Positions 1-64,000 of a stretch of 64,000 bases of DNA are shown here, piece after piece. The DNA is from Schmidtea polychroa (taxonomy: Eukaryota): assembly GCA_044892525.1 (NCBI GenBank), contig CM097885.1, positions 37,448,001 through 37,512,000 of the forward strand. The letters run 5' to 3'. The notes under the pieces are model-generated. The model had not been told where the DNA came from, made no database searches, and saw only the letters and a list, made by a program, of their open reading frames with translations. Every line of letters begins with the position of its first letter. Within the stretch, counting starts at the first letter, position 1. The position numbers and the translations under genes were made by a program.

Positions 1-65
1 TTTAACATTAACTCCACGTTCTAACGGGGTTGGTGAAGCGAAGCGAACAGGGGCAAAGTCCCTAG
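1..65 (+). mobile_element. Helitron 3' terminus (element continues left of the window)
   Basis: ...GAAGCGAAGCGAACAGGGGCAAAGTCCCTAG|T: short GC hairpin (GGGGC-AAA-GTCCC) ending in CTAG at 62-65 followed by T, the typical 3' end pattern of invertebrate Helitrons. Confidence 0.6.
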
Positions 66-1167
66 TCTCTATTAAACTCCCAATTTTAGTTTTATGCTAG
101 GTAGCACCCGCGCCTTGAACAGGTTCAATTGGCTGTATGTACTTATTTTAAGGGTGTCGTGTCCGATTTACTGAAAGCGTTATGTTCTTACAGTATCCTG
201 TAAACCCCTTGTTGTCTTATTAGGCCTCCTTGTAGGGTGATCAACTTCTGTGGACTAATTTTTAATTAATCAATAATTTTTAAATTATTGCAAAAATATT
301 TTCATTAAGATATTTTAGGCTTATTGATTTCATTTTTAATCGTGAAAAATATCTAGTTTTTTCATTGAAAATTTGAAAATTTACCTGAAATTTTTCATTT
401 AAAAATAATTTTTAGTGTTTTTAGTGAGAAATAATACTTAGGCTTTTTTATTTAAAATTAATCTTAAAGCAAATAATTTAGGAAAAATAATTTGATTTTT
501 TCACTTGCAGTTTATGTTACCTACATTCATATTATAGTTTACAAATTATGTTACAGTAATATATTTATTAAATGTAATTATTTTGATTTTAACATTTATT
601 TTCATTTGACTTCAGGTGATGCATATAGCTTGCAGGCAAAGTTTTTCTAAGCTGCGCGATAACACGCCAAGACAAAACCTTGAACTTATCCACGCAGTGA
701 ACGCGAATTCATGAATTTCAGCGCATTATATCAACAGTAAACAACTCAGCGAACTTCTCAAGACAATCTAAAATGGTCCAACTACCTGCTGCATTCCATT
801 ATCCTTTTCGTCAGTCGTGTAATCTCTCGAAAATTGGACACACGTGGCTACGTGTCAAGGTGTAGTTTTGCAACTATAGCAGGATCTAATATATCATAAG
901 TAGCAGGGTTTTGGCCTTTGAAAGCCAATCACGATTTAAAATTTTAATTTTAGCTTTCAACCCTACTAATTTGATTATTTTTGAATTTGTGAATTTTATT
1001 ATTTTTGAATTTTAATATTTTTGAATTTGTGAAATTACTACAAAATTAAATTATTTCTATTAATAAATCTAAATTATATTTGATTTAATACAAATTATAC
1101 AAAAAATATTTCATTGGACTCTATATATAAATAGACATCTATAAATAGATATCACTTATACATGTAT

Positions 1168-1283
1168 GGAAAAGGGATAAAAAAATTTAACTTGACATAA
1201 AATTATTTGGTTACTTCGTCAACACCGTCAACTTGATTTCAAAATAATTTTACGTTAACGTAAAATTTTCTATCCCTTTTTCA
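1168..1283. repeat. Small imperfect inverted repeat (MITE-like)
   Basis: AAAAGGGATAAAAAAATTTAACTTGACATAAAATTATTT pairs imperfectly with AAATAATTTTACGTTAACGTAAAATTTTCTATCCCTTTT; arms about 40 bp. Confidence 0.35.
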
Positions 1284-1496
1284 CTGATATTATTTTAAAT
1301 CTATACATGGAGTGTTATAAAAATTAATAAATAGCTAACCTCTAATAATCAGTAATATTCCATAAATTCTATTTATAAACAGCAATTATTTATAATTCTC
1401 TTCCCACTGCCGTGCTTTAATTGATTTGATTGGTTACTGCATTAAAAAGTTTCAAAATGGTGTTCTTTTAAATGCATTCTTTTCCCATTGCAGTGT

Positions 1497-2569
1497 AAAA
1501 TGCCGTGTAATGCATACTTGTATTATCAAATTGAACTCAAAGACATAAAAGATAATGAAGACATAACTTTGGAAAATAATTTCTTTCCCAACTTGTTTTC
1601 AAGTATGAAATTACAAATTACATCTTATGATATTGAAACAATTAATAATCCTGGAGTATATTCTACAATGTTAAATTTAATATCAACAGGACAAGATTAC
1701 AAAAAACAATATGAACAAATTGTTGGTTGGATTGCTGATACAGAAAATTGTGATAATGATGTAGGGGGTATCGATGAAAATACAGGATATGTAGCAAGAA
1801 AAAAACTCAACAACAAAACAAAGAAATTTGAAGGATTTTTTGAATTAAAATATTTATTTGGATTTTTACAAGATTATAATAGAATCATTGATAATAAAAA
1901 ATTGAATTAATCTGTTGTAGAGATGTAAATGATAAAAAAAATATTTTATGGAGCAGTCAATAAAAATTAAAAACTTTGGAATTTCATATTCCTATATGGA
2001 GTTTGAACCCTAGAGCAGAAATAAAAATAATAGAAAGATTAAACACCAACAATTCTATAAATGTAAATTATTTGAATAGAAATTGTACAGTACTTGATTT
2101 GGGAGTTGAATAGCTTATAGACCTCAATATATTATAATAGGATTTAAAGATCAAGACATATCATTCCAAAAGAATAATAATTTATTCATTTAAAAAGTTG
2201 AGAATGCTTGTTTGAGATCAATTCAAATTCAATTAAATGGTTTTTATTATCCAATTAATGAAAATAAATTTAATGAAAAAATAATGACAATTTGTTTCCA
2301 TACAAAAATTATATTCAAATGTGTAGTACTTTTAAAACACCTTAACAAGTTATAAAGATTTAAAAAATTTATATTCAATATTTTGTATTGATGTTTCAGA
2401 ACAAGATAATGATTTGGCAATTAATAGTTTTAATGTAACTTTACATTTAAGGAAGGATCATGAATACAAAGCAAAATTATATTGTTTAACTTTAGAAGCA
2501 AAGAAAATAGAAATGAGATGAAATAATGGTTATATTTCATTAATTGAACGAGTCCGAGGAAATAATTGA
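1497..2569 (+). pseudogene. Polinton/Maverick (adintovirus-like) major capsid protein, frameshifted
   Basis: ORF 1488-1910 (NNFFPNLFSSMKLQI..IETINNPG..STMLNLIS..GW..NTGY..FELKYLFGFLQDYNRII) continues in shifted frames as IKTLEFHIPIWSLNP..RPQYIIIGF..IFCIDVSEQDNDLAINSFNVTLHL..KLYCLTLE. This motif series is characteristic of Polinton double-jelly-roll capsid proteins. Confidence 0.75.
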
Positions 2570-2599
2570 TTTTTTAAATATTATTTTTCAAAAATAAAA

Positions 2600-2715
2600 A
2601 TGGAACATGTATACAAAAATTATAAAAGGTACTGGCGTTGTAATATTTGTAATGTAATGACATAACAGCACAAGATAAATCAGATCATAAAAAACTGAAA
2701 AACATGTAAATAATA
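2600..2715 (+). pseudogene. Small C2H2 (U1-like) zinc-finger ORF within the Polinton relic, frameshifted
   Basis: MEHVYKNYKRYWRCNICNV then, in a shifted frame, DITAQDKSDHKKTEKH (CxxC...Hx5H). Confidence 0.45.
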
Positions 2716-2769
2716 CAACACATTAATCATGTTAATAATGAAAATTATAATCATGTTAATAAATACAAG

Positions 2770-3105
2770 ATGATAAAACCAAAAACACATCATCCTAGAT
2801 TTACTTTTGAAAAACCCTTTACTGGAGGTGACCTAGTATTTGCAAAAGCAATCCTAAAACCTTTTACAATTGAAAAATATCCAGGAGAAAGACATTTATT
2901 TTTTCACAACTATACTTGACCTAGAACGCACCTAGACATAAGATTAGATGAAAACAATATTCCAAAACCTGGAGAAGAACCTATTAATAGAGTTGAACAA
3001 GCAGCATTAAAACATGTTATAACTTATAGAAATCAAGATATAGGATCGAGACATGTAGCTGATTGTAGTGGATTGTTATATTTTTATTGTTTTTATTATT
3101 TATAA
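2770..3105 (+). pseudogene. Parvovirus-VP1-type phospholipase A2-like (PLA2X-like) gene of the Polinton relic
   Basis: Single frame: MIKPK..YPGERHLFFHNYT*PRTHLDIRLDENNIPKPGEEPINRVEQAALKHVITYRNQDIGSRHVAD. It matches the (Y)NYxGPGT Ca-loop, DxAAxxHDxxY and RxxAD pattern; TGA at 2917-2919 replaces Gly and HD has become HV. Confidence 0.65.
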
Positions 3106-3227
3106 CAAAATCTCAATTGGCGTTTTTTTGTTATGACAGTGTTTGTTTCAGAAATATCGAGGAAACGAAATGTTAAAAAAACTATATAGCGATAATTTAA
3201 TATAGTAAATTATCACTATAAAAACAT

Positions 3228-3695
3228 AAATAATACATTAGATACGAAATTTCAAAGTATGGATAATAAACAATAAAATTCCATCTATTCAACATTTTCC
3301 AAAAATCTTCTATTTAACCAGATTATTGTCACAAATTCTATCCCTATTTTACTGGACAGAAGAAGAAAGAATAATTCCAATTAAAACTATATGAAGTTTT
3401 AAAGTGGTGAATAATAAACAATAAATTTCAACCGACTCAACATTTACTAAAAATCTTCTATATAACGAGATTATTGTCCTGAATTCTATCCCTATTTTAC
3501 TTAACAGAAGACTAAAGGATAATCCCAATTCAAACTAAACGAAGTTTCAAAGTGGTGAATAATAAGCAATAAAATTCTACTTATCCAACATTTTCGAAAA
3601 ATACTCTAATTATAGCGCAATTACAATTTAGAATTCTACCACAATATTATTGAACAGAAGAAGAATAAACAATCTCAATCTAAACTAGACGAAAG
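3228..3695. repeat. 148-bp tandem repeat, about 3 diverged copies
   Basis: Anchor ATAATAA(A/G)CAATAAA starts at 3263, 3411 and 3559 (period exactly 148); shared TTCTATCCCTATTTTACT..ACAGAAGA blocks. Confidence 0.85.
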
Positions 3696-4069
3696 TAATA
3701 ATATTACGTATATTATACGATCCAGCGAATCGCTCCAGTCAAGGTATCACCGAAAATCCGTAAGGCTAATTAAGGTCCTTCAAAGTTGTAAAGTTGAATT
3801 TGTTATTTGTATTTTGTTAATCTGCAAACATCAGAAAACGCATTACCTCTAACAACACACTTTCACCCCAGCTGACCCGAGACCGTTTTTACAGGAGACT
3901 CAGCTGGGCTCTACAAATAGTCTAATCACAAATCAATAACAAAAAAATAATAATCAACATAATATAGTACACAAACAATAACACTGATGTTAATTTAATT
4001 CATGATTTGAACAAAATTTAAAATCCAACATCCAAAGAAAAATTTCAAAGATCTCTAGTTAAATTAGCA

Positions 4070-4680
4070 ATGAAAAGAAAGATCTTCGCAGGTTCAGGGC
4101 AACGCACAAGAAATACACCTGAAAGAAAAGAAGAAGAATTAGTTATTCCAAATGAATCTGAAATAAAATATGCTAATGAGCATCATGAATTTAGAAAAAA
4201 TATAAAGATTTTGCAAGTTAAAGTTTTTAATAAAGATGATATTTGGTTTGCTGATTTAGTTTTTAAGCCAACCAAGTCATCAGATCCTGAAAAATTCAAA
4301 ATAATTTTAACGGTTATAAATTTATATACAAGATTTGCTTTTGCAACATTTCTAGAAAACAAAACAGGATATTCTATTAGTAAAGTATTTGAAAATATAT
4401 TTGAACAATTTCAAAGAAGTCCAAAATATTTATGGACTGATAAAGGAACAGAATTTTACAACAAGATATTTGCAAGTTTTTTAAATGAAAATGATATAAA
4501 ATTATATTCAACAGAAAACGAAGGAAAAGCAGTAGAAGTTGAAAGATTAAATAGAACATTAAAAAATAAAATGTGGAAATATTTTACTGCTATTGGAAAA
4601 CAAAAATGGAATAATGAATTGCTACAAAAGTGGTTAACGAATATAATAATAGTGTATATGGTTCTATACAATCTACCTAT
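4070..4680 (+). pseudogene. Polinton/Maverick retroviral-type integrase, C-terminally truncated
   Basis: DDIWFADLV, LWTDKGTEFYN, YSTENEGKAVEVERLNRTLKNKMWKYFT: DDE triad present. Homology is lost after KWNNEL, and the rest of ORF 4070-5053 is read-through into unrelated DNA. Confidence 0.85.
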
Positions 4681-6149
4681 TCAACTATTAATATTGTTGG
4701 ATGATGAGGGAAGACGCATGACTACATTCAACCTCAATAAATATTATAGAACGGGGCCCAACAAGTACAGGGTTAATATTTACGCGGAGAACCCTGATAT
4801 TCCAAGGCGATCGCTCCATCAACAATCTATCAACATCAGTCAATCATGCAAACCATTAATCCAAAATAACAACCAAAAATACCCTTCAAATACCAAAGAC
4901 CAACTTCAATATGAACTAATCCTTAAACAATTTATTATATTGAAAATTGACAATTTATTGAACAATTCGATTGAACAATCTATTATCGTGCGATTATTTT
5001 ATTTTTATTTTAACGTATTATTTAATTTAACAATCATTCGACCTTTGAAATAATTATCATTGATGTGTGATTATTTAATTTTTATTGAATGGGATTTTAT
5101 TATAATTTTATTTTTACATGTAATAATATGTTATCATCATGACGAACGTCGGAAAAGACGAATTAAAATCGTTGGATTCCGGATATGAGTATCAGCAGAA
5201 GCTGGCTCGACAATTAGAGAAAATGGCAAAAACAGAAATTAAAAATAGTGAGATTAACACAGTAGTAAAACTGATATCACAAGTTGAAGATGATACAAAA
5301 TATCACAAAGACACACAGAAAATCCGAAAGAAACTAGGAGAGATTTTGTAAAGTTCGTGCAATATTGAGTGATTCATTCGAATTTTTAGGCTTTCGGTCA
5401 AATTTTGAGGTTTTAGTCATTTGAGCGATATGGCCAAAGTTTTTTTATTGGTGGTTTTAAGATATCTAAAATGGATGTAAGTGGTTGAAGTAGGAAGACT
5501 CCATTTGTGAAGTTTATAACGATGATACATATGTATTATATTAGGTTTTAGAAAGTTTAGGTTAGGTGGAGAAATCATAATATACATAAAATTTTAATTA
5601 ATTATAACAAACAAATAAAAAGATTATCGAATAGGCGGAATCCCTGCAAGGATTCCTACAATCACCCATTTGATAATTAAATATATCATTTGATTTGAGT
5701 ATTATTAAAATTTTATTATTATTATATTAAATTATTATTTTTAGTTTATAAATTATTAATTATTTAATTTTATTTTCGCTAAGGTAGTATTATTTTAGGA
5801 AACGTATTAAATTTAAAGGTTTAATATTTTGTTATTAGTAGATTTTAGAATAGAAAATACGTAGATAAATAAGCATAAAATAGTTTATTAATTATTTTTT
5901 TTTATTTTAATCAATCCAAAGGAGGCAATTTCAAAGATCGTTGTTTATTTAATATTGTTATTTTATTATTTAAGTATTTTGAGTATTGGTAAGATCAATT
6001 AGTTAGTTAATTTGGGATAAGTGAAATAGATGGAATAACATAGTATAACCATACTGTACAAGTAAATAGGATAAGATGCTTTGAAATACGTATATAAATA
6101 TATAATATGGGGTGATATTAATCTTTATAAGTGTGTTCACGATAGATGT

Positions 6150-7255
6150 TGTAGCTGCTAATTATCAGAGTTGAGCAAACTTTCCTTGACAGAATTTTTT
6201 TTCAGGTTATGAGAGTCCGATTTTACTAAGTACCTGGTCATTTTTATTATCCCATCATTAGTGCGGATATAGTCGTCTTAACACTAATGAACTTTTCCTA
6301 TTTCAATTGCGAGATTAGCATATTTTGCGAAGTTTTCATTTCATGCAGCTTTAAAATTTTCTCTATTTTCATAAGGCACTTTGATATCAAGTACGTGAGT
6401 AATATTGTTCCTAGAAAATCCAAAAAGCAGGTAAGGTTTAAGGGTAGTATTAACTCCCTGGGGGTCTTTTCAATATCTAAGTTAAAGTTGGGGATAAAAA
6501 AAAAGAAGGGATTCACAGACAATTTCAAGCACACGGGTATGTTTATTTCTACGCGCATTTATCTTAGTCGGACAGTGGTTGAAGATATGCACTTGGGTTT
6601 CAGGATGCGATTGACACTGCCGACAGAGGGTAGTTTTTATTCGATTTAAGCCTATGTGGACAAAGGTTTAGTTTTAAAAGGTTGTTGCGTCTTCGTATTA
6701 GGAATAGGTGTTGTGCATCAGTAAGAATGTCAGTTTTTATGCGAAAGTAAACAGTGCTACTATTAGTGATTGACTTAGCTATATGACCTTGACATACTAG
6801 TGATGACCATTTCTCTGCATGTATAAGGCCTATTATGGAGTGAAATTCAGAAGATCATTGAGGTTAAAAGTAGTAAAGTAATTAATGCGATCTTTATATT
6901 TTATTTCAAGATGGTAGGAGTCATCAAGAAAGAGAATTTTGGAGTATATTCCATATTTACGATGAAGGAGGTCGGCAGATTTTTTAAATTTTGAAAAGAT
7001 AGAGTGGGTAGGAAAAGATTTGGATGTTTCACCATTGAGCCAGGAGAGAGCGGCATCAAGGTTACCTTGGCCACGTGTCACAGTGAGTTCTAAGAGAACC
7101 AGATTACGGGAATCTAAATCAGAGTAGTTTAAGGCGCGAGTATTCGAGTAGAGAAATTAAGATGCAATAGAGGCATTCGTATAGCAAGGATTAACAAGAG
7201 GGAAGGTATTAACATCACTATTGATGATGATTCAAAATGCCATAGCGCGAGCAGA
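6150..7255 (-). mobile_element. Degenerate 3' half of an RLE-endonuclease non-LTR retrotransposon (R2 group, NeSL/R4/R5-like)
   Basis: Minus strand across frameshifts: EKWSSLVCQG..FLIRRRNNLL, CCHC knuckle CRQCQSHPETQVHIFNHC (6572-6625), then P(D)L..VLDIKVPYEN..AA*NENFAKYANLA, a PD-(D/E)xK restriction-like endonuclease pattern. Confidence 0.75.
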
Positions 7256-7398
7256 TGATAATTGACTTATAAATCGAGAAATATTTCAAATGGTTGAATT
7301 GGTGGATTAATATCTCTGGATGACGGCTAATAGATTCTGGGACGAGACCCAAAACCACGTTATGAAAATGTGGAAGAAGCAATGAATAACGGAAATCA

Positions 7399-7764
7399 AT
7401 GGGAAGAGATCATGAAATGGTATTTCGGAAGCTTTCAGCGAAAATCAAGCACAACAAAAAGAAAGCCAATTGTATCCTATCGAAGAAACAGAAAGGGAAG
7501 ATTTCAGTTGAAGGGTGGCACCGAGCATTCCAGCAGTGCGTGGATTGTCATCATCCGCCAATCTGTAAGATTATCGAGCACTTTCGAAAAGAACAAGACC
7601 ACGTAGAAATTGAATTACGTTTCAGAGATGGTATTCAACACCAAGTTGCAACCAAGACCAAATATATCCAGCTCACTCGTAGATTTGAGGCTATACTACC
7701 AATGTTTGGGAATATAACAAATGTGGATTACTTTAGAAGAGTTGCCAAAAATCTTGCAATATAA
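7399..7764 (+). pseudogene. MULE (Mutator-like) transposase remnant, mainly C-terminus
   Basis: VEGWHRAFQQCVDCHHPPICKIIEHFRKEQ..KYIQL..DYFRRVAKNL matches the MULE C-terminal (NN)xVEGWH motif region. Confidence 0.65.
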
Positions 7765-8951
7765 CAGATTATTGTAATTGTATTTTGAATATTAAAGTTT
7801 TGAATTTAAGAGTGGTTTTCAGATAATTTTGAATAAACGATAAAAATGTTTTTCAATTATATCAATTTTAATAACTAATTGTTGATAATGACTAGTTTAC
7901 GTTAACCCTACGATATGTTAGTGGTCCATTTAGTACAAAATCTTAATTAGATTTTAATAAGGGATTGTTGATCATGACTAGTTTACGTTTTATTTGATTT
8001 GAACTTTTTAGTACTTAGTATAACTTACTAGCTATAATCTATAATCATTTATAGCTTTTTGAAAAATTGTAACGTTCAGAACTTTTGTTTGTTCTCAAAT
8101 TCCTCATTAAATGATAATTACTACCTACATATTTCATAAGGGATCAGTGTCAATCTTATTATACCAAAAATAGAAATCACGTAAACATAAGTAAGAATGT
8201 TACTACAAAAAGTACGTATAACCTGTACCCGAAATCTTAGATTTGACCTTACCATTAACCTTGCTTCAAACTAACTATCCTCTCCTAAAGTACTGTTTTT
8301 TAGGCATACACAGCATACACGACCGCGTTGGGCCCCGAAAATTTAGGAGGCCAACCACCAGGTCACACAAAAAAAGGTCAGAAAAAAAATTCAATTTGGG
8401 ACCATCCATTTCAGATGTCCGGAAAAAGGGAAATATTTGATCCTCAGTCCACTCACTTCCGGACCCACCCCCTCCCCAGGAACGTTCAGAAAAAAATTGG
8501 ATTTTTCCCAACTTTAATACAAAATTGCTTGACGCATCACACAAAGATTTTGAGAATAAATATCAGAAACTTGAATTAATGAGCCACTGTCGATCTGTCA
8601 TCTCTGCTCCAAGGAGATGCCGGGGACTCCATGATGTGTAAGCCATTCAATGGCAGTTAATTAAAAGGTTTAAAAGGTGAAACACCAAAAGAAGTTATGT
8701 GTTATAGTTCTGAATTTAGAAATTTCTTAAATGAATTAGCTGATTGTGGGTGTCCTTCAGAAGTTCAACATGAATGTTTACTTATCAAACTTAAATTATA
8801 TAAACTTGGGCCATTCTTTCAACGAATGTCAAGCAAAATCTGGAATGAGAAAAACATATGTTTTAACAATTCTCCAGCAATTAGATCTTGTAAAGAACTC
8901 GTCATATCCGAAGTTCAAATAAGCAAATATGAGAGATTTTCTAAATATTAA

Positions 8952-9517
8952 TGTAAGACATGATTAGTTGCATCTACCTGTGGGTTTCCCCAGAGAACGA
9001 GGCCATCGATTATAAAGTAGCTAGGTTGAAGCCGCCTAATGATAATCAAGGGGATCTTGACATGACGAGTCCTCCCGATAAGCATATCATTTTAAGAAGA
9101 TGCACATAAATTCAATATAGGAAATCACAAGAGTTTCGTTATATAAACCCGAACAGTCAATTTCACTCACTGGATTTTCCTTAACGAATTGATACCATCA
9201 CTATTAAGTTCCCCGATTTGAGTCGTCAAATGAGTCGTCAACAGTGAGTTCTTTTCTGCTTGAGTGTTTGATTTTGTTTTTTGACTGCGTTTAAAACCTG
9301 AGGGTGGAAAGCATATTGTTCTATCTTTCGATCTAAATCCGTTTATAATCAGTAGATTAATGTCACTTCTTTTCCGTTGTAGGGAATATCTAATCTTTCG
9401 AGAGCAATCATGGGAAGTCTGACTAGCGGTCGGCAAAATCAATATTTGGTTTAGAATACTTGACCATCAGCCCCTGGTAGACAGAAAATGCGTGTTGACC
9501 TAGTCGGCACCCCAATA
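8952..9517 (+). mobile_element. Putative solo LTR
   Basis: Begins TGTAAG and ends GTCGGCACCCCAATA, like the ends of the LTR-like segments at 13399 and 15775; shares an ATC..CT.(G/T)TAGAC block with them. No TSD found. Confidence 0.4.
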
Positions 9518-9624
9518 ATATATTCAACTATTATTCAGCTTGGGGAAGAGGTACTGATGAAAAACTATAATTGCTACTTATAAGTTAAATATCTATGTTT
9601 AATTTGTATCAGTATGGACCTTGT

Positions 9625-9850
9625 TATGACTATTATCCAACTCGAGGGGGCGGGGGAGTCTTCGTGAAAAAATGTAAATTATATTTTTAAAAGATTGTTA
9701 GGTATATATGTAATCTAGTTTACCAATAATAACATTATTTTCGACTATTATACGACCTGTGAGAGGGGGTCTTTATGAAAAAATGTAAATTAAATTTTTA
9801 TAAGATTTCTATGTCTATAATTTGGACTATTATACAACTTGAGGTGGGAG
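9625..9850. repeat. Degenerate GACTATTATAC..GGGG..GAAAAAATGTAAATT repeat, 2-3 copies
   Basis: Units start near 9628, 9741 and 9826. Confidence 0.5.
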
Positions 9851-9974
9851 GTAGTTACGGTAAATTACATGTTAAATTATTACTGCAATTATGGTTTTCG
9901 GCGAATGTAGAGTTTGAGGGGGGTTATTTATAAATTAATACAAATCATACTTTTAAAAACTTAGTACGCACACA

Positions 9975-10079
9975 AGTTAGTAGTGACAAGTGAGGAATAT
10001 AAACCAAGCCAAATATCACGGGATATATAGTATTATGTAATATTTGTATGGGTACCCTATGGGGTGATACGATGTTACA
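9975..10079 (-). mobile_element. 5' fragment of an LTR family (TGTAAC..ACCCCATAGGGT) abutting the gag-pro relic
   Basis: Reverse complement aligns with 14938-15040 and 13768-13860 (CCCCATAGGGT..GGGATATTTGGCTTGGTTTATACTCCTCAC). Confidence 0.6.
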
Positions 10080-10994
10080 TTTTGCTGCGCACAAATTCGC
10101 GGTTTCAGTTTTTGTGTTTTTATATAGGTAATTCGGTAACAATGAAATTATTGAACCTGAATCAACAAGAAAATTAAGGTCATTGCTATGCACCGTGAAA
10201 CAATTGTCGGTGCTATCATTGGTGACTTTATATGTTTCCCGACTCTTCTTTGTCGAAGGTGCAGGGTTTGTTGCATTTGTATGCTTTATTCCCAAATTTA
10301 TTGTGGTAGTATCAATAGTTTTGGTTTTAGCATTTATTAGGGTTGTTCCAAGTTTTGTTTCTGTCGAAGCTGCTGCGGCTGCCAGATCTTGTATTTTGTC
10401 TGGGATAATTTTGTCTGTTTTCATAATATTGCGTTCTCCTGGATTCTCTTCTTTGTAATTCGGTTATCTCTTTTCTTAGATTTTTGTTTTCAATAATTAT
10501 TTCGTCGAATTTTGTTACCAGAGTTGAGAGAAGTTTGTTCGTTTCTGTAGTTTTTGAGCTATTGTGTACAGGTATGTTTTCGTTGTTTTTAAAAAATTTT
10601 TGTTTTGGCAAGTTCTATATATTGTCGGGTATATTTCGTCGTTGATTTTGTCTGCTATGTTTGCCAGAGTATCGAGGTCTGTACAGTTGCTGACAGCTAG
10701 AATCCGGCGTATTTCAGGTGGCATTGCGCGCATGAAAAGGTCTTTGATGAACTCTTTTGAACCGGTGCTTGTTATTTTTGGTTGCAAGTATTCGAGTTTT
10801 GCCTTTAAATGTAGCAGAAATTCAGACGGTTTGTCATTAACCAATTGGATATCTTTCAAACAAGATTCAAGTAGCTCACGTCTGTTTACTTTGTTCCGAT
10901 TTATTAAAGTATTGTATAAGTTTTCGAAAGGGTTCGCTATATAGTTTTTTAATTTTTTTAAAAAAATTTTTAAAATACAATCCTTATTAGACAA
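10080..10994 (-). pseudogene. Degenerate Ty3/Gypsy gag and protease
   Basis: DKPSEFLLHL..FIKDLFMRAMPPEIRRILAVSNCTDLDTLANIADKI (gag); YYHNKFGNKAYKCNKPC (C-terminal Cys/His motif); FLVDSGSIISLLP (aspartic protease). Several frameshifts. Confidence 0.8.
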
Positions 10995-11460
10995 TAAAAA
11001 AATATAGTATAACAGTTTATTACAAACAACAACAAAAATTACAACAACTTTAATAACATGAACAATGTCAATAGCAAGAATTACAACAAAAACTTAAACA
11101 GAAACAATGATAAAATGGTTCGAAATAATTCCAAGAAAATTAATGCAAACACGATAAAATGTAAGTATTTATATATATTTTTCAGTATTTAAAGGTCTTT
11201 TTACTGTAATATTTTCATTATAATTAAATTAATATTAATTTAAATATTATATTTAATTTTCATTTATTTTAGAAATTTGAATTTAATTTAATTTACTCAA
11301 AGTAAAAATTAAAACAATTTTTAATTTATGAAAATAATTTATTAGATAATAATAATTTATGATTTTATTTAAATTTAATTATTTCATTTAATCAATTTAA
11401 ATTTATCAATAAAAATATTTAAATGCAATATTTTTAATTAAATTATAATGTAAACCATAA

Positions 11461-11751
11461 TATAAGAAACAAATAAAGAATTATAATATATTAGTATCAA
11501 TTATTACAATAAAAAATGTAAAATTAGCCCTAACTAATAATGATGATAATAGGCATTGGGTAAATAAAAATGAAAGTTTAGCATATGGTCATTATAAAAT
11601 AGTTAACACGGTTATGGGTAATAGTAACAATGATGAAATTAATGATCCGGACGAAGATAATGATCAATATGTTCATCCACATTTCCCAAATGATGATTAT
11701 GGTCACCCACACTTTCCATATGAAAGGGAACATCAATATGTACTTGAATGA
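11461..11751 (+). pseudogene. C-terminal fragment of Polinton protein-primed DNA polymerase B
   Basis: Open frame not in the ORF track: ITIKNVKLALTNNDDNRHWVNKNESLAYGHYKI matches the K.ALS..DDKR....T.A.GHY end of Polinton pPolB, followed by an acidic tail to TGA at 11749-11751. Confidence 0.6.
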
Positions 11752-12916
11752 ATTTTGAATTAAAATAAAATTTATTTAATATAATTATTGTTTTAGTTCT
11801 TACTTGTATCATTTACATTTTACATTATTTTATTGTAAAGTATCCTTTAGACTATTTTATTGCGAAATAGTCAAAGTTTTTAATGTTGTGAACAATTTAG
11901 TTATTGTTGGGCTGAATTGAAATAAAAAGCGAGAAAATAAGAAAGTAACATTAAGAAATAGTACAAACATAATAAAAAAATCAGGAAAATAGATTAAAAA
12001 TTAAAAATAAAATAGGATCATAATAAAGATGAAATAATGATTGGCCCGCACACATTCAACATATAAGTATATAAGGCGGGCACTGAAACAAAAATTTCAG
12101 TGTTCACACATATGACTATTTAGATCATTTTCCACTATTCAAAATCAGGACAGCTTTAGATTACCTTTAGGAAACCGCAATCAGAATCAGCCCGCAAATC
12201 ACTCGTCGATTTATTTTGATTTATCATTCAAACCGGACTTTGGAAATCAGAGCTTTTTACTCTACCGAAATTCGATTTAAAGATTTGGTAAATTTGGTTA
12301 TATAGAAGCGAGCGCTGCCGCGACAGCTTAATCGCCGAGAACAGGTCACAGCGTAGCCTCATCAAGTAGCAGTCGGAGGCCCTTCATAAGGTATATTTGC
12401 AAGTCGCAACAACCCGAAAGATCGTAAGTATTCCGATCAACGAGGATAATGTATTCCCCACACATCACGATCAGACTCCGGATAGGCCGCGAACATCAGA
12501 GAAATCGTGCCAAGGCTGCGTAGAGGCAGAACTCTCGCCTAAGCCCAACGACGTTATCTTTACGGGAACTAGCAGAGTGAATCCGAAGATCGTTGCAGCA
12601 TCCAACACACACACCCCTACCAACCCGTCATTAAAGCCCAAACAGTGATAGTTATCCCGAGCCGAACGGAAACGAAAACAAAAGGAAAGAGTCGTCGAAA
12701 AAGAGAAGAAGCGTGTCGCGTAGTGTTGCTCCCGCGACCAATGTGAACTCCGGAGGTCTGGGGCTATTATCTCAGCGGCTGGCATCACGTGGGAAGAGAA
12801 TGCGCCCGAGCTTTTCGATTTGGAGGCCTTGTTGGCGGAAACGGAATGGGAAAAGTGAAAAGATACTCTGGAGCAGGCTGAATTTTTTCTAGTCCGGACT
12901 CTCGCGATTGATAGGA

Positions 12917-13399
12917 TGTGATTAACTGTTTGTTCGTAATATCTACGTTTTAGTACATATTGACAATTTAATAATTTTTTTTGTTTAATTCATTGGGTTT
13001 TGTTTTGTATGCTGTTATTTTCTTTTCCACCACCATAAAGGAATTGTTTTGTTGACTGAGATCTTCGAATAAGATATGACTGGTAACGTGCTCAGAGAAC
13101 GGTGAAGTATCGTGTGGAGGTGGAGTAGTAAGACATAAGGCCTTCTATCGGCAGTCGGAGAATGGAAAGTCGAGGCTTCAGGAAAGAGTAGTCCTAAGAC
13201 AGGGGCTCACCTGTTTGCTGGCGTCTCGCCGACATAGTTCAGTAACAACATGAAGCAATTCATGAGCATTTTGTTGGAACACAGATCGTGTGGAGTACTA
13301 ATGGAGCTGACCAGAAAGTGAAGTGCGGTAGTATGACAGACCACAATCCTCTAGACGGAAATTGAAAATCATTGGAGTCAACCGAGTAGCACCCCAGCA
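12917..13399 (+). mobile_element. LTR (probably a 3' LTR, with internal remnant to its left)
   Basis: TGTGATT...CCCCAGCA termini, preceded by a short purine-rich GATAGGA. Shares GTAGTCCTAAG.(C/T)AGGGGCTCACCTGTTT, GGAGTACT and ATCCTCTAGAC blocks with 14938-15775. Confidence 0.5.
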
Positions 13400-13410
13400 T
13401 TATTAAAAGG

Positions 13411-13412
<2 letters not shown>

Positions 13413-13503
<91 letters not shown>
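13413..13503. repeat. (ATT)n microsatellite
   Basis: Direct observation. Confidence 0.98.
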
Positions 13504-13592
13504 CTGTGTGTGAATTATAACCGAGTGTTTATCACATTCATTGTCATCATTATTGTCACTCGGGTTCAAATATATGTATGTATGACTTTTTA

Positions 13593-13767
13593 NNNNNNNN
13601 NNNNNNNNNNNNNNNNNNNNNNNNNNNNNNNNNNNNNNNNNNNNNNNNNNNNNNNNNNNNNNNNNNNNNNNNNNNNNNNNNNNNNNNNNNNNNNNNNNNN
13701 NNNNNNNNNNNNNNNNNNNNNNNNNNNNNNNNNNNNNNNNNNNNNNNNNNNNNNNNNNNNNNNNNNN
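13593..13767. other. Assembly gap (N)
   Basis: Run of N. Other gaps lie at 22770-22968, 35007-35194, 41881-42036, 51467-51648 and 52449-52583. Confidence 0.99.
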
Positions 13768-13860
13768 CACCATACCACCCCCTAGGGTACCCATACAAAT
13801 AATACGTAATACTGTATATCCTGGGATATTTGGCTTGGTTTATACTCCTCACTACTCTAA
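13768..13860 (+). mobile_element. LTR 5' fragment, same family as 14938
   Basis: CACCATACCACCCCTAGGGTACCCATAC..GGGATATTTGGCTTGGTTTATACTCCTCAC, directly after the gap. Confidence 0.55.
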
Positions 13861-14001
13861 TGAAGTATAATTATTATGTAAGAGGTCAAATATCAATTAT
13901 TATGCAAGAGGTCAAAGGTCAATTATTACATAAGGGGGGTCAAATATTGCATAAAATTTTAAAAATCAATTATTACATAATCAATATATCATTACATCAA
14001 C

Positions 14002-14898
14002 CATGGCCCCCACGTGGGGAGGCTGACAAGGCTCTAGCCCTAGGGCCCGGGATTAATGGGGCCCGTCGTGGCAGATCAGGTTAGATAAATGAGATGAACA
14101 TAAGACAGAAAGAAACTTATTAAATATTGACTTTTGTTTTGTACATATCAACTAAAATTAATTACTGCATTTTGCTATAGGCACATTATATTATCCCGCT
14201 AATCCTCTTATCATCGCGTTGGTGATTTATCTCCATTCGGACATTAATATATACCGTATTGCCGATGGAAAACACTTGTCTGTATTGATACATTTAAAAA
14301 AAATTCAATCGTATTTTGATTTAAAGCTCAAATTTCCAAATACAATTAAAAACTTCGTCAGAACATGCTGCATATTTTATTTGTACAAACATGTTTTTTT
14401 TATTTATAGAGAAGCCTATTCCAATGTTACCAGCTAGTAATTTTTAATGTTTGTTTGTTTTTATAATTTGACTACTTTTTATCAAAAATTAAAATAAATT
14501 AAACTCTTTGTCTGATTTAATTTATAAACACAAATATGGCGCTCAGAAGAGGAAACTAAAAACTGAGAATGAATCAAAAGCATCACAAGGTCGTCGGTTC
14601 ATAACAAAATTTTTCAAAGAAAAGAACATAGCTCCCGATACAGATCAAAGTGAAGGTGGTGGTGATGATAGATATGACATCTACTTTGAGATAATTTTTG
14701 ATATTAGTGTAAGTTTTTACCATAGCCTACCAGTCTAAAATCTGTAGTTTATTTTTAATAAATTTTTAATGTTACTTTCTTGCCATCATTTAATCCGCCC
14801 TATTTTATCCTAATTCCTGAAGAGCATCAAGTGGGATATAGTTTGGGGGCCCGTCGAAAATCCTGGCCTGGGGGTTCACTTTAGGATGTTGGTCCATG
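14002..14898 (+). mobile_element. Non-autonomous hAT element retaining the transposase N-terminus
   Basis: CATGG...CCATG termini, GC-rich GGGCCC subterminal blocks, degenerate 8-bp TSD ACATCAAC/ACGTCACC; internal KYGAQKRKLK..FITKFF resembles a ZMYM1-type hAT N-terminus. Confidence 0.6.
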
Positions 14899-14937
14899 AC
14901 GTCACCTTATATATGATTACGTAACTTTGTAGAATTA

Positions 14938-15775
14938 TGTAACGCCATACCACCCCCATAGGGTGCACATACTAATATTACGTAATATTTTATATCCTGG
15001 GATGTTTGGCTTCGTTTATACTCCTCACTTGTCACTACTCAAGTTAGATAATCCATATTTGGTGCGGCCACTAGGCATTTAGATAGGACCATTAATGTCT
15101 GTAATGCAGCCACAGTCAAATTTTACGTGAGAACCACTGCTCTGGAGTGACTTGAGAAGAAAACGCAACCGAGTACTTTGACTTAGAAGCGTTTTCGCGG
15201 AGACGGTGGCCGACCAGCTATGAGGTTTTCCCTTCACGAACCTCTGATACTATTCATCCAGTTGATGTGAACGAACTATCGCACAGTGATATCATTGTTC
15301 TTGGTGTATTAGTGTTATTAGGGCCAGTTTTCTTCGTAATAATAAAAATTTTCCGTGTTATAAATTCGTTGTTGGTTTTCTGAACTAATATGGTAGATTT
15401 TAGTAAGGGCATTGACGTATGCGGATTTTTCTTTTGTTGTTTTCTAATAAGCTGAGGTGCATGTTGAGAATGTGAGGGAACCATGACATATAGGTCAAGT
15501 GCGTATGAGAGGAGTGAGACGTAAGTCCTTCCACCGGCCGTCAGTCGGAGTAAGTCAAGGCACCACGAAGTAGTCCTAAGGTAGGGGCTCACCTGTTTCG
15601 TGATGTCTTGCTGTCATGGTGTAGTATTAACATAACGCGAATCATGAGTACAATGACGTGAGAACGATCATTTGGAGTACTGCTTAGGTTCGGAAAGTCT
15701 GCGTGAAAGATCTTAAGAGATCGCCATCCTCTAGACAATTATTAGAGTGGGTGCCGACCTGGTGGCACTCCAACA
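14938..15775 (+). mobile_element. Putative solo LTR (about 840 bp)
   Basis: TGTAACG...CTCCAACA termini; 5' part repeated at 9975-10079 and 13768-13860, 3' part homologous to 12917-13399. No clean TSD. Confidence 0.6.
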
Positions 15776-17776
15776 CAATAAAATCTGTCTTGGGACAGTT
15801 GGAGTGATTCTGTGTGCTAGAGTTAATTGATGAAAGTTTTATATATCATTAGAAAAATTAAAAATGTCTATTTTTTATAACCAACAATAAGAATAAAAGT
15901 ATGCTTTATACCAAACCAAAAAATTACTCCCAAAAAATGTTATTTTAAAATTGTATCTCAATAATTATCCTTCGCAACCTTTAAATTGTAAACCTATAAT
16001 TCCTGTGATTTGTTTTCCAAAAATGATATTCGTAATTTTCCTTTCGGATCTCTTTTCCGTAATATTACAAACAATAAACTCGCAAATAGAGCATTTTGGA
16101 AAGCGTTGACTTATTTAGACTTTTACCATTCTATTTGTTTTAACGATTTTTAATTAATTTCTTCGGTAATTCTCAATAGTATTCAGTTTACTATAGATAA
16201 TTGATTTTATTTAAAAATTGCTAGCTATTATTATCACCTCTGTGAAATAGAAAAATAATAACAAAAATACAAAATACACTTTCCATGTAATATATTAATC
16301 ATTATTATTATTTATTTTAATTTATTTAAATAAGATTAATTGACAGAATTTCTTTATCTAATATCAATCTTTTAATCAAAATTAGACCATCTAGCTTCTA
16401 TTTAATTATATTTTAATAATTAAAGAATTTATCTTTAAAAATAAATTAAACAAACTTGAAATTTATCTTTCAGGTGAGCAAATTCGAATAGCATCATAAT
16501 TGAATGTCTAAAAACAGTAACTGAATTAAAACAATCAAATTCTTCATAACATCTAAAAATTTACATAAATATTAATGCTAACTAAATAAATTACTAATTT
16601 ACGTTTAAACAGAATTAGCAATTATTAGATCACAATAATCATTTAAATATTCCAATATTTTAAATATTTAAACAATTTCAAGTTAATTAAAATCTGATTA
16701 AATTTACTAATTTTTATATGTTTTTTGACATTTTATATAAATACCTTTGGTTTTATAAGAAATTTGTACTAGATGTTTTTAATTATGGTAATATTATTTT
16801 TAATTTTGATTATTACTGGACTAATATTTGTTATTATTATTTATATAGTAACATAGATTTTTTAAATATATTAGTTTAATTATTACTTGTTTTTTATTGT
16901 TTAATAAAATATTATTTGTGGAATTAAAGAACCTTTTACAATATTATTTCGATTTAACTGACGATAATGTATATATTTAAAATATTTATGCAGTTTCAGA
17001 GAAAACTAAATCATTGATGTAATATTTTTATTATTTTATTATCAGGGACGTAGCTACCGGGGATCAGTTGGAGCAGTCTGCTCCAGGTGCAAGAATTTAA
17101 GGGCGCAAAATTTAAAGATAAATCTTGTTTTAATAGTAAATCGATTTGAAGATTTTGTTAATAATATGTATTTACACTCGTTAAGCGAAACTTTATTAGT
17201 CAGCGTAATCACAATACGGAACTTCCCCACACATACACAGACTAACACAATTTTTCTGTATAAGCGTGAGAACAATTTTGGTGTGTTTTATTAAATTTAT
17301 TTTGTTGATATTGTGAATTTAGCCCTTTGTGTTTGTGTCGTTCTGTCAATAGTTCCTTTGTTATTTCATAAACGTGGAATTTTAAAAGTAAGTAGTATGT
17401 TTATATTTATTTTTATGAATTTTGATTGCATATATCATCCAACATATATTATAAGTATAATGGTATAATAAGTATTATAATATATCACATATAATATGAG
17501 TAAATTAAAATGCTACACATTAAGTTGAGATAAATCGTAACAAAGTAGATGTATCTAAATGTCAAATTAGAGCTTGTTAAAAGTATTTTGTATAACTTGT
17601 TTAAATAGAGTCATTTTATGAAAATATTATTACATAAAGTATTGGAAGAACATTAGTAATAAATAATATAAAATGTAAAATAAAGTAGAATTAGTGAATT
17701 ATTATTGTAAAAAAATAATTCGTACATAAAATATTTTACTAGTACATATAATGTATAATAAAATAACATAATTATA

Positions 17777-18276
17777 CAGGGTGTTTCAGACTAAATACAC
17801 AATATTTGAACTATAGGTTTATTGCATACACGTTAAAATAAATCTGAAAAAAATTGAAGATTCCAATTTTTAAATTTCACATTTTGCGCCCAAGCGCACG
17901 CCATTGAACGAATAATTTAAAACGTAGCGATTTTGAATGAAATTTTTACTCGAAAAAAAAATAAATATCGTTATTTACAAGCTTTTTTCTGTAATTACTG
18001 ACACGTTTCTTTAACACTTCATAAATGTGTTAGTGAGATATTGATATTTTATGTAAAACATATGTTGTATTGTGGCCTAACTATTAAAGGATAATGCCTT
18101 TATGGGCTCCCGGTCAACGAACCCACCGATTGCGAACGGTACGTCCATTTTCCCTTAAAATTAGGGCGGATTTTTTTTTTAAATTGGAAAAAATAAAAAA
18201 AATATTTAGATTTTATTATTGTGTTTATATTTGGACCCATAGTTAAAATATTGTGTATTAATTCTGAATCACTCTG
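17777..18276. mobile_element. Tc1/mariner-type MITE nested in the hAT
   Basis: TA|CAGGGTGTTTCAGACTAAATACACAATATTTGAACTAT ... ATAGTTAAAATATTGTGTATTAATTCTGAATCACTCTG|TA: about 40-bp imperfect TIRs and TA TSD. Confidence 0.85.
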
Positions 18277-18440
18277 TATATTTATTATGATAATAAATTC
18301 GATTTATTTCTTAATTAAATGATAAAAAATATAAATATTTAAAAATACAGAAAAAAAAACTATTTATAAATAAAAAAATTAAAAGCAGTGAATAAATACA
18401 TAATTTATTATTTTATATATATTTATTACGGCCATTAAAT

Positions 18441-20905
18441 ATGTCAAAGAAGTTAAGTGGTGCTGAATTTAGAAAAAGAAGAATGGAAAAACAAAAACAG
18501 AAAATGACGTTTTAAGAAAAGTCCCTAAAATAACAAGCTTTTCAAGGCCAAAAGATTCAAATACTGCATCCGATTCAAATATTGCATCAAATTCAAATAC
18601 TATATCTGATTCAAATAACATATCCTCTAAAAATCAACTTCAAGTTGACGACTGTTACGAGTCCCATAATAGAAATAGAAACAGATAATCCTCATATTTC
18701 AACGCCTGATGCAACTCAAAATACGGAAATTCATGTTACATCTGACATGGGAAATTTTTCAGATTTAATAACCACCGAAGAAAAACATTTTATTATAAAA
18801 CGAATGGGCCCGTTCCCTAAAGATCTATGTGGTCGTAATTAAAACAGGGGATCCAATGAAAAATATTATTACTCGTATATAGGAAACATAAAAATAAAAA
18901 TACAATGGTTGTGTTATTCAACAAAGAAAAATGTGTGTTACTGTCAACCGTGCTGGCTTTTTGATACTTCAAATTGTGATTTTTGTTTTGTAAGAGGAAC
19001 ATCTGATTGGGTACATTTAACCAGAAATATTGAAACACATGAGGAATCACACCAACACGCAATTTCTTGTGAGATATACTATCAGTGGAAAAGTGGTTCA
19101 ATTATAGATATTGTCAATCAGAACGAAATGAAAAATGCAACCAATTATTGGCGTAAATTATTACGACTTATAGTAGATGTGACTTTAACGCTTGCAACAA
19201 ATAACTGATCTTTGGGGTCATAGAATTACCGAATCAGAAACATCCCAAGGAAACCTTTTAGAGTTAATAAAATTGCTTTCACGTTACGATAGTGTATTGG
19301 TAGAATTATTAAAAAACTGAAAGGCCATATCAATTATTTTAGTCATGATATTCAAAATGAATTAATAAATTTGATTTCTCAAGAAATTAATTAACAAATT
19401 AAAAACGAATTTAAAGAAGCAGCATTTGTGACTATTATAAGTGATACAACACAAGATTTAATCAAAATTGACAATTAAGCACTGTATTTCGCTACGTTTT
19501 AATAATTAAAGATGAAAATGAAAAACTAACTGATATTCAAATAAAGGAAGTGTTTTGTGGATTTTCCCAGATTACCGATCCAACGGCAAGTGAATTGGAA
19601 ACAGGAGTTTTAAAAATTATTGAAAAATTTTTAACTACTGACTTCTCAAAATTACATGGCCAAAGGTACGATGGAGCTGCGAATATGAGCGGTATTTATT
19701 CAGGTTTACAAACGAGAATCAGACAACGAAACCCTGCTGCTAAATTTGTTCACTGTGTTGCCAATGTACAAGAAGTCCGCAGATTTTACGAAGAACTGGA
19801 AAAAATGTACGTATTTTTTAGTTCCGTTGACGTTGGGCGATGTTACTGGAAACAACGCAAAATAACATGGCAAAAATTTTAAAAAGAATTTGCCCAACAC
19901 GATGGTCTTCTCGAGTTCAAGCTCTTGACGCACTGCGTTCACGCTATTTTGATGTTATCAAAATTCTGACTTACTTATGGAAAATCCCTTTTCCATACAT
20001 TAAATGGGAAAAAATGATGAGCAACGTGAAGCTAAAAATTTAAGAAATTATTTTGAACAATTTTCGACAGTCATATAGTAGAAAGTAAAATATTAGAACC
20101 TATTAATTATCTGTCGAAAATATTACAAGGCACCCAGGAAGATATTGAAAAATCTGTAGATATGATATCGTCTCTCCTAACCAAATTCCAAAAGTTGAGG
20201 AATAATTGGGAACTTGTTAAAAACGAAGCTTTGGAATTATCACTTAAATGGAAAATTGAGCCGATTTTTCCCAATAAACTATTGCGTCGCGTGAAAAAAT
20301 TCTATGATGAGTTACAAAAGTAAATGAACGGATTACAAAGGCCGAAGAGTGTTTTAAAATTGAAGTTTTTATACAGTTATGGATATTATTATTAATCAAT
20401 CAACTATTAGGTTTGCGTCCGTTCGACAATTCTATTCAGTATTTAAATGTTTATCACCAAAACATCTCATCACGTCATGTGAAGAAAATATTCTCAACGA
20501 GTCGGAAATCTTGCTTTCAACTTATCCTAATGACATTTCTCTGAGCATTGGGCCCCAATTACTTCGTTTTAAAATTTGCTTTTTTAACCAGTTAGAAAAA
20601 GTTTCATTTATAAGGGAAGTTGCTGAATTACTTTTAATTCACACACCAGCTTCAAGTAGTTTCTCGGAAATAATTACAGCTTGCCTACTTTTTTAACACT
20701 ACCTGTAACTACTGCGGCAGCAGAGAGAAGTTTCTCTAAATTAAAATTAATAAAAACATACATAAGAAGCAGTATGTCCCAACATCGCCTTAGCTCACTA
20801 GCAACTTTATCAATTGAGAGGACAGCCGCTTCCCAACTAGATTTGGATAAAATAATAGATAATTTCGCACGCGAGAAAGTGAGAAAATATTATATATTAC
20901 ACTAA
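18441..20905 (+). pseudogene. hAT transposase pseudogene
   Basis: MSKKLSGAEFRK; WLCYS..CYCQPCWLF (TTF Zn finger); GQRYDGAANMSG..FVHC; PTRWSSR; LPVTTAAAERSFSKLKLIKTY..SIE (dimerization domain). Many stops and frameshifts. Confidence 0.9.
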
Positions 20906-21149
20906 AAACAATTAAATAATGCACTTACTTAATATTTTCCTCAATTTTTGCGACATTTTTGTTAATGATTCAATTTTTTCATGGACATGAAATTTTATTG
21001 AAAAAAATATGACCGTTGGTAACATGTTTAATTTATACGGGCGCCAAAGGCGCTCTTAACTAGCAAATATAATAATGTGATGCATTGAATAAAAAGATTG
21101 GTTTTGGCAGAAAATCGATTGTAAGATTTGAGAAGACTAAAAAGACCAA

Positions 21150-21835
21150 AATAATATATGTAAAAAAAACTTTAAAATACCACGTTTTTCTTGTGGACTA
21201 AAAAGAAACAAATAATTTTTCTGGACATAAATATCTTGAATACATACATACCTAGAGCTTACAGCAATATTCTATAACTAAAAATATGGGGCGCATTTTA
21301 GAATAAGTATCAAAATATTGATGCATAAAGCCTTAATTATACTGGTAAAGCTATAAATATGTTGGTTTTCTAGTAAACAATTGGAACGGATTTTTCATGT
21401 TCACATTCATTTCAATAACAAATTGAATGAAAGTAAAAAATATGTGAATTAAAAATTATAAAGTTAAGAAATTCTATTTATAAAATATGCTGATAATGTA
21501 CCTGAAAATAAGCAATTTAATGATTGAAAAATCATAGATTTTTTTTTAAAACGAAGTTCACACAGTCTCATTGAAGGTTACAAGAGGAAATTAAAGCGAT
21601 ACAGCTAAAGTAGTAAAATTCATGCATTGATAACTTCATGTTCTAGTGATTAACATTCATTAGAAATAACTCATTCAACTAGATTACTAAAATGCGCCCC
21701 ACGTTTTTAGTTATAGAATATTGCTGTAAGCTCTAAGTATGTATTCAAAATATTTATTCCCAGAAAAATTATTTTCTTCTTTCTGGTCCACAAGAAAAAC
21801 GTATTATTTTAAAAAGTTTTTTTACATATATTATT
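21150..21835. mobile_element. Foldback/MITE with long inverted arms
   Basis: 21150-21301 is the imperfect reverse complement of 21687-21835 (about 150-bp arms, about 385-bp spacer). Confidence 0.75.
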
Positions 21836-21985
21836 CGAAGTAATGCCAAAAATAAATAAAAAAATTTGACAGGAAAGTAGTTGTACATAATCTGATTCCA
21901 ATTGTTTTTTCATATTAAACGACAAAAAGTTATTTATCAACACAATAATAGCACTTATTAAACTATATAAATACAAATGCTTATA

Positions 21986-22055
21986 CAGTCGATTCCGCTT
22001 AATTGGGACACATCGGGACTTGGGCATTTTGTCCCAATTAAGCGAATTTCACATT
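21986..22055 (+). mobile_element. pogo/Tigger-like terminus (one end only)
   Basis: TA|CAGTCGATTCCGCTTAATTGGGACAC..GTCCCAATTAAGCG: TA flank and internal palindrome. Partner TIR not seen. Confidence 0.5.
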
Positions 22056-22279
22056 TTTTAAAATTCATTGATTTGGTTTTGGCAACTAAGGCCATTAACC
22101 AGTAATACACAAATAAAATTAAACAATGCATATTTTTTTCAATAATTTTATTTTATAATTTCTTGGAAACTGTAAATTACATATAGGTAATATAAATTAT
22201 CATATAAATTACAATGATTTTCAATAAAATATTTTCCGAGAGGTGGTTTGTGAGCTGCAGGCCCTTATCCATCTACTTA

Positions 22280-22283
<4 letters not shown>

Positions 22284-22359
<76 letters not shown>
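22284..22359. repeat. (AAT)n microsatellite
   Basis: Direct observation. Confidence 0.98.
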
Positions 22360-22360
<1 letters not shown>

Positions 22361-23315
22361 TTTGATATAAAATTTCTCAATAAATAATCCTCAGCAATTC
22401 GTCATTGGGATCATTATGCATCAACCAATCCAATCTGGGATTGCCACTAGTATCATCCGGCAAGTAGTTTGTCTTACGTCTAATAAAAGAGGCACTTGTT
22501 GAATCTGTTCCCAGTTAATTTAATAAGCATCACTACCGTAAAATCGATCGACGCACATTCGTTATCCATTTTCCGAGTTTGATGTGGCCTTAATCAAATT
22601 TCACTGTTTTTCAACGGTAACCGCCATTATTTAAGGATGTCTAATTTGATTTATGTTAAAAAGAGTGCAGCAGCTGTTTAACAAGATTTTCTCATTTAAT
22701 AGTCAACTTCACCATAATGGAATTGAATTCAACAAAATATTTAAAAAGCATTTCAGGAAATAATAAAAANNNNNNNNNNNNNNNNNNNNNNNNNNNNNNN
22801 NNNNNNNNNNNNNNNNNNNNNNNNNNNNNNNNNNNNNNNNNNNNNNNNNNNNNNNNNNNNNNNNNNNNNNNNNNNNNNNNNNNNNNNNNNNNNNNNNNNN
22901 NNNNNNNNNNNNNNNNNNNNNNNNNNNNNNNNNNNNNNNNNNNNNNNNNNNNNNNNNNNNNNNNNNNNAAACATTTTTTAATATATACATTAAATGAGTA
23001 ACAACAGTTAGCATTCGTTTCATATTATATTCAAAGACTATTTTAGATTATAAATTAATCTTTCTCAATCTGATCCGAATTAAAGCCACGCTTTAATATT
23101 TTCAACTGAATATCTTTCTGCTTTTCTCTTATGCATATTTGTTATTTAAAATTAAAAAATATGTAAATCAGTTAAAATAAAATATGAAAAAAATTAATTT
23201 TTTTAAAACAATAAAAAATAATTTTAATTTTCATGTTTTATAACAATTTTAAGTTTTTTATTTTTCAATCTAATTTTCCAAGAATTTGTTAAAATTTAAA
23301 AAATATGTATAAAAA

Positions 23316-23318
<3 letters not shown>

Positions 23319-23394
<76 letters not shown>
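23319..23394. repeat. (ATT)n microsatellite
   Basis: Direct observation. Confidence 0.98.
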
Positions 23395-23395
<1 letters not shown>

Positions 23396-26300
23396 AGTAA
23401 CACACGAAGAATGTAAAAGGTAACTATTCCAAGTTTATTTATCTGTTTCATTTGGAATAATTAATAAAAGATAATCTTGAATTCAATCATAAAACACGAA
23501 TTTTTACAGGGAGACCGGAATAGTCTCCGTATCCACCTGCTGAATTTAGAGTCCATTATTCGCAGATGTAAGTTTTCCACTGAAAATTATTATTGTATGT
23601 CATAATATAAGCAACATGTCACTCATATTCAACATTTCAATAGAAATTCTTAAATTAATTATTTCAATTTGAAATTAAACATAATTTATGAAAATTTCAA
23701 TGATTTTCATATTATAAACTCGATTTGTTTTATAAAAATAGTTTTAAAGTTATTAAAAGTCAATACAAAATTTTGATAATATTTTTGTCTAGATTTCACC
23801 TAATAAATGTGCAAAGCATGCGTCAACTCGAATATCTCTTCGGTATTTTAAGTTGAAAGATATTACAATGTCAGCATCAGATTAAGAGAGAGAAAGTTGG
23901 TTACTGGACCAAAACAGAAAACTACCTTTTAAAACTCTTTCTATATATCGCTCTTTTACATTCTCTCAAAATTTAAATTTCAATATGCATGTTCAATGTT
24001 ATGAAATATCTAATATTACGCAAAATTCCCCAGTTAAGAAATTAATTTGGAAGAAACATTTTATTAATATTTTGAAAGAAATTTTGAAAATATTAATAAA
24101 ATTGAAAATTTTCAAAAGTTAATTATAGGATCTTCGATCGATCTTAAATTTTGGAAGAATGCATTGTTCTCGACGACGAATCTATCTCTCAAATTTCAGG
24201 TCGATTCGATCACACAAAGTCGGTTAATTTACAGTCGCAAGATTTGCGTGCCTCATACAAACATTCAAATATATATACAAAGTAAAGTAAATAGAGTTTA
24301 AAAATATACCGTCAGCCGCACAGTTTTATTTATTATAAAACATTATTACAGAATACATTATACATGCATATATTACTTGATGCATTGGCATTAACAATTG
24401 CATTTCATTAAATTGTTTGTTTATGAAATATGTTTCGTTTTGCAGTGAGACTTGCATTTCTAATTTCACATTTCATTCGTCTTTAGTATACTTTTTAGAA
24501 TTATAATGTTTTTGTTCAAAATGTCGTTTCAAATTGTGTAATTTTATTATTGAGGTAGTTTTCTTTCATCTGGACAATAAAATATCAATTTTCCATTTAT
24601 TTTTAAATTGTCTGTTTTCTTTTCAATTTTTTTTTCTTACCAGACATAATGAAAAGAAAGGATTTAAAAAAATAATAATTAAAAAAAAAATAAATAAAAA
24701 ATTAAAAATGAAACCAAAAATAATTTACTCAATAATATTGCTTATACACAATATTTTTAAGCCAGAACAAGTGTCCTATAATTATAAATTAAATAATAAT
24801 GAACTTTTTTACTTTATAAAATTTAGACACGGAAAATTTTCCCTTGCAATCATTGCAATGAATAAAATTTTGAAATGAATTTCAGACATTTCTTACTTTT
24901 TTTCTGCACAAAAAGTAAAGTAATATATGAAAAACAAATTGATCTATTTCTATTTTTATTTTCATTGTACTAAAAATTTGTGCAAGAAGGTTAAAGAATC
25001 TATAGTTATATATTAATGTCACTCTTGTAATTACTAACTCCATATGGCCTTCAATGCTTATAAAACGTTATCCCGCCCAGAATTATTTAGCAAATAGAAC
25101 CACAAAAAGCCCCCCACCCATTTAAATATTATTAAATTATGACAACCAGTAGTCAATTCATGTATCGCTACCGCACCGGCATTGAACAATCTCCTCCTTC
25201 CTGATTCCATTGCTATGAAAAGCGACAAAGCTTTACAGGAGAATCGTGAAACATAAATAAATAAATAAATCCTGGAGTTTTTGATTTCCATAAAATACTG
25301 ATTCTAATATTGGTATAATGAATAATAGAATTTGGCACCAATATTCCACGAATTTCTATTAATTTCTGATTTCATTGAAATCATGTATTCTGAAATTCCT
25401 TTGAAATAAAATCACTTTCTGAAGTTCTTGAAAACTATAAAGTTATAAATTCTAAAACTCTAAAACTTATAATTTTTCTTCTCTAGTTGATATCGAAATT
25501 TTGCAATAATAATATTATTTTTTCATCGGCTTCATTATTCAAAAAAAAGACGGAATCACCGACTCCAGTTTTTCTGCCGGAAATTGAAGTCATTCATCTT
25601 TCCACTGAGCATAATATGAGCAAGTTGTCAGTGCTCATAAAAGGTTTGACTGTTTTCTAACGAAACCGAGAGGAGAGTGATTATAAATTGATATAGATAT
25701 ATAAGATATGTTGTGACCACTGGAAGCGGCTGATGGGCCAAGTGTCAAGATTTTTGATTGTATAAACTCGTTAAATTCTGCACGGTGAAAAATTGATTTA
25801 ATAATTGTTTCCAATGGACAGTCACGGAGATGATGCTGCAAGATCCATCAATTGAAAAAGTAGATTTTATTTTTAGAATTTTTAGAGCTGGCATTTTTCT
25901 GCTCTATAATGACGTTTCGGGAATTTAATATATTATATATTAATTTAAATATTATTTAATAATCAGTAAAATCTTTCATTCTTTCACCATTGATCTATTT
26001 TGATTTTTGATTTTATTTATCTACTTATTAAATTATAAATTAATATTTTTATTTATTTGATATGAATTTTTGGCGCTGCCTTTTTCAAGAGTATATTTTA
26101 CAACTTCGCTTTCTTTTATGTTAAATTTAGATATTTTATTAATTCACCGAAATACTTTGAAATAATTATTTGTGGATTTTTATTCAACAATAAAAATATT
26201 TTAAGCTTTCTATTGAATTAAAGTTCCCCTCAAAACCTGTGAACTGATTCATTCCTAAAAAATCTAATAATCAAGAAACCAGTAAAGATGGAAATGAAAG

Positions 26301-26929
26301 AGACAAAAAACTTTCCTCGCTTAGCTCGACGAAATTCAAATCGAATCAAGAGTTACACTTTTAAAACAAGCATAATAAATTTAACAGTTTCAGTGAGGCA
26401 AACACCATTCACTCCAGGAAATAAAATAAATTTAAATAACCAAGAATAATTAATCATACGTCATGTCTCAACTTCCTGCTCGTACCTGGATAATCTCAAA
26501 CTGAATCTTATATCACCTCCCTGGCAAAGTGTAATACACGTAGTACTGAACTTGAAATCTCTAGGGTCTTGCATAATATCTTTGCTTAAAATGTTGTCAT
26601 TCCGGGATCTTATATACTCGGTTTAAATTCTCTGTAATTTTTTGTTGTACCGAAAGGTTTTTACAATTACTTTTTTTTTAATTAACTAAAATTGAATAAA
26701 AAAATTTGTTGATTTATTTATATTTAATAGGATTAGGAATTTTTCTATGTTAAATAAATTATATCCCATTAATCATAACATTTCCAAACTTTGTCTTCTT
26801 ATTGTTAATGAATAATAATTTAATAATTAAAAAACAATGTATTTATAAAAAAATTGACTATAAATCAGTAAATATATCGATGTCTTTTGATATCATTATT
26901 GATTCACAGTCAATATTTTTCATAAATAC

Positions 26930-26935
<6 letters not shown>

Positions 26936-26986
<51 letters not shown>
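26936..26986. repeat. (AT)n microsatellite, target of the adjacent transposon
   Basis: Direct observation; the tract resumes at 30149. Confidence 0.97.
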
Positions 26987-26989
<3 letters not shown>

Positions 26990-29900
26990 GGTGGGTCGAA
27001 TGTTAATAAATTTTGAGTTCAAGAAAGGAAACATGGTTAAAAAGTTGTATTTTGGTATAGAAAAATCGAATCAAACCATTTTACTTAGATTTATGGACAT
27101 TTACTGCTCCCAACTTTTCTCCGAAAATGCAGTTCAACATAAGTGTGAAAACAATGTAATTTGGCTAGTGTCGGAATGTGTTTTGCGCCTTTGTCCATAT
27201 TTAGATGTAGCTTTCTTAATAGCTTATAAGTATATTATTTACTCTCTTGGGCTGAGATAGTATATTCTGTGTCCTCATCCCGCATTGAAATATATCCTGA
27301 CAACGTCAGTGATTAGGAAGGGCCAAATTTGAATTATCCTTTTCAAAGACAAAAATCAACTTTCGAAATTATTTTTTATTAAAAACATCCAGCCAAAAGT
27401 TTAGAAATGTATTAGCGAGGGCATAAAAAGAAGTCACATGAAATCAGCTTTGCTTTGCACCTTGGGCAATTCCTTCCTTGATTTTTTACACAGTAGTACC
27501 ATACCATGTCTGGACTTGTGACCAAACACTTTGCAACTGGCAGAAGAAACATCTTTGATGTCTCTTTCAACGGCTTGAGAATGACAGGGAAATTGTTCTA
27601 ATGTAATTTTCTTATTCATCTTCAATTCATGATCCAATATATGAGATAAAAGAGGGGGAGGCGTCAAATTACATTTTGTCCAGTCAATCATGTCAACATA
27701 TGATGTAGCAGACGACTGAAGAAAGACAGTATTCTTGTCCATAGTGCGAATCACTTCGGAAGGGAGAAAATTTTGTCTTGCAGTTATGATTTTTTCTGTT
27801 GCAAACTTTCTGATTTCTTCATCATCATCACCAACAGCAGCTAGGAGTATATTTTCTGGATGTGAGAAGTAATTGTTGTTCTGAATGACAGGAAAGATGA
27901 TTTCTTGGTCTGATGGATCCAAATCCTGCAGAAGTTGGAGCATATAAAAAATATTTCTTGCACCATCTTGGCATGACGAGTGAGTCTTTATATAAAACCA
28001 TGACGGTCCATAGAAATTGACAATAAATTTCACTATTCGCATGAGAGGTTCAGATGGAGCAGTTTCGGACATATATAGTCGCAGAATTCTATTAGCTTTC
28101 GTTAGCCAGCGACTGTGATTCAAATTTCCTGGTTGTGTCATTTGTAGAAAAGGGACATCCTTGTTGTTGTGGTACCCTTTCTGGACTGCCAAGCATACTC
28201 TGAGGAAATACAATTGATCAGTGTTCAATTCTTTCTTGACATTTTCACTAATATCTACGACCTTTCCAGGAAGGGACATAAAGGCTACTACAGGCTTGTC
28301 TTTTGGATCAAAATCAAGAACGCTTCCTATATGACGTTTTTGGACCTTTTGTTTCTCCACCATCGACGACTGAAAAATACTTCCTGAATGGCAATTCATT
28401 TGCATGCAACAAGCATATCAGCCATTGTAGAGGTCGCCCTAGGCTTTTTCGAGTCTTCTGATTATTCCATTATTTTTTCCGGTGTTTGTATTGGTTCCAT
28501 CGCACACAATTGCTTGAAGGGTCAGTGAGGACTGCGTGCTAACGATGATTGACATGATTTCTTTGCCAATATCCACAGCTTTACTACTTTGAGGTACAAC
28601 ATGATCGATATATGTATCCCCTGGAAAGGCGACAATCACATAATGCTCCTCTTTTAGGATCCTTCTATGAAGTAAGGTGGAATCTTGTTTCCCGTCGAAA
28701 CCGAGGCAAATCAAGTTTTTCGCTTCTGCTGAATGCTGTTCAATTTCTCTCTCCCTCCAGTACTTTTTCTGACGCCGTAATTTTGCGGGATTGATGATTG
28801 TTTGAGAGGATAACAGTTCCATATCTTTCAGAAAAGCGTTTACTAGCAAACACGTGTCTCTGTTGCTCACACCACATCTGTCAACAGCTTTACTTAATTC
28901 AGGATAATGTCTTCTATTTTGAAATTCATCACATTCTTCTACGCTTGACTCTGAGCTTTCTGTTGAATTGTCTAACTTATCTTTACTTTCATCACTAGCG
29001 GCTTCACTCTCCGTGTCACTTCTTGAGGTCGGATGTAGATCGTTAACTTCAGTGTCCATTATTTCATTTTTCATTTGTTTTCCTTTTCCTGTAGGGCTGC
29101 TTTTCGTTTGTTTTCTCTTCAATTTTGAGGTTTCCTGTCTGTCCGTATTTCCGATTTTCATGTTTCTGGTAGTTTGTTGGTCAATCCAGAACTCCCACTC
29201 TAAGGTAGGAATTTTCAAGGCCAATCGGCATGTACACTGACTTCTTCCACGAGCACCATCATTAAAACATTTGCAGCAACATATGTCAAACAATTTGGAA
29301 AACGAGCTTAACTTATCTTGAAATTTGGCAGATGACCTCTTGCATTCTGGATACTTCTCTAATTCACGCACTTTTGATATTAGTCGCTTGACACGAACCA
29401 CAATACTACTGAACTCAACAGTTGGGATACTTGCCTTCATATAAATTTCCTTCACCTTATTTGCGAGAAGAGTTGCTTGTTCGTTAAAGCCAGTATGAAA
29501 TTGCGTACATTTCTCATTGTAACAGTAATCACGAAACACATCTTCACAAGTAGGTAATTGGTTTCTGGGTAGTTCACAAGTTTGACCAAACAGACAGTGA
29601 CGTGATTTACTTCTTGTTTTGCGAAATTGCTTATTTCTCTGTCCCTTCATAACTGCTCTTCTGTACTCAGCTCTGGCAAAATAAAAGTGAATCATCAAGT
29701 TAACTTTTTTAATTAGGTCCAGCAAACACTTGACATCCAATCGAAACAAATTAAATTATCTGAGTTTAGACTGACTAGTAGTATCCATGTGGATTATGTG
29801 TTGACTGTAGTGTGTGTGTTAGTATTGTTCAGAAGAAATTGTCTTTGTGAGTGCTTGTGTGAAGGTGCTTCCGTGAATTAACCTCTCTATACATGCACGC

Positions 29901-30148
29901 GTTAGCTTGGACTTGTGAATAGAGCATGTCAAAAATGGTCTTTCTGCAAGCGTGTGACTGCTTGCAGGATGAATTTACAATGGCACGTGTGCGAGCATTT
30001 TTACTGGGATAGTACTAATACATACAAACAAAAGTTGGGACCTGTAAACCCTTTTAAACAGCAGTCTTTTGCAGGGATATTTCATTTTCTAGCATAAGCA
30101 CAACTTTTTAGGCATGTTTGGAGAAAAAAAAATTTTCGACCCACCCTA
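26987..30148 (-). mobile_element. Full-length hAT-superfamily transposon (hATm-like group), 3162 bp
   Basis: Perfect 14-bp TIRs TAGGGTGGGTCGAA/TTCGACCCACCCTA, flanked by ATATATAT on both sides (consistent with an 8-bp TSD); internal transposase. The hATm label is from recalled family features. Confidence 0.85.
27434..29749 (-). pseudogene. hAT-type DDE transposase with two frameshifts
   Basis: CLGFDGKQD (D1), IVCDGTNTNTG (D2), then after a 1-bp loss near 28440 GRPLQWLICLLHANELP (CxxH), a second shift near 28335, NHSRWLT and PCHSQAVERDIK (E). Confidence 0.85.
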
Positions 30149-30539
30149 ATATATATATATATAGGTTTAAGTACTAACCCCAACAGTTGTTAATATAAAT
30201 TTTTGCATAATTCATATCCATCCATTTTGTAGACCGCGAAAGTCTTGAAACTATTCATTAACTCTGCGTAATAATCTCTGAAATTCTTTATTTTTATGCA
30301 ATAATGAAAATTTGACATTGTGTCTTTCCGTTGGTGTAAAGTTTTCTGCAATCAGATTAATGGGTATATCAAGGGTGACAATAAAAATTCAACACAAAAT
30401 TTCAAGATCTTCAATAGGATCATTTCTTGATTTATAGATAAATAATATTTTTTGTGACGAGTTTTAATCATTACTGTTAATGGTGAAACATTTGTTGAAA
30501 GCAACGTTATTGTTTTTTTCTCTTTAAAATTTGTTTATC

Positions 30540-31380
30540 GGTTTTAACACATTATATGCGGGTATATATATACCAACACCATCGATACTGTCTAATAAAA
30601 CTGCTATAGTGAACATTAGGAATACGGACAACATGTGCTTTAATATATAGTTTACTTGCGGTATTAAAACATGATCAGAATAGAAATCATTGAAATAGAG
30701 TGAGCAAGTATACTAGTTTCTTGGTGAGATTAATTATAACCCTATAGCTGATTGACTCATGTAGCTGTGTAACATTCCAAAATTTGAGAGGTAAAATCAT
30801 CATCTAAACCTTGTTCAAAGTGTATTTTCATACAAGCATGTAATTTTTAAAGATGAAGACAATAATGATGATGATTATGTGCCAAACACTACCAATTTTT
30901 AAATCATAAATCGACAAAAGCACTTAGTTGCGTTCTAATTATGCTAGTGAGCTTTATAGAGATTTATTTAAGCTTTATAATAATATTATTAGAACTTTTT
31001 CAATTTTCACCACTGATTTCTTCTATTGAGACCAAAATGTTATAGTCTTTTAGCCTCTAAGGCTAGCATGAAAGCAAAAGGAGTTAAATTCATTGAGACT
31101 GAAATTAATCATCAATCATATCTATATTATTATAACTTGATCGAGATATTCTCACTACCACAACACGTAATCATCAATTATGTAAATTTAAAAATATAAA
31201 AATCACCTCGTCAAACAATGATGACAAGTGATTGTGTGTGGAGAAAAATACCATATTTGCATAAGGGTATTATTTAGGAGACGATGCACATGATGATTAT
31301 GATGGATCAAGAACTAGTTCAAGAGGATCAAAATCGTCTGGATGAAATATTTACTAACTTGTTTGATTCTGTGATTTGAT
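30540..31380 (+). pseudogene. Internally deleted Polinton pPolB relic
   Basis: N-terminal GIYIPTPSILSNKTAIVNIRNTDNMCF/YSLLAVLKH, RVSKYTSF, NIPKFER; then C-terminal KAKGV and KITSSNNDDK*..A*GYY, paralleling 11461-11751. Confidence 0.55.
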
Positions 31381-31462
31381 TTTAATCAAAATGATTTTTT
31401 AATATATTTTAAAAATTTATTATTCAATTTTTAATTTTATTTTATAAACTATCGCACTAGAC

Positions 31463-32115
31463 CAGGAGCGGCCAACAGGCGGCCCGCGGGTCATCAATTG
31501 GCATGCTTTAATATTTTGAATATATAATAAAAACTTTTTAAAATACGATATAATACAAAAAATGTAATAAATGCAACACAAAGAATATATAGTTAATAAT
31601 TACAATACAAACTATAAAAATAGTTAAAACTATAAGAATAGTTAAAACGTAATGTTTTTGTGCAAGAATGTTTTTTGAATGTAAAGTGTTTTTTTTCAGT
31701 TGGTAGCTTTACGAACTGTAGTAAAAAATGTAATAATGGGCCGCCGGTAAATATTGAACAAAATTTATTGTTTATTTCATATTTTTATCTATTTTAACCA
31801 ATTAGTTTTGTATGCTACATTTTGAAAATTTGCCCGATTCATTATGCTTTATAATCAGGGCTATCAAGTATAAATAGTGCCAGTTTATCCTGTACCTAAG
31901 AAGCATAATTTATTTAATATGCACGCAAATGCTTTATTGTTTTTTTAGCGGTTGTCTCAGACCCCACTACGGGCTATTACTGCGCTTCTCCTGTTCCTTA
32001 GTTGGAATTAGCACAGAAGCATTAGTTAAAAATTTACGTCTTTCAAACCTGCGGCCCGCCGCATTATTCAAAAATATTGTAATGGCCCTTTTACCAAAAA
32101 GGTTGGCCACCCCTG
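31463..32115. mobile_element. hAT (Charlie-type) MITE
   Basis: TIRs CAGGAGCGGCCAAC/GTTGGCCACCCCTG; perfect 8-bp TSD CACTAGAC (31455-31462, 32116-32123). Confidence 0.9.
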
Positions 32116-33989
32116 CACTAGACCCTTTGCTGATGATTTTAGTCTTTGTATTTTTTAAAAAATGTTCATTGACATGTTTTGTTGTAAAATATTGATATAA
32201 AAATTTTGTCATAAAAAGTTATAAAAGTTTGATTTGAGAAATTTAATTTGGGGACTTTATAAAATTTGCTAAAATTTATTTGTGGTATTTTTAATTTTGG
32301 GAATTTTTTGAGTTGGAATATATTTCCTGTAACTTTTATAAGAATAAATGTTTAATTATAAGAACTTTTTTTCAATTTTCACCTCTGATTTCTTGATTTA
32401 ACCAAAGTTGACTACGAATCAGTAAAGATATTGATGTTTTTATTGATATTCATAAACTTTTCTTCCTTAACTAGGCTATGTACCCAGAAGGATATAAGCT
32501 AAATATTTGATTAGGGATATTTTAAATACCTTTGCAAATATATATGTGATATATACTCGATGACGCTAAAGAATATAAATATAAATTAGAATGAGGTAAT
32601 GGTTTATATAATACGTCATAGATAGGCTAAAAATGACAGTTCTTTCCAATAATTCCACGATACTTTGAAAAATATTTAACTCATTTGAAGTTTGTTGTTA
32701 CTAGATTTCAAAAGAATCCTTCTATTTCTTCAAAAATCCTTCAAAAAACCTCATCCAGGGTGACTATTTATAAATCAATAAGAAAGTTTTCATCTGGCTG
32801 TAAAAGTATCTTTGAAAGCCTGAAAAGTTGGAAAACAGTATAAATTTGTTGAGAAAAATTTCCAAAAATGTAAGAAAGAAAAATTATACAAATAAAGTAT
32901 GTCCACTAAAAAAGTTTACTAAACTTCAAAACTATAATACATTTTTTATTTTTACCACATATCAAAACAGTAATCAGTCTTTACATTCATGATTGGATAA
33001 TTGAGTTAAGTCTCTTTTCAGAGAATTGAACGATCTTTTGTTTGATTTTATGAAATAGATTATGAAAGTATATGGATGGAAACTCTTTTGCCTTTATGCA
33101 TCGTCATAGTTGAGCTTCATTTTTGGCAGTCCACTCATTTCCATACACTTTTGCATCGAGATGAACCAAGAAACGCTCATTAGAGGGTTCGTGACTTTTT
33201 GAACAAAAGGTTTTGTTTATTCGAAGCGATTCCAAAGTTAAATTGGCTTATATGTAAAAAAAGTTATCTAAGAAAAAATTACCTCAGACGTTACAGTCTA
33301 CGGTGAATGAGGAATAAATAGTAGTTGTTAATATTTTTTAGAAAATTGTTTAAATAAAATTGTTTCCTTTAAATTCTATGCTTAAAATGTTTCTGATTTG
33401 TTTGGCCATATTATTAAAAAAGGAATGCAAAGGGAGTTGAGAGAGTATTTGATTTATTTCAAATGAGTCAAATTTAACGTTCATTAATGCCATCGGAGAA
33501 CAAATTTAAAAAAGTTTCAATTAAAAAGATGCTAAAGATTTTGCTTGGTAAATGCATGGCTCATTGATGGAATGGAGGTTAAAAGTGAATTCGTGTGAGA
33601 TTTGTGCAGATTTATTTCACCTTTCTATGTGGAATGCATTTTAAGAAAAATGGGAGTAATAAATTTTACATTCTAATTTAAATTATACCATCTGCAAAGG
33701 TAATTGTTTGAAAGCCATCTATGTACGATATATGCATAGAATACTTTCCGCTGATCTTCACGACTACATCAATGAATATGATATCTTTTTAATGGCCCCC
33801 TACTAAAATTGGTAAAATGAAACTGAATATATACCTGTTGGTAAAAAAGAATATTAATATATTGAAATTAAACAACAAAACAAATAAATCAAAAAATATT
33901 TATCTATAATCATGTTCAAAATTATTCAAATATTCAAGTATTCAAATACGTAAAATTAGTATAAGTATTCGATTATTCGATAGATTCTT

Positions 33990-34803
33990 TCAGCTATTCT
34001 CCGCAAGTTTTGTACAACACTGTAACGAATGCTTACGTAACAAGGATTGTCGACTAAATGATCGGGGACATTTATCACACTGGTAACGTTTACGAGTCGT
34101 ATGCGTTTGCATATGAGCTCGTAAATTCGATCGGTCTGCAAACGCTCTTTGACATCTATTGCATACGTACGGCCGTTCACCAGTATGAATTCGTAGATGA
34201 CCTGAAAGTAGCCACATTCGAGAGAACGCTTTGCCACACTGAGGGCAAATACAAGGCGGGTTATGGGTCCGCTGATGCATTTTCAAAGCACTTGAACTGT
34301 TGTGTTTCTTGCCACACAGAGGACATTCGTGAGATATTGAATTCACAATGAATATTGATTTCCCTGAACTGTCGGAACTTGGAAGACCGCTATCTGTATC
34401 AGTAATCGATTCCGTTGGTAGAAAGTTTTGATTTTCAGAATTTAACAACGAGTGAAATGTGCTAGGAGACGGGTAGTTGATTAATTTTGAATCCCAGACA
34501 GTCATCGACGGATACAGTGGCTGGCAAAACGGTAAGCGTTCTTGCTGTGATACTAAATAATGATAAAGATATGTTGCCCTGCGAATGATTTCGAATTTTT
34601 GATTATTATTCATGATATCTATTGGTTTACATGTTGAATTTGTCATTTGATTTCTAATCGAGCTGACAATCATTTGAATAACATTGAACTTGGTTACATA
34701 TGGAACCATTTGATGCGCCAACTCATAATTTTCGAGAATAGATCCTAAAAACAATTTCCACGTCAAAATATTTTTGAAAAATTTATATTTGTAACCTACC
34801 CAT
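33990..34803 (-). CDS. snail: Snail-family C2H2 zinc-finger transcription factor; predicted join(34803-34800, 34744-33990), 252 aa
   Basis: Four fingers: [38 protein letters not shown] linker, [21 protein letters not shown], and terminal C2[14 protein letters not shown]. The FSRxWLLxGH and [10 protein letters not shown] helices are diagnostic of Snail/Scratch. The track start is TTG; a 55-nt GT..AG intron (34799-34745) joins ATG-G in frame to GA-TCT. Confidence 0.9.
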
Positions 34804-34909
34804 AATTTTGAAAATCTATTCGATTAATAGATTGATAGGTAAATTTCCACTCATCTCATTGAAATAACGCAAAATCTACTTAAATATCGCAAACAATCAA
34901 TTTCGCTGT

Positions 34910-34945
34910 TCTATTGGTTGAATTTCGAAACACTCCACCAATCAA
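34910..34945 (-). promoter_or_regulatory. Two oppositely oriented CCAAT boxes upstream of snail
   Basis: ATTGG at 34913-34917 and CCAAT at 34938-34942, about 110-140 bp upstream of the predicted ATG. Short motifs, weak evidence. Confidence 0.3.
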
Positions 34946-35194
34946 CGTTGACAAATTAAAATAAAAATTAAATTGCTGCTTTTGACACAGATCAACAATA
35001 TTTTTGNNNNNNNNNNNNNNNNNNNNNNNNNNNNNNNNNNNNNNNNNNNNNNNNNNNNNNNNNNNNNNNNNNNNNNNNNNNNNNNNNNNNNNNNNNNNNN
35101 NNNNNNNNNNNNNNNNNNNNNNNNNNNNNNNNNNNNNNNNNNNNNNNNNNNNNNNNNNNNNNNNNNNNNNNNNNNNNNNNNNNNNNNNNNNNNN

Positions 35195-36016
35195 TGATAA
35201 TTTAAGCCATTTGCTGCAAATAATGTATTTAATGAAAAAATTTTCGACTATAAGATCATGGCCGTATTAATAAGTTTGAGCGCCCTGGACTAAATAAAAT
35301 TTTGCACCCCTACATACTTTTATTATAAAAATTCAATTTTATTTTCAAAAATTCAAAACTTAAATATGTATTTACGCAAAACAAAATTCAAAAAATTTAT
35401 ATAAATATGTGAATTAAATATTAATTTTTAATTTAAATATGTCTTTTGCGGCATTTATTTTTAGAAAATATATCAATAATTTTCTTGTGATCCAGTTTCT
35501 CAAGGACATCTGATTCTATTGACAAAATACTTAAATTATTTAATTTGTATTGTCCTAAAGATGATCTTAGATGATTTTTTATTCTATTGAGAGTTGAAAA
35601 CGACCTTTCTCCGCTACAATTTGTACATGCGATACTTAAATATATTCGTAGAGCTGTTGTTATATTCGGAAAAGTGCATTCAATTTGCGATTCAATTATT
35701 GTTATATTTTTTCTCATCCATATAAATTATATGGATGAGAAAAAATATAACATTGAACACATTACTAACTTAAATCACAGATACGCTAAATATAAAGAAA
35801 ATTACTTTTTTTTTAATTAAAAAAAATCAATTAAATTTCACCATCTTGTTTTCTTAGAACCCTCGGATCGATGGCGCTCCTGGGCTGTAGCGCAATTAGC
35901 CCTATGGTTAATGGGGCCATGTATAAGATAGTCCTTGTCAATCTCGACAAGGACTATCTTATAGTCGAAAATTTTTCAATAAATACATTATTTGCAGCAA
36001 AAGGCTTAAATTATCA
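35195..36016. repeat. Near-perfect foldback palindrome interrupted by a hAT element
   Basis: Removing 35257-35921 and one TSD gives TGATAATTTAAGCC..TTTTCGACTATAAGATAGTCCTTGTC-AATCTC-GACAAGGACTATCTTATAGTCGAAAA..GGCTTAAATTATCA, with arms of about 70 bp running into the gap. Confidence 0.85.
35257..35921 (-). mobile_element. Non-autonomous hAT deletion derivative with dimerization-domain remnant
   Basis: TIRs CATGGCCGTATTAA/TTAATGGGGCCATG; perfect TSD TATAAGAT; internal FPNITTALRIYLSIACTNCSGERSFSTL..SIE. Confidence 0.9.
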
Positions 36017-36028
36017 TTTTATCGTTTT

Positions 36029-36094
36029 AAATAATAATAATAATAATAACATAATAATAAAATAATAATAATAATAACAATAATAATAATAATA
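36029..36094. repeat. (AAT)n/(AAC) imperfect microsatellite
   Basis: Direct observation. Confidence 0.9.
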
Positions 36095-36419
36095 AATTGT
36101 ATTTTTATACATAATTGGCTTTGGGTATCTTGCAGTACAAATTTATTTAAACTATTAATTGATTATAAGAACTTTTTTTTCAAATTTCACCACTGATTTA
36201 TTTTCCATCGACATTGTATTTATCACCACCATGTCAAGAGTTACGCCCTTAGTCTGAAGGTATAGCTGTGTAAGATTAACTTCTTCAAGTACATCACGCT
36301 AAAAGAAGAGGTAGACTGGGACAGAAACGCCGAAGCAGGCCTCTGGAAAAAGTGCACGTCACCGCCGCCATTCTAATTTCATGGAGTGACATAGAATCAT
36401 ACACAGTGATATTTTGCAT

Positions 36420-36484
36420 TTTGTTGTCACCCCTTGTGATGGAGTGACCCGGTGCGGTCTGCAACCCCCTAGTGACGCCTTTGG
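36420..36484 (-). mobile_element. hAT-MITE-like terminus
   Basis: Minus strand GGCGTCACTAGGGGGTTGCAGACCGCACCGGGTCACTCC resembles common hAT MITE ends. Partner end not identified. Confidence 0.4.
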
Positions 36485-36805
36485 CTAGTAATACGTTATA
36501 TATTAAAATTTTTACATCGTTGGCGTCAAAAATGTTTTCACTTAGAAAGCTCATATTTTTTCTCGAACTTTTGTGCTTTTAGTTCATAGTATGTATAAAC
36601 TTCTGGCATTTACATTGTGGTTCAAATACCAATTCTGAATGAATTTCATGAACAAAGTGGCACATAGGTTCATTTGCCAATGGTTTGAGTATTTTCCCAT
36701 ACTGAAATGACCAACAGTTCGAGCTTTTGACATTACTGACAAAGCAATTGTGGTTTACATGTTTACTACTGTTTACCTGTTTATTACTGTTCACTCTGAT
36801 TGTAC

Positions 36806-36950
36806 GACAATCCACCAAACGACAATCCGCCAAATCATTAATAGGCTGGCGACAATCCGCCAAACGACAATTCGCCAAATGACAATCCGCCAAATGACAA
36901 TCCGCCAAATAATTCAAAGCGACAATCCACCAAAGCGACAATCTGCCAAA
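36806..36950. repeat. 15-bp GACAATCCGCCAAAY array (8 copies), MULE-subterminal-like
   Basis: Eight near-identical units in groups; similar in style to the subterminal arrays of the MULE at 60845-62684. Confidence 0.8.
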
Positions 36951-37662
36951 AAGTCGAGAAATTTTTGTTTTAACATACATACATTTAGACGACAAATTAG
37001 ACAGAATCGGACGAAATGTTATTGGAAAAACGATTTGTGAAGAGTAATTGTAAAAAAAATAATTGCGACGAATAATTGTTGGAGAAGATTTGAAGAAAAG
37101 AATTAGTTGAAAAATTAAACGAAAGAAGTTATATGAGTATTTGAATAAAGTTGTGAAGAACGTAAAAAAAAACCACCAGCTCAAAGTCCCAGTTGATAAA
37201 CCAATCAGTAATTAGTGATCTTTCGATCCAGTGTTATACACAAGTGCTATTTCTCATTGAGTGTTGTATAGTCACCGAGCAGAGTGTGGAATTGATTGTC
37301 AGTGTAAAGTGAAAGTTATTTGTGATTATCAATAAAGATTTCTGTTGTCAAGTGTTATTTGTGGATCAGTCAAAGACATGCTTCGAATCAGAGTAAGAAT
37401 TTTAATTTTATAACTAACCAAATAATCCAACAGATATTGTCATCAGTATGCTTATAATGAAAACAAATATCTCATATTGCGGTTTAGGAAATATTTTCGC
37501 TTTAATAGCTATAAGTCATAATTGGATATTCAAAACAAATTAAATCGTTTAAAATTAAAATGAAAAACGCTGCTTTTTGTGAAGGTTAAATTTCAAATAT
37601 TCGAGGAAAAAAATCGAAAACCGTAAATTTTAATAACTTAATTTAAAAAAAATAATATTTAG

Positions 37663-37850
37663 GTGGAATCAGAACATCACAAAATTCAATTAATTGATGC
37701 CTTCAAAAATGGCGAAAATTACTATGAATTTGGAATATTGCTCAGAACCACCAAAAAATCGATTGGAACAATAATTTACAGATCCAAAAACTTGGAGAAA
37801 TTTCCAAACGAAAAAGGAAGTGCAATAAAGAAATCTTTTCAGAAAAAGAA
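37663..37850 (+). pseudogene. Tc1-like transposase N-terminal HTH remnant
   Basis: KIQLIDAFKNGENYYEFGILLRTTKKSIGTIIYRSKN resembles the Tc1 paired-like HTH. Confidence 0.4.
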
Positions 37851-39572
37851 GGAAATAAATGTACTAAAAAAATTAGTGTATTTGGCGATTACTTTCTTTA
37901 AAAAATAATTTAAAGTTGATCTAACTTACATTATATTGAAATAATTCCAAAATAATTCTTAAATTTCATGTATAAATTCATTCCTAAAAATGCTAAAAAG
38001 TAATTAAAAATAAATTATAACACAAATGTTACCTTTAAGTAATATTTAAGAATTTGAATAAGAACTCTCATAATTATATAAAATCAAAATTCAACCCTAA
38101 AAATTTAATTAAAATTAAAAAACTTATACTAACTATGCTCAACAAACTGTCTTATCCACATATGTTACTCTTCAAGTACTATTTGCTAAAATTAAATAAA
38201 TCAACTTACAAACTTCATTTTCTCATAAATGACGAGTCACCTACAATTGGTGTACACACAAAATGTATTATAGAAATTTTTATTCATTAAATTTGGTATG
38301 AGGTATGACAATAAATTATTTTTAGAAGTATGAAGTAAGATTGATTAATAACCCCTGCTATAGATTATAAATATGAATCAAATACAGTTGGAATATTTTT
38401 ATAAAAAAAGTATTGAAAATCTTTTGGAAGAAATAAAACGAGTATGAAATTTTAATTGGATTTTGAATTTGTATGAAAGTGCTATTTAAATTATTTTAGA
38501 AAATTGTTTCAAGAAAATTTGTTTAAATAAGAACAAGAAATAAATTGAATTTTGACAATAAGATGGAATCAGCAGACTTAAATACTTTAACAATTAATTC
38601 TCATCTTTCCCATATATAACCTGACATTTTCTGGTGGCTACTAGCAAATACCAAGTTTCATAATTTTAATTTTAATAAACAAAAATTTAAAAATATTGCA
38701 GTTTAATTAATTTAAAATCAATATGAAAAAATGTTTAACAAAATACAATATGGAAAAGAATATCTGCAACCAGTGTAGCGAGTGTTAATATTTCACAGGT
38801 ACCAGCTTGCTGTTAAGAGAAGTTGAAGAACCCAACTTAGGTTTTTGAACACTATGCTCAACAAACTGTCCTATCTACATATGTTACTCTTCAAGTACTA
38901 TTTGCTTAATCCACTGCATTCAGTGGCTCACCGCCTGTTCCATCAATAAGTATTATCTCAATAATTTCTACTTTAACTAACTAAATGCTAATGCGGCATG
39001 GTCGACTGGGTTTTCTGTTAATATCAAATATTTTTCACTCCCAATAGCAATGAATAAATCCGATTTTTCAGAAATTTTCTGTTAGGTGCACGTTTGAAAT
39101 TCCTTTTACAATTACGCATAATGTGATTTCTCTTCAGTTTATATATTTTCAATTGACATAATAATATAACAATTAAACATAGTTTTTTACCGCTTTTAAT
39201 CCCAATAAACAGTTAAAGAAATTGTCGCCATAAAATTTTAATTGAAAATTTATAAATAAAAATATTTAAAATGCTATCTGTAAAACTCTCATTTATTTAT
39301 TAATATCATTATCAATTTTCTTTATTTTCATTTCAGATTTTAAATGAATATTTTATTTTATTTCAAATTTGGGAACAACTCTTTCCAAATGCTGGCTAAA
39401 AAATCAGTGTTGCAAATTTATGTTAAATAAATATAAATATTGATTTGTAGTTTGAAGTGAAATAAAGAAAATTAACAATGTTATTAAAATATTTATTATT
39501 ATTAATTTGTTATAAAAATAACAGAAATTTCTAAAAATATTTCTATAAAAATGAAATTAATATGTCCATTAA

Positions 39573-39926
39573 GGGATTATCCATAATTGACATCACGCAA
39601 TTTAAACCCAGTTTTGATTTCACCACACGTCACCACGAAGAGTCATACTCTCAAATATTACGTCACAATGCTCTGGACCCTAAAAATTCAAATCTTTAAA
39701 ATATTACAACGGTTAAAATCTGAAGTATGATGGTGAATGTAACAAAATGTAAATAATCAAAAAATTAAGAACGAAATAATCATTATTATTAGTGTTGTTT
39801 AATTGTGGTAACAATTATCGTTATTAAATAAGTGCTTATGTTTGATTTAATGTCACATTTCTAAACCTCCCCAATCGTCACAAGTCATTTCTCACTAGGC
39901 ACATGACACCATTTATGAACGACGCC
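39573..39926. mobile_element. PIF/Harbinger-type MITE
   Basis: TAA|GGGATTATCCATAATTGACATCAC ... GACACCATTTATGAACGACGCC|TAA: degenerate TIRs and TAA TSD. Confidence 0.55.
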
Positions 39927-42900
39927 TAACCTTCTGATTGTATATTTTCCCCTCAATTATTTGGTTAAAAAAAGTCTTCTGTTTTTCTTTGGGAAATTGA
40001 AATACTAAATACAATTAATCAGCACCGTTAGATTTAACTGGGAAATTGTGGGAATACCATACAAAGAAACATAAATAAGTGGGAAACAGTGGAAATTACA
40101 CTCATAGGTGGTACATGTGGAAATTGCAGGATGGTTGGTCAGGAGCGTTTTAGAAACGCTAGAACTGCTTTTTTTTATTTTTTACATTAAAGAGAAAGAT
40201 GAAGGCTGCAGTAAGATATGGTTTTGTTACCGATTTCTTTACAAGTTAAAGTCTAAAATAAAATTATTTTAGAAGTAATTGAAACCATTTTATTTAGAAT
40301 TCGCAATATTGTTTTATGGTTCACAATAAAATCGTATTCCTTTTTATAAATGATGTTATTTTTAGCAATTTTTGATTTTCTGCACACATTTTCTTTTATA
40401 CATTCTCATTTAAACTTTTTATTCGTGGATAGTTAATTGTAAAGTGATAAAGAATAATAACTGAAATATCAAAATAATGAAATGATATAAGTAAACAATA
40501 TTGTAAAGTCGGTATCATACTCTAACTCCGTGTGCTTTTTAGTTAAATCAAAACTATGACACCCAACACAACAGATTTTATCTTATTTCACCACAATTTC
40601 TAACAATATTGTCAAGGATGCTTTTACCTTCATCTGGACTTTAAATAAATAGTGATAAGGTAGGTATTTCACATGGGAAATCGTATTTTCTGGTACACCT
40701 ATCAATTTGATTTACTAATTCTAACTTCACTTTTTTTGTCTTTGACTATTCTTTGAATAGTTCTATTTCAAATGTTATCTTTGACCAACTAACAACTAAT
40801 TACCAGGTTTTTATACAAGTTTCTCTCCTAAAAGATTTTGAAAAAAAAGAATTGAATTAAATTCTCACCAAAGACTATTTCACAAATATGATTTGCCGAA
40901 AACTAATCCTATTATTGATTTTTAAGGAAAGATTAATCTCATTTTTGTCATTTATTGTTCTGGATTTTCTATTTAGCTTCGAGTTTCTTACGTAAAAATT
41001 AAATTTATTTATTTTTCTTATTTAATTTGTAATTTTTGAAAAACTTTTATGGGGACCAATACTGATTTTATATTATTGTATTTGTATTTGTCTCATCATT
41101 TGCCATAATCAAATGCCTATTTCCCTCGAAATATGTCAATTTTTAATTTTTAAAATTTTTTAATTAATTTTTTAAATTTATTATTATTGAATTTTTTAAA
41201 TTGTGCCATTTTTTTATCAATTTCCACCTAGTTAAATTACTTTTGAAAGCCTCTAGACAAGTTGCAACAAAGTGACCGAAAGTCACTACACATATGAAAG
41301 ATTTTACCAAAGCGCATAAATTATGTGCAACGTAAACAAATATTATGGGCGGATGGTAAATTAATAATTATATTTTTTTATTAAATTTACATATTTCTAA
41401 AGATTTTTAAAATAATTTTAATTTTTTTATGTTAATAATATTTTTAATAAAATAAAAGTTTTGTGTTTATTACGAATTTCAGGTCATTTATATATGTTTA
41501 AAAACGGTAAATTTTATTAAATTTTCATTTTGAAGTTATTTAAAATGTTTTCAATTATAAATAATTTCTCTGAGTGTGGTAAGTCCTAGAGATAGTTTTT
41601 GGGTTGGAGGTAGAAAGTCTCGAGAAATGGGAAATGTTTTTGGTATTAAATTTACAGAGATTAGTTTTGTAGCGGAAAAGCAAGAATTCCGATTATTCAT
41701 GCAATAAGAACTTCGTTAAAGTGATTTGCATATACTGTAAATTATTTTATTCTTCAAGTTTGGATCCAACGATTGTTAAAATATCATTCAAATTGATTTG
41801 AACATGCAAAAATAATTCCAAGTAAAATTATTTCAATAAACTTTGAGCGTAAACAACTATTTGGCCTGAGTGTAAATTATNNNNNNNNNNNNNNNNNNNN
41901 NNNNNNNNNNNNNNNNNNNNNNNNNNNNNNNNNNNNNNNNNNNNNNNNNNNNNNNNNNNNNNNNNNNNNNNNNNNNNNNNNNNNNNNNNNNNNNNNNNNN
42001 NNNNNNNNNNNNNNNNNNNNNNNNNNNNNNNNNNNNTTTATTTATATATTTTGTGAACTTTAGTCAAAATATTTTACAAGAATATTTTTTACCAATTACA
42101 ATTAATTTTTTTTCTTTACTTGATTTTACAATTGAATTTCAAAAGCTCACTAATGTGAAATATTGAGCACTGGAAAACGGATCGAGAGTTACTAACGAAT
42201 ACTGATCCGAGTTCACTATTCGTATGAATTATAAAGGTATTATTTTGTTGATTAGAGATTTAACTCTGATTCAATTACTTGTAATAAAGTTTCTAAAAAT
42301 TTAGAGTGCACATTTATAATATCAGAGATCTCCATCTCAAGCCAGGTTAATTCGCTCAATTTTCTGAGGATTAAGCGTCCAATAATCTTCTGTCAGTGAA
42401 TGGGAAAGTCACCCATAAATCTAATTATCTCAGTCAAGTGCTCTAGTGGTAGATTACCACAAGTTCTCCGATAATTCTGTCGGGGAGGAGTAAGAATCGT
42501 TGAAGATGAGATTTATAATATCGTGCATTACATCAACAGAAACTTTTGTTATTTTTTTTAATCACAAATAAAATGAACTAAATTTTAGTTTATTTTTAAG
42601 ACTTGATCCTGAGTTTAATTGCGATATCGTTACAAATATTTTAGTTAGGGAAATCACATGAGTTATTTAGAAATTTTGTTTTAATGCCTTCGAAAACTTT
42701 TGTTTTATTAGTTATTTCTGATGGAATTTAGTCAAATAACAAAATATTAAATTCTTTGAAAATTACTTTTTACTGCATTTACCTTACTAATTACTTATCT
42801 TGAAATATTTATAGTTTCTAAGTTTCTTTTTATACATTAGTAATATTAGTATACCAACCATAGGACGGTTGTATTATTATTATAACCTAGAAAGAAATAA

Positions 42901-45900
42901 TTCAAATAAAAATGTCCTGTTATCAATTAAAATTAAATTATTTTAAAATTAAAAATTTTGCACGTCGAATTTAATAAAATTATGTAGCATTAATTACACA
43001 ACCATTGAAAAACCCTTAGACGTCCAAGGATTTCACACAATTGACTTTTAATATATGCAATTTGTTAGTTAATAATATATTAACTTGTTAAACTCGTTTG
43101 AAATATAAAAACCTCATTTCAAAACTTAAAACTGGTGCGTTCGTCGAGTATGCACTTTTGAAATAAACATGCATTTTATCATTTGTTACATTTTTTCGGC
43201 AAAAAAATGTAATAGATGCATTTATCTTGTGTCGGCATGTACGAATATTCCTTGAATACTACACATTTAATATGTTAAAAATTAATTAATTGCCATGGTT
43301 TCGATTATAATTAAAAAAAGTTAAAAAATAATCATGATAATTTTTTTAATTCCGAAATTATTTTCATTACTCGTTCTAATTATTACCCTTAAACTATTTT
43401 CAAATAGCATTTGTTTAAATATTACATTTTTTAATTTCTTGTTAAATTTTAAAATCATTTGGCAAATCACTTTGGCAATATTCTTTTTTTAAATTAATTT
43501 TTTTTATTGCTACTGCTAAGTTATAATAAGACTGTATGTAGAAGAAATTGTTGAGCCCAGTTGAGTCACCGGTAAAATCTGTCTTGGGACATCTGGAATG
43601 CTTGTGTGTATATGTGGTAAATGCTATGCGTGTATGTGTAACAATGATAAAAATTAAAAATAAAAACAATTAATTTAATTAAAACAATCAATAAAAAAAA
43701 CACATAAAAAATATTTTAAATATTTCTTCGATAACAAGATCATATGTTCATTTTAATGTTTAGTCTAAAATACTTTTTCTACGTATCGTACGCTTCAAAA
43801 TTAAGACCGGTCCTTTTTTCAAATTTATGTAAAATCAAAAAAAACAATAAAAAAATTTCGAAGACAACCAGTAATAATAACAAGTATATTTGATACTTTA
43901 TTCTAAAATTCAACGTAATTAAACAAAATATCATTAAGATTAAATATTAAGTTGTTTATTTGATTTAGCAAACAGGAACATTTATCACCAATTATAAAGT
44001 TAGGCACATTTTTTACAATTAAATTCGCTTTTTTATTGAAATAAAAAAAATATAAATAAAAAATTTTATAACTCTAAATTTTTACAATAAGATTTAATAA
44101 CTTAACGTACGTATTGTGTCAGATATATGCGCTTCTTACTGTTAATTTTGTACATGCTTCAGTGCGATATTTGTTTATGATAAGAGGTAGTTCAAATGAC
44201 GTGAAATAAAATATTATTGAATATGCCACTGACGGTCAAAAATTTGATTTTTTGACAACAAACTGAAAATAATTCTGTAAATTAGATAATTAAAAAACCA
44301 ATGAAGTTGCATGCTGAGTGTCAGGTGTTTTCAGCTGAGAATTAAATATTTCAATGATTTATTAAAATAATTTTAAATGATAAATAATTGGCTATTTAAA
44401 ATTACTTTAAAAAACATTTTTAAATTGAAATTTTTAAATTAAAAATTTGGACAAGCTTTTATTAGTAAATCATTTTTAAATTAATATATTTTAAATATCG
44501 AAATTTTGATAAATGGTTTTTGAAATATTTTATTCAACGCTGAAATTTTTTTGGAAATTATACAATATTTCATTTAAAATAAATACTTGGAATTATATGG
44601 TTAAGTTTTGAACCGGATTTAAGAAATAATTTAGAAGATGTGTTAGCAGCTTCTAATACTGAGGTTACTTGACATAGCTATTAGTTTAGTTATAAAAGAT
44701 TATCCGTTATGAAATTATCTTTTAGATTCCACAGAAGTGGGTCAAATTTTTGATTGTCTAACCTAAGTTGTTTTAAAAGTGATACCGAATTTCCAGTTAA
44801 AATCAACCAAGATGATTCGGAACTATTATTTTCTATTTAGTGAGAAGATAAACCAATTAAAACAAAAATAAATGATAAAACAAATAATAATCAAGAAAGA
44901 TTATAACATCAGTTTCATTTCAGTTCAAAGAGTTACAACCGATAAAGGCTTACAATACATCTTTATATATAAATAGAAAATGTCTTTACAAGTAAAATGA
45001 AAAGAAGACAAAAATCAGTTCATAGTTAACAAATTCAAATCTATAATAAAATTATAAAAAATATTTTTCATTACAATAAATATAAATGATTTATCAAATA
45101 TCCACGGCTTAAGAATAACATATTTCATAACATGCTGGAATTTCTGATAATTTTCTTACCTAAAAATGCTAGCTTACATCTTAAATCTACATAGTATGTC
45201 CTAGCAAGTCACCATTTGCAAAATATTGAGAATGGAAGTCCCGCAAATTCAACTCTCAACAAAATTGCAACCTTTCGCCTCTTTAAGTTACTAATACAAT
45301 AGTTTTACGTAAACTAAAGCTGAAAAGTTTAAAAAGTTAACTATTTAAAGATTTCACTATCAACATTCAGAATTTTTTTAATTTTTTGATAATTTCCTTT
45401 CGTGGACTAGGATAATTTGGAAAATAATCTGAAATATTAATCAAAAGCGTTTTTGCAAATAACACATTTGCGACATTATCATTTAAATTTGCTAGAAGAT
45501 GTAAAAGTTATAAAGTCACACACATGTACGGTTAGAAAATATTTTCTATCTAAATGACCAATTATATTAAATATAATCAGTTAAGGATTCCATTGGTTTA
45601 TTTTCATTTGAATATTTATTCATAAAAGTTCATTTAATACAGTTTCCCCCACGAACCAAGGATTTATTTAATACAAAATATGCAAATTGATTTTGTATTT
45701 TAAAAAATATATTTAAAAAATTTTAAATATTATGTAAATGTTAAGAAATTTAAATTTAACACTAAAATCTTGTTAATTTTTAATCTATTAAAACATTAAA
45801 AACATTAAAACTATTAAATATACATATTACTTCAAGGAGAAAGTACGCACGGAATACACATGGACTAAAGTTTCCATTGAATGATTTTTAAATATTTGTT

Positions 45901-46674
45901 GGGCTTTATACAGCGTCGTGATGTAACTTTTAAGGGATCTGTGTAGAAAACTAAAAATGAAATTTTTAACAATAATTTCCGTAGTTTTTTTGAATTTATT
46001 TTTATTGATTTTAATTAAAAAATTAATACAAAGAAATTATAAAACAATTTTTCTAGCTCTTGATGTGGAAAATTAATTAATCATATCATTGTAATCAAGT
46101 GTATTGGCTTTTCCGTTTTCAATCAACAATATTACTAATCCATCTTTGTTGTTTTCTTTCAATTCGTGCTATTTCTTTGCCATTAGAGTAGTTTTCGTAG
46201 TGTATTTAATATTTGAGATCCTTCAAATATAAGGGACACAGTGATATTTCCATTGTTGTACGACTTTTGACCTATATCCCGTGATATTTATCATCTTTTG
46301 CAATAAAATACTTTTGAATAAATTTATTTTATAATAATGAAAACTATGAAAACTATTTGAAGTTACAAGTTACATTCAAGTTATACATCTAAGTTTTTGT
46401 CCATGCTCAAGAGTTGTTTTACAATTTTTTCAATTTTAAATGGACTAGTTATATCTATTTCTCAGGTAGTAAAAAGAGATGCCTTTAAACTTGTCAAATA
46501 TATGTAGGATCTTAATTTATTCTTGAATATTGTTCTTTGACTTGAACTGTGGAAACAGTAATTTTTATTGTGTTCTGAAATCTTTAAATAACTCATGACA
46601 AGTAAATGTTTTGTGTGCGAAAATACAAGAAACAAACAATGAGATAAACTATACCAGGAAACTATATTTTAAGG

Positions 46675-47168
46675 CAGTGATTCTCAAACACTGTGCCGCG
46701 AAATTTTAGATATATAATGTATCGAAATTCTTGCAAATTCAAATTTTGCTCTACAAATCGACGAAACAACAGACATTACAGGAAAAGCTCAAATAATTGC
46801 ATTCGTTAGATTTATTCACGAAAATTATATAATTAATCAATTTTTATGTTGTCGGGAGTTACCTGATTTTACAACTGGCAAACATATTTTTGATATAATT
46901 AGTTCATATTTAGAAGAAATTATCAAAAAACATCAAGTTCAAATTTCGAATTAAAAGTATTCTTATTATTAACTTGTAATAATAAACGTTTTGTTATTTT
47001 TTAGTACATATTATTTTATTTCGCACATTTAAAATTTTTATCATAAACTATTTAACGCTGTGTGTTATAGGTTATTAAATAATTTTTAAACTTATCTTTT
47101 TTTTGTGTGCCCCAAAATTTTGAAATCGTTAAAAGTGTGCCGCAACAAAAAATCATTGAGAATCACTG
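46675..47168 (+). mobile_element. hAT Charlie/Buster deletion derivative
   Basis: Perfect 13-bp TIRs CAGTGATTCTCAA/TTGAGAATCACTG; TSD TTTTAAGG/TTCTAAGG; internal FALQIDETTDITGKAQIIAFVRF..FLCCRELP. Confidence 0.9.
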
Positions 47169-49899
47169 TTCTAAGGAATCATTATAAGAGTAAAAATGAA
47201 TAGCTCCAACATTATTTATTTAAGATAGCCTTTAGTGATGTCGCAAGTTGCTAACAATTTATATAAAGAATCAATTTTAAATAAAGAAAAAATAAAATAC
47301 ATTTTCTTTTGTTTTTTAAAAATATTTTTAAATTTCTTTTTCATACATAATTAATCGAAAGGTCATCTCAGCGCCGTGCTTTAACTTTTGGGGGCCCTGT
47401 GCAGATACTATTTTTTTTAAAATTTCACTACACTCATTTTTATTGATTTTAATTAAAAAACAATACAAAGAAATTATAAAGCAATTTTTCTAACTCTTTA
47501 AAAGAACAACTGAATTATTAGGTATATTTGTTTCAAATTAAATCGTAAAAATTAAAATAAATTTAATTAAATTAAAACAAATTAAATCGTCAACTAGATT
47601 TGTTTGAAAGTTAAAAGAATTTTGAATTTTCATCTATGTTTTTCTTTCAATTGATGATATTTTTTTGCTATTGGATAAGTTTTTCTAATGTACTTATTGT
47701 ACTTGCAATTGTATGGCGCTGGTCATCCTCCTTGAGTATGCTGCACTTGTACAGCGCACAAAACTGATAACAGGTCAGTTGGATAATATTACTGTTTTAA
47801 CCCTTTTCAACATATTTCGATTGCGATATTTTTCACACATTCATTGGATAAGTTTAAGCAGATTTCGCTCCTTTCCATATTAATTATAAATTTCAGTTCT
47901 TTTCTTGAACCAATTTTTAAGATTATCAATTGAATTAAATAAATTTTCAAAAGAAGATCAATTCCACTAGAAATTTAGTTGTCGGTAGTGGTTAAGTATT
48001 GGGTGGGGGGTAAAGATAAATATTAAGTTAATATAAATAAAAATTAAGTTATTATGATAAATTTATTTACCATTCAAAATTTTTTTGCTTAGTTATTGAT
48101 GTCTTTTAAACAAGAACTTGATGTCATTATGTAGGTAACGTAGAAAAGATCTTTTGATTTTTGCCCTCGCCCCATAAGCTTTGTACTACTTTCCAATGAG
48201 TTATCATTGTGAAATATTCAAAATATCTTTTTCAAAAGGCAATGCCGAAAATTCGTGAGTATCAATAAACATCGATATATTACTGATTTATAGTCTTCAA
48301 GCTCTCTTTTTAATAAATTAAAATAATGATTTATACAAAATACTGTTTATTATATACTTACTTTAATTACATTATGATATTTATGATAACTTTACGTTGT
48401 AGTATTTTAAAATGTTTTGCGTAAACATATTGTAATTTTAAATGTTTGGTACAATCATTACTTTATCAATAGTATATCTATGAAGTGCCTCTGACTTCCA
48501 CTTTTATCAATTTAATAATTGAACACAAAATATATTATTTAATTAATTAAATTAAAATAAAATCAAGAAATAAAAAATACATTGTTTTAATATTCATATT
48601 TACATTCACTGTTAAAAATAACATCTCATCAATCAAAATGCAAAAAATGTGCTCAAATTTTTGCAAATGGAAAAATTTGTTGGAAGTTCGTTCAACCGAT
48701 TCTATCAGTCAAAACGGTTTACTCGTTCCGATTCATTTCATTAGTTTAATCCTCACGATACGTTTTATCAATTTAGGCCACCGTTCGATTAATTCCATCA
48801 GTTTAAGATTTTTGTCACTTTAACCTATGATAATCATCTAATTGTTAATCAGCTTAATCAGTTCTAGTATCCTTTTTATTCAATCCGTCCAATGCATTTC
48901 AGCAGTTCTATCTATTCGATCAGGTCAGAGAATCCAGACATTTCAATACATTCGATCAGTTCAACCTGGTGTCAGTTAATCATTAAAATATTGCAGTTCT
49001 ATGTGTATTACTGTTTGAGTCCATGACATTATCTTTCCAAAATCCGATATCGCAATCAAAAATGCAACGGTTTGATTAACAGTCCACTACTTCTCCTTTA
49101 TATCGGATGTGTTATTTTATCAACGTCATTCCTTTGAGCTTATGTGTATTACAGTATCTTCAATATCCATGTCAATATAAATTTTATTCAGACTGGTATT
49201 ATGTCTCTACAATCTATTTTCATTACCCTGAACTATTGATAACATGTCAATTTTACTCTGATATTGTAATTTTCTATTTCAGCACTTAATTTATTGTCAT
49301 ATACACATTCATGTTTGTAATAATATTGATAACAAAATATTTTCCTGGAGAAAATAAATTAGTAAATTTTCATAACTCACTGCTATTTTTAATATTAAAT
49401 TTAACCAAGATTACCTAAACTCAAAGAAAATTAGTTACATCGATATAAAACAAGTTAACAGTGCAGTACATATGCAACTTATAAGCATGACTAACAAAGA
49501 CTTTGTGATGGATATTCTGTGATGATAGCATCAATACCCACTGACACGTTTCTATAAATATTGTCTAAACTTTCGATATTAAAATACAACCGGAATATGT
49601 TGTGTAGATGTGAGAAGTTCTTACTATATCTTTGGTAAGGTTTATCTAGCAAAATCTTGAATGCAACGGCTAAACGATTAAATAACATAATTTTTGCAAG
49701 TCGTATTGATGTTGATCTTCGATGACTCAAGATTAAAAGGTTCATCTACTTGGAATTATTTTTTTCAATTTAAACAAAACGCCTCACTGATGCAATTTAA
49801 ATATTCAAGTTGAAGGTATTCCATGGCGGATTTCCTTTACAAAGTAAAAATTACAGAAGACGAAACCTAGCTTAAATTCAGCAAAAAAATAATGAAACA

Positions 49900-50700
49900 T
49901 TTTACATTTCGGTTGTGGGCGTGGGAGTGATACAATTTTCAAACAAGTTTTGATTGATGCGCTAAGATTGCGAAAAAGCTAGAAACACAATCAAACTTGG
50001 ATACAGAACAAGTTAAAAATAAGAGACAGAAGCAACATTATAGATATGAGGTTCTAGACGAGGTAACGAAAAATTTAATTCTTCTATTCTACGTTCAATA
50101 TGATATATAATCTATTGAAGAGAAGTTCCAATAGCTAGATTATTATAACATCTAGTTTGGTTTCCGGTATGATATTTACAACATCAACAAAATGTCTCAT
50201 GCAAGATTACTTACAACATTTTTTAAAAATCTTTGACACATTTCCAACATACATATTGATTTATATATGTTAAAGACTATAAGACTATAAACCAGTAATA
50301 TATCGATGTTTGTTGATATATTACTGATTTATAGTCTTCAAACTCTCTTTTTAATAAATTCAATTAAAAAAATAATCAGTGGTGAAATTGGAAGAAATTA
50401 AAGTTCTTATAATAATATATATTGATATTAAGGATTCCTGCAATAACTTGAAAACTTTCAAAATCTTTGCCAACATAAGAAATACTTCTCTTTATAACAC
50501 AAAAATAATTTGAACAATTTTCTACATAATGTTTTTGTTAACTAAAAATATCTCTGACACTTTTATAATTTGAACAAAGAGTTGAATGTAGTTTCCCAAA
50601 GTTGAAACTTATCAAAATGCGTCAAAGCAGAATCAAAGACATAGTAACGATACTGCTTGAAAAAGACCAAGAATCGACATTGAATTTGGAGGAACAGGTG
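49900..50700 (+). pseudogene. Highly decayed hAT transposase fragments
   Basis: KRQKQHYRYEVLDE..SIEEKFQ*LDYY..FGF..DIY and ECSFPKLKLIK. Confidence 0.4.
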
Positions 50701-51674
50701 GAACCTTTTATGTATAAAAATGCAGAAACATTGAAATTTTATTTTATGAATTCTGGAACTGTTTTATACCGCGGATATTAAATATTTCAATTGAAATCAT
50801 TGTGTTCTTTTGTCACAATTTTCATTTTTTTAAAAATGTACTATTTTGTGAAGAAAGTTTGACCTAGACCCAAAATAATCTGGTAATAGTGACGACTCTG
50901 TCAAATAATCAGAATATACGAAAAGTCATAAACTAAAATTACGAGAAATATGTAAAATAATAATTGCAAAAAAATTATTTTTTTAGGAGAAATATTGCTA
51001 ACCGATTGCGGAAAAGTGGGATTAGTGAAGAACCCTTCCACGAGTAATGTGCAATTTATTCATGGACATTTTCTGTAAGTCATTTTTTGACCGAAACAAT
51101 TTATTGGAAATAGTGAAATCACTTATTTTACAATTTAAATATTATCCATGAAGATTTTTGGATAAATTTACAAAAAGTATTTTTAACAATTGCATTTGAA
51201 ACTGATTGACAGACACGGAAAGGATGCATCAGTAAAATCCCATTTTGCCGATGAAATCCACGTGAATTTAAGTGAAAACCCCCCAATAAGTTTTTAAAGT
51301 TTACTAATAGGATTTTTAATTTCATTCGTTATTGTATAAATTACACTGATAATGAAATGTCAACCGTCGAAATTTTCAAAGAGATAATTGACCAGTATAC
51401 ATATGTCAATTTTGCACCAAGTACGTCGTCAATTTTCAGCCAAAACTGAAAATATATTATTTACACNNNNNNNNNNNNNNNNNNNNNNNNNNNNNNNNNN
51501 NNNNNNNNNNNNNNNNNNNNNNNNNNNNNNNNNNNNNNNNNNNNNNNNNNNNNNNNNNNNNNNNNNNNNNNNNNNNNNNNNNNNNNNNNNNNNNNNNNNN
51601 NNNNNNNNNNNNNNNNNNNNNNNNNNNNNNNNNNNNNNNNNNNNNNNNATCGTTTTAAATCTAACGGAAAGCAC

Positions 51675-51682
<8 letters not shown>

Positions 51683-51749
<67 letters not shown>
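51683..51749. repeat. (AT)n microsatellite
   Basis: Direct observation. Confidence 0.98.
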
Positions 51750-51753
<4 letters not shown>

Positions 51754-51949
51754 TATCTTACGACAATATATTTCGACAGAATCACTGTCATCTTCAAGTA
51801 GAATTGAAATATAACTAAATCAATATAAATTGCTCTTTTTTTAAACAAACTAATTAACTAATTCATTAATTTTTTTAAAATTTTTAAAACTTTTAAAACT
51901 CACAAAAGTTGAAATCAAACAAGATTCTAACAAATTTTCCACAAAATTG

Positions 51950-52330
51950 TGTTTACTAATATTAATCAATTGCTTCAGTCGATAGTGATCAGGAACTTGA
52001 AAATGGAGATGAAGGACAGTCATTCCAATGTATGTGGCATTGCACCCATGACATAAATATTCATAACCAAGATCCGAAAACCATCTAAGTAAGAATTGAA
52101 ATCCACAAATAAACACGAAGTTTAAAAAACAGGAATTAGATACCACCTTCCAACGTTGAAATGTAAGCCTAAACAAAAAACTGTGCTTGCTGATATAAAT
52201 CAATTTCCTCAGTCGACAGTTATCCAGAACTTGAGAACGGAAATGACGGGCAGTCATTCCAATGTATGTGGCATTGCACCCATGACATATATATTCAAAA
52301 CCAAGATCTAAACACCATCTAATCAAAAAC
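51950..52330 (-). mobile_element. Penelope-like GIY-YIG endonuclease remnant, tandemly duplicated (234-bp period)
   Basis: Two in-frame copies: FEYICHGCNATYIGMTARHFRSQV and YEYLCHGCNATYIGMTVLHLHFQV (CxxC-YIGxTxRH motif); anchors CAGTCATTCC at 52017 and 52251. Confidence 0.7.
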
Positions 52331-52794
52331 TGAAATAGACAAACTTCACAATTTATATCATACATATCCAATCAAATCACTGATAGTTTTTCTTTTATTA
52401 ATTTTTTACATATCTTCATCAATTACAAAGTGCTCCTATTGAGTATCGNNNNNNNNNNNNNNNNNNNNNNNNNNNNNNNNNNNNNNNNNNNNNNNNNNNN
52501 NNNNNNNNNNNNNNNNNNNNNNNNNNNNNNNNNNNNNNNNNNNNNNNNNNNNNNNNNNNNNNNNNNNNNNNNNNNNNNNNNNNATCATTATTATCAACAT
52601 CATCATCATTATTATTAGGGAATAACTGATTGTCGCTTTCCCGAAAGTTTTAAATTTACAACATACAAATGCAATAGCACCATTGTCCTTCGAGTAGATA
52701 CAAAACTTTAGAATAGTTTTCTATCAAGAAATAAAAAAAATAAACACAATCCAAGTTTTACAGCTCCTTGATGTCTTGAATGCATATTTTTTCT

Positions 52795-52870
52795 TCCTCA
52801 TTTTACCTGTAACTGTGACGACAGCAGAAAAGTAGTTTTTCAAGTTAAAGCTCATTAAAAAATATCTGCG
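52795..52870 (+). pseudogene. hAT dimerization-domain relic (continues at 53739-53756 and 58341-58390)
   Basis: LILPVTVTTAEK*FFKLKLIKKYLR; across the two insertions it resumes as NERVKIMDVDELVKFF. Confidence 0.6.
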
Positions 52871-53738
52871 TATTAGGATACCTAAATAATAAAGTGAAAT
52901 AATTTATAAAGTGAAAAATGGGGGGTGAAGATAGAAAATAAAAGTATCTGGTTCCAAAATTTCTGAGAAGCAAGAGCGAAGAAAGAAATAGAAAAATGAA
53001 AAGGAAATGTAAAAAAATCAATAAAATCAAACAATAAAATACGACAAGGTTGTTCTTATTAGCAGGTACAAATAAAAAAAAGGAAAAGAAAACAAAATCG
53101 AAATAGAATTATGATATCTCGTAAGATTGTCTGAGAAAAAGAAAATGGATTACCGGAGAAATTAGAAAATAATACATTTTAAAATTATATATCTCGACAG
53201 TTGTCAGAGATAATATGAAAATTTGGGTCGATCCAAGAGGATGTCCTGGATGTTAAAATAATTATTTATAAGTGTTATTGGATGGCAGATTATAAAAACA
53301 AAACTAAGTTGGATTCGGGACAGAATTTGTAAAGAAAAAACGAAAAGCAGTTTAAATTTTGGAATTTCCTGAGAAAATATTGTCAGATTGTAAAAGCAAT
53401 CTAAAAAATTAAAGTTATTATTCGTGAATATCAAATAATTTCAAGTTAAATCCAGGATAGTAACTAGACCGATTCTATCGATTGTCAAAACCAGAATGAT
53501 TGTGAATTCTGAGCTGCGTTACAGACGTGTTATTCTTCCAAAGAAGTTGTACTAAGCACTCAAGTCATTATTGTAATATTGTATTATTGGTGTCGCTGTA
53601 AATTGGTAATCAATTGTGTTCATCAATAAAAGTTACTTAAAGTTGCTTAGAATTCGTCATTGTTGTTGTAACCAAATAATATAGGCTTGGAGTTAGATCA
53701 ATAATTGTTAATTTCATATTTTATCGACCACTCCAACA
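52871..53738 (+). mobile_element. LTR-like insertion in the hAT relic
   Basis: Ends CACTCCAACA, as 14938-15775 does, and interrupts the hAT reading frame. Left boundary and TSD are uncertain. Confidence 0.35.
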
Positions 53739-53756
53739 AAACGAACGCGTAAAGAT

Positions 53757-53991
53757 TATTAGGAGGTTCATCCTGTAAAACATTAAAATCAGTTTTTGTT
53801 TCCATAAATTTTATTTCAATAAATATCAAAATCAAATTATATCTTCTTTAATCTTTCTTATTTAAACAAATTTTCTACGAAGATATTTTTAATTAAAATA
53901 TCTTCTTATTTTGTTTTTTTAAAAATTAATCTAAACTTTAATTTTTAAAATTTTCAATTAAAAAATTTCTTCGTCATAAAACTTCCTCGTA
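53757..53991 (-). repeat. 3' LTR
   Basis: TACGAGG...CCTAATA on the minus strand, directly after the PPT. Confidence 0.95.
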
Positions 53992-54002
53992 TCCCCCTTC
54001 TT
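53992..54002 (-). other. Polypurine tract
   Basis: AAGAAGGGGGA abutting the 3' LTR. Confidence 0.9.
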
Positions 54003-54235
54003 AAGAAATTTTTAAGTTTTTCCACATTTCTTTCGATCCTTTTTCCATCTTCATTTCTTAAGATGTATCGTCTGTCATGCACTTTCTCTATCACTTTGTA
54101 CGGACCTTCATACCTGTCCTGGCCTTTGTGGCGTGTTTCTACTTTTACTAATACTTCTTCTCCTACATTGAATTTTCTCCTTGTTTGTTCTTCTAGTTCT
54201 TCCTTTATCGGTATTTCTTTGGACCCGTACCATTT

Positions 54236-57046
54236 TTACCTGCTAATCTTTTTTCCAAAAACTATCTCTGCCGGGCTTTTCCCTGTCGTTTTTTGTTTGG
54301 TTGCATTTAAAGTGAATTCGACTTCTGGTAATATCTCTGCCCAATCCGTTTTCTTTCTATCCTGTAAAGTAGCATTTATCAAATCCCGTATTGTCCTGAA
54401 TTGTCTTTCTATCTGACCGTTTGTTTGGTGATGGTATGGACTCGAAAAACATAATTTAATATCTAGCATCTTTGTGAATTCTCTCATCATTCCTGATTCA
54501 AACGCCTTTCCGCAATCAACTCTTATCTCCTTTGGGCATCCAAATCTTAAAATCCACTTTTCTAAAATCGTTTTCTTTATTGTTTCTTCGTCTTGTTTTG
54601 TTATCGCTGTCAAGACTTGATACTTACTATACTGATCTATTATGCCCAATATATACTTCTTACGTCCTTTTGTTTCTGCCAACGGTTCACATATATCCAC
54701 GAATATAATTTCGAACATTTCCTTCGAATCTTGTCTTTTTACTGGTTCTTTCGTTGTTATTGTTAAAGCCTTGGTTTTTTGACAAATCTCACAACTTCGA
54801 ACAATCTCCTGAATCTGACTCCACAGGTGTTTTCCAACATATCTATCTTTCATATAATCGGCTATCTTCTTGACTCCAGCATGACACAATAGTCTATGTA
54901 TTTCCTTTATTGTTTCTTGTAACTCATTTTCAGGTATCATCGTTTTCTTTCGTACTTCTTCTACAATTCCATGTTGGATGTTGCTTCTTCCCTCTTCTCT
55001 GATCGAGTCTAATAATCTTGTTTTTATCTTTCCTTTCTTAGCTTCTTCGTGGGCCATTTGACATTGAACACACGTGTCACATTTAGTTCTCGACACCATG
55101 TCTGCATTTTGGTGATTAATACCCTTTCTGTATTCTACTCTTATATCTAAACTGCTCAAATAATTGATCCATGTTTGGAATTGTGAAGTAATCGGCTTCT
55201 TGGTTGTCATCATAAACGTGATTGCCTTGTGGTCTGTCCTGAGCGTGAATCTTCTTCCGTAGAGATAGTGCTTAAAATGAATGCAAAAATAATATACCGC
55301 CAATAGTTCCTTTCTTGTAATACAATATCCTTTCTCGTGGCTCGTCATCGAGTGTGATCCATACGCAATTACTCTTTCCTTTCCATCTTTATCTCTTTGT
55401 GAAAGTACTGCTCCAATGGTATCGAAACTAGCGTCGGTATCTAAAATGAACTTCTTTTTCAGATCCGGAAAACATAAGATTGGCGCCGTCGTGAGTGCTA
55501 ATTTCAATCCCTCAAACACGCTATTCGTTCCTTCACTCCATTCTAATTTTTTGTTACTTGGTACGCTACATAATTGTTCTAACATCCTTGCCTTCTTTGC
55601 ATAATCACTGATGAATCTTCTATAATAATTGCAAATACCTAAAAAGCTTCGGAGTTTCTTTACGCAATTAGGCTTCCCAAAGTTCTGTATGGCCTGAATT
55701 TTAGCTGGATCTGTCTGTACTCCTTCCTTGCTGATTATGTGTCCTAAGAATCTGATTTCTTCCTTTATTATTTGGCATTTTTCTGGATTAATCCTTAGGC
55801 CTGCTTCCTCAATCGCCTTTAACACTTCTCCGAGTATTGTATAGTGTTTCTCTTTACTGCTTGAATAAATCAAGATGTCGTCCAAATACACCATTGCTCC
55901 CTTTATTTTGCCTAATACTTTTGTCATCATTTCTTGGAACGTACCTGGTGCTGCTGCAATTCCAAACGGCATTCTGTTGAAACAATATTGTCCGTTCTTT
56001 GTTGAGAAAGCTGTTTTCTCCTGTGATTCTTCTTCTAGTTCCACTTGGTAATATGCATTACCTAAATCGATTGAGCTGAAATAGACGGATCCTCCTAACA
56101 AATCCAACATCTCGTCTATGTTTGGCATTGGAAATGCCTGCCTCTCTGTTACCGCGTTCAGCTGTCTAAAGTCCAAGCATAGTCTAATATCCTTTTTCTC
56201 TTTTTTCCATACACATATTAGCGGTGTATTCCATGGAGAGTTACATTTCCGTATAATTCCATTTTCGTACAAATTTTGTATTGCTTCTTCAATATTTGAT
56301 TCCAAATTTAGTGGTTGGCGATATGGTTTTATGTTTATCGGCTCACCTCTTGTAACTATCTTGTGTTTTACCAAATGTGTGCGACCCACATCCCATTTAT
56401 CTGCCATAAACACGTTTCCACTGTTTGTTATAATTTCCTTTAATTTGCTATCTTCATTGATCTTTAACTGCTCCAACGCTCGTATCAATCGTTCTTCATC
56501 CTTTATTTTTCTGCCAAATTTTGCTTCAATGTTACAAATATAGTTCTTGTCTTTTTCACTAGCCTCGATATCTTTAATTTTTAACAGTCTAAATCCAAAT
56601 GTTTCTTGTAATTCGATTCCTCCAATCACGTCTGGTGTCACTTTCTCCGCCACAATGAATATAACTTCCTTCGAAACATTTCCAATGGTTACTTGCACCT
56701 TCGTTTTTCCTATTGTCTCGATCGTACTCTCGTTTGCGCATCGTAACTTATCGTCACTTTTCGTCAATTGTTGTCCTCGTAGCTTGTTGAAACAGTTCAC
56801 ACTCATTACATTGATTCTTGCCCCAGTGTCTAATAAACAGTCGAAATTTTCCCCATTCATCCTTACTGTTATGCTAGGCCTTCCTTGCATTCTGTTATAC
56901 AAAATTTCAACAACCTGCTCCGTTTCAATGGTTCCAATTCTTTCTACTTCCTCTTCAAACATTTCTCTCTTTAGGAACCTGTATACTTTCTCGCTTACCC
57001 TTCCAACATTCTCCCACTTTTCTGCCCCTTGAGGATATCCCATCAA
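54236..57046 (-). CDS. pol: Pol (PR-RT-RNaseH-IN); one premature stop before the integrase GPY/F region
   Basis: LLDTGA protease; YFSSIDLGNAYYQV and YLDDILIYS RT; DTDASF RNase H; H..H/CEIC and D-D-E integrase. After TAA (54238-54236) the same frame continues with DRYEGPYKV..KNFLRRG into the LTR. Confidence 0.95.
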   Translation of the reverse strand: MMGYPQGAEKWENVGRVSEKVYRFLKREMFEEEVERIGTIETEQVVEILYNRMQGRPSITVRMNGENFDCLLDTGARINVMSVNCFNKLRGQQLTKSDDKLRCANESTIETIGKTKVQVTIGNVSKEVIFIVAEKVTPDVIGGIELQETFGFRLLKIKDIEASEKDKNYICNIEAKFGRKIKDEERLIRALEQLKINEDSKLKEIITNSGNVFMADKWDVGRTHLVKHKIVTRGEPINIKPYRQPLNLESNIEEAIQNLYENGIIRKCNSPWNTPLICVWKKEKKDIRLCLDFRQLNAVTERQAFPMPNIDEMLDLLGGSVYFSSIDLGNAYYQVELEEESQEKTAFSTKNGQYCFNRMPFGIAAAPGTFQEMMTKVLGKIKGAMVYLDDILIYSSSKEKHYTILGEVLKAIEEAGLRINPEKCQIIKEEIRFLGHIISKEGVQTDPAKIQAIQNFGKPNCVKKLRSFLGICNYYRRFISDYAKKARMLEQLCSVPSNKKLEWSEGTNSVFEGLKLALTTAPILCFPDLKKKFILDTDASFDTIGAVLSQRDKDGKERVIAYGSHSMTSHEKGYCITRKELLAVYYFCIHFKHYLYGRRFTLRTDHKAITFMMTTKKPITSQFQTWINYLSSLDIRVEYRKGINHQNADMVSRTKCDTCVQCQMAHEEAKKGKIKTRLLDSIREEGRSNIQHGIVEEVRKKTMIPENELQETIKEIHRLLCHAGVKKIADYMKDRYVGKHLWSQIQEIVRSCEICQKTKALTITTKEPVKRQDSKEMFEIIFVDICEPLAETKGRKKYILGIIDQYSKYQVLTAITKQDEETIKKTILEKWILRFGCPKEIRVDCGKAFESGMMREFTKMLDIKLCFSSPYHHQTNGQIERQFRTIRDLINATLQDRKKTDWAEILPEVEFTLNATKQKTTGKSPAEIVFGKKISR

Positions 57047-57054
57047 ATTTTCTG

Positions 57055-58149
57055 TTAGAATATGGCTCCAACCAACTCCTCTACTGGTGGAGCCCTGTTG
57101 TTTGGGTACGTCTTCCTAAAATTATCTTCATTTGTCTCTACACACGATTCCCTTTCTTCTTCTTCCTCGATACCATTTATCCGACTGTATCTGTTTCTCG
57201 TGAATCTTTGTCTCTCCGTCGCTCTCCCGTACCTCATCTTTGTATAACACTCCTCGGATCTATGACCATTTCTGCTACATCTTTCACAACGTATTTCCTG
57301 ACACAATCTTCTTATATGACCTTCTTTCCCACACCCAAAACATCTTGGAGCTTTTTTATCTGGACAGTTTCTACTTATATGTCCGCTTCTATGACATGTC
57401 CAGCATTCTATTTTACCTTTTATTGGACAATCAATTTTCGTGTGTCCTATTTTGTGGCATAACCAGCATTCTGGCATTTCTCTTCGGATACTTTCTTCTC
57501 TCTGTTCTTTCTTCTTGTATTGTACTCTTCCCTGTGGTTCCTGATAGACCACTCTGGCGTAACTTTTTATACTGTTTATCTGCTCTCTTTGCTTGTCTAC
57601 TTTGTCCATCAGAGTTAGTGTTTCCTTTATTTCTTCTGTGCTTTTTATCTTCAGTAGTATCACTTCTTTCTCAACTTCTTTATTCTCCGCACATACTATT
57701 AACATCCTTGCTGTTAATTTCTCTTTGGTAAAGTCTTTATTTTCGAACAACCTATCAACAAGGTCCTCCACCTTTTTAAAATACGTTTCTATTTCTTCAC
57801 CCTTCCGCCTGTAATTCAACAAGTTTTGTAGATCCTTTAAAACATCTCTTTCACGATCGAATGCCAATCGCAACCTAGCCTGGAATCCTTCGGCTTTTTT
57901 CAGTGTTTTGGCGTACACTTCCAGGAGATCCTCATCAATCATGCAAGACGTTATTCTTTCCTGGTCTTTCTTCTGCGTGATTCCCTTGGCGTCGAAATAA
58001 ATTTCGCATCTTTTAATGAACTTTTCCAAATCGTCCCCTTGGCAGAATAGCTTTGGTAGCAATCTTTCGGTGATTGCGTCCGTGTTTACCGCTGCCACCA
58101 TATTAGGAGGTTCATCCTGTAAAACATTAAAATCAGTTTTTGTTTCCAT
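57055..58149 (-). CDS. gag: Gag with four CCHC zinc knuckles
   Basis: CWLCHKIGHTKIDC, CWTCHRSGHISRNC, CFGCGKEGHIRRLC, CERCSRNGHRSEEC. ATG is either at 58149 (inside the LTR) or at 58101-58099 (LTR/PBS junction). Confidence 0.92.
   Translation of the reverse strand: METKTDFNVLQDEPPNMVAAVNTDAITERLLPKLFCQGDDLEKFIKRCEIYFDAKGITQKKDQERITSCMIDEDLLEVYAKTLKKAEGFQARLRLAFDRERDVLKDLQNLLNYRRKGEEIETYFKKVEDLVDRLFENKDFTKEKLTARMLIVCAENKEVEKEVILLKIKSTEEIKETLTLMDKVDKQREQINSIKSYARVVYQEPQGRVQYKKKEQREESIRREMPECWLCHKIGHTKIDCPIKGKIECWTCHRSGHISRNCPDKKAPRCFGCGKEGHIRRLCQEIRCERCSRNGHRSEECYTKMRYGRATERQRFTRNRYSRINGIEEEEERESCVETNEDNFRKTYPNNRAPPVEELVGAIF
57064..57106 (-). promoter_or_regulatory. -1 programmed ribosomal frameshift signal
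   Basis: C CCA AAC heptamer in gag frame (57106-57100), 5-nt spacer, stem GGCTCCA..TGGAGCC; pol frame is -1 and opens just upstream of the heptamer. Confidence 0.75.
58088..58100 (-). other. Primer binding site, tRNA-Leu
   Basis: TGGTGGCAGCGGT, complementary to the ..ACCGCTGCCA-CCA 3' end of metazoan tRNA-Leu(AAG/TAG); no spacer after the LTR. Confidence 0.8.
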
Positions 58150-58335
58150 AAATTTTATTTCAATAAATATCAAAATCAAATTATATCTTCTTTAATCTTT
58201 CTTATTTAAACAAATTTTCTACGAAGATATTTTTAATTAAAATATCTTCTTATTTTGTTTTTTTAAAAATTAATCTAAACTTTAATTTTTAAAATTTTCA
58301 ATTTAAAAATTTCTTCATCATAAAACTTCCTCATA
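58101..58335 (-). repeat. 5' LTR
   Basis: TATGAGG...CCTAATA on the minus strand. Confidence 0.95.
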
Positions 58336-58587
58336 AAGATAATGGACGTTGATGAACTTGTTAAATTTTTTTATGGCAGAAGTGACACAGAAAGAAATTA
58401 TGAACATATTGTACAAATGTAAAGCATGATGTAGTTGAACAATCATATTAAACAATCAAATTGACTTAATTAAAGTGAAATGGATAATGGATATGAAGGT
58501 ACTTCAGAAATAATAGAGAAATAATCAAATGCCTTTAGAAAAGATGAAAGACAGAAATATAGAATATCTAAAAAGAATTTAAAATTT

Positions 58588-58956
58588 GAAATTTCGGTAC
58601 TTCCGTGTTATCTTACCCTCAAAAATTAAATTTAAAAAGAACACATATAATTATTATATTTATTTTCTAAATCACGTTACAAACTCAGCAAATGTTTGTA
58701 AAGAGTTTGCAAATGGTCATCCAGGTGGCCAGAAAACCACAATGTCGTTGAGAATAGTGTCGAACACATCGTCACTGTTGCTTAGAACACGTTTGCGCCA
58801 CATAAACTCACATAATCACATAATCACATAAATCACAGATTGCCTTAATAAATTCATGTTCAATAATGTATTCTCTCATTTTTTATATTGTTATTTTAAT
58901 TGTATTTTATAATTTAATTTTTGGGGGTAAGATAACACGGAAGTACCGAAATTTCT
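58588..58956. mobile_element. MITE with about 45-bp TIRs (TTAA-flanked on the right; Kolobok/piggyBac-like class uncertain)
   Basis: GAAATTTCGGTACTTCCGTGTTATCTTACCC(T/C)CAAAAATTAAATT inverted at both ends, one mismatch. Confidence 0.8.
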
Positions 58957-60844
58957 TTAAAAGGCATAGAGAGTAAAATGTATTTAAAAATATTTAAATT
59001 ATGTATGTTGAATGTGAATGATAATATTGCTCAATATATTATTAAAATATATTATTCACTTTTTTATACTGTAATGAATAAAACATTAAATCTTTTAAAA
59101 AAATACGATTAATTAATTTTTATATTATTAGAAAAAGAAATTCTGAAATCATTTCTTACTTTTTCAGTAGATAAAGTGTTTGAAGATATTAAAGAAAAAA
59201 AATTACATTTCTGGCTGCTCATTCCATTAATGAAAGCAAATCTCCCGTTCGACAAATACATATCTAACTTATCTTTTTCAAGGAAACAAAAACTTGATAG
59301 TAATATAATATGAAAACCGACGGAATGTATATTTCAACAATCTCTCATCAGTGAGATACAGCATCATTGCAATTGACACACTTGTTTAGCCGGGGGCACC
59401 GAAATCATTGAGCCAGAAACTGGCCGATCATCTAAAAGCGTATTAATCCAGTGGTCATTTTGCAGTAGACACTTTCAACTGATTTGCGTTCCGTAAAATA
59501 ACACTGTTAAGAAATGACTTGTAAATCACTCTAATTCACTTTGACTGACTACAACAACAGTAATGAGAGTTCTCCGTGTCTTAGTTTTTAAACCTGTCCC
59601 AAACAGACTTCATTTCATTATTGAATTATACCGATTTTAATTAAAACTTCTTGATATGTTGTGCGAGGGGAAAAAATTAAAAAATGTAAATTTCCAACTG
59701 GCTTTAATTGGCTAATGTAATTCACAGGTTATTTTTTTGTTTTAATTAACTCTAGTAAATGAAAATTTAAAATATTTTGGGACAAATATTATCGAGCATC
59801 TAAAAGAGAATCTAATTTAATTCCACAAAACGCTTCTAAAAAGGTTTCAACTTATTTTAATGTGAAAATTCTAAATGCATTATAAAACTCATTAAAAAGT
59901 AAAAATTTGAATTATAAAGAGTAACAGTAATATGGAGTAGGTCATGAGTTCGGGAAAGATCTCTGAACTTATTATAGAAATAGAAAACTTTACCTTTTTA
60001 TGATTAATATTATATTTTAGTATTCTTTTTAATCACGTCATACACTGTCAATAAATGGTATTTTAATCTCATAGGTCTTCTATAAGAACATTTATTTTGA
60101 AGTTTACATGTAACCCACCAAAAATATAAGATATAGGGATAAAGTTTTGATTAGATCTAAAAATGAAGATAAAATACAAAGCAGAATTTATGAATTTAAA
60201 TACTGATTGGGAAAATACTATTATTAAAATTTTTTAATGTCCACAATATTTTCAACAAGTGCCAAAAAAAAATTTTCTTAAATAAATAGTGCCAATTTAA
60301 AAAATTCAAATTTTTTATTAAAATCATTCATTAATATTATTGGCTAATTTTTTAAAATCAATTGGATAGCTATTTTAAGTTGAATATTTAAAGTTGAATT
60401 TAGTAATCGATTTCTGTGTTTATTTTTAATTATTTTCAAAGCTGATCTTTTTCGATTGTAGATTAATAATAAACAATAATTATTGATTTCAAGGTTAGGG
60501 TAATTGTTTCAAAAACTTTAACAAATATGGAAGTTTAAAGAGTGGCAATAAAAAAGCTAACGCGTGCCACACTTTTGGCACCACTCGTATAAGGGATGTG
60601 AGGATGACCGCAAATAATTATATAATATATTAAATTAAATTAAAACATGTAAGGAAATAATTATTGATGACGTACGAATTATTATTTAGATTTTGTATTT
60701 AAGAAAAATTTATATTATAAAGCTTGGTTTTATTCTTAACCAAAAGTATTACTCATTTTGACTGATGTTGGTATAAGTAGCCAAAGTACAAAAAACATTT
60801 TCTATTATTAAGCACACACAAAATAAAATTCATTATAATAAACA

Positions 60845-62684
60845 CGGTCCGTGACTATTCAGTCCCGACTGTTTCAGTACTGACCTTTTTAGTCCTAAGG
60901 CCTAATTTTGGATGAAACATTGTGACGAAAATAAAACGAAAACACGCTTAGACAAATGTAAACAAAAACATTAGTATTAGTAAATATTAGGAATTATTAA
61001 TATTTTTATTAATTTATTAATTCGCAAAACGTTAAATTTTAACTAAACTAACCGTCATGACTGATGATTTGAAGTCTCAACGAGGACGTAAGAAGTTGGC
61101 AGATGAAGGGCATCTTTTCAGCTTCCACAAAATGAGCGCAAACGGAGAAAAGAAGTTCTGGAGATGCGATAATCAGGGACAATGCAAAGCCCGGATTCAC
61201 ACTGATCTTAACGATGCCATAGTCAATAGAAGTGGGAGTCCCAGTCACGGAAGCAATGCTGCTCGAGTTGAAGTGGTTAAAGTTAAAACATCGATAAAGA
61301 GGCGAGCCGAGGAAACAATGGAACAACCTGCACAAATCATAAACCATGTCATCCAGGGCATCGATGAGTCAGATGCCAAATAAAGATGCAAACAGGAAGG
61401 TTATTCAAAGGATCAGAAATTGATTGGCCATGGCTCCAGCAAATCCAACCAACTTAACCGAACTAATAATTCCCGAGGAATATCAAATGTACGAGTCAGT
61501 TCCAGGAGAGCAGAAACTCTTTGTACTGGGTGACACAGGACAGGATGATGTTAACCGAATAATTCTATTTGGACGTGAAAGCCATATACGCTGGAGTCAG
61601 CCGATGGATGAAGTGTTCATGGAAGTGTTCAGTTTAGCTCCACCACTCTTTGAACAAGTCTTTGTGGTGTTGGCTAAATGTGGTAGATATTTCTTCCCTG
61701 TGCTGTATGCCCTCCTTGGGAACAAGCAGCAAGTTACACGCGATAGGTTGTTCAGAATCAATAAAGAACTCTGGCCTCAATTCAATCCATCGTTCATCTC
61801 ACTTGACTTCGAAATGGCTGTTATAAACGCAGTCCGTGCTAATTTCCCTTCAGCTGTTCTCCGAGGATGCCTGTTCCACTTAATGAAGAACTTTAGAGTA
61901 CATTTACGCACTGAAGGTTTGCTTAATCATTACGATAATGATGTGATGTTTTCACTGCAGGCCAGGATGATCATTGCTATTGCATTCGTCCCCATCGTCA
62001 ACCTAGATGTCGCTTCCGATACACTCACATAAAAACTTCCTGATGAACTACAGCCCATCCTCAATTGGCTCGAAGATAGTTACCTTGGTAGACGCTTTGG
62101 AGGCAATCGCATACGACGTGCTCCTTGCTTTCCGCCCCCATTGTGGAATGTCTATAATCGCGTTCTAAATAACCAGGACCGCACAAACAATCACGCGGAG
62201 GCTGCACATCGAAGACTTTAGACGGAGCTCGACGTTTCTCATCCTTCAATTTGGCGCTTTATTGACGGGCTGCGACGTGTCCAGAAGGGCGCGATGTCGT
62301 CTACGAGGCGTATGTGGCAGGCACTTCAGCACCGGCAAAGAGACGCAAGTACATACAAGCTGATGATAGAATTTAGACATCGTAGAGTATCTTCGGGGAT
62401 TGGTGCACAATTTCATAATGCAATAACTTTGAAAGTTTTCATCTAGATGTATTTTATTACGTTATTATGTAATTAAATGTTATTAAAAGTTTCATTTACC
62501 TATTTTATTGATATTTTTTATTGATATTTTTTATGCTAATACTTTGAGAGTTTTTATGTAGATTTTGTTTATCAACATATATAAAATTTATTTGAATTTG
62601 TTTGGGACTTAAGCAGACGGGACTGACTCGGATGGGACTGATTTGAACAGGACTGAATCGGTGGGACTGAAATGTCCCGCTCCG
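60845..62684 (+). mobile_element. MULE (FLYWCH-type) DNA transposon, 1840 bp
   Basis: Perfect 9-bp TSD TAATAAACA (60836-60844, 62685-62693); imperfect TIRs CGGTCCGTGAC/CGGAGCGGGAC with TTCAGTCC subterminal repeats. Confidence 0.92.
61057..62420 (+). pseudogene. MULE transposase pseudogene
   Basis: FLYWCH-like GHLFSF..FWRC..CKARIH; APPLFEQ; SLDFEMA; GCLFH; PPPLWNVY..RTNNHAEAAHR; HPSIWRFI. Interrupted by stops (61381, 62030) and frameshifts. Confidence 0.9.
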
Positions 62685-62744
62685 TAATAAACATATATGT
62701 ATCGCTAGAAAAGTCATTACAAAAAATTGATGAATTAATGATAA

Positions 62745-62790
62745 AAAGTAAAACCAGTCATTTTGACTGGTCTGGTAATTCTAATGTTAA
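62745..62790 (-). mobile_element. piggyBac-like terminus
   Basis: Minus strand TTAA|CATTAGAATTACCAGACCAGTCAAAATGACTGG with internal palindrome. Partner end not confidently found. Confidence 0.35.
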
Positions 62791-63711
62791 ACCCTAGTGC
62801 AATTAATATTTCTTGATTATTCCTTGCATGGGTGATAGGGTACAGACTCACATGAGCTCTTTCTAATCCATAAAACATTTGAAATTTGTGATAAAAAATG
62901 GAATAGAAATCTGAATCTTTTGTATGATTTAACATATTTAAATTATATTTTATATACTTTTTTTTCTATTTATTTTCTTGTTTGCTTTATCCTTTAATCA
63001 TTAAGAATGTGTTTAATTAACGGGCATCTTCATATAGAAGATCGATATCGCAAGTAATATTAAATAATTTTGTTAAGTCGGTATTTTCAAAGCCAAATGG
63101 GGGACAAATGATTTGTCCGCTGAACTCGGGACAGTACCGCTTAGATAGGGACGTCTGGAAACTCTGTGTCATAGGCGTATCTTAACAATAATTTTTATGT
63201 TAATAGGTTAAATAATGTTTCTAAACTGATTGATAGATAAATGTATAGATTCTAGAACAGCGAATTATTCCAACTCTCATAAAAAATGAAGTAAATGCGG
63301 TAGAATGTAGATCAAGCATCCAAGATTTTTTTTTCGAAAACATCCAAATAAAATTTTATTAAAAAATTGTCCTAATCAAAAGTGTAATTTTTTTGCCATA
63401 TAAAATTTTTAATTTCACATTTTGTTTAAATCAATAGTTATATACAATTTCAAAATGTTGTTTTATGTCATAATTTAAATAAAATTATGCCATTTTAAAA
63501 TTTTTTGACAAAATGCACAAGTGTGAGGTTTTTTGAAAATCGATAATTATGTAAAGATCAGATTAAAAATTTGAAAAATGGGTCACTAATAAAATAATGA
63601 AAAACAATACAGAAAACCCAAATTGCAAAAATACACTCGAAAATCACAATATACAAAAAACAAAAAATTGTTAATTAAATAAATATAGAAAAGAGACTGA
63701 TTGAGGGTCAA

Positions 63712-64000
63712 AATAATGATATTGTCTATTTGATCTGACTCAATTTTATCTTTCAGCCATATCAAGATGTGAGCATATGGTAGTCCTCTCTTTTGCCATC
63801 CAACATCGTGCTGGTCCGAATACATGACTCTTGGTAATAATATTCATCATTTTTATGAGTTTTTGTCTAAAGACAAGTGCCAAGAGATCATGACGGTCGG
63901 AATGCGTTTGACCAACCAAGAGTTCTTGAATTTCTTGCCACTTGGGATTGCAGGTAAACGTTACGAATAAATCTGGTCTTCCGTAGTTTCTCACATATAT
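63712..64000 (-). mobile_element. Helitron Rep (HUH endonuclease) fragment, truncated
   Basis: MRNYGRPDLFVTFTCNPKWQEI (motif 1) and, in a shifted frame, WQKRGLPYAHILIW (HUH motif 2); homology stops near 63712. Confidence 0.9.

Follow-up and report, generated by a model that had tools for sequence, protein, structure and literature searches.

Polintons of group 2 commonly encode a phospholipase, and animal Polintons have so far not been seen as particles, according to the available excerpt of a recent preprint (bioRxiv 10.64898/2026.06.19.733378). Polinton lipases have been proposed to be packed into the virion for use in entry (Yutin et al. 2015, PMC4642659). In the Alpha virion modules of adintoviruses, PLA2X is a gene of its own with a pX-like C terminus, and a row of the supplementary map gives Integrase and PLA2X apart (Starrett et al. 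2021, PMC8502044). Adintoviruses have been defined by an integrase with a C-terminal chromodomain, a PolB with an N-terminal OTU domain and a hexon reciprocally recognisable by BLASTP with reference hexons; the excerpt of that work mentions possible Hexon-Adenain fusions and not integrase fusions (Buck et al. 2024, PMC11071296). For the mavirus virophage, the protease was reported to cut GG↓X and GX↓G, native virions were found to contain the rve integrase, and the hydrolase MV13 was present in two pieces, apparently after a cut near a GK↓G site (Born et al. 2018, PMC6048507). No description of a PLA2-integrase fusion was found in the excerpts of the Polinton and adintovirus literature searched; subscription papers, Repbase and bioRxiv supplements may record it. 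The fusion was likewise unmentioned in the excerpts of PMC3671162, PMC11161782, PMC11131425 and PMC4028283 and in those of two preprints (10.64898/2026.06.19.733378 and 10.64898/2026.10.13.758929).

The locus described here lies in a window of 64,000 nucleotides of Schmidtea polychroa DNA, this being the whole stretch that was analysed. The window is AT-rich (GC about 0.2-0.4), is interrupted by assembly gaps and carries several transposons along with a C2H2 finger gene, a composition and content consistent with an animal genome. Positions 1488-4677 are almost certainly what is left of a Polinton after decay, a fragment in which an insertion has split a fused zinc finger-PLA2-integrase gene. 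The fragment is 3.2 kb long, lacks termini and is truncated at both ends; no terminal inverted repeats or target-site duplication were found around the segment, and both ends are breaks within genes. It holds two genes rather than four, a capsid gene and then the fused gene, all on the plus strand, in agreement with the co-oriented run that a preliminary description of this DNA had given. That description had also noted stops and frameshifts, and across the matched segments the frame shifts several times and meets five in-frame stops. The copy in the window is dead and, as a fossil, ordinary. An A32/FtsK packaging ATPase, an adenain/Ulp1-type cysteine protease and a single-jelly-roll penton were absent from the window, as was pPolB, of which no match in the window was obtained with ORFs from 32 related loci; the fragment ends inside genes. 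Scans of viral contigs detected no relative.

The major capsid protein gene (1488..2569, plus strand) is of the double jelly roll type and is truncated at its 5' end. Its first open piece matched PF21738 (double jelly roll-like) in Pfam with an E value of 1e-4, below the cut-off. A search for longer proteins listed 15 of 303 candidates, all of them intact PF21738 proteins of 415-448 aa, and the best relative among these matches was 62% identical. Residues 55-432 of an intact relative, P0001, aligned to 1488-2566 in five frame segments, while its first 54 residues were unmatched in the window, about 54 starting codons of the relatives being missing. The reading frame changes four times and is interrupted by stops at 1961, 2191 and 2519. 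The predicted model of P0001 (pLDDT 76, pTM 0.80) matched the major capsid proteins of Singapore grouper iridovirus, PBCV-1, mavirus and Sputnik with E values of 4e-14 to 3e-12 and TM scores of 0.53-0.61. With this predicted fold beside the Pfam match and the intact relatives, we regard the capsid assignment as secure. The major-capsid-like protein of the preliminary description was thereby upheld, both PF21738 and viral capsid folds having been matched.

The second gene (2600..4677, plus strand) was delimited by alignment to its closest intact relative, P0136 (463 aa, 70% identity), in which a CxxC...H...H finger comes first, followed by PF08398 at residues 61-141 and rve at residues 217-310. 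Since P0136 spans all three, finger, PLA2 and integrase are domains of a single gene, whose 3' part is missing beyond about 4680. No ATAAAC box was found ahead of this gene. The N-terminal C2H2-type zinc finger (2600..2710, plus strand) is broken by frame changes and stops and matched P0136 residues 3-28 weakly, with residues 3-17 at 2627-2671 and residues 24-28 at 2691-2705 in another frame. In the window the finger (CxxC...H) gave no Pfam match and, because its frame is broken there, its fusion rests on relatives; the finger shares an ORF with PLA2 and integrase in P0136, P0137, P0151, L001 and L015. The linker between finger and PLA2 (2703..2817, plus strand), which includes a 24-bp repeat at 2703-2768, is longer than its counterpart in P0136 and was found in alignments to sister contigs to be common to sister copies. 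The first part of the parvovirus-type PLA2 domain (2818..3063, plus strand) carries a GG motif at 2824-2829 and a stop at 2917 in the calcium-loop region, and its catalytic dyad motif is not intact; 2818-3069 aligned to P0136 residues 33-119 at 69%. The second part (3986..4099, plus strand) has a stop at 4019, shares its frame with the integrase and ends in a GxG junction motif at 4091-4099. There follow a linker and the rve integrase core (4100..4677, plus strand), with motifs around the D, D and E residues at 4244, 4433 and 4538, a PF00665 match above cut-off (E value of 1e-10), a frame change near 4625 and a truncation at about residue 367 of 463. Positions 3986-4630 matched P0136 residues 117-351 at 71%, and 4618-4677 matched residues 348-367. 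The small finger, the PLA2-like sequence and the DDE integrase of the preliminary description are thus all present, the finger by its weak match, but none of them is a separate gene, and the PLA2, thought to stop at about 3063, continues at 3986.

PLA2-integrase fusions are common in databases, and the architecture itself is not unseen there. PLA2-like proteins matched at E<=0.001 numbered 234. Both sides of the insertion were matched at E<0.01 by 26 of 51 longer homologs, and the pair PF08398 and PF00665 was present in 37 of the 51 by precomputed domains and in 38 by profiles made here. PLA2 preceded the integrase in every fusion of all sets (70/70), and PF08398 was above cut-off in the five intact relatives scanned. 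ESM Atlas clusters of 184, 111 and 72 members carry both families, and two of them are auto-named for both, with scores under 0.9 that make this a lead only. A metagenome scan with alignment A3 reduced 584 pattern matches to 32 loci; PLA2 sequence was present in 15 of these and lay in the same ORF as the integrase in 13, in some partly, by a query that selects for fusion. Annotation that assigns PLA2 and integrase to two Polinton genes will mis-split the fused family.

The neighbours of the fused gene were analysed by scanning 16 ORFs at the metagenome loci. pPolB (PF03175) stood directly after the integrase in L007 (E value of 4e-22), Pox_A32 ATPase was above cut-off in L001 and L003 and below it in L030, Adeno_PX-like matches, which were weak, fell in separate ORFs at loci L001 and L003, and a capsid neighbour was found in L002 (hhalign 99.9% to A1). 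ORFs in L022 and L024 may be penton-like by their resemblance; Pfam and PHROG gave no match in support. As pPolB, A32 ATPase, capsid and pX-like genes adjoin the fused gene in relatives, the segment is identified as a Polinton/Maverick fragment. An integrase tree of 84 cores, reduced from 173 at 80% identity, placed the window integrase as sister to P0136 (84% identity over 152 columns), within a 29-row clade that includes L001, L002, L003 and L007 (SH-aLRT 99); a careful 43-row tree kept that clade split at 100/99. The core of the preliminary reading, a decayed capsid-encoding fragment like a Polinton or adintovirus, stood on the capsid fold, the integrase clade and these neighbours, and the feature it had missed is the single gene. 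We infer that the lineage may once have formed virions in its S. polychroa host.

The junctions between PLA2 and integrase were counted in 33 non-redundant complete fusions of 60, in an 11-residue window at the PLA2 end that was chosen after the motif had been noticed. GG/GxG was present in 30 of the 33 versus 1.1% of windows in the integrase part, although the junction sequences are kin and the 33 are not independent events. The motif also preceded PLA2, on its N-terminal side, in 21/25 fusions, and the window copy carries both glycine motifs, before and after PLA2. The finger was present in just 5/33 fusions. In another integrase clade, a protease-like (adenain-like) domain was fused at the same N-terminal position, with a junction glycine motif in 6/6 non-redundant fusions of 12 that were hand-picked. 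This domain gave weak Peptidase_C5 matches in 5/8, none reaching the Pfam cut-off, and the sequences were inspected for four. The N-terminal domain of one such protein, P0183 (Peptidase_C5 weak, E value of 0.0014), was matched by an ORF of L003 with an E value of 1e-15; the P0183-type domain had no PDB sequence match. Protease-like N-terminal domains on integrases occupied two places in the tree, with two changes needed.

From these sequences we suggest that the window holds the dead fragment of an element whose fused protein, when working, would have been a virion precursor, packaged and then cut by an adenain-type protease at GG/GxG. To this packaged-and-cleaved precursor we assign a rough probability of 0.58, within a range of 0.55-0.6. 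The PLA2 part and the finger, the latter probably by DNA binding, would bring the precursor into the capsid, where maturation cleavage by the element's adenain-type protease would free PLA2 and integrase. Once freed, PLA2 would open the endosomal membrane in the manner of parvoviruses; the integrase would enter along with the genome and integrate it ahead of all viral gene expression. The fusion would also fix a 1:1 supply of PLA2 and integrase, as retroviral Gag-Pol does. A sharp prediction of the precursor reading is that particles would yield integrase peptides with their N terminus at the junction. More tentatively, and at somewhat under even odds, a broad branch of animal Polintons may deliver its integrase in the retroviral way, as the tail of a virion protein (mostly PLA2, in others a maturation protease, gained more than once) that is packaged and released by an adenain-type protease. 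If so, these elements would be integration-competent on entry, and this mode of delivery would be indirect evidence of spread as particles. Joining an integrase through protease-type glycine motifs to an entry enzyme or a maturation protease is sensible mainly for an element that moves in particle form, and the fused gene bears on the route by which an animal Polinton integrase reaches a new nucleus.

The strongest competitor, which we consider unlikely but well short of negligible, is that the fusion is incidental: PLA2 and integrase genes were merged by loss of a stop, GxG is an old processing site at the PLA2 C terminus and the integrase is made anew after entry. GG/GxG was also present at the end of 37/67 PLA2 proteins not fused to integrase, so the motif may simply be inherited from stand-alone PLA2. 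An integrase was present in just 16 of 150 listed PLA2 relatives, the other 134, many of them fragments, being unfused; fused and apparently unfused integrases were interleaved in the tree; and PLA2 and integrase are separate genes in the published Polintons covered by the excerpts of PMC8502044 and PMC5803895. Against an accident of this kind, the fusion was retained among sequences just 45-55% identical, with the His-Asp motif (HDxxY) present in 63/70 fusions, and a different virion protein, the protease-like domain, was joined at the same position by a similar glycine linker in 6/6. The packaging of the integrase in mavirus (PMC6048507) also argues for the precursor rather than for a chance merger.

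A further reading accepts the fusion as functional and supposes that it is never cut, the attached PLA2 pulling integrase and genome, as a complex, through the membrane of the endosome or the nucleus. The strict adenovirus cleavage motif, (M/I/L)xGxG or (M/I/L)xGG (10.1101/341131), fitted just 3/33 junctions, and parvovirus PLA2 remains tethered to its capsid protein (PMC4642659), both in keeping with an uncut protein. On the other hand, PLA2 is bordered at either end, in most fusions, by glycine motifs like those that the mavirus protease cleaves, and the element class encodes such a protease, as the protease-like ORF in L003 suggests. We consider the uncut protein improbable, and the cleaved precursor is preferred.

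The break in the PLA2 domain is explained by a later insertion of 920 bp with TG...CA ends (3064..3983, strand not assigned), placed by protein alignment, by a target-site duplication and by sister-copy joints. The 5-bp duplication lies at 3059..3063 (left copy, plus strand, beside the P0136 residue 117 junction) and 3984..3988 (right copy, plus strand); by composition, the chance of that 5-mer is 0.0007. P0136 residue 117 was matched on both sides of the insertion, which places the junction independently of the duplication. About three tandem units of 148-150 bp lie inside the insertion (3242..3693, strand not assigned), where the repeat search found a 148-bp repeat at 3242-3602 (2.4 copies, 82%) and a third, diverged unit reaching about 3693. 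The tandem repeat noted in the preliminary description is thus real, but it lies wholly within the later insertion and so is not viral. TG...CA ends and a short target-site duplication are features of a solo LTR, and the insertion is likely to be one; it gave no match to the Gypsy LTRs of the window, and no parent element was found.

Contigs from public runs were aligned to the window at 80% likeness. Six runs, from one organism and two studies, contained 40-72% of the sampled words of 1200-5200, and the run with the highest share may be the source sample itself. The three larger runs gave 5887, 2127 and 2277 aligned contigs, most of them 90-95% alike, piled up around the capsid, the PLA2, the integrase and the start of the insertion; this is a multi-copy family in the organism, and contig depth gives no copy number. 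A joint 3063>3992 in run X1 and a joint 2898>3986 in runs X1, X2 and X5, the letters in between not being known, indicate that related copies without the insertion exist in the organism, and a joint 3203>3738 indicates relatives of the insertion without the tandem units. A sister contig over 2414-2824, with 41 differences, shows that the order of capsid and then finger and PLA2 also holds in a sister copy; the contigs over 2414-2824 and 2723-3027 differed from the window by 10%. An anatomy of four distinct viral genes, in which the tandem repeat is viral and separates PLA2 from integrase, might be suggested by the different frames of the window pieces and the 920 bp between them; it was rejected and keeps very little probability, since intact P0136 covers both sides with adjoining residues, the 5-bp duplication sits exactly at the PLA2 break and sister copies join across it.

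The predicted model of P0136 (pLDDT 74, pTM 0.48), with low-confidence stretches at both linkers, matched foamy-virus and other retroviral integrases; among viral models it matched a MELD-virus integrase first (E value of 3e-17) and the mavirus rve integrase fourth, and densovirus VP1 weakly (E value of 5.5e-4). The preliminary description had set a grouping with Gypsy or Ginger integrases against its own reading, and the tree gave instead the P0136 clade, with a Gypsy test that was indecisive and a comparison that held no Ginger sequences. That the integrase came from a Gypsy or Ginger element and lies beside the capsid fragment by chance is least probable of all: a clade of the window integrase plus the window's Gypsy integrase survived an AU test (p-AU 0.125, not significant because the Gypsy branch is very long, 4.4 changes per column), but the core is closest to P0136 and 52-57% identical to L002 and L007, had no BLAST match to the window's Gypsy integrase core at E 1e-3, has no HHCC and no reverse transcriptase context, and has a MELD-virus integrase as its best viral fold match; sister contigs over 2414-2824 also link the end of the capsid gene to the finger and the beginning of PLA2.

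With Polintons/Mavericks (Polintoviricetes) the locus shares the double-jelly-roll capsid protein, the rve integrase and the parvovirus-type PLA2, and its relatives share pPolB, the A32 ATPase and a protease-like gene; it differs in having PLA2 and integrase in one ORF, in some cases with an N-terminal finger. In retroviral Gag-Pol, the integrase is the C-terminal part of a precursor whose N-terminal portion consists of virion proteins and which the viral protease cleaves; retroviruses differ in being RNA viruses with an aspartic protease and a reverse transcriptase, and the likeness is one of analogy only. The Mavericks of Spodoptera frugiperda have a PLA2 with conserved catalytic residues, an rve integrase, a protease, an ATPase and pPolB, but their PLA2 ("CAP") and chromodomain integrase are separate ORFs (PMC5803895). 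The virion of mavirus contains both an rve integrase and a lipolytic-type hydrolase; a gene of its own encodes each of them (MV02 the integrase, MV13 the hydrolase), the host is a protist and mavirus needs a giant virus (PMC6048507). Alpha adintoviruses with PLA2X share an animal host, a parvovirus VP1-like PLA2, pX-like proteins, a hexon-like capsid and an rve integrase (PMC8502044, PMC11071296), but here PLA2 runs into the integrase and not into a pX-like domain (PMC8502044), and the pX-like ORFs are separate in L001 and L003. The chromodomain (PF00385) is absent from the nearest intact relatives, P0136-P0140, and carried by more distant fusions, and the fused gene of the window ends before the chromodomain position. 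Because the nearest relatives lack both the chromodomain and the PLA2X layout, we class the locus not as a strict-sense adintovirus but as a Polinton/Maverick-derived fragment of an element that would have functioned like an alpha adintovirus.

The surroundings of the Polinton fragment include an imperfect hairpin at positions 1167 to 1283, which has 42-nt arms that are 83% complementary and a 33-nt spacer; approximately 200 bp separate it from the capsid fragment that follows downstream. One joint in the sequencing-run contigs skips positions 1119 to 1246. A small open frame (5127 to 5351, plus strand; 74 aa, stop to stop) sits on a repeated stretch and gave only weak Pfam matches.

Elsewhere in the window, the Gypsy-type LTR retrotransposon at 53757 to 58335 (minus strand) is a recent insertion, having 235-bp LTRs that are 98.7% identical, an open gag (zf-CCHC) and an open pol (protease, RT, RNase H, and integrase). 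Fragments at 9945 to 11093 (minus strand) presumably derive from Gag/protease-like retroelement sequence, and a Pfam search of them found nothing significant. Transposase-related sequences comprised FLYWCH and MULE transposase fragments (61036 to 62032, plus strand), a transposase-like ORF with a weak DUF4371 (hAT-like) match (18843 to 20696, plus strand), and two long transposase-like ORFs of 438 and 327 aa (27434 to 29755, minus strand) with no Pfam match. The host gene at 33990 to 34823 (minus strand) encodes four to five C2H2 fingers and is one that we take to be Snail/Scratch-like.

Among relatives of the integrase, P0150, P0159, P0167, P0178, P0179, P0183, P0184, and P0186 were observed to carry an N-terminal adenain/Ulp1-like protease domain, for which the Pfam Peptidase_C5 match was weak in five of the eight. 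These fusions contain a glycine linker and mostly a chromodomain, and occupy two separate positions in the integrase tree. In the metagenome locus L003, a protease-like domain that matches that of P0183 (E value of 1E−15) is joined to a pX-like segment in a single 444-aa ORF (2182 to 3513, minus strand); in L001 a pX-like ORF stands alone (2410 to 2919). In P0190 and P0196, the same type of PLA2 is joined to unrelated C-terminal domains, with the integrase absent from that position, and in P0196 the linker that would lead to the integrase is still present in its initial residues.
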